NCBI RefSeq assembly: GCF_000315625.1 | Contig: NW_005434530.1 | Coordinates: 1 to 46,947 of the forward strand | DNA from: Guillardia theta CCMP2712 | Taxonomy: Eukaryota > Protista > Cryptophyta | Direction: 5' to 3' | DNA length: 46,947 bases | Part shown: positions 1 through 46,947 of the stretch, in pieces | Numbering within the stretch: position 1 is the stretch's first letter | How the letters are laid out: the number at the start of each line of letters is the position of its first letter | The notes under the pieces: generated by a model | What the model saw: only the letters and a program-made list of their open reading frames with translations | Databases searched by the model: none | What the model was told of the DNA's origin: nothing | Translations under genes and position numbers: made by a program

Positions 1-1491
1 CCAGTTCTCCTTGATCATCTTCCTTAATTTGTTCTCGTCGCGGGCCGAGACCCTTACCTCTTGTAGTAGCACAACCCCAGGTTGGAAGGACTGGATTAAG
101 TATGCGAGGATGTGCTTGAGAACAAAGTGATTGCAACCATTCACATTTTGTGAGATGAGGAAACCTGGGTCTGAGCTTTTTCGATGCATCTGCGCCCAAT
201 CATTGCCCCTTTGCTCCTCCTGCCTTTCCCCCCTCCGCTCCTTCCCTCTCTGGGAGGTTTTCTCTCCTGATTGTGCATTCTCCTCCATTTCCTCACCCAG
301 ATGTCTTGGTTGGGGCTTCGTGGGGGTCGCTTGCCGCTGGATTGCGATCGGCTGTACCTCCTCCTCAAGCTTTGTCGTCGAGGTCATCAGCCGCTGGATT
401 GCGTGTGGCTGTACCTCCTCCTCAAGCTTTGTCGTCGAGGTCATCAGCCGCTGGATTGCGTGTGGCTGTACCTCCTCCTCAAGCTTTGTCGTCGAGGTCA
501 TCAGCCGCTGGATTGCGTTCGGCTGTACCTCCTCCTCCGGCTTTGTCGTCGATGTCAAGTTCTCTTGCACCCTCGCCTCCTTCGGCAGAGATCGCAGAAT
601 TACCTGGGCCGTTTCCTCCATCTTCTCCAGATGGGTGAGAGCTTCGATCAGTTGTGTTCTGGTTTGCATCAGCCATTCTTGCGGAGGTCTTAGTCTTGTC
701 CTCGTTTCCATCGTTGCTAGCCAGTCTTGATTTGTCTCGCAGAGCAGTAGGGTGTGAAGGATAGCGAACACTCCGCAGTTGAAGTTATCTTCCTGTTGGA
801 AGGCTGAGCACCACTTTACCTGCCATGGGGCGTTGGTCTGATCGTCAAAGATGTGTTCGATCACTCCGATTGTCAGCTCAGCCATTTCTCTTGCTCCGTG
901 CTCCCCCGTTGTTGCAAGATTCCTCGCTCCCTCGATCCCTCGTGGGTCCCTCGTTGTGCTCGTTCTGTCCTCGCAGAGAGGGTCCAATATGTACGCGCAT
1001 CGCCGATCATATCTTAATGCAATTAGAATCCAGTGGTTGCTGTGGATGATAGTTGGAAACAGGAAGGTGTGTTGCTCATCTCTCAAGCTGCTGAGGTGAA
1101 ATCTGTTCCCGACTCTCAAGCGGGACGCCTCGTCTCGCAGACTGGATATTACCCTTGGCAAGAAGATGATGTTCCGCGTTTGCTGGTCCTCGTGGGCTCT
1201 CCCTTTGCGTACCATGTGTATTGCTCGTCCTCCTTGAAGAGCCTTGCTCATCTCATTGAGAGTAACTTCGATCATGTTCTCGCATAAAAATCCGCTTACT
1301 CCTCGATTGTTCAGGGCAGTGATGCCAAATTCCTTGTCGCCTCGTTTGTCTGACCATGGGATCTCCTCGATCCAATCAAAAAAATACAGTGTTCTATCTA
1401 CATGTTGCGTTTCCTTTGAAACCGTTTCCATCTCCCCCCCTTGCCTACTCCCGGCACTCCCCCCTTCCTCCTCCCTTCCTCCTCCTGTCAT
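1..1491 (-). CDS. Retrotransposon ORF2 (partial, open at window edge): Ulp1/C48-like cysteine protease + repeat linker + APE endonuclease N-terminus
   Basis: Manual translation from the ATG at 1491 gives 497 codons with no stop. Motifs: FLFPTIIHSNHWILI (His at 1035-1033), CAYILDPL (Asp at 984-982), FQQEDNFNCGVFA (Cys at 777-775), then 19-aa repeats, then GFLISQNVNGCNH...FQPGVVLLQEVRV. Confidence 0.88.
   Translation of the reverse strand, partial: MTGGGREEEGGSAGSRQGGEMETVSKETQHVDRTLYFFDWIEEIPWSDKRGDKEFGITALNNRGVSGFLCENMIEVTLNEMSKALQGGRAIHMVRKGRAHEDQQTRNIIFLPRVISSLRDEASRLRVGNRFHLSSLRDEQHTFLFPTIIHSNHWILIALRYDRRCAYILDPLCEDRTSTTRDPRGIEGARNLATTGEHGAREMAELTIGVIEHIFDDQTNAPWQVKWCSAFQQEDNFNCGVFAILHTLLLCETNQDWLATMETRTRLRPPQEWLMQTRTQLIEALTHLEKMEETAQVILRSLPKEARVQENLTSTTKPEEEVQPNAIQRLMTSTTKLEEEVQPHAIQRLMTSTTKLEEEVQPHAIQRLMTSTTKLEEEVQPIAIQRQATPTKPQPRHLGEEMEENAQSGEKTSQRGKERRGERQEEQRGNDWAQMHRKSSDPGFLISQNVNGCNHFVLKHILAYLIQSFQPGVVLLQEVRVSARDENKLRKMIKENW
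333..552. repeat. 57-bp coding tandem repeat, about 3.9 copies (19 aa, EEEVQPHAIQRLMTSTTKL)
   Basis: Unit gccgctggattgcg..ggctgtacctcctcctcaagctttgtcgtcgaggtcatca starts at 333, 390, 447 and 504, in frame within ORF2. Confidence 0.95.
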
Positions 1492-1500
1492 GATTCGGTT

Positions 1501-3606
1501 TTAGAGTTGAGAGGCAACCTCTCCCTCTTGGTTGCCACTCTCCTCTTCCATCTCCAGTCCCATCTCCTCCTCTGCCTTGCTCAAGAGAAACTCAATTTCG
1601 TCTCCCGAGCCAACGCTGCCTTGGTAGGTTAGCGTAGCTGTGAGAACTAATTTATTCAGGGCAAGAAACAACAGGTCAGTTCGAAATTCTTTTTGTTGTT
1701 TCTCCCCTCCTCTCCCTGTTGCTTTTGCAAAGGCTCCCTGGCGTCTTCTTGATGCTACCGTCTCCCACGCATGCTGCTCGCTTACTCTTGCAATCTTACT
1801 CTTCAAAACTTGCATGTCGTCGTCCTGGGTTGCCGAGGATGATTCCGCCCATTCCTTCAGTGTCGGAAAACATGCATTTCCAGGAGATGACAAGCTGTCG
1901 TACAGGCCGACGATGGCTCCATCGAGCCTGAGTTTGCAAGCTTGGTTTTCTGCACTCTGTCCCTGGTTGACAGTCTCCTCTAGAACTTTGTAGATGTCTT
2001 CGAGGACCACGTTTGCCTCTGGTTCTGGGATGTTGATCTCATTCTCGATCCGTTCGAGATCTACCTGAGCCCAAAGAGGCTCTGTAGGGGGTTCTGTAGC
2101 GATCGCTTCCCAGATGTTGGCACTGCCTGGCTCTAGGAGAAGAAGTTTCCCTGCCCTGTCCCATGGCGCAAAGGACCTGAGGATGTCAATCGCCGTTTCT
2201 TTTTCTGAGAAGCTGAGCACTAGATGTTCACCGTTCCAGCTGTTGGTCTCGACATCTTCTTTCGAGGAGATCTTGACGATGTGCTCAGCCGCTGACTCCT
2301 TCCAGCTCGCCACGATCCGTCTCAGTCCTCGAATTGTCATGCCCATAGAGAGATCCTCCCCGTCGCAGATCTGTTCAGCTTCCTCTCTGGTGAACCTTCC
2401 CTTCTGTGCTTTACTCTTGACCAGTACCTCATAGGTCACTCTTCGTGGTACTGCTCCTAGCGCGTCGGGCAAGAAGTCCAACCTAATTGGATGCTGTCTC
2501 GTTACCCTGGTGATTGCACTAACCTGAGTAGTGAACCATTTGAGGATCTTTTCATCTTCCGACATCAGTCCGAGGTGTATGCTTCCTCCATTCCTGTCGT
2601 CTCCCTCAAACATCCGTAGCGTGGTGCTCAGGACGTCCGTCGAAGAGCATCTCGCAATCCAATCGATCTCTCTTCCTTGTCGTATCTCGTCCACTCCGGC
2701 TGCTGCGAAAGTGCGTTTGTTGGGCTGACCTTGAGGTCTCCTCTTCGTCTTGACCTCTAGCTGCATGCCCGCTTCCGGCTGCACCTCCAACACAGCTATT
2801 CCTTGTTGCAGCAGGTGTTGACGATAGATCTCCGTAATCCCGGCTGAGTTCATGCCATTCATCTTGAGGAGGTGAGAGAACTCAGCTAGGGCCCCCGCCT
2901 TGCCAGAGTGCTTATCCTTCTGTGGCCTTATCTTGAAGGAGCAAGGATGCTTCGAATGCGCGTTCACCGCGCGGATCATCTTTCCGTCGATCCTGAAGTT
3001 CGTCTGTCCTTTCCACAGCAGTTCTGCTGCGTCGTTCAATTGGAGTGTTGCCACGACTGGGATTTCATCCACTGTCGGAATCAAATCTTTCTTGATCGGG
3101 GCTCTCCACGAGATGCATTTCTTGCCCTGCTCCTCGTGCACCAAGAGTCCTTGATCCTTCAACTTCTCACACAGTACCTCAACTTGTTTTATGTACTGGG
3201 TAGGAACTCCGAGGATAGCCATGGTAATCAGTTTACCACTCTCGGGGGACGCTCCTGAAGCATCGATGCAGGCACTCTTGTCTAGTACCTCCTGTTTGTC
3301 TGCGTTCCATGCAGAGACATACCACGACTGTCCTTCTTCCCCCCATTCTTTGATGGCATCCTCCTGGCTCCTGACTTCAGCATGTTTGCAGGTCTGTCGA
3401 ATGGCTTCGGCTAAGGCGTTCATCGAGACTTCCTTGGACTGCAAGGCTCTGCCTGTCCTGCTCTGAGGGTACTGCCTGACGAAGTGTTCCAATCTTCGGA
3501 TCAGCTCTCCTAGCGAAGGTGCTGAAGGCGTCGTGTCCTTGTTTAGGAACTGGGAAACTCGGACGCGAGCAATCTGTTTCCTTTCCTCTTTGGATAGATA
3601 CCACAT
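1501..3606 (-). CDS. Retrotransposon ORF1 (gag-like position), 701 aa from the first ATG; possible degenerate RRM
   Basis: Long intronless ORF directly upstream of ORF2 and in the same frame. ITMAILGVPTQY...GQTNFRIDGKMIRAV is loosely RRM-like. No CCHC knuckle seen. Confidence 0.75.
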   Translation of the reverse strand: MWYLSKEERKQIARVRVSQFLNKDTTPSAPSLGELIRRLEHFVRQYPQSRTGRALQSKEVSMNALAEAIRQTCKHAEVRSQEDAIKEWGEEGQSWYVSAWNADKQEVLDKSACIDASGASPESGKLITMAILGVPTQYIKQVEVLCEKLKDQGLLVHEEQGKKCISWRAPIKKDLIPTVDEIPVVATLQLNDAAELLWKGQTNFRIDGKMIRAVNAHSKHPCSFKIRPQKDKHSGKAGALAEFSHLLKMNGMNSAGITEIYRQHLLQQGIAVLEVQPEAGMQLEVKTKRRPQGQPNKRTFAAAGVDEIRQGREIDWIARCSSTDVLSTTLRMFEGDDRNGGSIHLGLMSEDEKILKWFTTQVSAITRVTRQHPIRLDFLPDALGAVPRRVTYEVLVKSKAQKGRFTREEAEQICDGEDLSMGMTIRGLRRIVASWKESAAEHIVKISSKEDVETNSWNGEHLVLSFSEKETAIDILRSFAPWDRAGKLLLLEPGSANIWEAIATEPPTEPLWAQVDLERIENEINIPEPEANVVLEDIYKVLEETVNQGQSAENQACKLRLDGAIVGLYDSLSSPGNACFPTLKEWAESSSATQDDDMQVLKSKIARVSEQHAWETVASRRRQGAFAKATGRGGEKQQKEFRTDLLFLALNKLVLTATLTYQGSVGSGDEIEFLLSKAEEEMGLEMEEESGNQEGEVASQL

Positions 3607-3710
3607 GATCAAACAACCGTTTCTGCACAGAAAAATATCCTGTTCAGCACCCTAGCTCGCAGGGATCCCCTCAAACTGCAGGGGAGGAGAGCATGTCTGT
3701 TACTCCAGCG

Positions 3711-3803
3711 CTAAACCCTAAACCCTAAACCCTAAACCCTAAACCCTAAACCCTAAACCCTAAACCCCAAACCCTAAACCCCAAATCCTAAACCCTAAAC
3801 CCT
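3711..3803. repeat. Telomeric repeat array (CCCTAAA)n / (TTTAGGG)n, about 13 units
   Basis: Perfect ctaaaccc units from 3711, with variant units (CCCCAAA, TCCTAAA) at the right end. The C-rich strand is on +, the polarity of a left chromosome end. Confidence 0.97.
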
Positions 3804-5259
3804 TACGAGATCCCTGTTAGACTAGAATAGAGCAAGGTGATAACAAGCCATGCAACCTACCTAGCATTCTAATAAACTCAACTATTACTACTAGGGTTTA
3901 GCCTACCTTAGGGTAAGTCTAAAGTATATGTACAGCAGCAGATCCATTAAATTACCTTGTCACTAAAAAATTCCAAAAGGGGATTTGAACGAAATGGGCT
4001 ACTAAACACTGCCTATTGTCGAAACAAGGTTTGCTCGTCCCCGTCTCCTTGAAAAGATGATATGTTGTAATTCAGCCCGGCGCTGCATGCCATCGGATGA
4101 TCATCTGATTGCTGCTCAGTGCCGAGTGAAGAATAAAAAAAAAACGCTCAGTGAAAGCGATGTCGGAAATAAAGCTGTAAAGGAAAAAAATTGTTTTTTT
4201 TCATGTACATGGTCGGGTGGCAACGTGTCTAGCGCAAGAGAACCGACCCCCTGAGCGCCAGAGGGGGTAGGGTAGTTCAAACATTTTGAATTGTACCAGG
4301 GGGGTAGAGGTGATATGACGGGGTGATGTCTTGACAACAGAGATGGGGTAGGTCAGCATTTGTTTGTTTGGGTGGTAGGGGTGGTCGAATCGATCTGGCG
4401 GATCGTCTCGTGCTGCATAGCGGCCACAGACGACCACGACGACGGAGAACGATGAAGAGAAGAGAAGAGAAGACATGTAGACCATTTGCGTGCCCCATGC
4501 TTGACGAACACAAACTTGATGCTAGCTAGAATGAGTTGTGAGCTTCAAAGAGAGGATACAACAAGAATGCAAAGTACCGAGTATTGCGCTAATGGTTGGA
4601 ATGAAGACTTTGTGAAGCATCAAAGAATACGTTTATCCAAGAAGAAATATTCCTAAAATCAATTTCGTAGATCAAAGATAGATAGAGCATGGTCTAAATA
4701 CAGAAACATGAGATGAGCAGGCTCTGAAGATGGTGTCGTATGCCTAACCAGGATCCATCTGGAACAAACGAAGAGACAGAGCGAGATCATACATGACTAC
4801 TGACAATCTGTCGCAAAGAAAGTAGAAGGAGAATTCTTACAGGATGACGATAAGAAGGAGCTAGCGACATGGATTGAACACTGTCTGTGCGAACATGTAA
4901 CGTGTAGCGACGTTTCAAGAGGATGAGGCTGATGAGTAGTGCATCGTATATGCATGAGTGACATTGATTTCTGCAAAATGATGACTTCCTCTTCAAATTT
5001 TCACATTTTGATGCTTGCCTTTCTTGTTTCATATCGCCTTGAGCTAAAAGCGTCTGCCTGACGAAAAGATAGCGTTGTAAAACTTATCTCTTAAGGTTTC
5101 CCGTGCTTGCTACAAACAAGTTGACCTCTTTTCTTGTTGCAGAGCGCCTTCAGCTTTGTTCAAAGCCACTTGCCAGCATTTCTCTGGTGTTGTTTCCTCT
5201 CCTCTGATTGTTTAACTCACCTACTTAACAGGTTTGAAACCTGTTGAAAGATTAGAGGC

Positions 5260-7946
5260 ATGTCTACTCCAGGTCAGAACTCTGCTGTTGTCAAGGCAGT
5301 CTTGTCTGGCGATACTCTCATCGTCATGGGAGCTCCTCAAAACGGCCCCCCCCCTGAGAAGCAGATCACTCTATCCGGCATCATTGCTCCTCGCCTCGGC
5401 CGTCGTGACGGACAGTCGAAGGACGAGCCCTTTGCCTGGCCAGCTCGCGAGTTTCTCAGGAAAGCTTGTGTAGGGAAGGGAGTGACGTTTGAGCTCGAAG
5501 AATTCGTCGCCAGCATCGGCAAATCCTTTGGGCGCGTCTACTTGAATGGTCAGGACGTTGGAGCAATGATCGTGTCAGCTGGCTGGGCCAAAGTTAAGCC
5601 GGCGGTGGGAAACAACGTAGCCAAGAATGCCTATATCGATGAGTTGCTGCAGCTTGAGCAGGCAGCACAGGCCCAAAGCCTTGGCATGTGGAGCAAGGAG
5701 ACAAACGCATCCGCTCTCTCAATCCGAAACATCTTGGTTCCTGGCGATGGAGGATACGACGCTAAGGATGTTCTCGAGGCGTTCAAAGGCCAGTCGATTC
5801 CTCTTGTGATCGAGCAGTTCCGTGACGGTGCGACTCTGCGAGGCTACTTGCTCCCTTCCTTCCACTGGGTCACGATCTTCCTGTCTGGCATCTCCTGCCC
5901 CGGATTCAAGCGTGCTGAAGATCCGAGCTTGCCCGACACTGCAGAGCCATTTGCGATGGAGGCAAAGTACTTCGTGGAGAGCCGTCTGCTCAATCGAGAT
6001 GTGCACGTGATGCTGGAGGGTGTGGACAAGTACAACAACTTTTACGGGACTGTGAAGCACCCAGCCGGTAACATCAGCGAGGAGCTGCTCAAAGTTGGTC
6101 TTTCCAAGGTGGTCGACTGGAGTGCAAAGTTCACTCAGGATCCTGAGCTGTTGTACAAAGCCGAGAGAATCGCTAAGGAGAAGAGGCTGAGGATGTGGCA
6201 GAACTATGTTGCGCCTGCTCGCAGTGCCACGATTGCATCTGCTGCCGAGTTTGTTGGCAAAGTCTCTGAGGTCATCTCGGGTGACTTCCTCGTCATCAAG
6301 GACTTTGCTGTGCCGCCCATGGAGCATCGCGTTGCTCTATCAAGCATCCGCGCGCCGAAGATAGGAAGAAGAGACGAGAAGGACGAGCCCTGGGCCTTCG
6401 AGGCCAGGGAGTTTCTTCGCACGAGGCTTATTGGGAGGAAGGTGACTGTCGGCATCGACTACATCCGACAGCTCCCCAACTCCACTGCAGAGACTGAACG
6501 GGTCTTCGCCTCCGTGCTGGAAGGGAACAACAACGTAGCCGTTGCCCTCGTGGCAAACGGGTTGGCCTCTGTTATGAAGCATCGGCAGGATGACCAGGAC
6601 CGTTCGCTGTACTACGACGATTTGATCCAAGCGGAAGCCGCTGCTACTAGAGACAAGAAAGGCATTCACTCCGACAAGCCTCCTGCTCCCCGCCATGTGA
6701 ACGACATTTCCACTCAGGCAGCGCTTGCTCAGGCGAAGCAGATGTTTACTTTCCTTCAACGAGCTGGAAGACTCCAAGGAACTGTCCAGCACGTTGTCAA
6801 CGGAGCTCGAGTCAAGGTGTACATCCCGAAGCAAAGCTGCATCATCTCTCTTGCGCTTGCTGGCGTCAAGTGCCCATCCACAGGGAGAAAGGAAGGAGAT
6901 CAAGGAGAACCTTACGGTGAGGAAGCGCTTCAGTTTACCAAGGAGAGGTGCCTGCAGCATGACGTCGAGGTCGAGGTCCTTGCGCAGGACAAGATCGGCA
7001 CAATGATCGGCAAGGTCTACCTGTACAAGCGCGACCTTTCGGCGCTTCTGCTGCAGGAGGGCCTTGCAAGGACGACAGGCAGAGATCTCACTAACGAGAT
7101 GGAGCAAGCAGAGCTGAGCGCTCAGCAGGCTAGGCTGAGAACATGGGAGAGGTACGACGCCGAGTTGGAGGCTGCACGTGCCGCAGAGGCAGCGGCAGAG
7201 GTGGTGGAGCATGCGTCTCAAGAGATGAGCATGGTGACTGTGGTCGAGATGCTGAGCCCGTCAGTTTCTACGTGCATGCTGCTGGAGTTGACAAGCAGAT
7301 CGAGCTCCTGACCGATCGCCTTGCCAACGCCAAGCTTGACGGCAGCAAGTCTGATTTTAGTCCCAAGGTCGGCGAGGCCTGCGTGGCGAAGTTCTCGGCA
7401 GACAACCAGTGGTACCGTGCGCAGGTGGAGGCACGCAAAGCCGACTCGTTCCTCGTCCTCTTCCGTGACTTTGGCAATCGAGAGGAGGTCAAGCTCAAGG
7501 ACTTGCGGCCCATCCCTTCCTCCGTCCCCTCCTTCCAGCAGATCCCCCCACAGGCGGTCGAGTACAAGCTGGCGTATGTCAAAGTCCCGTCGGCAGATGA
7601 AGAGAACATGGCTGAGGCCACTGGCTTCATGCAGAACCTGCTGGGGGCCTGCGAGGGTGTGTTGAGCGCTAAGACTGAGTTCTTCGAACGATCCGGTCGC
7701 CATCACGTGACCCTCGTCGACAACTCGACGGGTGAGAACGTTGCAGCACTTCTCCTCCGCAACGGACTCGCCAAGCTTGAGAGGAGGCGACAGGACACGC
7801 CAGGGCTCAAGGAAGAGCAGGAGCGCGCGAGAAACGCGCATCTCGGCATCTGGCGATACGGTGACGCTGTGGACTCAGACGAGGACGACCGATCGTTTGC
7901 TCAGGACGTGGCGCAGGCGCGAGCCAAGGTGAAAGGAGGCAAATGA
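5260..7946 (+). CDS. SND1: Staphylococcal nuclease and Tudor domain-containing protein (Tudor-SN/p100); frameshift near 7257-7261
   Basis: Four SNase repeats (VKAVLSGDTL, DEPFAWPAREFLRK, EPFAMEAKYFVESRLLNRDV, DEPWAFEAREFLRTRLIGRKV) in ORF 5260-7311. The Tudor domain (AKFSADNQWYRAQV, FRDFGNRE) and C-terminal EQERARNAHLGIWRYGD lie in the -1 frame (ORF 7143-7946). Confidence 0.95.
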
Positions 7947-8199
7947 GCTGACCTGAGCGAGAGAGAGGGTCAAGGAAGCGCGAGCTCTGCTTCCTGCTGC
8001 TTCTGAATCTTCAAGAGAAGAGGAGGGGGAAGGGGGGAGGCCTGGGATGAAAGACGATTTACATGGCTGTGTACAGTTGTGAAGATGAGTAAATAATGCC
8101 CTGGGCTACCCTCCTCTCCTTCTCCAGCTCTCCAGCTACCTCGCAATCCTGTAGTTGCCCTTCTGTCTTTCACCTGTGCTCCAACTCAACCTTCTGCCC

Positions 8200-13138
<4,939 letters not shown>

Positions 13139-13599
13139 TCTAAAGGATTATAGCAACAAAGCCAGCAATGATAACAACGACGCCAGCAGATCAACCAGGC
13201 GTTGGTTGAGTGACGTGGAAGCTTTCAAAACTTCTCGCACACAAACTTCGTTGAATCAGTTTGCACGTGTTCAGTCTATGTTGCCCTGAAACACACAATG
13301 GCAAACAAATCTAGTGACTGTATCGTAGCGATCTTTGCATCATGCTCACTGAATCCTCCTCCTCCTCCTCCTCCGCTTGACTCCAACTCCCTGACTGAGT
13401 TGTGACTTGAATCTCGATTCAGGCAAATTCCCACGAGGAACGGCTCGCATGCTAAAGCCAGTCTTGCAAAAGCTTCTTCGTGCTGCGAGCTTGAGGGGCA
13501 CGGAAATAATTTTCCTTCTCGTCCGCTCTTGTCATCTTCTCTCTCTCCTCTTCCTTCTGCTTCCAATTCCTCTACAGCATTATCTCTGCGGGCATAGCG

Positions 13600-14215
13600 C
13601 AAGGCCACGTGACTAGGTCACGTGACAACAATTTCAGCCTACAGGCCCCGGGGCGGGCCGGGCGGCGCAGTGCGGCACGGCACCCGGCAGGCTGGCCGGG
13701 CCCGGTCCGACCGTCGACGCCTGAGGACCCGGGGCCGCTTAGTTGCCAGGCCGGGCGTCGCGCAGGACGGTCCGAACTCCGGCGGAACTCGGAACCGTAC
13801 TACCGCCGCCGCCGGTACCGTAGGAGGCTGGCACGCGGCGAGCCGCGCCCGGACTCCGGGACTCGTGGACAGAAAGGGCCAAGTTCCGAGTATCAGCAGT
13901 GAATCATGCCTGGACTCCGGGGGACTGCACACCGCCGGTCACGGACTCGGGAGGCCCGCGCCTTAGCAAAACGGCTAGGAAGGTGAGAGTCTCCTCTTCC
14001 GGGGCGGCCCGGGCGCGCCGGGCCGCTCCGAGGCTGTACCTTCAGTCACATTGCCGCCTTGAAACCGTGCGTAAGGGTCGTCTGCAGTGACGTGCCACCG
14101 ACGTTTTGCCGCGCACTGCGGCAGTGCCAAGTTCAAGTAACTCGCCCCGCGGCCCGGCCGGCGCGGGCCGGGGCGGCCTGCCCCGGTGGGCGGGCCGGGC
14201 CGGGGTGAGTGAGGC
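13600..14215. other. Non-coding GC-rich, short-palindrome-rich island 1, followed by an AT tract and a G-rich tract (about 14390-14780)
   Basis: Dense CCGG/GGCC/CGCG and GACTC/CAGTG words, no credible ORF, abrupt switch to an AT-rich stretch at about 14216. Confidence 0.7.
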
Positions 14216-15636
14216 TTTTACTCCGAATTTTTATATCTATTTTTTATATTTATGAAGATTTTGATTTGAAATATTTGACTCAACTTTAACAAATTAGTAC
14301 CAGACTATATAACTTCAAGAAGCTGAATCTATACCAACTTAGAGTACTGTTGTACCAAACCTTTAAAAATATTTTACATCGCTGCCCATATGTCCACATG
14401 GGTGGGGTCAGGGTTGGTGAAACTAGAAATGGAGGGGTGGTATCTCGCGAGCTGAGGTTATTATTCGGAAAATGGGGAGGGGGGGCCGAAAGAAGGGGGG
14501 GTACTTGCAAACTGGATATTCACGTTTTAGTAGGGGGTAGGGTTCAGTCAAATCTTCATTGTACGAATATGGGCTTTGCGAATACCTATGAACGGGGAAG
14601 ATGGTCAAGAGGAGGGGGTGGGGGTGAGAATCCATGTTGTTTCAATAATGGAAATGCAGACAAAAGGGTGGGTTCTGTGTTGAAATCGAAGGGGTAGCCT
14701 TTGATCAACCATCACTACAATTATCGAAATCAAGGGTAGGGTACAGTTCTGGATTATGGGGAAGGGGTGGGTAGTGTCGACAGTTTCTCCTTTTTTTGGC
14801 GGCGGTTGGTAAAGATGCACTGCGCTGCGAGAGAGGAAGAGCAATGAGAGGTGGCAGTCGAGAGTATGAGGCAAGACGCATACGCTAGACATGAGAGGTC
14901 GAGATGTAGCTATAGATATAGGAGGAGCATCTGTGATAGTCCATGATGTAGAACCTGGAGGATTTGATACTTGAAGTGGCGAGATACCATGGTGTGGTCG
15001 GATCCTTCTTGTCACAAGGCAAAGGACAGTTAGGAACCGTCCTGCCGCAAGCAGTATCAATCAGCTATGTCTTCACTTGATTTATGCACTCCTGGTAGAG
15101 TGAACGCATGGTGTGCTCTTCCTCTGCAGCAGCGTACCTGATCGAAGTTTTTTTCCCTGCAAAGTCAACAAGATTGGTAGCAACCCTCTAGTAAGAACGT
15201 TTTGGTAACAAAGATCCAAGCATAGTGTAAATAGCTAGACGAAGAAGCGAGTCCAGTGTTGAATCACTTTGAGAAACATTCATACAGTGTGACTAGTTGC
15301 TTAACCAATCCACTGTTGTGGATAGGTAGATACCACGGATGTTTATGGAGAGCAGAAAGAGTCGTAAGGATCACGTTTCTATATAAATCCCTGCCAAGCT
15401 GTCAAACAGACCATTTGGCTCATGCCGACAGGGTTTTTAGGTGTACGGAGGATGCTTTTGAGCATGGTTCTCGACAGGGTCTCAATGACGCAACACTCAA
15501 TGAAACAAAAACCTCGCATGGTTTTTGGCTGATTTTGGTTGGTAACAGGATTGTACTCGTTTGTATTCCTTTCTCAACGATTAGCTCCTCCTTTGTTGTG
15601 CCGGCAGTGAAGTAGAAGAGACCAGCCTCACTCATC

Positions 15637-18447
15637 ATGGGCTGTGGCACAAGCAAAAGCGTCCAACCTAGGAACCCTGAGCCAACGAAACCAGAAGCTC
15701 AAAAGCCTGGTCCTACTCCCGTCGATAAGAAGCCGAATGAGCCCCAAGCTCCCGCACAACCCACACAAACGATACCAGTGCAGCCAAGTCAAACCGAAGC
15801 CAAACCTGAAGCCCAACCAGCTCCAGCAACTCAACCTGCTCAAGCTGCTCCGATTCAATCAGAGATTCAAAATGAAAAAAGCAAAAAGGACCTTGGGAGC
15901 TTCAAGCTGCCGGAGATCGAGGCCGAGTTTGACAAGTGGCTGACCGCGCAGCTCGAGAACTCGCCGGCGGACGTGAAAGACACGGACGACTTCAAGTACA
16001 TCAGCTTCACCGAGCTCCCGCCCTTCACTGAGAAGCATAGGTCGCTGATGAGGAAGAACATGACCGCAGAGCTGTTTGCTAAGCTCAAGGACACCAAGTC
16101 GTCCAAGGGGTACTCGCTGTCCAACGGGATGCAGGCGGGAGTGCTGAGGCCTCATCTGGGGGTCGGCTTCACGTGCGGGGACGAGGAGTGCTTCGACCTG
16201 TTCAAGGAGATCATCAACCCGATCGTCAAGGGCTGGCACAACTTCGACCCAGACACGCAGAGCCACAAGTCGGACCTTGACCCCAGCAAGCTTGCCTTTA
16301 CCGAGGAGCAGCAGACGCTCTTCGCCAAGTACGTCAAGTCCACGCGAGTGCGGGCGGCGCGCAACATCTCGGGCTTCTCGCTGCCCCCCGGGTCGAGCAA
16401 GGAGGATCGGCTTGCGGTGGAGGGAGTGCTGAAGCAGGCGTTTGAGGCGCTGCCAGACAACCTCAAGGGACAGTACTTCCCGCTTGGGTCGCTGTCGACG
16501 GAGCAGGAGGAAGCCTTGCAGGCAGGAGGCTTCCTGTTCCAGAAGCCTGGGCCGATGCAGCTCCTAGGAGCAGCGGGAGCAGGGCGAGACTGGCCGGAGG
16601 GCCGCGGCATCTTCCACAATGAGAGCAAGACGGTGCTTTGCTGGTGCAACGAGGAGGACCAGTGCAGGATCATCGCGATGGAGGAGGGAGGCGACGTGAA
16701 GGGGGTGTTTACGCGCTTCTGCCAGCTGTCGGACGCGATCAAGACGGCGGCGGAGTCCAACGGGAAGTCGCTCATGTACAAGGAGAACCTCGGCTTCCTC
16801 GGGACGTGCCCGTCGAACCTCGGGACGGGGCTCCGAGCAAGCGTGATGATCACGCTGCCGGAGCTGAACAAGGACCCGCACAAGCTCGAGGAGATCTGCT
16901 CGCAGTACGACCTTCAGCCACGAGGGTCGTCGGGCGAGCACACCGCCGCGATCGGAGCCAAGTGGGACATCTCGAACAAGCAGCGCATTGGCTTTTCGGA
17001 GGTTGAGCTTGTGCAGAAGATGATTGACGGCGTGGCGAAGATCATCGGGATCGAGGAGGAGCTTGCCAAGGCAGCGGCGGGAGGCGACGAGGCAGCGGAA
17101 GGAGCCAAGGAGGAGGAGCCAGCGGCAGGCGATGCTCCGGCAAAGAAAGACCTTGGGAGCTTCAAGCTGCCGGAGATCGAGGCCGAGTTTGACAAGTGGC
17201 TGACCGCGCAGCTCGAGAACTCGCCGGCGGACGTGAAAGACACGGACGACTTCAAGTACATCAGCTTCACCGAGCTCCCGCCCTTCACTGAGAAGCATAG
17301 GTCGCTGATGAGGAAGAACATGACCGCAGAGCTGTTTGCTAAGCTCAAGGACACCAAGTCGTCCAAGGGGTACTCGCTGTCCAACGGGATGCAGGCGGGA
17401 GTGCTGAGGCCTCATCTGGGGGTCGGCTTCACGTGCGGGGACGAGGAGTGCTTCGACCTGTTCAAGGAGATCATCAACCCGATCGTCAAGGGCTGGCACA
17501 ACTTCGACCCAGACACGCAGAGCCACAAGTCGGACCTTGACCCCAGCAAGCTTGCCTTTACCGAGGAGCAGCAGACGCTCTTCGCCAAGTACGTCAAGTC
17601 CACGCGAGTGCGAGCGGCGCGCAACATCTCGGGCTTCTCGCTGCCCCCCGGGTCGAGCAAGGAGGATCGGCTTGCGGTGGAGGGAGTGCTGAAGCAGGCG
17701 TTTGAGGCGCTGCCAGACAACCTCAAGGGACAGTACTTCCCGCTTGGGTCGCTGTCGACGGAGCAGGAGGAAGCCTTGCAGGCAGGAGGCTTCCTGTTCC
17801 AGAAGCCTGGGCCGATGCAGCTCCTAGGAGCAGCGGGAGCAGGGCGAGACTGGCCGGAGGGCCGCGGCATCTTCCACAATGAGAGCAAGACGGTGCTTTG
17901 CTGGTGCAACGAGGAGGACCAGTGCAGGATCATCGCGATGGAGGAGGGAGGCGACGTGAAGGGGGTGTTTACGCGCTTCTGCCAGCTGTCGGACGCGATC
18001 AAGACGGCGGCGGAGTCCAACGGGAAGTCGCTCATGTACAAGGAGAACCTCGGCTTCCTCGGGACGTGCCCGTCGAACCTCGGGACGGGGCTCCGAGCAA
18101 GCGTGATGATCACGCTGCCGGAGCTGAACAAGGACCCGCACAAGCTCGAGGAGATCTGCTCGCAGTACGACCTTCAGCCACGAGGGTCGTCGGGCGAGCA
18201 CACCGCCGCGATCGGAGCCAAGTGGGACATCTCGAACAAGCAGCGCATTGGCTTTTCGGAGGTTGAGCTTGTGCAGAAGATGATTGACGGCGTGGCGAAG
18301 ATCATCGGGATCGAGGAGGAGCTTGCCAAGGCAGCGGCGGGAGGCGACGAGGCAGCGGAAGGAGCCAAGGAGGAGGAGCCAGCGGCAGGCGATGCTCCTG
18401 CTGAGGGCGGTGAAGCGAATCCACCGGCAGATGCTCCTTCTGAGTAA
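15637..18447 (+). CDS. Two-domain phosphagen (ATP:guanido) kinase with N-terminal MGC acylation motif
   Basis: Two copies of STRVRAARNISG, RDWPEGRGIFHN, WCNEEDQCRII, GTCPSNLGTGLRASV and WDISNKQRIGFSEVELVQ. N-terminus MGCGTSK plus a Pro/Gln/Ala linker. Intronless, 936 aa. Confidence 0.96.
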   Translation: MGCGTSKSVQPRNPEPTKPEAQKPGPTPVDKKPNEPQAPAQPTQTIPVQPSQTEAKPEAQPAPATQPAQAAPIQSEIQNEKSKKDLGSFKLPEIEAEFDKWLTAQLENSPADVKDTDDFKYISFTELPPFTEKHRSLMRKNMTAELFAKLKDTKSSKGYSLSNGMQAGVLRPHLGVGFTCGDEECFDLFKEIINPIVKGWHNFDPDTQSHKSDLDPSKLAFTEEQQTLFAKYVKSTRVRAARNISGFSLPPGSSKEDRLAVEGVLKQAFEALPDNLKGQYFPLGSLSTEQEEALQAGGFLFQKPGPMQLLGAAGAGRDWPEGRGIFHNESKTVLCWCNEEDQCRIIAMEEGGDVKGVFTRFCQLSDAIKTAAESNGKSLMYKENLGFLGTCPSNLGTGLRASVMITLPELNKDPHKLEEICSQYDLQPRGSSGEHTAAIGAKWDISNKQRIGFSEVELVQKMIDGVAKIIGIEEELAKAAAGGDEAAEGAKEEEPAAGDAPAKKDLGSFKLPEIEAEFDKWLTAQLENSPADVKDTDDFKYISFTELPPFTEKHRSLMRKNMTAELFAKLKDTKSSKGYSLSNGMQAGVLRPHLGVGFTCGDEECFDLFKEIINPIVKGWHNFDPDTQSHKSDLDPSKLAFTEEQQTLFAKYVKSTRVRAARNISGFSLPPGSSKEDRLAVEGVLKQAFEALPDNLKGQYFPLGSLSTEQEEALQAGGFLFQKPGPMQLLGAAGAGRDWPEGRGIFHNESKTVLCWCNEEDQCRIIAMEEGGDVKGVFTRFCQLSDAIKTAAESNGKSLMYKENLGFLGTCPSNLGTGLRASVMITLPELNKDPHKLEEICSQYDLQPRGSSGEHTAAIGAKWDISNKQRIGFSEVELVQKMIDGVAKIIGIEEELAKAAAGGDEAAEGAKEEEPAAGDAPAEGGEANPPADAPSE
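15889..18398 (+). repeat. Intragenic tandem duplication, period 1260 bp, near-identical
   Basis: 15889-17138 matches 17149-18398. The only internal difference I found is a synonymous G/A at 16353/17613. Confidence 0.97.
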
Positions 18448-18499
18448 CCAGTTGATTTTGAGTCTCAATGAACTCGCCTGTGTGTGCCTGTTGTGCTGC

Positions 18500-19110
18500 T
18501 ACCGTAGTACCGTACTTCTACGCTCCGTCCGGTCGTAGTTATTAGTCAACTGAGTACTGGCATTTTTGCTTTGATGTAACAGGCTTCAATGTGTGTCGGA
18601 TCTGTGTCTGCCGCTGCCAGAAGTTTTCTGGCCGGGCGCTGGACTCTGAGTACGGTCCGCGGGCCCGGCGGCGAAAGTTCAACGGCCCGGAGTCAAGTTT
18701 GGTATGATTGGGCCCCACTGCGAGCCTCACTCGATGACGGTCACCATTCCCGAAGTTCAATTAGAACTCCGGCGTACGGCCGGTGGCTCGGATCGTACGG
18801 TAGTACCGTACCGCCGAGTCCGATCCGATCACCGTACACGGTGGCACGGTAGTAGTACGCCGGGGCCCGCCGTACCAAACTTCGGCCCCGGTGGGCCGCC
18901 CCGCGACCGCCGTACACTGCCGTCGACGGACGCCGGGTCGGTTGAGTTACCCGATCCGATGATCCGATGATCGGCGACTCAGTGAACTCGGAACTGCGGC
19001 CGGGCGGCCCGGTCACCGGTGCTAGGCCAGTACGCCCGGGTACCGGGTCCGGGTACTCAGGGCCACTGCCGTTGTTATAATAATATTTCGGTGAGGCGGG
19101 CCGTCATTCG
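18500..19110. other. Non-coding GC-rich, short-palindrome-rich island 2, followed by a G-rich tract (about 19140-19330)
   Basis: Many CCGTAC/GTACGG/CCGG/GATC words (e.g. gatccgatgatccgatgatcgg), no credible ORF. Confidence 0.7.
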
Positions 19111-19915
19111 ACTCATGATCACTGAAAGCTTTTATATGGAAAAGCCGGGGTGGGGGTCCATTAGGGACGAGGAGCAGACGATGAGAATGGTAAAAGTGAG
19201 GGGTACTTGATAGGATATCGGGGGGTAGAGAATAAGGTTTGATTTGAAGGTGAGTGGGGTGCTCTGTGTGATGTCGAAGGGGTGTTTTGATTGGGAAAAT
19301 GAGGGGTGGTATGGGGGTGGTGTAACCTTAGGAGGCAGCTGATACAAGGAGGCCACATGGCGCAAGGAGGGAAGCGGAGGAGAAGGAAGGGATGAAAGGA
19401 GGGAGGGGAGAGGAGGGGAAGAAACCCTGAGCGAAATGCTGAGAGATTAGCACGAACATCCAGAACATGTATAACACGATACGCATTCGATTGTTGCTGA
19501 CCTGAAGACATCGAACACAAAGAAGAAGTTTGGCCAACGGCGAACTAGAGTTGTTGATGATTATCATAGTCTCGATTTTGTTTTGGAAAATCAATGATCA
19601 AGTCGATGATGATATGACACAGACAAGTGTGAGAATATGAGAAACAAGAAGGAGAGAAGAGGGGGACGAGGAAAAGAGATCAGGTAAATGGCAAAACCAG
19701 TGAAGGAAAGCATGGCATATATTTGAATACGACAAGAAAGAGGAGAGGAAAAGATGGAACAGAAGCAATCATAGATGACTAGGATGTAGTCTGGTAGCCT
19801 CGGAGCAATCAGAGATGACTTGGTTGTAGTCTGGTAACCTGTGAGGTGAAGGGATGTTGAGGTACAAGGGATGCAGAAACTCACATGAATCTTAGCAGGG
19901 GGTGCGTCAAGCAAC

Positions 19916-22900
19916 ATGATGCTTCTACGATCTCTTGTGCTTGCGGCAACTGCTGTTGCCGTCCACTCCTTCGCTCCTCCGCTAGCTGCACAGGCTTCTC
20001 TGCGCAGGCTTTCTCCTCCCTCACAGCATCTCCCGCTCACCGGCATGAAGAAGGCTCGCGGAAGCAGCACACGCGTGCAGGCTGTGATGATGCCAGGGAC
20101 AGAAGCTGCTAGCTTCCTCTCTCTCCTTCACCTCGCTGACCCCAGGTGCCGTCCAATGCTCCTCTTTCTGTCCCACTCATCGTTTCTTGTTGCAGCCACC
20201 TCCCTGCCGACGTCGCCGCCTCCACCGGTACCGCGAGCAGCTTGCTGATGTTCGTCGACTGACTGACCTCCTCCTCCAGCTGCCCTGCAGGATGCAATGC
20301 AGCTCCTGTCCGATGCTGCCGCTGCTGCAGCGGAAACGACAGAGGTTAGCGATGTCTCCTCCCCTCATTTCTCCCGCTCCTGCTCCTGCCCCTGCCCCTG
20401 CCCCTCCTCCTCCTGCTCCTCTGTTCAACCACCTGCTTCTCCAGTTTCACCATCCTCCTCTTCTTCTTTCTCCTTTCACTTTTTCTCTCCATGCCCACCG
20501 TCTCCATCGTGTTCTTCTTCTCACGAGGTGCTTTCTCTCTACAGGACAAGCCAGGTGTTGCCCCATCCCTTACCACGAGCTCTCTGACCTCCCGCCTCCT
20601 CTATAGGCGTCTTTGGCTCCTTCGTCAACTTGATTGTGACCTGCTTGACCGCCTTGCACACTGCGTTCAAGGTTGTGCCTGCTTCTTCCGGCATCTCCCT
20701 TTGCACCTTCACCTCCTTTGCCCGTTAAGTTTTACTTTCCCCGCTCACTGCACGCCCTCATCCTTCAATCGCGTCCTGCACTTTCCCCCCTAACTGTCTT
20801 TCTCGTAGTCTGCGGGCATTCCAGGAGCGTGGGGATACGCCATCGCGACCTTCACCATCTTTGTGAAAGCAGTCACCTATCCTCTCAACTTCAAGCAGGT
20901 AGCTATAATCCTCTTCTCCCTTCATCTCTCCTCTTCTTCCTGCAGTTCTCGTTCTTGTATCATCCTCCTTGGCTTCAGCTGAGCTCTAAACAGATGTCTT
21001 CCACCATCGCCCTCCAGCAGCTGCAGCCCAAGGTCAAGGCCATCCAGTCGCGATATGCCAACGACCCTCAGACTCAGAACGAGAAGATCGCTGAGCTCTA
21101 CAGGTGGTGCAGCAGAAGAAAGTGCTGGAAGAGAGAGGCAGGGATGAGGAGACAGAGGCAGGGATGAGGAGACAGAGGCAGGGATGAGGAGACAGTAGCC
21201 TGCTAGAAGAGGAGGGAGGAAGAGAAAGAGTTTGCTTTCTTACTCACAAGCTTCTTACAGGACGGAGAATGTCAATCCTCTTGCAGGATGCCTTCCCACG
21301 CTTATCCAGATCCCTGTCTTCATCGGCCTCTACAGGTACCTTGCTCCTCCTTTCCCTTCCCCTCCTCCTCCTCGCCTGCTTCTCCTCACCGTCTGTCTTC
21401 ACTGTTTTTGGTCCCTTTGTCATCTTACTGATACTCCGCTGCGCTGCTTGTTTGTTGATCGCCATATGACGATGTGTTCAGGTCTGTCTTGCAGCTTGCA
21501 CAGAAAGATCTGTTGGAAGAATCTTTCTTGTGGATCCCTTCCCTTCAGGTAAATCCTCCTGCCCTCTTCTCCTCCCTTGACAAATCCAGTTTCTCCTCCC
21601 TCCTCCTTTTCTTCTCATTCTATCTTCCTGCTTCTGCTTGTACTATCCCTTGCGCCCGCATTTCGCTTTTCTTTTCTTCTTTTCTTCGCTCCTAATCCCA
21701 CCCAGGGCCCCGTCGGTGAGTACAACGCGAAGACTGGCCTTCCTATCGATGCGACTGCCTGGCTCTTCAAGGTGACTAGGAGAGGGAAGGGATGGGAAGG
21801 GGAGGGGAGATGACGGGAGGGGAAGGTAAAGGAAGGGAATTGAGACACACGGAGCAGAGGAGAAGAAGGAAAAGGGGGAGGGCGGAGAAGCAAGTAAGGA
21901 TGCGAAGGGAGGGCTGATGACATCCGCAGGGATGGACGGAAGGACATCCAGCGTTGGGATGGGACGGGACGTTGGCCTACCTTTCTCTCCCCATCATCCT
22001 CGTCATCACTCAAACGCTCTCACAGAAGATCCTTCAGGTCAACAAGACGCAAGATTCTCTACCTCTCCTCTCTCCCTCAGCTTTACCCCCTCTGTCTCCC
22101 TTCTAGCGATCCCTCCTATCTCTGCCCCCCCCCTGCAGCTGCGTAATATTGAGCTCATTTCAAGGTTTTTCAGCTGCAAGGACCTGAATCGTCACCCAAC
22201 TGATACTGCACGTAGGCACCCATCTCCTTCCTAATGAAAGGGAGAGCAAGGATCTCGTTGACACTGTGTGCAACGCGTTGGATCCGATACCACGGGAATC
22301 CATAAGACTATTNNNNNNNNNNNNNNNNNNNNNNNNNNNNNNNNNNNNNNNNNNNNNNNNNNNNNNNNNNNNNNNNNNNNNNNNNNNNNNNNNNNNNNNN
22401 NNNNNNNNNNNNTTTCCCTTCTCACCTTTTCTCTTCTCTTCATCTCCCCCCCCCCCTGCCTCTTTCTCACTCGTCCCTCCCTCGTTTCCTCATGAAGTCT
22501 CTCTCTCCCGTCTTGGTTGCATGCTAACATGATGCTCAAGGACATGCAGTCTTCCACTGAGGCTGCCGCGCCCCTCCAAGGACGTCTCGCTCAAGAGGTC
22601 AGTGCTCCCTCCTCCTCCTCCTCCTCCTCCTCCTCCTCCTCCTCCTCCTCCTCCTCCTCCACCACCACCACCACCACCACCACCTCCTCCTCCTCCTCCT
22701 CCTCCTCATCATCATCATCATCGTGCTCTTCCTCCGCTGCTACAAGGCGCTGATCGGTTCTCACAGATGTCCACCCCCAAGCTCAGGGATGCTGTGTGTT
22801 TGTCTTGTCCCTGCTGTTGCAGACCTAACGGGAGCGCAGGAGGAGCTGAGCTTCAAGCCAAGCACCAAGGAGGTCAAGGCGGAAGGTGCAGCCTCCTTTT

Positions 22901-23066
22901 ACTTGTCGTTGGTGAATGGGGCAGCAGAGGAGGAGGAAGACGAAGAGGGGGACGACGAGCAGCAAGAGAGTGAGCGGCGGGCTGAGCTTGAGGAAAACCT
23001 GACGGGCATGCAGGCAAGTCGGCGGCCAAGAAGAAAGCTCGTGCTCTCAAGAAGAAGAAGAACTGA
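19916..23066 (+). CDS. ALB3: Plastid ALB3 (YidC/Oxa1 family) thylakoid membrane insertase, multi-exon, spans an assembly gap
   Basis: Exons [99 protein letters not shown] and a basic C-terminus [12 protein letters not shown]. Leader [18 protein letters not shown]|FAPP is a signal peptide plus Phe-initiated transit peptide. Confidence 0.93.
21131..21195. repeat. 21-bp intronic minisatellite, about 3 copies
   Basis: gagacagaggcagggatgagg repeated within an ALB3 intron. Confidence 0.85.
22313..22412. other. Assembly gap (100 N)
   Basis: Run of Ns inside ALB3, which probably hides at least one exon. Confidence 0.99.
22607..22720. repeat. (CCT)n/(CCA)n/(TCA)n compound microsatellite, intronic
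   Basis: Direct reading. Confidence 0.9.
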
Positions 23067-23456
23067 GCGGCCCTAGCCGGGCCCGGAGCCGGACGAACAG
23101 CCAGACGACACAGTACTGATCATAAAAGAAAAAACCTTGAGACGGGTGTTTGATCTTGCCCCTGTGCCAACACGGCCATTGGTTCATGACTGCTCCTCAA
23201 CCTCATCCTCCTAGAGTGAGGACTATGCGTTAGCTTGTCCTCAACGGCTACTGATCCCCCCAAAGACTTTGTTGTCAGACCTGTCGTTGGGTTCCCTGCA
23301 AGCACGCCGCATGTGCAATTTTGTATGACATGAGGTCTTTGATTCACAGATAATCAAGAGTTCATTGATTGAAACTTTAACTCTGAAGCGCACTGTTGAA
23401 GTGAAATCTAACGCACACTATCGCTCTACACTAGTGGTTACGATGAAAAAAGATCT

Positions 23457-23876
23457 TCATGAGCACGCGCTCATTCGTATCACCTTGAACGTCTGCCCGA
23501 ACTCCGGCCTCAGCAGCTTCCGTGAGTCAAACCCCGACCGCTTCACTGTCGCCCTGCTCTCCATGCCCTCCCGCGAGAAAAGCTCCTCCTGCTCCCTCGC
23601 CCTCCTTGCCGTCGGCGACCCTGCCATGGTGTCTTCCTCCTCGTCCACCAGCAGCTCGTTGACGATCACTTTCACGATGGCCACCAAGTACGCGATGCCC
23701 ACGACCACCAGGTACATGCGCGACCGCAGCGCATCTGCCCATGGTGCTGCGTGCTGCCTCGGGCTGGAGGGCGGGAGGGTGATGTTGTCGAGAGGCTTAG
23801 GAGAGGAAGGAGCGAGGAGCTCGTCGGGGCAGGTCCAGTCGTGGGAGCATCGGGTAGCGAGGGGAGAGCGACACAT
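23457..23876 (-). CDS. Small hypothetical protein (139 aa) with one hydrophobic segment; LL[KR]PEF family, copy A1
   Basis: ATG at 23876 (MCRSPLATR...), hydrophobic MYLVVVGIAYLVAIVKVIV, acidic patch, C-terminal LLRPEFGQTFKVIRMS. GC3-rich codons and a TATA-like element upstream. Confidence 0.65.
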   Translation of the reverse strand: MCRSPLATRCSHDWTCPDELLAPSSPKPLDNITLPPSSPRQHAAPWADALRSRMYLVVVGIAYLVAIVKVIVNELLVDEEEDTMAGSPTARRAREQEELFSREGMESRATVKRSGFDSRKLLRPEFGQTFKVIRMSACS

Positions 23877-24008
23877 GGTAGATAACAACATTTCTGTGAA
23901 GCAAGGGATTGAGCAAGACTTGGCAGCAGCTTGCAGGGGAGGGCACGAAGGAGAGCAGCTGATGTGGCACTAGCGTGGGAGGGAGCAAGGACGTAGAGGT
24001 ACAAGGGG

Positions 24009-24024
24009 GCGGGAAGGTATTTAT
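24009..24024 (-). promoter_or_regulatory. Putative TATA-like core promoter of copy A1
   Basis: ATAAATACCTTCCCGC on the minus strand, matching TATAAAAGACCTTCCCGC upstream of copy A2 in otherwise diverged flanks. Confidence 0.5.
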
Positions 24025-24638
24025 CGGGGCGATCCCATAAGTTGAGCACAAAAATGTACTCTGTTCTAAATCCATGCCAAAACTCAAATCAAGCAAATAT
24101 TTGTAGGATATAGTCCTTGTCCTAGCTCACTGCACATATTATATAGTGTGGTTTATATCAAGTTGCAGTTTTTCGTTGCCTGAACGAATCTGTGGTAAAC
24201 ACCATGTGACTCGCAATCTGAATTGACCATTGCACCAGTTACACACCGTTACATCACAAAGGCGTGTTGCCGGAAAGTTTCAGTCGGTCGGCGAATTCCT
24301 GGCTAAAATACTTGTTGCACGTGCATGGTAGCAACTTTTGTACCGGGCCTGTCCGAAAAAATTGGTCGAATCCTCGGAACGCAGAGGTGCAAGGGTCACG
24401 TTGATCACTCTTAATTCATTCATGTAATATTCAACCTCCACCCGCCTCCATTTCGCCCCTGAGCAAGAGGATCTCACGACCGTCTCAGGTCCGAGTGGTA
24501 AAGTCAGCTGGCACGCCGGAATGATCCGAGCCATCGGATCTTCCCTTTAACTGGACCAGATCCGACTTTTTACTACACCCATACAGGTAGTAAAGAGAAC
24601 GTTTGAATCTTAAAAAACACTTGTAGAAATTCACCTGC

Positions 24639-24658
24639 TATATAAAAGACCTTCCCGC
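24639..24658 (+). promoter_or_regulatory. Putative TATA box of copy A2
   Basis: TATATAAAAGACCTTCCCGC about 100 nt upstream of the ATG at 24758. Confidence 0.55.
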
Positions 24659-24757
24659 ACTTCCTCTTACTCCCGTCAGACACGTACCTTGTCCATCCCA
24701 ACCATTCTGCATCGGACATCCTTAACCTGTTACACTTCATTTATGTTGTTCGCCATC

Positions 24758-25171
24758 ATGTCAAGACCCCTCCTCGCTACCCGATGCTCCCACGACTGGA
24801 CCTGCCCCGACGAGCTCCTCGCTCCTTCCTCTCCTAAGCCTCTCGACAACATCACCCTCCCGCCCTCCAGCCCGAGGCAGCACGCAGCACCATGGGCAGA
24901 TGCTCTGCGGTCGCGCATGTACCTGGTGGTCGTGGGCATCGCGTACTTGGTGGCCATCGTGAAAGTGATCGTCAACGAGCTGCTGGTGGACGAGGAGGAA
25001 GACACCATGGCAGGGTCGCCGACGACAAGGAGGGCGAGGGAGCAGGAGGAGCTTTTCTCGCGGGAGGGCATGGAGAGCAGGGCGACAGTGAAGCGGTCGG
25101 GGTTTGACTCACGGAAGCTGCTGAGGCCGGAGTTCGGGCAGACGTTCAAGGTGATACGAATGAGCACGTGA
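24758..25171 (+). CDS. Small hypothetical protein (137 aa); LL[KR]PEF family, copy A2
   Basis: ATG at 24758 (MSRPLLATR...), near-identical to copy A1. Confidence 0.65.
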   Translation: MSRPLLATRCSHDWTCPDELLAPSSPKPLDNITLPPSSPRQHAAPWADALRSRMYLVVVGIAYLVAIVKVIVNELLVDEEEDTMAGSPTTRRAREQEELFSREGMESRATVKRSGFDSRKLLRPEFGQTFKVIRMST

Positions 25172-25757
25172 AGGAGGGGATGAAGGGATAGATCATTATC
25201 ATTCATATTTCTTGTCAATTTTGCTTTGTAAATAAACTCATCTTGCTTCTGTATATGCTTGCCAACGCTCTGACCTCCCTCGAATCCTTTGGCAACAGAT
25301 CAAACCGTGTTCCTTTCCCTACACATACTCCTTTATCCCGTACATCCTGATCGCCCTTTATCTCCTAGCCTTACCTTTCATGCATTCTTGTTTTCTTTGA
25401 CCTTCGTTTTTTGTGAGTTTGTATTGAGCCAGCCCCCTCCTGATTGGAAGTTGGCAGGAAGTGAGGACAGGAGTTTGTTGTTGAATGAAGAGGACTCACA
25501 AACATGATGAAAGTGATTACCTCCAAGGTTCTGTAAGCAATCAGACTCACTGTTGCAATCATGGACGTGAGGAGATATGTATTCTGTCAAACTTGGTGAT
25601 CGATATCACAATTGTGTTGTTCACCTCCCCTCCTTCTTGCTCCATCTCGAAGTAGCTATGATCAGATGTTTGAAACTTTAATATCACAGCACTTCAACAA
25701 CTTTCAACTTCAATATCACAGAACTTCAAGGATCTTCAACTTTTATATAGCAGCCCT

Positions 25758-27400
25758 TCAGCTGGACGAATCAGCCGGGTGCATCTCTTGGAACTTTCTC
25801 TCCAGCTCTTCCTCAGCAATCTTCTGAGTCATCCATGACAGGCATCTGTCTCCAGACTTCTTTCCCTGCTCCGTGTTGTTCTCAATGCCCATCAGGTACA
25901 TCATGAAATTGTCAGGGCTGGCAAGACCAGCGTCTTCCAGGGATCGCACAAACGCGTCGAGGTGCTTCCTGACCTCCTCTCGGCCCATGACCAGAGGGGA
26001 AGGTCTGTTGGGAGGCTCCGCGAACGATTCTTTCTTCACTTGGTGCATGCACTTGATGATGTAGATCGGGCCCGGCCACCAGTAGACCATGAAAATAATG
26101 ATCGCTACGGCGATACTGAGCATGCAGATGATCGGGGGGTTCCTGGTGACAGCTTATGTGAGATTGGAGCAACTTGCAAGCTGGGTGAGGGGAAATCGTC
26201 AGGGAGCAATAAAAGAACTGGGACATGAAACGGGCTGGAAATGACTGACGGGAGGAAGAAACAAATCTGCTAGAGGGAGCAGAGTGCTATAGAGAGGGGG
26301 CAGGGAAGCTGAAACGAGGAGGAAACAAGTGGAGGTAAGAACCCGGCACAACCTATGAAGGTGAATGATGACCCAAAAGACGACGTAAAGGGCAAAGATG
26401 ACAAGAGCGACGAGGAAAGAGACAAAAGCTCCGTTGCCTCGCTTTCCGACAAACTTCATCAACCTTGAATGAGTAAGGCAAGTCACAACAGCCGTCATTC
26501 TCGCATTCGAATTCATCTATCTAGTCACATCATTCTTCCTTATCTCATGTTTGCGGTTCTGACCTTCAACATCCCACTCAGCTCAAAAGCATCCTTGCGT
26601 AACATTTTCTTGCAATCTTCACCCATTTTTCATCCTCATCAAAACACCCCTCGCACAATCCCAAGTCCATGTACAATATCGTCCTTACCTGGCGATTTCA
26701 AAGTTTCCGCTCATCTCCCCCAGCGCCAGGATCATGATCACGGCATGGAACAGGGCGATGCACTGGATGACGATGGAGAGGAGGAGGTAGGGCAGCGAGA
26801 CATCCCACCACACGTCTCCCCACGGGCGTCCGAAGCTGTCATGACCCCAGTATGCGGTGATATCTGAGACACGTTAGCCGGCTGCAGGCCTGCGATCATA
26901 ATCCACTCACCGTCATAGTTCTCATCGTAGTGGAGAGTGAGAAATTGGAATTGGACTGTGAGTAGCAAGGCTGAGCAGAGCGCGACTGTGTTGTTTTCCA
27001 TCAGACATGCGTCCTTGATCTGTGGCAATAGTATCACCATCATCACTGAATATCATCGTTATCACCACCACCACCACCACCACCACAACCGCCGCCGCCG
27101 CCACACCACTGCCAACATCTTGCCTTTTCATAGCTGATGTGACTAGCTGAGCTGAGCTCCAAGAAGTCTCCCTTCCACAAACTTTTCTGCAGCGAGATTC
27201 TCATTCCGAACGAGCAGCAGGAAGAAGGATCAAAAGAGGAAGGGTCGCAGGAAGGAGGGTCGAAGGTTACCTGGGTGGAGATGGACCAAGGATGGTCGTA
27301 CGTTCTCTCCCCGAACTTGGAGAAGTCAAAGTTGACGATGGCGCCATCTCGATCGATTAAAATTTTCTGTGACTTCTTTGCGCTTGATTATTACATGCAA
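25758..27400 (-). CDS. Hypothetical multi-pass membrane protein (multi-exon; 5' end uncertain)
   Basis: Exons join in frame across introns: NFDFSKFGERTYDHPWSISTQ / KSLWKGDFLELSSASHISYEK / IKDACLMENNTVALCSALLLTVQF / WWDVSLPYLLLSIVIQCIALFHAVIMILAL / AFVSFLVALVIFALYVVFWVII / MLSIAVAIIIFMVYWWPGP...MHPADSSS*. About 4 TM helices. Confidence 0.7.
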
Positions 27401-27705
27401 CATCGACAGGCTACAACTTACCATCGCCTGCCCACCACTGTGCGTTGCATGCTGCCCCTCCGACGATGCTACTTTTCCTCTTTGCATCAGATTGCTACTG
27501 AATCTGAAGGAGAAGTGAGCTACGGATGCGATTGGCGATGGAGGCTTCAGAGGCAGAGGACGGATGGGCTGAGGGGGGAGACGATAAGAGATGGAAAACT
27601 AAGGAGCTGAAGAGGGGGGGGTATAGAAGGTAGAGGAAGTCGATAGTAGAGGCAACGGGGAAAGATGTGGGTGAGGAGGGAGATGTGGGGGAGAGGAGAG
27701 CGATC

Positions 27706-27860
27706 CGGAGGAGGAGGAGGAGGAGGAGGAGGAGGTGGTGGTGGTGGTGGAGGAGGAGGAGAAGGTGGTCGTGTGGTGGTGGAGGAGGATGAGGAGGAGG
27801 TGGTGGTGGTGGATGTAGTGGTGGTGGTGGTGGTGGTGGTGGAGGTGGAGGAGGAGGAGA
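27706..27860. repeat. (GGA)n/(GGT)n compound microsatellite
   Basis: Direct reading. Confidence 0.9.
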
Positions 27861-27899
27861 AAAGCAGAGGAGCGCAACGCCAACTGCATTAACTATCCT

Positions 27900-28500
27900 T
27901 GCAAAAGTTAACTCAACTCACGGCCTTCAGTCCTCTAGTGCCCCCGACCCGGCGTCCCGGCCGCGGCGGGGTTCGAGCCGCGGCGGGCCCCGAGCCGAGG
28001 GCCGGCCCCCGCGGCGGCCCGGCCCTCGGCTCGGTCGCCGCGGAGTACGGTCCGATCTGACTGGCCGCACCCAGCCTGGCAGTGACGGACTCCGAATCCC
28101 GAGTCCCGGAGGAGTCCGTACGGTCCCCGCGATGATCGCCGCGCCGCCGCGCGTACCGTACGGTCTGACGGGCCGGGTGGCCGCCGCGAGTCCCGGCCGT
28201 CCGAGTCGGCGCCCGGCCGCCGCCGGTGGCCCACGCCGTGTGCCGCCCGGCCCTTTGAAAAAGTTTTTACACAGTCGGTGAACTTCCGGAAGTTAAGTTA
28301 AGTTAACTTCAAGCGCTGAAAGACTCTTGAATCAGTGGTCAGTGGTACGAGCCTTCCGGGCGGCGGCCCGCCGCCCTGCCGGGCCAGTGACTCTCCCCGG
28401 TGGGCCCGCCGCCACTTTGAGTAAAGGCTCAGCACAACTTTTAGTTTGTAAAGACAACCAGATTCGTACCAGTGGGTCTCGTGACCCACCAATAGTCATT
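27900..28500. other. Non-coding GC-rich, short-palindrome-rich island 3
   Basis: Same word usage as islands 1 and 2 (CCGG, GGCC, CCGTAC, GAGTC, CAGTG, AAGTT), no credible ORF. Confidence 0.7.
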
Positions 28501-29466
28501 GGCATGTGACATCTTTACTCAGGCTAGATGGAACCTCATGATGACTTCATGACAAGAAACTAAAAGTCAGTCACTGTTTGCTCCTGGCCCGGACCAGCCC
28601 CTACCCCTCCATCTCTCTGGTTTCGTTGAGGTAAAAGGCCGACCCGTCCTTTGATATTATTCCGAAAGTTTCATGCAGACTGGCATGCCTGCCAGGCTGG
28701 CAATTGTTTTTTTTCCTGCCAGTCAAATCGTCTGAACGGATATCTACTACCGGTGGGTCCTCCCGACACAGGCTAGTACCCACGGGATCATACAGAATTC
28801 TCTCTAATCATAAGGGGTCCATTTTGAGAAAATGGACAACCAGGAGGGTCCTGCATAACTTCATAGGCAATGCCAGGCTGGCAGCACATCAAGGCATTGC
28901 CTACTTTTCCTATTGCCTCACTTGAAGTTTCGGAATCCTATGACTGTCATCGGGATATCTGTAGCAACTCCATATCTTTACCACCCCGCAGGCCAAAGGA
29001 GTTTTAGCAAGTTTGGAGGCACCGAAAAGACTTGTTTTGGAAAATATTAAGTAATCTTTGCGATCTCCGGGCAATCCCGCCCCCAACCCTGCGTAATAAC
29101 TGGATCTATTAGTACACCCACCCTTCAAATGGCTCAAAAAGCACCGGTGGTGAGGTAGCCTGACTCCCCCTGCACCCTCTTTACCTCGAGGCTGTCGCAC
29201 GCCAACCCACAGCACCGCCTTCCTCTGCCACTCCCTGCCGCTATCCCTTCCCCTCCCCTTTCGCCCTCCCTCCCTCGCCGCTGCTCCTACATCTCTCCTG
29301 CTCCTGATCTCCCCTCTTCTGCTTCCTCTTTCTCCTTTGCTCCCTGGGCTGTATCCTACCACTTGGCGTCGACCTGCTTTCTTGTGCCGGTTGTTTCTTG
29401 GTCTGCACAGATCGCACAGCTCCTGATCTAGGACGAGCAAGGGGGCTGTTGATATCTTGAGCCTCG

Positions 29467-29934
29467 ATGGCGACGGACATCTCAATGAGTCATTGTGACG
29501 GGCAGCAGGAGCCATGCATGTCCACAAGGACATCGCACGAGACTTTCTATGAGGACCTGCAGACCTGTATCAGGTATCCTGAGTGCGGGTGGTCAGAGAG
29601 CGGCCGCTGCCAGGACGCGGGCACGCATCATCCCGCTGGCAGAGACAGCGCGCAGACAGCGGGCAACTCGGACGTTGCCTGTGCTCGGTCATGCTTCATT
29701 CTTGTTTTATTTCAGCTGGTTTGGAATGCTCTGCACCAAGTGGTGTGTTTGTTGATGACAGAAGACGACTGGGGGCCATGCCCCGTAGAGGAGGAGTGCA
29801 GCTCGCCCAAGTACGTGAGCGACGACTCAAGGCGGGAGGTGTCCACGTGTCGGAGCTGGCCGAGACGGCACTCTCATCCACTGCTGAAGCCGGAATTCTG
29901 CAAGCCCTTCAAGTTCAAGCGCGTGAGAACATGA
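29467..29934 (+). CDS. Small Cys-rich hypothetical protein (155 aa); LL[KR]PEF family, copy B1
   Basis: ORF with hydrophobic CFILVLFQLVWNALHQVVCLLM, an acidic patch and C-terminal LLKPEFCKPFKFKRVRT, the same layout as copies A1/A2. Confidence 0.6.
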   Translation: MATDISMSHCDGQQEPCMSTRTSHETFYEDLQTCIRYPECGWSESGRCQDAGTHHPAGRDSAQTAGNSDVACARSCFILVLFQLVWNALHQVVCLLMTEDDWGPCPVEEECSSPKYVSDDSRREVSTCRSWPRRHSHPLLKPEFCKPFKFKRVRT

Positions 29935-31268
29935 ATGGGATGGGTGTATGGGACAAGGATGGGCAGGGTGGTAGTGGAGAAGCAACGCTCGATGTGTATC
30001 GCAGTAAAGCATATGTCGGGCTGATTCACCTGTTGGTTGGGAAGGTTTGTCACGGCCACTAGGACTTATTCCTGGTCCTGCATCGGATCTTTTCTGCGAA
30101 GCTTCCTCGTTTGACTGTTCGAATGTATGATGAGTTTGTATTTTAGCTTGTAGGAACAACCCATTCACTCCTCCTCTCTTGCCATTCAATCCTCCTCTCT
30201 TGAGACATGCTTCTTTGTTACAAGTTACGTATTTCTCGACCTCGTCGACCGAAGGCTTCAGCCTAGTAGGGTTTATTTGAAATTTTGCCCATGACTCATG
30301 TTATGATGTCACGGTGATGCATTTCGTGACCGTCCGGGACCCGGGGAAAGCTTCCGTAGGGTCGCATTCACCCGAGTGGTTCGCATGACCCACCTACCCA
30401 TGATAAACACACAAACGAAGGGGTCCTGGTCGTGAACGATTTAAAACACCTTTTCTCGGGGCGAACGAGGCAGGCCCGGGGCGGCCAACACACCCGTCAT
30501 TGGCGGTGACCGGACTCCGAGAGCTTGTTAAGTAAACTTTACGATCTCCGGGGGGTTCGCACGAGAGTCAAAGCAGAGGTCTTTACGGGACTGTACTTGA
30601 AACGACGTTCTCTCGGATCGTTTGGGTTTGTCTAGCAAGTGTTTTAAAATGTTTTGCACTTCTTGAGTAAACTTGTTGGGGGATGGATACAAAAGTCGGG
30701 GAGCAACTGTTAGACTAGCAGCAGTGGCTGGAAGCACATCAAGGCATTGCCTTGTTCTTTTATTGCCTCACTTAAAGATTCGCAGACATGCAGCCCTATC
30801 GGGAAGGAGATCAGGATACGTTTCGAACTCTTTAGCTTTTCCCAGCCCAAGAAGTTGGAGGTGTCGAAAAGACTTGTTTTCGAGCCTGAAGGTTAGGACT
30901 TCCAGTCAGTTCTATACCAACCCCTGGGATATACGGAGGAAAGCACCGGTGGTGAGGTAGCCTGACTCCCCCTGCACCCTCTTTACCTCGAGGCTGTCGC
31001 ACGCCAACCCACAGCACCGCCCTCCTCTGCCACTCCCTGCCGCTATCCCTTCCCCTCCCCTTTCGCCCTCCCTCCCTCGCCGCTGCTCCTACATCTCTCC
31101 TGCTCCTGATCTCCCCTCTTCTGCTCCCTCTTTCTCCTTTGCTCCCTGGGCTGTATCCTACCACTTGGCGTCGACCTGCTTTCTTGTGCCGGTTGTTTCT
31201 TGGTCTGCACAGATCGCACAGCTCCTGATCTAGGACGAGCAAGGGGGCTGTTGATATCTTGAGCCTCG

Positions 31269-31736
31269 ATGGCGACGGACATCTCAATGAGTCATTGTGA
31301 CGGGCAGCAGGAGCCATGCATGTCCACAAGGACATCGCACGAGACTTTCTATGAGGACCTGCAGACCTGTATCAGGTATCCTGAGTGCGGGTGGTCAGAG
31401 AGCGGCCGCTGCCAGGACGCGGGCACGCATCATCCCGCTGGCAGAGACAGCGCGCAGACAGCGGGCAACTCGGACGTTGCCTGTGCTCGGTCATGCTTCA
31501 TTCTTGTTTTATTTCAGCTGGTTTGGAATGCTCTGCACCAAGTGGTGTGTTTGTTGATGACAGAAGACGACTGGGGGCCATGCCCCGTAGAGGAGGAGTG
31601 CAGCTCGCCCAAGTACGTGAGCGACGACTCAAGGCGGGAGGTGTCCACGTGTCGGAGCTGGCCGAGACGGCACTCTCATCCACTGCTGAAGCCGGAATTC
31701 TGCAAGCCCTTCAAGTTCAAGCGCGTGAGAACATGA
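31269..31736 (+). CDS. LL[KR]PEF family, copy B2 (protein identical to B1)
   Basis: Identical translation to 29467-29934. Confidence 0.6.
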   Translation: MATDISMSHCDGQQEPCMSTRTSHETFYEDLQTCIRYPECGWSESGRCQDAGTHHPAGRDSAQTAGNSDVACARSCFILVLFQLVWNALHQVVCLLMTEDDWGPCPVEEECSSPKYVSDDSRREVSTCRSWPRRHSHPLLKPEFCKPFKFKRVRT

Positions 31737-33075
31737 ATGGGATGGGTGTATGGGACAAGGATGGGCAGGGTGGTAGTGGAGAAGCAACGCTCGATGTGTA
31801 TCGCAGTAAAGCATATGTCGGGCTGATTCACCTGTTGGTTGGGAAGGTTTGTCACGGCCACTAGGACTTATTCCTGGTCCTGCATCGGATCTTTTCTGCG
31901 AAGCTTCCTCGTTTGACTGTTCGAATGTATGATGAGTTTGTATTTTAGCTTGTAGGAACAACCCATTCACTCCTCCTCTCTTGCCATTCAATCCTCCTCT
32001 CTTGAGACATGCTTCTTTGTTACAAGTTACGTATTTCTCGACCTCGTCGACCGAAGGCTTCAGCCTAGTAGGGTTTATTTGAAATTTTGCCCATGACTCA
32101 TGTTATGATGTCACGGTGATGCATTTCGTGACCGTCCGGGACCCGGGGAAAGCTTCCGTAGGGTCGCATTCACCCGAGTGGTTCGCATGACCCACCTACC
32201 CATGATAAACACACAAACGAAGGGGTCCTGGTCGTGAACGATTTAAAACACCTTTTCTCGGGGCGAACGAGGCAGGCCCGGGGCGGCCAACACACCCGTC
32301 ATTGGCGGTGACCGGACTCCGAGAGCTTGTTAAGTAAACTTTACGATCTCCGGGGGGGGTCGCACGAGAGTCAAAGCAGAGGTCTTTACGGGACTGTACT
32401 TGAAACGACGTTCTCTCGGATCGTTTGGGTTTGTCTAGCAAGTGTTTTAAAATGTTTTGCACTTCTTGAGTAAACTTGTTGGGGGATGGTTACAAAAGTC
32501 GGGGAGCAACTGTTAGACTAGCAGCAGTGGCTGGAAGCACATCAAGGCATTGCCTTGTTCTTTTATTGCCTCACTTAAAGATTCGCAGACATGCAGCCCT
32601 ATCGGGAAGGAGATCAGGATACGTTTCGAACTCTTTAGCGCCTTCCAGCCCAAGAAGTTGGAGGTGTCGAAAAGACTTGTTTTCGAGCAGGTTAGGACTT
32701 CCAGGCAATTCTATACCACCCTAGAGATATAGTAAACATACGGAGGAAAGCACCGGTGGTGAGGTAACCTGACTCCCCCTGCCCCCTCTTTACCTCGAGG
32801 CTGTCGCACGCCAACCCACAGCACCGCCTTCCTCTGCCACTCCCTGCCGCTATCCCTTCCCCTCCCCTTTCGCCCTCCCTCCCTCGCCGCTGCTCCTACA
32901 TCTCTCCTGCTCCTGATCTCCCCTCTTCTGCTCCCTCTTTCTCCTTTGCTCCCTGGGCTGTATCCTACCACTTGGCGTCGACCTGCTTTCTTGTGCCGGT
33001 TGTTTCTTGGTCTGCACAGATCGCACAGCTCCTGATCTAGGACGAGCAAGGGGGCTGTTGATATCTTGAGCCTCG

Positions 33076-33543
33076 ATGGCGCCGGACATCTCAATGAGTC
33101 ATTGTGACGGGCAGCAGGAGCCATGCATGTCCACAAGGACATCGCACGAGACTTTCTATGAGGACCTGCAGACCTGTATCAGGTATCCTGAGTGCGGGTG
33201 GTCAGAGAGCGGCCGCTGCCAGGACGCGGGCACGCATCATCCCGCTGGCAGAGACAGCGCGCAGACAGCGGGCAACTCGGACGTTGCCTGTGCTCGGTCA
33301 TGCTTCATTCTTGTTTTATTTCAGCTGGTTTGGAATGCTCTGCACCAAGTGGTGTGTTTGTTGATGACAGAAGACGACTGGGGGCCATGCCCCGTAGAGG
33401 AGGAGTGCAGCTCGCCCAAGTACGTGAGCGACGACTCAAGGCGGGAGGCGTCCACGTGTCGGAGCTGGCCGAGACGGCACTCTCATCCACTGCTGAAGCC
33501 GGAGTTCTGCAAGCCCTTCAAGTTCAAGCGCGTGAGCGCATGA
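33076..33543 (+). CDS. LL[KR]PEF family, copy B3 (few substitutions)
   Basis: Same length; T3P, V->A and RT->SA at the C-terminus; frame and stop preserved. Confidence 0.6.
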   Translation: MAPDISMSHCDGQQEPCMSTRTSHETFYEDLQTCIRYPECGWSESGRCQDAGTHHPAGRDSAQTAGNSDVACARSCFILVLFQLVWNALHQVVCLLMTEDDWGPCPVEEECSSPKYVSDDSRREASTCRSWPRRHSHPLLKPEFCKPFKFKRVSA

Positions 33544-34094
33544 ATGGGATGGGTGTATGAGACAAGGCGGGGGAGGGGGTTGAAGTATTGGTTGTTTAAC
33601 TGAATAAATTTTGAATCAGTCTTAGCAAGGTTTATAGTCGGAGAGTCACGAAGGGCTCTTGGTTGTCTCAGACGGACATTCTTCACTTTCTTTGTGTGGG
33701 AGTAGGATTCGGTCCTTCACACGTTCATGGTTACATCGCCAACAAGTTTGGATCAAGTAGCTCGATTCTGTTTGTTCGTCCCTTGGGGAGGTTGAAAGTG
33801 AGACGTGCGAGGAAGGAGAGGAAGGCAGAGCTGACGGCCGGCTATTGCTGCTAGCCTCACTAAAACCAAGTCCGGTCACTCTGAGCTGGTTACACCGGTG
33901 GTTTTGACTATTTGTTCTTTCGTTTGAAGGGGGTGGGGTATTGAAAAGGAGAACGAGGGAGGACAGGAGGCGAGGGGGGAGGACTCGGACGTGCCTTGTG
34001 AGGGAGCAGGGCAGGAGAAAGAAGAAAGAAGGTTTAAGTCGCCTTGCTTGCTGCACGACCAGACGGATAGAGGACTTAACTGTGATCTCTTCGC

Positions 34095-35748
34095 ATGTCG
34101 GCGAGCCGAACCCTGTTGTTTACTCTCCTCGTCGCCTCTTTCGCACGCGTCTCTTGCTTCCTCCCCCTCCATCATCTGCAGGGTCTTGTACGCGGATCGA
34201 GGTGACACACGTCCTTCTCTTCCTCCGAGTGATCGCCACAGCAGGGCGACTAGATGCCGCCATCAGCTCCTGCTCCCTGCTGGCATTCCGAGGCTTTCGA
34301 GCAGGGGCCAGGAGCGGGAGTTGACAGTGACGAGCAGCGACGAGGAGGAGCAGAAGGACAAGCGGGTCCTCGTCGCTGTGCTCGGATTTGTCTCTACCCT
34401 CCTTGTGCTCAAGCTCAACCCGTCGCTGCTTGCTCTCGTACACGTGCATGGGGAGGATCGGTGGGGCACCTGGACGGTCTTGGCTGGAGCAGGTGACCCC
34501 CTTGCCGCCTTCTAGAGCTGACCATGCACAGCATGGGCTGGGATACAGCTGGAGGACACGAAGCTGGGAAAGTCACTTTCCGGAGCAGTCTGTGCCATGC
34601 TCATCACCGCGTCCATGGCGGCTGTCGGAGTGCTGCCGGAGGTCCCTTCCCCTCACGTCAGCGCACTGCAGGTAGGTCATTGCTCCACCTGCTCTTAGCT
34701 GATGTCCTCTCCTCAGAGCCTCGTCGTCAACCTGGCGACGCCGCTGCTGCTGCTGGGTGCGGACCTCAAGGTCATCTTCAGAAGAACAGGCAACCATCGT
34801 TCCTTCTTCCTCCTCCTCGGCTGACGGCTTCCCCCTCCCCATGCAGGAGTGATGCTAGTTGCCTTCGCCTTCGGCAGCCTCGGAACGCTCGTGGGAGCTA
34901 CTGCCGGCTTCCTTCTGGCTCGAGGTGGCTTCTTGCGGCACATGGGCCAGAGCGGGTGGGAGGTGGCGGCGGCGCTGACGGCAAAGAACATCGGAGGAGG
35001 GCTCAACTTCATGGGGGTTGTGGACGCCCTGGGCATTGACGGGAATTTCGTTTCTGCTGCGCTGGCAGTTGACAACGTGCTGGGGCTGCTCTACTTCCCG
35101 TTTGTGATGTGGCTGGGTAGGAACCATCCCGGTGACAAGGAGGCGGCGCGAGGTGGAGAGGTGGAGAGCGAGGCAGCACCAGGCGGCTCCCAACGGGCCG
35201 AGCTGACCCTCGAGACTCTCTCAGGTGCTCTCTTCATCTCCTTCGGCATCGCCGCTGCCTCCAACGCTCTCAACGGCATGTTTCACCTCCCTGTCGCCTC
35301 CTCCGCTGCGGGCCTGGCAGTCCTCCTGGCGACGTTGTTCGCGCCCCAGCTGGGCAGGTTGGCGTACAGTGGGGACCTGGTGGGAAGGCAGCTGCTCTAC
35401 TTTTTCTTCGCGTCGGTCGGCGCAGCATCAGGAGGAGCAGCAAGCTCGCTCTCGAGCGGCATGGCGTACCCGCTCGTCACCTTCGGCTTTGCCCTGTACC
35501 TCCTTCACCTAGCCATCATCCTGGGGGCTGGTCGGCTGCTGCGTATCCCTCTCCCCGATGTCCTGCTGGCGTCCAACGCCAACATCGGGAACCCGGCGAC
35601 CGCCGCCGCCATGGCCAACGCCCGAGGATGGAACTCGCGCGTGCTGCCGGCTATTCTCTCCGGGACACTGGGCAACATCATCGGAACGGCTGCTGGGCTG
35701 CTGCTGGGGCAAGCAGTACTCCAGCCGCTTACTGCGATGACTCCCTGA
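34095..35748 (+). CDS. DUF819 family multi-pass membrane protein, probably plastid-targeted (multi-exon)
   Basis: LATPLLLLGADLKVIF, AFAFGSLGTLVGA, ALTAKNIGGGLNF and LASNANIGNPATAAAMANARGW. Leader MSASRTLLFTLLVASFARVSC|FLP is a signal peptide plus Phe. Confidence 0.88.
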
Positions 35749-35860
35749 GGAGGCTCACGGTAGAAAGGACGGAGAACAAGTCCTACGAATCTTCTATGTA
35801 CAAAGATAAACCGACCGCAGCTCTGTAAGAGAGCCCAGCAAATGTACAAGGGCAGCGCGT

Positions 35861-38292
<2,432 letters not shown>

Positions 38293-38916
38293 GACGGGCG
38301 AGCCGATTTCCCGCCAAATCCCCAGTCTCTGGTGAAAATATAGGATATATATAGTATATAGCGCGATGTTCTATGATAGCAACAGAAAACTACTGACGTC
38401 AAACCAGGGCTTCGAAAGTGGAACCGTTACATATCCAACGGAATCTAAATGGAGAGAAAATGAAGGACGAGAACGAGGAGAGAAAGAGAAGAAGAGTGAA
38501 GGAGAGAGGAAGAGAGGAGGAGAGAGGAAGATAGAAGAAGAGAGGAAGAGAGAAGGAGAGAGGAGAAGAGAGGAAGAGGGGAGAAGAGAGGAAGAGAGAA
38601 GGAGAGAAAAATAATGACACATAAGAAAGAGTGGAGGAGGAAGAGGAGAGACACGAGAAAAAAACTGACAGAGAGAGAGCAGGAGACAGAAGGGAGTGAA
38701 CTATCAGGGAGATAAGGGGAAGGAAGAAAATGTCGGGCAATGGAAAAAAGAGAGTCAGAAGGGAGAAGTGATTGAATGATACGATATGTAAAGAACGAAG
38801 CATGAAAGATAGTGGCAAATCAGTTGGCACACTGTGTAGTAGGAACAGGTCTAGGGATCGTGGTACATAATGAAACGTGATGGTGACATCTGCTGTGCTA
38901 GAGTCGTTCTTGTGCC

Positions 38917-40661
38917 ATGATCGCTCGTACGGCCATCACTGCAGTACTTGGCGCCTTCCTGTTGCTCTGCCTGGCCGCATTTTCCTACGTGACCCGGGTA
39001 ACACAACCTCTTTCCTGCTTCTTCCACCTCCCTCCTCCTCCTTACAGCCTCCCGTCCTGCCCGCTCCTGTTCTCATCTAATCTGATCCCTCGTCTCATGT
39101 CCGTTCTCAAAGTATCAGCAGGAGCAAGCGGTTCTTCTTTCATCGCAGCCTGACACCTCCAACAAGGACAACGTGGTTCGCCATGGCCGATGCTACAGAC
39201 ATCTGACTTCCTTCCAGATCGCTCTAGTGCACGCGCTCGCCAGGAGGAAGCTGATGAAACACTCGTCGTCCTCGACAGAGCGAGAGAGAGAGGAAAAGAA
39301 GGAGGCCAGGTTGACTTGTGTCCTCCTCTGCAGCTAGGGGATGATTTGCATGCCGTCAGGGAGGAAGAGCTTCAGGACTGCGCTCCTTTCTGCGACCTCG
39401 GCCGATCGTGAGTGAGGAGGGAGGGGCTGCGGAGCGAACTGATGAGACTTGAGGGCTAGGATGAAGCAGAAGGGTAGGAGTGGAGGGCTGCAGGAGGTTG
39501 GAGGGGAGGACAGTTCGTGCCCGTAAGCTCCTTCCCTCATGCTGCCTGCCTCACACTCGCTCTCCTGCAGCTCCTGCGGCTCCGGAGCCTCCCAGCATGT
39601 CTCCCTCAAGCAACTCTCTGTCACTCGTCCTGCTGCCCACAAGAAGCTCACCGCTGCTGACCGAAGGTCGCCGCTGAACCTGCTCATCCATGCTGCTACT
39701 GCTCTTCCTGCTCCTCCTCCTGTCTCTGCTGCTTTTCATGTGCTTCTGTTGCTAATCCTGCGCGTGTATCTGCTTTTGACTCTGAATTCATTGCTATTTC
39801 TGTCTTGGTTGTCTTCCCTCTTACCCTCTGCTCTTTCAGGAAGATCGCGGAGGCTGCAAAGAAGATCGAATCCTCTCTCGCTGTCTCAAGCTTGCACGTC
39901 CCCAAAGACGTCAAGGTCTTTCCTGCCCTCCCCTTGTCTCATTCCTGCCCTTCTGCCCTCCTTTCCCTCCTTTTCCTTTCCTCCCTTCCTTTCTCCCTTT
40001 CTCCCCTCTCTTCCATCTTTCTTGCTCTATTTCCTTTCCTCGCTTTACTCCCCCCATGTGTTCTTCTTCACTTTGCTCTTCTTTTTGTCTTCTTCTCATT
40101 CCTCATTCTTTGCTGAATCATGTTTTTTCATCCTCTCTGTATCAGGAGGAGATGGCAAAGATTCGCTCCTCCGGCACAGGATGGAAGGCGCTGTGGGGTG
40201 AGAAAATGATGGAGGAGGAAGAGGAGGAAGGGAAGGAGGACAAGGAAGAGGAGGACGAGGACGAGGGGAAGGAGGACGAGTGTGACCTGCCACCGCAGGG
40301 ATGGGAAAGCAGAAGGGGATCACACGGGACGACGCGAGGTTCGAGTATCTCGCCGGGAAGTCAGTGAGGTGAGGAGCAGGCAGGATCAGTAAGAGGCGCA
40401 GAGGCAGCGACAGGGGAAGGAGGAGAAGAGGAAGGAAGAAGGGGGAAGAAGCAGAACATGTCAACAAGGGAGAGGGAGGGAGGGAGGGAGAGGGAGAGAG
40501 GGAGGGAGAGGGAGAGAGAGAGAGAAGGGAAGGAATGCAGCAATGCAGGAGTGAAGGAGGATGGGAGAGGAGGAGGGGAGATTGATATCTGTTGCAGATC
40601 GTCGACGGTGAGAGATCCGCTGGCGGCAAGAGATCCCTTCACACAAGACTTTCACTACTAG
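38917..40661 (+). CDS. Hypothetical protein with N-terminal signal/anchor (multi-exon, model tentative)
   Basis: MIARTAITAVLGAFLLLCLAAFSYVTR, then short exons between CT-rich or GA-rich GT-AG introns (KIAEAAKKIESSLAVSSLHVPKDVK, EEMAKIRSSGTGWKALW, RDPLAARDPFTQDFHY*). Confidence 0.55.
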
Positions 40662-41136
40662 CTCAACATGTCGAGGATGGAGAGAAGGAGGGAGAGAAGG
40701 AGGGAGAGGAGGAGGGGGAGGAGGAGGGAGAGGAGGAGGGAGAGGAGGAGGGAGAGGAGGAAGGAGAGGAGTGGGAGTGGGGGCAGAGAAGGGTTTCATG
40801 ATGATAGGGTGTGAGATAGCCTCAAAGTGGAGAAAGAAAGTGACGAAGAGGAGGTAGCTATTGAGAGAAGGATTATTGAATTTCCGTATTGTAGAGTATG
40901 CTCGGACTTTTGTATTCTAGTGAATCAACAACGAAGATTGTCTGTTTGCACTCAACAACATCAACCTCCTCTCCTATCCATGGCATGTTGTATTGAGGGT
41001 GCATTACTATCATTAATGTGTCAGGGTATCATTCTGTCTAGACGTTCCTTCCATCTGCATCGTGTGAATGAAACCGGACAACTTTACAAACATCTTTAAA
41101 TCGGAATAGTCTACATCATCTTACATCTCCTTATTC

Positions 41137-42751
41137 TCACTCTCCCTCCCTTCCTTTGCTGATCACAACGTGCTCCATCCCCTCCCCTCCTCCTCCCAAC
41201 TTCGTTTCTACCACACTCCTCAGACCCGCCTCCCACCTGCTGCAAAACTCTCTCACCCGCCACAGGCGACTAACATGCTTCCTGCCCTGTCCTGCTCTCC
41301 CCTCCTCCCTCCTCATCTCACCACTCCTTCCCTCCTCCCGCTCCTCCTCTTCCTCCTGCTCCTCCTGCTCCCAGCACTTGCTCTCGCTCGCTGCCGGCAC
41401 AACATCTGCTCCTCGAGCCTGCATCGTCTCGCAGCTCAGCCTCCTCAGCCTCCTCCTCCTGAGCACCAGCTGGACTGCTACATCCTCGTAGTCCCCAAGG
41501 GTCCTCGTGACCGTGAGCGAGGAGCCGGCGGCGAGGGCGAGGGAGGAGCCGAGGCGGGAGGGAATGGACTCTCCTGCTACTGTGAGGAGGGGGAGGCCCA
41601 CCCAGAGCCCTTCGACGCCTGCAAGAAAAGCAAGAAGGTGAGAGCAGGAGCAGGAGCAGCAGGAGCAGCAGGAAAGAGAGAGAGGGGGGAGAAAGGAGGA
41701 GGAGGGGGAGGGGGAGGGGGAGGGGGATGTAGAGGAGGCAACGAGGGAAATATGGAGGAAGACAAGAAGGGGGAGGGAGTCTAGAGTAACTAGGTCTAGT
41801 TGAACAACAAGCAGCAACTGCTAGGGTAAGAGGAAGAGCAGGAAGAGCAGGAAGACGAGGAGGACGAGGATAAGTAGAGACAAACAAGCAGAAGAAATGA
41901 GCATGCTAGACAGCAAACCTGTTGTATGGCAGTTGAACAAGGGAGTATCAAGGAGAACGTCTGTGATGTTCATCCCTCAATCTTGTACAACTCACAACAC
42001 AACAATCACCTGCTAACATCTTTGTCTGAAGCTCAACCCGCCTGTCAATTAGATCTGTGAAGTGAATCCGAGACAACACCTGACAGCTGTCAACCATTCC
42101 ACCTATTACCATTGACAGCTACAACATCACTGACTGTGACAACAACATTCAAAGTTACAACATTCTCCGCGAGTCCATCTTTCATAGTTACAGCAACATC
42201 ATCTTCAGCGGTTCGGTTCGATCTTCACCAACGTTCACATTTACCTTGACAATCGTTGAGTTTTCGACACGCCAGGAAGTCAACATGAGCCTGAAGGCTC
42301 GTCGCAAGGGAACCTCGCTCTCTCTGTTGTGCCGCAGCACCCACAACCTCGCGTTGGAGACTTTCTGGACGAGAGAAAGTTCACGATGAAGGTGGAGCTT
42401 GAGGAAACGAGGACAACAAGGGAAGGGAAGAGAAGAGAAGAGAGCGGAGAGAAGGGGAACGAAGAGGAGAGAGGAGAAGGGAGGGAGGAGGAAGGAGGAG
42501 GGAGGGAGGGAGGGGAAACACACTAGGAAGAGGATAAAAATTGCAAGCAGAACGGCAAACGAAACAGATGGGTTCAACAACAACAAAGAATCAATGATGT
42601 GTTCCTCTCCTTCCCTCACCAGCAAGATTTTACCCCACACGTGCAAAATTTCTCGTTCGATCTTGTAGGGCTGGCTGAACACAACAAGAAGAACGTCGTC
42701 GGACATGTCGGCCCCGAAAATCTCAGTCTTGTTGAGCGAAGTTGGAGAATG

Positions 42752-42791
<40 letters not shown>

Positions 42792-44672
42792 GATGAAGCA
42801 TCGCCTGCAATGGATGGGAAAATATGTAAGAGAGGGCTGAGACAAGATTGTGAGAAAGAGGTAAGAAAGAGGAGCGAAGAGAGATGAAAGAAAAGGTGAA
42901 GGAAGAGGAGGGGTGGGAGAAGATCAATCAACAGTAGGAAACAAAGGCAATTGGAGAGGGAAGAGAAGATGAACAGTGGTAAAGGGAGCGAGAGAACAAA
43001 GTGAGGAAATAGAGAGAAAGGAAAAAAGGAAAGAGAACGAGAGGGAAAATGCACGGACAACGGGATGATGTAGAAGGGTTGCCTGATAGACCTTGAGCGT
43101 GAGTCAAAGGAAAGCTGTTGGCGAGGTAAGGAAAGGGGAGGAGGAGCAGAGACTCGAGGAAGAAGGATCGAAGATCGGGGGGGGAGGACGTCGCGTCTCC
43201 CGCAAAGTAGTCAACAAGCTCCCGCCCTAACGTGCCTGGGTAGCCGTGCCAGTGAACCTGAGAAAGAAGGAGTTGGGAGGGAGGGAGAGAGTGAGGAGGA
43301 GAAGAAGGAAGAGAAGGAGAAAACGAGGAGAAGGAAAACAAGAGAAGGAGAAACAAACAAGGAGGAGGACAAGGAGGAGGACAAGGAGGAGGAGGGAACA
43401 AGACGAGCAGAAGAAAACTTTAGTCAGAGAAAGCAACCTTACTCTTGGTCCTCGAAAATGTTGTCGACTTTCCCAGTTTTCCCACTCTCCCTCGTTCTGT
43501 TTCCCTCCTCTCTCCCTCTCTCTCCCTCTCTCTCTCCCTCTCTCTCTCTCTGATCTCCACTCCTCCTCCTCCTCCTCCTCCTCCTCCTCCTCCTCCTCCT
43601 CCTCCTCCTCCTCCTCCTCCTCCTCTTCCTCCTCCTCACCTCCTCCTCCTCCTCCTCCTCCTCCTCCTCCTCCTCCTCCTCCTCCTCCTCCTCCTCCTCC
43701 TCCTCTTCCTCCTCCTCCTCCTCCTTCTCCTCCTCCTTCTCCTCCTCCTCCTCCTCCTCCTCCTCCTCTACCTGTACAAAAGATGGTCGCAGTGCAAGCA
43801 GATGAAATCTCGGGCCGAGTGTCAGCCCGGTGAGGTCGACTAGCACCTGAGGGCAGAAAGCAAGTGAGAGAAATAACGCAAGAGCAAGATGAAGAATGGT
43901 AGAAGTGAGAGGTCGATGAACGAAGTATGAGATGATTGTAAGATAACAACGAGAGAAAGGTAGGGCATGCTGTTGAGATGAAGGACGGGAAATCAGAACA
44001 GGACTTTCAAAGAAGAATAGACGAGAGACAACACAACAACAGATGCAAAACGAACACAATTTGTTCTAATCATCACGCGTGCATCATCATGCCGATCACG
44101 ATAGGACCAAGACACCTGAATTCTCCTTGTGTTGATGTTGTTTGCTGCTTCTACATTCTCCATCGCACTCATGTCAACAAACTCGAAGCAAGATCTGCTG
44201 ATCTCCATCCTGACCTGTTCGCATTCGAGGTAAGCAGCTGCACCTTCATTTCTCAACAGAGTGAGTGATACAACCATTGAGCCGTCATCGCCAGCAAGTG
44301 CAAGACAATGAACCACAACGTGTCTGTGAACTTACTTCACTGACAAGTGGGAGATAACAATCAAAAAACCTTCTGTCATGTGATTTCAACACCCCAACAA
44401 TGAAGTTGGCAGTTGTGGTGGAAGCATGAAACCCCGTCCCTGAAAGATACCCGATGCGGAGCTTGCGGGTTGACATTAAAGTGAAATCTGTGGGAGGCGA
44501 AAGTAACTAGATGAAAGATGAAGAGAACAGAAAAGAGAAAAGGAGATGAAGCGAAGCAAAGTGCGCAAAGAACGACTATCGGGGAGGAGCGGGTGCGGGA
44601 GGAAAACTGGGAAGGTAGAGTGGAGCTGGAGCAAGACCCGGAGCAAGATAAGGACCACGAGTGAGAGGAGTA

Positions 44673-44709
<37 letters not shown>

Positions 44710-46001
44710 GGGGCAAACGCGTTTGAGCACGGGGGAGAGCGAGGGATTACAGGGAGGGGTAGAAGCATTCAAGATAAACATCGATCACACAACAGTTTTC
44801 ATACCGAGACTGTGAAGAGCAAAACTTGAGTTGTATAGCTTGAAGAGCAACATCAGTACGCGACTCATCCCTTACATGCTCACCATTTGAACTTCTCTCA
44901 AGTGTTTCTTCGCATTCTCTTCAGCCAGAACCTTTGTCTGCCTCTTCAATCACACAAGTACATGCAAAAGATCTCCCCTTCACCTGCTCCACGGAAAGCC
45001 CAATCTCTCCAGCATGAGTAGCAGAAGTGCAGCTGAGAGGAAACATCACATGAAAGAAATTACGTACAATTCATCACCGAAGCAGCAGGTCAGGACGTTC
45101 GGCCAACAAGAGAGAAAGACGTCTGAAGTACCTGACTGACATGTCAAGATGACAACAAGTAGAACAAGTCAACCAAGAGCTCCGCACACTTGGCCGCGTC
45201 AAGTTCGAGTCAAACTCGATCAACGGAAAGTGATGGTAAACCCAGAAGGAGCTCCGCTGCCAACATGTCACATTCGTGCCGCTCGAGAGCCTCCTAGTAC
45301 TTGCAAGCTCAACATCAGGTTACACAGCAGCTCTACTGCTAGGACCGGGTCCTCCCTGCTCCCCGTTGCTGTCTTGCCATCCCTTGGACTCGTCCCCTCA
45401 TCCTCCTCCTCTTCCAGCTCCTCTGACCTCGCACCTCTGTGCAGCCTGAACATCCTCCCTGCCGCCATGAGCGCCTGCACGGCGAGCGCATGGGAGTTTG
45501 AACGCATCAAGATCTGTGGGCGTGCGATGAGTAGGACGAGCAGAAGAGATAGAGGAAGTGGAAGAACTGACCAAAGTACAGAAAGATGAAGAGATAAAGA
45601 TAGTAACGAAGGAAGAGAAATAGGAGGGGAATCAGGAGGGGAGCAGGAGGAGAGGAGGAGCAGGAGCAGGAGGAGCAGGAGCTGGAGCAGGAGGAGGAGA
45701 AGGAGGAGTCTGACCTGGGCAAACGCCACGAGAGATCGAGGAGAAGGATAGCAGACCCTTGAAGACATCAACAGCAAGCGAGCAGAAGTACGGTAGTCTT
45801 CGATCAGATGAAAGATGTTGGCTGCTTCAAGATAAAAACGTTCTCCGCAGTCTCTCGCTTCTCCTGTCCGTGAAGCTAGCAGATAAACTAGCTCCTGCTA
45901 CAGAGTAAGTATGATTGATCGATTGATTAACGGATCGATCGATCGATGGATTTCTCGATGTTGTTGTTGTTGATGATGATGATGAGGAGGAGGACGAGGA
46001 G

Positions 46002-46037
<36 letters not shown>

Positions 46038-46046
46038 GACGAGGCA

Positions 46047-46087
<41 letters not shown>

Positions 46088-46630
46088 GAGAGGGTAGGAT
46101 CAGGAGGAGGAGGTTGTACTTTTGATTATTGTGGTGGTGGTGGTGGTGGCAATGATAGCGTTAATGGTGGGGTGGTAAGGATGAAAAGAGGGAGAAGAAA
46201 ACATGTCAACAATCAACAAACGATGACAACAAAGTGATGCCAGTTGTTAGAACATTCACCTCACAGAGCTTCGCAGCTTCTTTTCTCTTCCCTCGTCTCA
46301 ACATGACATTCACAAGTTTCGAATAGACATCTTCATCCCTGGGGCTCAGCCCCAGCCCCTTCCTGTAAACCCATCACGCCGTTCACTTCACTCCCTGCTC
46401 GAGCTCACCTGTACGCTCGTTCTGCCTCCACCACGTCTCCAGCTCTTCAAGGATCCAAGTCAGCAGAGGATCGGGAGGAGGTGTAGGCTGCCTGCTGCTG
46501 GCGACTCCGAGGTTGAACCACACCAGAGCTACCGTAGGGTACAGGCGAGCTGCTTTGTGGAATGCCAGGAGAGCGAGACCAAGATCCCCAGCATCGAGAG
46601 CCCTGGCCTTGCCACATGAGGACAGACTAG
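41137..46630 (-). CDS. GT41 family O-glycosyltransferase (OGT/SPINDLY-like) with TPR-like N-terminal region (multi-exon; 5' end may extend further or off the window)
   Basis: KLRIGYLS, VLKSHDR, VLVDLTGLTLGPRFHLLALRPSFVQ, WHGYPGTLG..VDYFAGD, FSQPYKIE..W.KIL, DVLLDTPLFNCHTTG and EGLWVGLPLLTVAGESIPSRLGSSL. Confidence 0.88.
43561..43768. repeat. Long (CCT)n microsatellite in a GT41 intron, preceded by (CT)n
   Basis: Direct reading. Confidence 0.95.
45960..46090. repeat. (GTT)n/(GAT)n/(GAGGAC)n compound microsatellite, intronic
   Basis: Direct reading. Confidence 0.85.
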
Positions 46631-46947
46631 GAGGGAGAGAGGAGGAGCAGCAGCAGCAGCAGAAGAAGAAGAGGGTAAAGCTGGGTTTGGGGAGGGCGAC
46701 TCGGGTCTATCGGGAAGGTTGGAAGGACAGGGAGGAGGTTGAGAAGGAGGAGGAGGAAGAGGAGGAGGAAAAGGGGGAGTGGGGGGAAAGGGGGGGGGGC
46801 GGGGGGAAGAACGCAACAGGAATATCGCGAAGCCGATGGTTACAAGGAAGAAGTGGAATCCTTACGAGAGGCAAACGGTGGACTGACAGGGCATTTTTGT
46901 TGGAGGAACCTGTATGATGTCTTGAATGTCAAAATGAGGCGCAAGCC

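What the first reader, a model, noticed from the sequence alone, without database searches (positions are those of the whole stretch)
1..3803. Telomere-joined non-LTR retrotransposon encoding a Ulp1-like protease plus APE endonuclease
Seen: on the element's sense strand the junction reads (TTTAGGG)n-TTTAG|CGCTGGAG, followed by a 104-nt UTR, ORF1 and ORF2 (protease-repeat-APE). The 5' end therefore appears complete and is fused directly to a telomeric array, with the sense strand on the G-rich strand, pointing toward the presumed chromosome end. Known: insect SART/TRAS elements are APE-type LINEs that insert into telomeric repeats (SART in this orientation), and NeSL-type elements carry a Ulp1-like protease but use a restriction-like endonuclease. 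Inference: this is a TTTAGGG-targeting LINE combining telomere targeting, APE and a SUMO/Ubl-type protease, a combination I do not recognise from algae. It could lengthen or buffer chromosome ends.
Basis: partly seen in the sequence, partly recalled or inferred. Interest (0 to 1): 0.92.

Follow-up and report, generated by a model that had tools for sequence, protein, structure and literature searches.

The report
Telomere-targeting dual-endonuclease LINE retrotransposon
The window starts inside a roughly 10.3 kb jumping gene that inserts only into the chromosome-end repeat (TTTAGGG)n, carries two different DNA-cutting enzymes plus a SUMO-protease-like domain, and builds head-to-tail arrays at most chromosome ends of what is probably a cryptophyte alga.

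Summary
On the minus strand, about 13 TTTAGGG units (3711-3803) abut the 5' end of a LINE at 3710. A 104-nt UTR, ORF1 (701 aa) and the start of ORF2 (protease, 19-aa repeats, APE) follow.

The window is a contig start. Other copies show the whole element is about 10.3 kb. ORF2 (about 2,500 aa) continues with RT, an RNase H-like domain lacking its catalytic residues, a CCHC knuckle and a C-terminal restriction-like endonuclease (RLE).

APE plus RLE is the hallmark of the Dualen/RandI group. It is therefore not an R1/SART-type or NeSL-type element.

Telomere targeting is strongly supported:
- 20 of 21 distinct 5' ends follow telomeric repeats.
- About 78 of 99 listed 3' ends run into them.
- Nearly all copies lie at contig ends with the 3' end pointing outward.
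- A second family (48% aa identity) and independent metagenome assemblies show the same junctions.
- More distant relatives (30-35% identity) do not.

ORF1-only partner elements share the 3' end. A telomerase gene is present, so a telomere-maintenance role is speculative.

I found no published telomere-specific Dualen-type element. Other first-stage readers of this scan noted the same system on other pieces of this genome.

The parts
3711..3803 (-). Telomeric tract, about 13 units, G-rich strand on the minus strand. This is the target sequence immediately 5' of the element.
   Evidence: TRF period 7, 13.3 copies, score 165
3607..3710 (-). 5' end and 104-nt 5' UTR of the element. This copy has no 20-nt 5' tandem units.
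1501..3606 (-). ORF1, 701 aa plus stop. No known domain. Its C-terminal ~320 aa are shared with the ORFs of the ORF1-only partner elements.
1..1491 (-). First 497 codons of ORF2 (full length about 2,480-2,500 aa in other copies), cut by the contig start.
595..1308 (-). Ulp1/SENP-like (Peptidase C48, clan CE) domain, ORF2 aa 62-299. H153, D170, Q233 and C239 are present.
   Evidence: (profile vs yeast Ulp1 E 1.4e-16)
333..557 (-). 57-nt tandem repeat x3.9 inside ORF2 (19-aa units) forming the linker between protease and APE.
1..174 (-). N-terminal ~58 residues of the APE (Exo_endo_phos) endonuclease domain, with the QNVNG and LLQEV motifs.
3805..3901 (+). Inverted, 5'-truncated 3' end (~87 nt) of an ORF1-only partner element with a TAC-type tail, followed by a 10-nt telomeric remnant. 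It points away from the contig end.

Best explanation
Window 1-3710 (minus strand) is the 5' 3.7 kb of a young, roughly 10.3 kb two-ORF non-LTR retrotransposon that integrates specifically into the telomeric repeat.

ORF2 encodes, in order:
- a Ulp1-like cysteine protease;
- 19-aa repeats;
- an APE endonuclease;
- RT;
- an RNase H-like domain with its catalytic residues replaced;
- a CCHC knuckle;
- an R2-type restriction-like endonuclease.
This is the dual-endonuclease architecture of the Dualen/RandI group.

Inferred mechanism:
- Target-primed reverse transcription starts from an endonuclease nick in the C-rich strand, near CCC^TA^AA.
- The (UAC)n tail of the RNA is copied first.
- The sense strand therefore becomes continuous with the G-rich strand, with the 3' end pointing distally.
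- The G strand is cut after TTTAGG, which would leave a 2-bp (or 2+7n bp) stagger.

Repeated insertion, together with ORF1-only partner elements that share the 3' end and are presumably mobilised in trans, builds head-to-tail arrays separated by telomeric tracts of 14 bp to more than 750 bp at most chromosome ends. Telomerase is still encoded, so the elements most likely live in telomeres as a safe haven and do not replace telomerase.

Shown: anatomy, domain homologies, junctions, distribution and orientation. Inferred: nick positions, which endonuclease cuts which strand, trans-mobilisation and the protease's role.
For: Whole element
- about 10.27 kb in C64 and C15; ORF2 is 2,499 aa (C64) or 2,481 aa (metagenome contigs).

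Domains
- RVT_1 3e-35 and Exo_endo_phos 3e-9.
- C-terminal profile vs R2 proteins E 4.8e-21, with invariant C-C-H-C, PD, E, R and K..Y.
- N-terminal profile vs Ulp1 1.4e-16. The AF2 model matches only SENP/Ulp1/NEDP1 folds.
- The RNase H homolog has D/E/D changed to H/H/K.
- The same [C48]-APE-RT-RNH-RLE order occurs in about 35 long relatives.

Targeting
- 21 distinct 5' ends: 13 show telomeric repeats within 150 nt. The other 7 show only 20-nt unit arrays there; for the three I followed further upstream (C171, C15, C231) the array is preceded by telomeric repeats. One (C203) has none.
- The 3' motif occurs 154 times against 0 in the control. About 78 of 99 listed places are followed within 30 nt by telomeric repeats.
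- Minus-strand copies sit at low contig coordinates and plus-strand copies at high ones.
- A second family at 48% aa identity (58% over the RT stretch), on metagenome contigs L047 and L048, has the same junctions.
- Independent assemblies L054 and L055 carry the same element ending in the tail plus telomeric repeats.
- Relatives at 30-35% identity are not telomere-flanked.

Age, partners and telomerase
- Copies are 97-100% identical; some have open ORFs and others frameshifts.
- Partners.
- TERT RBD 8.3e-12, and a long repeat array starting 7 nt from a contig start at C8:7-181.
Against: - No RT phylogeny against Repbase reference clades could be run, so Dualen/RandI membership rests on architecture and on distant relatives.
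- The protease of the original Dualen is described as Josephin-like (PMC8557442), not Ulp1-like.
- One copy (C203) lacks a telomeric flank. One (C176) and a few 3' ends point inward.
- The assembly is fragmented, and contigs often end inside the elements.
- Transcription is only hinted at: runs guessed to be RNA hold 76-93% of ORF1 words.
Confidence: 0.85

Rival explanations
1. The element is not target-specific. Copies accumulate at chromosome ends because subtelomeres tolerate insertions and spread by recombination or segmental duplication, which copies the same telomere-element junction many times.
For: Subtelomeres commonly homogenise by gene conversion. Several copies are 99-100% identical. 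The assembly is fragmented at these places.
Against: - Junctions differ between copies in the length and variants of the telomeric tract, in the number of 5' units (0 to ~40) and in the upstream neighbour.
- About 78 of 99 listed 3' ends of several families start the telomeric repeat in the same phase.
- A family only 48% identical, and contigs from other samples, have the same junctions.
- Copies pointing inward (C176, the window's 3805-3901 fragment) and the C47 copy, which follows non-telomeric sequence and a short tract, are still joined to telomeric units.
Confidence: 0.05
2. End-attachment model (HeT-A/TART or EN-minus Penelope style). The RNA is copied directly onto the chromosome's G-rich 3' overhang without endonuclease, and telomerase later adds repeats.
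For: Arrays are terminal and interleaved with telomeric tracts. An ORF1-only partner recalls HeT-A.
Against: - The geometry is wrong. Priming from the G-strand 3' end would put the element's 3' end proximal and its sense strand on the C-rich strand. Here the 3' tail is distal and the sense strand is the G-rich strand in nearly all copies.
- Both endonuclease domains keep their catalytic motifs.
- At least one inserted 3' end lies distal to a telomeric tract of more than 750 bp (C21).
Confidence: 0.03
3. The elements are a co-opted part of telomere maintenance or capping: they lengthen or buffer ends alongside, or partly instead of, telomerase.
For: They occupy most assembled chromosome ends on at least 50 contigs and point outward. 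An autonomous-plus-partner pairing parallels Drosophila. Conservation of the target across two divergent families suggests a long association.
Against: - A TERT gene fragment is present and long pure repeat arrays exist, one starting 7 nt from a contig start (C8).
- Many copies are frameshifted.
- There is no functional evidence. Telomere-specific SART/TRAS elements coexist with telomerase without a proven essential role (my own knowledge).
Confidence: 0.1
4. The 3710/3711 junction in this window is an assembly artefact that joins a telomeric tract to a repeat.
For: The window starts a contig inside a repeat.
Against: The same type of junction occurs in 20 other copies on different contigs. 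The second family shows it on the metagenome contig L048. Independent assemblies of this same family (L054, L055) begin inside the 5' unit array and end in the tail plus telomeric repeats.
Confidence: 0.02

Closest known systems
Dualen/RandI non-LTR retrotransposons (Kojima & Fujiwara 2005, Chlamydomonas; Dualen-4b_cRei is active, PMC9977147)
   Same: One ORF carries an N-terminal APE and a C-terminal CCHC plus restriction-like endonuclease, with RT and an RNase H-type domain between them and a cysteine protease at the N-terminus. PMC9977147 states that APE and RLE occur together only in this clade. LINE/Dualen is reported as abundant in cryptophytes (PMC12747079).
   Different: - Strict telomeric-repeat target. 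Described Dualens insert dispersedly or at centromeres, with long target-site duplications.
- The protease is Ulp1/C48-like, not Josephin-like (PMC8557442).
- The RNase H catalytic residues are lost.
- There is a separate 701-aa ORF1, ORF1-only partners, a (TAC)n tail and 5' tandem 20-nt units.
SART1/TRAS1 (R1 clade) of Bombyx and other insects
   Same: Endonuclease-dependent, phase-specific insertion into the telomeric repeat. SART shares the sense-on-G-strand orientation. Both form head-to-tail arrays and coexist with telomeric repeats. The second family here uses a UAAUG stop-start overlap, as I recall for SART1.
   Different: SART/TRAS have APE only, no RLE, no protease, a poly(A) tail and a gag-like ORF1 with zinc knuckles. 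They belong to a different RT clade and host kingdom.
NeSL-1 / Utopia (NeSL clade)
   Same: N-terminal Ulp1-like protease, C-terminal CCHC plus RLE, and target specificity for a repeated sequence (PMC4640811).
   Different: NeSL and Utopia lack APE. Their targets are spliced-leader or U2 snRNA genes, and they have a single ORF.
HeT-A / TART / TAHRE of Drosophila
   Same: A partnership of an RT-coding element with an RT-less, gag-only element that together form terminal arrays.
   Different: The Drosophila elements attach by their 3' ends to the chromosome end, so the orientation is opposite. They insert into no telomerase repeats, and telomerase is absent. They belong to the Jockey clade.
Zepp (L1 clade) of Chlorella; MoTeR of Pyricularia; GilM/GilT of Giardia; Tx1-1_ACar (listed in PMC10088271)
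   Same: Retrotransposons associated with, or inserted into, telomeric repeats in protists, algae, fungi or vertebrates.
   Different: None has dual endonucleases. Zepp is an APE-only, poly(A) L1-type element and is not strictly repeat-specific. As I recall, MoTeR has only an RLE and GilM/GilT have a C-terminal endonuclease rather than an APE.

Membership tests
Dualen/RandI group | APE endonuclease N-terminal to RT and restriction-like endonuclease C-terminal, in the same ORF | tested here: met
   Exo_endo_phos 3e-9 at aa ~445-640. The C-terminal profile hits the CCHC+RLE region of R2 at E 4.8e-21, with PD2374-5, E2390 and K2414 conserved. The same order occurs in about 35 relatives.
Dualen/RandI group | RNase H domain between RT and RLE | tested here: met
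   A homologous domain lies at aa ~2029-2193 and aligns with Pfam RNase_H-positive relatives. Its catalytic D/E/D are replaced by H/H/K here and in P0001, so it is probably inactive.
Dualen/RandI group | Cysteine protease domain of the type reported for Dualen (Josephin-like, per PMC8557442) | tested here: not met
   The protease here is Ulp1/C48. A Josephin (PF02099)+APE+RT+RNH protein appears only among distant RT relatives (P0206, 25% identity).
Dualen/RandI group | RT groups with Dualen/RandI reference sequences in a phylogeny | not testable with these tools
   No Repbase references were available. Indirect evidence: the nearest solved RTs are R2 (1.2e-23) and then L1 ORF2p (7e-14).
SART/TRAS (R1 clade telomere-specific LINEs) | APE as the only endonuclease; poly(A) tail | tested here: not met
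   An RLE is present and the tail is (TAC)n.
SART/TRAS (R1 clade telomere-specific LINEs) | Insertion at a fixed phase of the telomeric repeat, in a fixed orientation | tested here: met
   This shows that it works like them, not that it belongs to them.
NeSL/Utopia | N-terminal Ulp1-like protease plus C-terminal RLE, without APE | tested here: not met
   The protease and RLE are present, but so is an APE domain with its motifs intact.
Peptidase C48 (Ulp1/SENP) | His-Asp-Cys triad with an oxyanion Gln in the clan CE fold | tested here: met
   H153, D170, Q233 and C239 are aligned. The single-sequence Pfam score is 17.9 bits, below the 20.7 cut-off, but the family profile scores 1.4e-16 against Ulp1. 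Foldseek top hits are all SENP/Ulp1/NEDP1, probability 1.00. Catalytic activity is untested.

The most novel reading that the evidence does not exclude
A two-component system (an autonomous dual-endonuclease LINE plus ORF1-only partners) has become a structural and possibly functional part of cryptophyte chromosome ends. This would be convergent with Drosophila HeT-A/TART and Bombyx SART/TRAS. In this reading the Ulp1-like protease acts on SUMOylated telomere or chromatin proteins to gain access, and the elements contribute to end buffering or length homeostasis next to telomerase.
Probability: 0.12. Interest if true: 0.85.

Novelty: new variant of a known kind. Interest (0 to 1): 0.66.

Why it matters
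Dual-endonuclease LINEs sit at the presumed transition from RLE-type to APE-type elements. Why they keep two nucleases is an open question.

A lineage with one short, defined, repeated target makes that question directly testable: which nuclease nicks the C strand and which nicks the G strand of the telomeric repeat.

It also adds an independent origin of telomere-specific retrotransposition, in a cryptophyte and in a LINE group not known for it. It comes complete with an RT-less partner, which broadens the comparison with insect telomeric elements.

Practically, it explains why the chromosome ends of this assembly break into contigs. It also contradicts a repeat survey that reported no LINE/Dualen in Guillardia theta (PMC12747079), if this genome is that species.

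Tried and rejected
There is therefore no read-level check of the junction and no RNA coverage. One local script regex began at base 3709.
- ORF1 gave nothing usable: no Pfam family, no Atlas lead, and an AF2 model with pLDDT 46. I did not use that model for a fold search.
- Word-based protein searches found only two close full-length relatives.
- Cluster look-up gave no organism names for distant relatives.
- A consensus 3' hairpin (UUAGA pairing with UCUAA) across families is weak: -0.38 kcal/mol, with few compensatory pairs. I treat it only as a lead.
- Single-sequence PDB search of the C-terminal 1,000 aa found nothing. Only the family profile did.
- Rejected readings: APE-only SART-like LINE (an RLE is present); NeSL (an APE is present); Zepp/L1 (no poly(A), a different architecture); green-algal host (an ORF1 fragment is annotated as Guillardia theta).
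- I built no consensus and repaired no frame.
Full report
**Observation**

- On the minus strand of the window, a 93-bp tract of the 7-nt telomeric unit (3711-3803; 13.3 copies, TRF score 165) is joined at 3710 to CGCTGGAG....
- A 104-nt leader follows, then ORF1 (ATG 3606 to stop 1501-1503, 701 aa).
- After 9 nt, in the same frame, comes ORF2 from ATG 1491. It stays open for 497 codons to base 1.
- The window is the first 46.9 kb of contig C144 of an 87.1 Mb, 669-contig assembly, so the element runs off a contig start.

**The whole element**

- A DNA search of the genome found about a dozen copies covering most or all of the 3.7 kb stretch, at 95-100% identity, plus many fragments.
- In C64 and C15 the element is about 10.27 kb.
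- ORF2 is 2,499 aa in C64 and 2,481 aa in two independent metagenome assemblies that encode an identical ORF1.
- Pfam finds RVT_1 (3e-35) and Exo_endo_phos (3e-9).

The C-terminal 270 aa:
- I aligned them with 20 relatives from an exhaustive HMMER search.
- They show invariant C-C-H-C, PD, E..R and K..Y.
- The profile hits the zinc-knuckle plus restriction-like endonuclease region of R2 proteins at E 4.8e-21 (9nl3), 6.4e-21 (9dou) and 0.0015 (R2Bm 8gh6).

The N-terminal domain:
- It is weak as a single sequence: C48 at 17.9 bits, below the cut-off; PDB 6dg4 at E 0.002.
- As a 12-sequence profile it hits yeast Ulp1 at 1.4e-16 and SENP1 at 1e-12, with H153/W154/Q233/C239 invariant.
- An AF2 model (pTM 0.72) retrieves only SENP/Ulp1/NEDP1-type folds.

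Between RT and the knuckle lies a homolog of the RNase H domain of the relatives. Its catalytic D, E and D are H, H and K here and E, N and Q in the nearest family.

The architecture is therefore C48 protease - 19-aa repeats - APE - RT - dead RNase H - CCHC - RLE.

**Classification**

- APE and RLE together are stated to be unique to the Dualen clade (PMC9977147, citing Kojima and Fujiwara 2005; also PMC4640811).
- About 35 long metagenomic relatives share the order [C48]-APE-RT-RNH-RLE. Roughly half of them carry the C48 domain.
- A Josephin+APE+RT+RNH protein appears among the distant RT relatives (P0206). The original Dualen protease is described as Josephin-like (PMC8557442).
- The RT is closest to R2 and then to L1 among solved structures.
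- I could not run the RT phylogeny against Repbase references. I therefore file the element as a Dualen/RandI-type element on architecture, with the protease type as a tested difference.

**Target specificity**

5' ends:
- Of 21 distinct 5' ends, 13 show telomeric repeats within 150 nt upstream.
- Seven show only tandem 20-nt units in that view. For the three I followed further upstream (C171, C15, C231) the unit array is itself preceded by telomeric repeats.
- One (C203) has a non-telomeric flank.
- The usual joint is ...TTTAGG | AGG/AGA | element.

3' ends:
- The 3' terminal motif occurs 154 times in the genome, against 0 for the reversed control.
- About 78 of the first 99 listed places are followed within 30 nt by the telomeric repeat, nearly always as tail-(TA)GGGTTT.
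- There are three tail types. The autonomous family ends ...AATAAAATCGAC(TAC)n.

Position and orientation:
- Minus-strand copies lie at low contig coordinates and plus-strand copies at high ones. Most of the longer copies lie within roughly 14 kb of a contig end.
- There are a few exceptions (C176, C3, C14, C26, C72, C118, C134 and the window's own 3805-3901 fragment).

Other families and assemblies:
- The nearest relatives, P0001 and P0002, are 46-48% identical over the C-terminal 600 aa and 57-58% over the RT stretch. They come from JGI metagenome contigs.
- They have the same two-ORF structure, and they show their own 5' unit duplications and the same telomeric joints. L048 is flanked by telomeric repeats on both sides and lies downstream of a partner-type 3' end; L047 starts in its own 5' units and ends in telomeric repeats.
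- A 3' fragment of that family also lies in this genome.
- ENA contigs L054 and L055 start in the 20-nt units and end in (TAC)n plus telomeric repeats.
- Five contigs of relatives at 30-35% identity carry no telomeric repeats. One ends in a CAG microsatellite.
- The target specificity is therefore a derived, heritable property of a subclade.

**Mechanism (inferred)**

- With the sense strand on the G-rich strand and the 3' tail distal, target-primed reverse transcription must start from a 3'-OH in the C-rich strand. This requires an endonuclease nick, not the G overhang.
- The shared TA leaves the nick at CCC^TAAA or CCCTA^AA.
- The upstream flank ends at TTTAGG, which fits a second cut 2 bp (or 2+7n bp) away.
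- Which nuclease makes which cut is unknown.
- Both keep their catalytic motifs: APE has QNVNG, LLQEV, GDFNA and DHRA; RLE has PD, E and K.

**Partners**

- Elements of roughly 2.7-4 kb with a single ORF share the last ~20 nt and a TTTAGAC box with the autonomous element.
- They insert in the same phase and orientation.
- The 847-aa partner ORF is homologous to the C-terminal half of ORF1 (E 6e-16) and to the 724-aa ORF of the distal neighbour in C64.
- This lead came from earlier first-reader notes on other pieces of this genome. I checked it here.

**Context**

- A TERT RNA-binding-domain match exists at C21:562211-562372 (8.3e-12).
- Long pure repeat arrays occur near contig ends. One begins 7 nt from a contig start (C8:7-181).
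- Elements are embedded in tracts of more than 750 bp (C21).
- Some copies have open ORFs and others have frameshifts.
- Runs guessed to be RNA hold 76-93% of ORF1 words, which is a weak hint of transcription.
- An ORF1 fragment is annotated in NCBI as a hypothetical protein of Guillardia theta CCMP2712 (94% identity). The host is therefore probably that cryptophyte or a near relative, not a green alga.

**Literature**

- The list of telomere-associated retrotransposons in PMC10088271 comprises SART/TRAS, GilM/GilT, Zepp, MoTeR, Tx1-1_ACar, Athena and HeT-A/TART/TAHRE. It holds no dual-endonuclease element.
- Seven full-text searches found no telomere-specific Dualen/RandI.
- Repbase Reports and subscription journals were not searchable.

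**Limits**

I worked beside those places afterwards.
- I made no consensus and no repaired frame.

**Verdict**

This is a real, well-supported, telomeric-repeat-specific dual-endonuclease LINE with RT-less partners. It is a new variant of a known kind.

Noticed in passing
C15, C58, C63, C171, C231 and others (L035, L037, L041-L043); L047; L054/L055: Between the telomeric tract and the 5' end lie 0 to ~40 tandem copies of a 20-nt unit (AGG/AGA plus the element's first 17 nt). The partner and the second autonomous family do the same with their own 5' ends. The origin is unexplained: template switching at the RNA 5' end, upstream transcription starts or slippage.
   Followed up: partly
window 3805-3901 (+): A 5'-truncated ~87-nt 3' end of a TAC-tailed ORF1-only partner lies inverted directly against the telomeric tract. 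A 10-nt telomeric remnant follows, then unique sequence, giving a head-to-head arrangement at the proximal edge of the array.
   Followed up: partly
L045 (C64:14100-18140, minus strand); L031:143-2314 (-): ORF1-only partner elements of about 4 kb with a single 847-aa or 724-aa ORF. They share the 3' end with the autonomous LINE and are interleaved with it.
   Followed up: partly
L045:2572-2775 (-) = C64:13571-13774; L047, L048: A second autonomous family (48% aa identity, (TAA)n tail, TAATG stop-start overlap between ORF1 and ORF2) is present as a fragment in this genome and at full length in two JGI metagenome contigs.
   Followed up: partly
window 1491-1503 (-): ORF1 and ORF2 of the window family are in the same frame, separated only by TAA plus three codons. 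Stop-codon readthrough to an ORF1-ORF2 fusion, which the protease might process, is conceivable. The sister family instead uses an overlapping TAATG.
   Followed up: no
L020 (C203) and L039 (C176:10114-13800, +): Two exceptions. The C203 copy has 5' units but no telomeric repeat upstream. The C176 copy lies near a contig start but points inward, behind a short degenerate telomeric tract; it could be an interstitial site or a misoriented contig.
   Followed up: no
L050 (metagenome, P0165): A distant C48-APE-RT-RNH-RLE relative ends in a long (CAG)n run. It may be a microsatellite-targeting or microsatellite-tailed member of the same clade.
   Followed up: no
all families, last ~110 nt (alignment A5): A conserved TTTAGAC box lies 55-75 nt upstream of the TCTAATAAA box. 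The two can pair (UUAGA with UCUAA), with a few compensatory changes inside. This may be the 3' recognition hairpin for the RT, but the support is weak.
   Followed up: partly

Follow-up and report, generated by a model that had tools for sequence, protein, structure and literature searches.

The window, by which we mean the whole stretch of 46,947 nucleotides of Guillardia theta CCMP2712 DNA analyzed here, opens inside a non-LTR retrotransposon that is read from the minus strand and whose 5′ end directly adjoins a telomere-type tract, (TTTAGGG)~13 (3711–3803, minus strand, directly upstream of the element). The tract was recovered both by TRF (period 7, 13.3 copies) and by pattern matching (11 matches observed, 0 expected), and its variant units, TTTGGGG and TTTAGGA, lie on the side distal to the element. 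The 5′ UTR of the element (3607–3710, minus strand), which begins CGCTGGAGTAACAG, is followed by ORF1 (1501–3606, minus strand; ATG at 3606, stop codon TAA at 1503–1501), a reading frame of 701 amino acids for which no Pfam family scored above threshold and no PDB sequence match was obtained. The exact ORF1 protein is also present on Logan contig L001 (3223 bp), which starts 1 nt before the start of the 5′ UTR, with a different base at that position, and ends within a 57-bp repeat that belongs to ORF2. Searches of the window with blastn and tblastn found no second copy of the element.

The ATG of ORF2 (1491) lies 9 nt past the ORF1 stop, which in this copy is in frame with ORF2, and the first 497 codons are open to position 1 of the window (1–1491, minus strand); the remainder of ORF2, including the reverse transcriptase (RT), RNase H, CCHC, and RLE domains if present, is encoded beyond that position. 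As the preliminary description of this DNA had remarked, ORF2 is absent from the list of open reading frames, because that list omits frames running off the source sequence, as ORF2 does at position 1. The visible part of ORF2 starts with a Gly-rich N-terminus, MTGGGREEEGGSAGSRQGGE (1432–1491, minus strand), encoded by purine-rich GGAGG runs, and continues into an Ulp1/SENP-like clan CE cysteine protease domain at about residues 40–284 (640–1374, minus strand). A linker containing a 57-bp tandem repeat (333–557, minus strand; 3.9 copies with 95% matches according to TRF), translated as 19-aa units of LMTSTTKLEEEVQPHAIQR, joins the protease to the start of an APE-type endonuclease (NVNGC … LLQEV; 1–147, minus strand) that is cut by the window edge. 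The Pfam match to Exo_endo_phos is weak (E 0.027; profile positions 2–48) and concerns a segment of only about 50 residues, the part of the endonuclease inside the window; the same start (SQNVNGC..FVLKHILA) likewise lies 3′ of the protease in the relatives L003 and L006. The resulting order, protease and then APE, is shared by two diverged lineages and matches the C48-before-APE order published for cryptophytes. Pfam detected a SET domain neither in ORF1 nor in the ORF2 segment within the window.

Identity of the ORF2 protease domain

The preliminary description had proposed an intact His-Asp-Cys protease at the N-terminus of ORF2, and we find precisely this arrangement ahead of the APE domain of a non-LTR retrotransposon, with the triad and the oxyanion Gln intact. 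The clan CE motifs it had listed are all present in the described order and spacing, oxyanion Gln included, and share a single minus-strand frame that crosses the domain without stop or frameshift: FPTIIHSNHWIL, of the form P-x5-NHWIL (NHWIL at 1038–1024), YILDPL (993–976), and QQEDNFNCGVFA, which contains the oxyanion Gln and the nucleophile (798–763). The catalytic His153 (1033–1035, minus strand), which is followed by Trp154, aligns to the His of SHW in the structures 6dg4 and 1euv; the catalytic Asp170 (982–984, minus strand) lies 17 residues further on; and Gln233 (795–793) and Cys239 (777–775) bound the segment QEDNFNC (775–795, minus strand), whose region aligns to QxxxxDCG of the same two structures. 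The order His, Asp, Cys with an oxyanion Gln 6 residues ahead of the Cys is that of C48 peptidases, and both spacings (His to Asp, 17; Gln to Cys, 6) are the same as in the yeast Ulp1 chain of 1euv. Across the aligned relatives (alignment A2), which are 26–32% identical overall, the His, Asp, Gln, and Cys are invariant together with their flanks N-HWIL and D-FNCG, as are Q, D, F, N, C, and G of the QEDNFNC region. Invariance of these motifs at so low an overall identity is a signature of selection on catalysis. In the Ulp1–Smt3 structure, the tunnel that accommodates Gly-Gly is formed by Trp448 and Trp515, with the Trp that follows the catalytic His as one wall. This Trp is present in ORF2 and invariant in A2 (Trp154), and the other tunnel position is apparently occupied by Phe68 (GFL vs RWL of 1euv), in a stretch of alignment that scores about zero.

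Pfam by itself falls short of assigning the domain. The C48 model (PF02902, gathering threshold 20.7 bits) is the only relevant Pfam match for the ORF2 piece of 498 amino acids and scores 17.1 bits with that piece and 19.2 bits with the domain alone; it matches six of the eight family members (E up to 1), the best at E 7.9e-9. Searched against the PDB with phmmer, the domain has an Ulp1-like SUMO protease as its best match (E 7e-4), and all 23 PDB matches of the family profile belong to clan CE (Ulp1, SENP1/2/5, and ChlaDub1/2). Aligned by hhalign to a C48 domain that does exceed the Pfam cut-off (that of the protein L005), the family profile reached 97.1% probability at E 5.8e-11.

Structural comparison points to the same clan. 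An AlphaFold model built with an eight-row alignment is of moderate confidence (mean pLDDT 57.8, pTM 0.62), and the Z ranking among CE subfamilies is soft for that reason. With this model, VIA-align placed 30 CE-clan chains at Z 5.7–13.9, the next matches, to unrelated folds, dropping to 4.9 and below. The highest values were obtained for 5lnb (13.9), SENP7 (13.5), XopD (12.8), NEDP1 (12.3), and Ulp1 (11.4), the SENP, Ulp1, XopD, and NEDP1 chains spanning 10.8–13.9 together, and the viral CE proteases that process polyproteins scored lower (mpox I7L, 8.9; adenain, 8.3; ASFV pS273R, 7.8). The section alignable to solved CE structures comprises residues 62–284 (640–1308). The best 50 Foldseek matches were all of the CE clan (best E 1.6e-5), and 54 of 60 neighbor clusters in the ESM Atlas were C48 (scores up to 0.95). 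Of the checks that the preliminary description had named, structure prediction led to clan CE and Pfam stayed below its threshold; the fold match on which that description had made its claim depend exists, at Z up to 13.9. ORF2 residues of about 40–284 almost certainly form a genuine and apparently intact cysteine protease domain of the Ulp1/SENP type (clan CE, C48-like), and the Pfam C48 model under-detects this lineage.

The protease family is rare: an exhaustive phmmer search of 1.84 billion proteins returned only eight short fragments as matches. Where relatives of the protease are named, most derive from transcriptomes of cryptophytes (Hanusia phi, Rhodomonas salina). Word-index protein searches with either the 498-aa ORF2 piece or the protease alone gave no match, and the same search with the family profile recovered only the phmmer fragments again. 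Scanned against metagenomes, the single protein had no relative, and A2 had L005 as its sole match, a C48 protein of an unrelated host that consists of the C48 domain and a Cys/His-rich tail and is probably a C48 domain of the DNA-transposon sort. Among the relatives, P0001 is a near-identical but frameshifted copy, L003 and L004 carry stops within the protease, and L006 carries a stop between the protease and the APE domain. Over four sequencing runs, the protease region showed a single difference, which is synonymous (1399 T>G; Val31, GTA>GTC).

Candidate roles of the protease

Both roles proposed in the preliminary description, polyprotein processing and the deSUMOylation of host silencing or telomere proteins, are candidates at the level of inference. 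The reading that we favor as a whole, and regard as reasonably probable, is that a C48-like domain in ORF2 of a Dualen/RandI-type LINE acts as an isopeptidase on ubiquitin-like modifiers (UBL); the isopeptidase mechanism, judged on its own, we place a little under an even chance. The domain would be carried within ORF2p of the element's RNP and would act on a ubiquitin-like modifier, most likely SUMO. No later than the stage of target-primed reverse transcription, it might remove this modifier from proteins of the element itself or from host factors for chromatin, repair, or silencing; the cutting of a polyprotein would be a less likely role. It counts for this mechanism that SUMO and NEDD8 isopeptidases are the best fold matches, above the viral processing enzymes of the clan, that Trp154 is invariant, and that the linker between the protease and APE is free of GG. 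[quoted passage not shown] We found no activity data in the literature for any transposon-encoded Ulp1 domain.

A rather unlikely alternative is that the protease cuts the element's own product, in cis or in trans, at sites of Gly-Gly type, and so frees the protease, the endonuclease/RT part, or the parts of an ORF1–ORF2 fusion. Adenovirus, ASFV, and poxviruses use clan CE proteases to process polyproteins, and such viral enzymes are among the fold matches of the ORF2 domain (Z 7.8–8.9), although the UBL isopeptidases match clearly better. Dualen-1_GCr, moreover, is a single protein of 5287 amino acids that would plausibly need processing. The Gly-rich start of ORF2 (MTGGG..EGG..QGG) lies right past the in-frame ORF1 stop, and its MTGG↓G fits the adenain-type cleavage pattern, (M/L/I)-x-G-G↓x, which is a lead rather than a test. 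P0010, a relative, has a similar Gly-rich N-terminus (MEAGGGGEG) and, right behind its protease domain, the sequence WGGGL. The glycine enrichment to which the preliminary description had drawn attention (TGGG, EGG, QGG) is indeed real, with 8 of 30 glycines among the initial 20 residues (hypergeometric P 5e-6), but the autoprocessing that it took this to hint at is weakly indicated. The GG cluster is confined to the first 19 residues of ORF2, such that cleavage there is relevant only in an ORF1–ORF2 fusion, and the protease–APE linker of the window's element lacks GG. In L006, a TAATG combines the ORF1 stop with the start of ORF2 in another frame, an overlap that points to reinitiation instead of fusion; a readthrough fusion is hence not conserved, and we rejected the in-frame ORF1 stop as a sign of a readthrough polyprotein. 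Ulp1-type enzymes read the folded body of SUMO and not bare GG, and the Gly-rich stretch, being purine-rich GGAGG DNA, may reflect low complexity or a translation signal.

It is very improbable that the domain is a decayed or noncatalytic passenger, that is, a captured fragment of a host Ulp1 that is retained only for structure or binding, or is drifting, with no enzymatic role in transposition. The broken copies described above (P0001, L003, L004, and L006) speak for this reading, and the strong divergence of the domain, below the Pfam cut-off and with eight matches in the 1.84 billion proteins, fits it as well; against this, the catalytic residues and their flanks have stayed invariant in the diverged relatives, no stop interrupts the 497 codons of the copy in the window, and the only difference in the protease region across the four runs is silent. 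The idea that three short motifs arose by accident in a sequence that is not a protease could appeal to the sub-threshold Pfam score, taken alone, and to an AlphaFold model from the single sequence with a pLDDT of 33, but independent evidence from sequence, profile, language-model, and fold comparisons all leads to clan CE and effectively refutes it.

The isopeptidase reading can be extended to the telomeric setting of this copy, though we consider the extension unlikely: an active deSUMOylase or UBL isopeptidase, brought to the integration site by a LINE that targets telomere repeats, would free telomere-capping or heterochromatin-silencing proteins of SUMO and so open telomeric chromatin to the element's endonucleases. 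If true, a transposon would here encode an enzyme of counter-silencing or target access that is tied to a telomere niche. Capture of Ulp1-, OTU-, or Josephin-type proteases has been repeated across Mutator, Ginger, Helitron, NeSL/Utopia, and Dualen elements, and our survey of the literature yielded no demonstrated substrate for such captured proteases. An intact, compact copy of ~250 residues, from a protist that can be cultured and situated by a telomere tract, would make a convenient construct, one that could separate SUMO/ubiquitin editing on host chromatin from processing of the element's own proteins.

Comparison with known systems

The element is most likely a LINE of the Dualen/RandI clade, of the cryptophyte kind, an assignment drawn from the literature since RT and RLE lie beyond the window. 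The TTTAGGG repeats had also suggested a Zepp-like L1 as in Chlorella, which we rejected because both the relatives and the architecture lead to cryptophyte Dualen. Dualen-1_GCr of the cryptophyte Geminigera cryophila has SET, C48, APE, RT, RNase H, CCHC, and RLE domains (Lescot et al. 2016, ISME J, PMC5029228) and, compared by description, shares with the window's element a C48 peptidase directly upstream of an apurinic-like endonuclease within a LINE polyprotein (PMC5029228). It differs in that the window's element has a separate ORF1 of 701 amino acids and no SET domain detected in its visible part, and in that the window's copy adjoins telomere repeats, whereas telomere targeting is, as far as we found, not mentioned in PMC5029228. 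The novelty that the preliminary description had implied is not supported, with C48 upstream of APE already in print (PMC5029228) and an N-terminal Ulp1-like protease known from NeSL/Utopia (PMC4640811); the element is a divergent member of the published cryptophyte Dualen architecture and adds little as a sequence observation.

NeSL/Utopia elements resemble ours in that their RT-containing ORF has an Ulp1-like protease as its N-terminal domain, and they are target-specific, inserting into repeated sequences (PMC4640811). They differ in having a restriction-like endonuclease only, without APE, in targeting spliced-leader or U2 snRNA genes, and in residing in animals. Chlamydomonas elements of the presumed same clade (APE plus RLE) also encode a cysteine protease of UBL-cleaving type, but its annotation is Josephin-related, which denotes a fold other than that of C48. 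The cellular Ulp1/SENP and NEDP1/DEN1 enzymes share with the ORF2 domain its fold (Z 10.8–13.9), the spacing of triad and Gln, and the HW after the His strand, and are set apart by an identity of only 12–20%; the ORF2 domain, for its part, scores below the Pfam gathering threshold, probably has Phe in place of the first tunnel Trp, and is embedded in a retrotransposon. DNA transposons (Mutator/KI-MULE, Ginger1; PMC2836005) show the same recurrent capture of C48 by mobile elements; unlike in the window's element, their Ulp1 domains lie C-terminal to a transposase, and no reverse transcription is involved.

Layout of the Element and Its Catalytic Motifs

Read from right to left on the minus strand, the non-LTR retrotransposon is preceded by unique DNA and then by a tract of ~13 TTTAGGG units (3803-3711; 13.3 copies by TRF, 11 pattern matches against 0 expected), after which come a 104-nt leader that starts CGCTGGAGTAACAG in the sequence as read (3607-3710), ORF1 (701 aa; ATG at 3606, TAA at 1503-1501) and, 9 nt beyond the ORF1 stop, the ATG of ORF2 at 1491. 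From there the frame has 497 codons without a stop and leaves the window at position 1. Searches with ORF1 gave neither an above-threshold Pfam family nor a match among PDB sequences; one Logan contig carries its exact sequence. At its N-terminus ORF2 is Gly-rich (MTGGGREEEGGSAGSRQGG); then come the candidate protease (residues ~40-284; 640-1374), a linker and the start of an APE-type endonuclease, of which the first ~50 residues (NVNGC...LLQEV) lie in the window and match Pfam Exo_endo_phos weakly (E 0.027, profile positions 2-48). The linker holds a 57-bp tandem repeat (333-557; 3.9 copies, 95% matches) coding for 19-aa units; the Logan contig that carries ORF1 stops inside this repeat, so short-read assemblies break there.

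The three motifs proposed in the preliminary description are all present in a single minus-strand frame, and the plus strand is without them: P-x5-NHWIL (1038-1024), YILDPL (993-976) and QQEDNFNCGVFA (798-763), which give His153, Asp170, Gln233 and Cys239. The His-to-Asp and Gln-to-Cys distances (17 and 6 residues) are those of the yeast Ulp1 chain when the profile of the family (the candidate protease and its protein relatives) is aligned to PDB sequences. The domain was indeed absent from the ORF track, as had been remarked, because the ORF listing leaves out frames that run off the source.

Assignment to Clan CE

By Pfam alone the domain falls short of the Peptidase_C48 cut-off of 20.7 bits (17.1 bits for the long piece, 19.2 for the domain) and would be overlooked by a strict annotation pipeline. 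Its best phmmer match among PDB sequences is the Ulp1-like SUMO protease 6dg4 (E 7e-4), with both motif blocks in the alignment. Searched exhaustively with phmmer, 1.84 billion representative proteins yielded only eight relatives, each a short fragment, to which two longer cluster members were added (P0009, 263 aa; P0010, 398 aa). Named sources are the cryptophytes Hanusia phi and Rhodomonas salina, and one member is labelled Prymnesium polylepis. Across these relatives, 26-38% identical to the window domain, there is no change in N-H-W-I-L, in the Asp or in Q-x-D-x-F-N-C-G. PF02902 is matched by six of eight family members (best E 7.9e-9), all 23 PDB sequences matched by the family profile at E up to 1 belong to clan CE (Ulp1, SENP1/2/5, ChlaDub1/2), hhalign pairs the family at 97.1% probability (E 5.8e-11) with the C48 domain of metagenome contig L005, itself above the Pfam cut-off at 39.7 bits, and C48 clusters make up 54 of 60 neighbors in an ESM Atlas feature search (scores up to 0.95).

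AlphaFold gave a pLDDT of 33 without an alignment and a moderate model with an eight-row one (mean pLDDT 57.8, pTM 0.62). Compared with 48,161 PDB representatives, this model had CE-clan enzymes as all of its 30 best matches, among them the de-SUMOylating protease 5lnb (Z 13.9), SENP7 (13.5), XopD (12.8), NEDP1 (12.3) and Ulp1 (11.4), whereas the best non-CE fold reached Z 4.9 or lower; in Foldseek the 50 top matches were likewise all CE clan (best E 1.6e-5). A clan CE fold match had been named beforehand as one check on the proposed domain, and both comparisons of the predicted model found one, leaving the domain unrefuted. Profile, hhalign, ESM Atlas and fold matches agree with the C48 domain first described, and we regard the candidate protease as almost certainly a clan CE domain of Ulp1 type.

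Possible Roles of the Protease

We tentatively favor a role in which ORF2p would carry a SUMO-type isopeptidase for ubiquitin-like modifiers that acts on host or element proteins, a possibility that we hold at somewhat under even chances. It is favored because the model matches SUMO/NEDD8 isopeptidases (Z 10.8-13.9) clearly better than it does the CE proteases that process viral polyproteins (mpox I7L, Z 8.9; adenain, 8.3; ASFV pS273R, 7.8), and because the Trp directly after the catalytic His is invariant in the family alignment; in Ulp1 this residue lines the Gly-Gly tunnel on one side. Two published precedents favor it also: in a cryptophyte Dualen relative C48 occurs together with a chromatin module, a SET methyltransferase (PMC5029228), and DNA transposons that make no polyprotein have repeatedly been found with Ulp1 and OTU domains (PMC2836005).

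That the protease instead cuts the element's own protein is a less probable explanation, at about one chance in four. The Gly-rich N-terminus of ORF2, in whose di-glycines the preliminary description saw a hint of autoprocessing, is statistically real (P 5e-6) and recurs in P0010 as MEAGGGGEG, and in the window copy the TAA that ends ORF1 shares the reading frame of the ORF2 ATG. In the relative on ENA contig L006, however, ORF1 stop and ORF2 start share the overlapping sequence TAATG (within 100-130), each read in a frame of its own, so a fusion of ORF1 and ORF2 is not conserved. Such an overlap is the classic termination-reinitiation arrangement, and the sequence suggests that ORF2 may be translated in this way. 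Moreover, the protease-APE linker of the window element has no GG, and the DNA coding for the Gly-rich stretch is made of purine-rich GGAGG and may reflect translation or low complexity; together with the L006 overlap, these leave the autoprocessing hint weak. A decayed or non-catalytic relic is improbable, as the catalytic motifs of the domain are invariant across very diverged relatives and four sequencing runs show only one difference in the protease region, a synonymous change (1399 T>G, Val31). Broken copies do occur: the near-identical P0001 is frameshifted, JGI contigs L003 and L004 have stops within the protease and L006 has one between protease and APE.

Telomeric Setting and Published Architectures

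At position 3710, CGCTGGAGTAACAG, the 5' end of the minus-strand element, directly adjoins the distal end of (TTTAGGG)13, variant units (TTTGGGG, TTTAGGA) stand on the gene-proximal side of the tract, and the G-rich telomere strand runs on into the sense strand of the element. The junction agrees with insertion into telomere repeats by an endonuclease, the C-strand serving as primer; end attachment in the Drosophila style fits this 5' junction less well, the 3' junction lying outside the window. About 1.5 kb from the tract is an ordinary-looking Tudor-SN/SND1-like gene (5260-7946; four SNase repeats, Pfam E 6.7e-65), whose continuation in a second frame after ~7150 suggests an intron.

The element is present in 20 runs, spread over 11 studies, at a word share of 0.6-0.94; some of these runs are guessed to be RNA and none is recorded as such. 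The runs aligned with the element were all contigs. Within 1925-3700, two runs have a summed contig depth that is ~10-fold higher over the 5' two-thirds of ORF1 than over ORF2 (780-944 against 55 in run X5), contig depth being a poor measure, and contigs diverge at 3050 and 3624, with small joints at 1980-2087. This excess and the diverging contigs would fit additional variants of the 5' part or partner elements that have ORF1 only, within the limits of contig depth.

The order of protease, linker and APE start recurs in a 32%-identical relative (L006 and the degenerate L003 and L004). The L005 contig (OGCD01000025.1) has at 3910-7824 an AT-rich ORF of 1304 aa, whose C48 domain (Pfam E 6e-10) is C-terminal and followed by a Cys/His-rich tail; no further domain was recognized, and this end is similar to the Ulp1+PHD ends seen in Ginger1/Mutator transposases. 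The novelty implied at first does not hold, since the architecture is already published: the cryptophyte Dualen LINEs reconstructed by Lescot et al. (ISME J 2016; PMC5029228) are the decisive precedent, and the element described here is a divergent new member of that architecture. Two RLE-type LINEs, NeSL and Utopia-1_TSP, are likewise published with Ulp1-like proteases at the N-terminus (PMC4640811), whereas the Dualens of Chlamydomonas carry a Josephin-related cysteine protease in place of the Ulp1-like one (PMC9977147).
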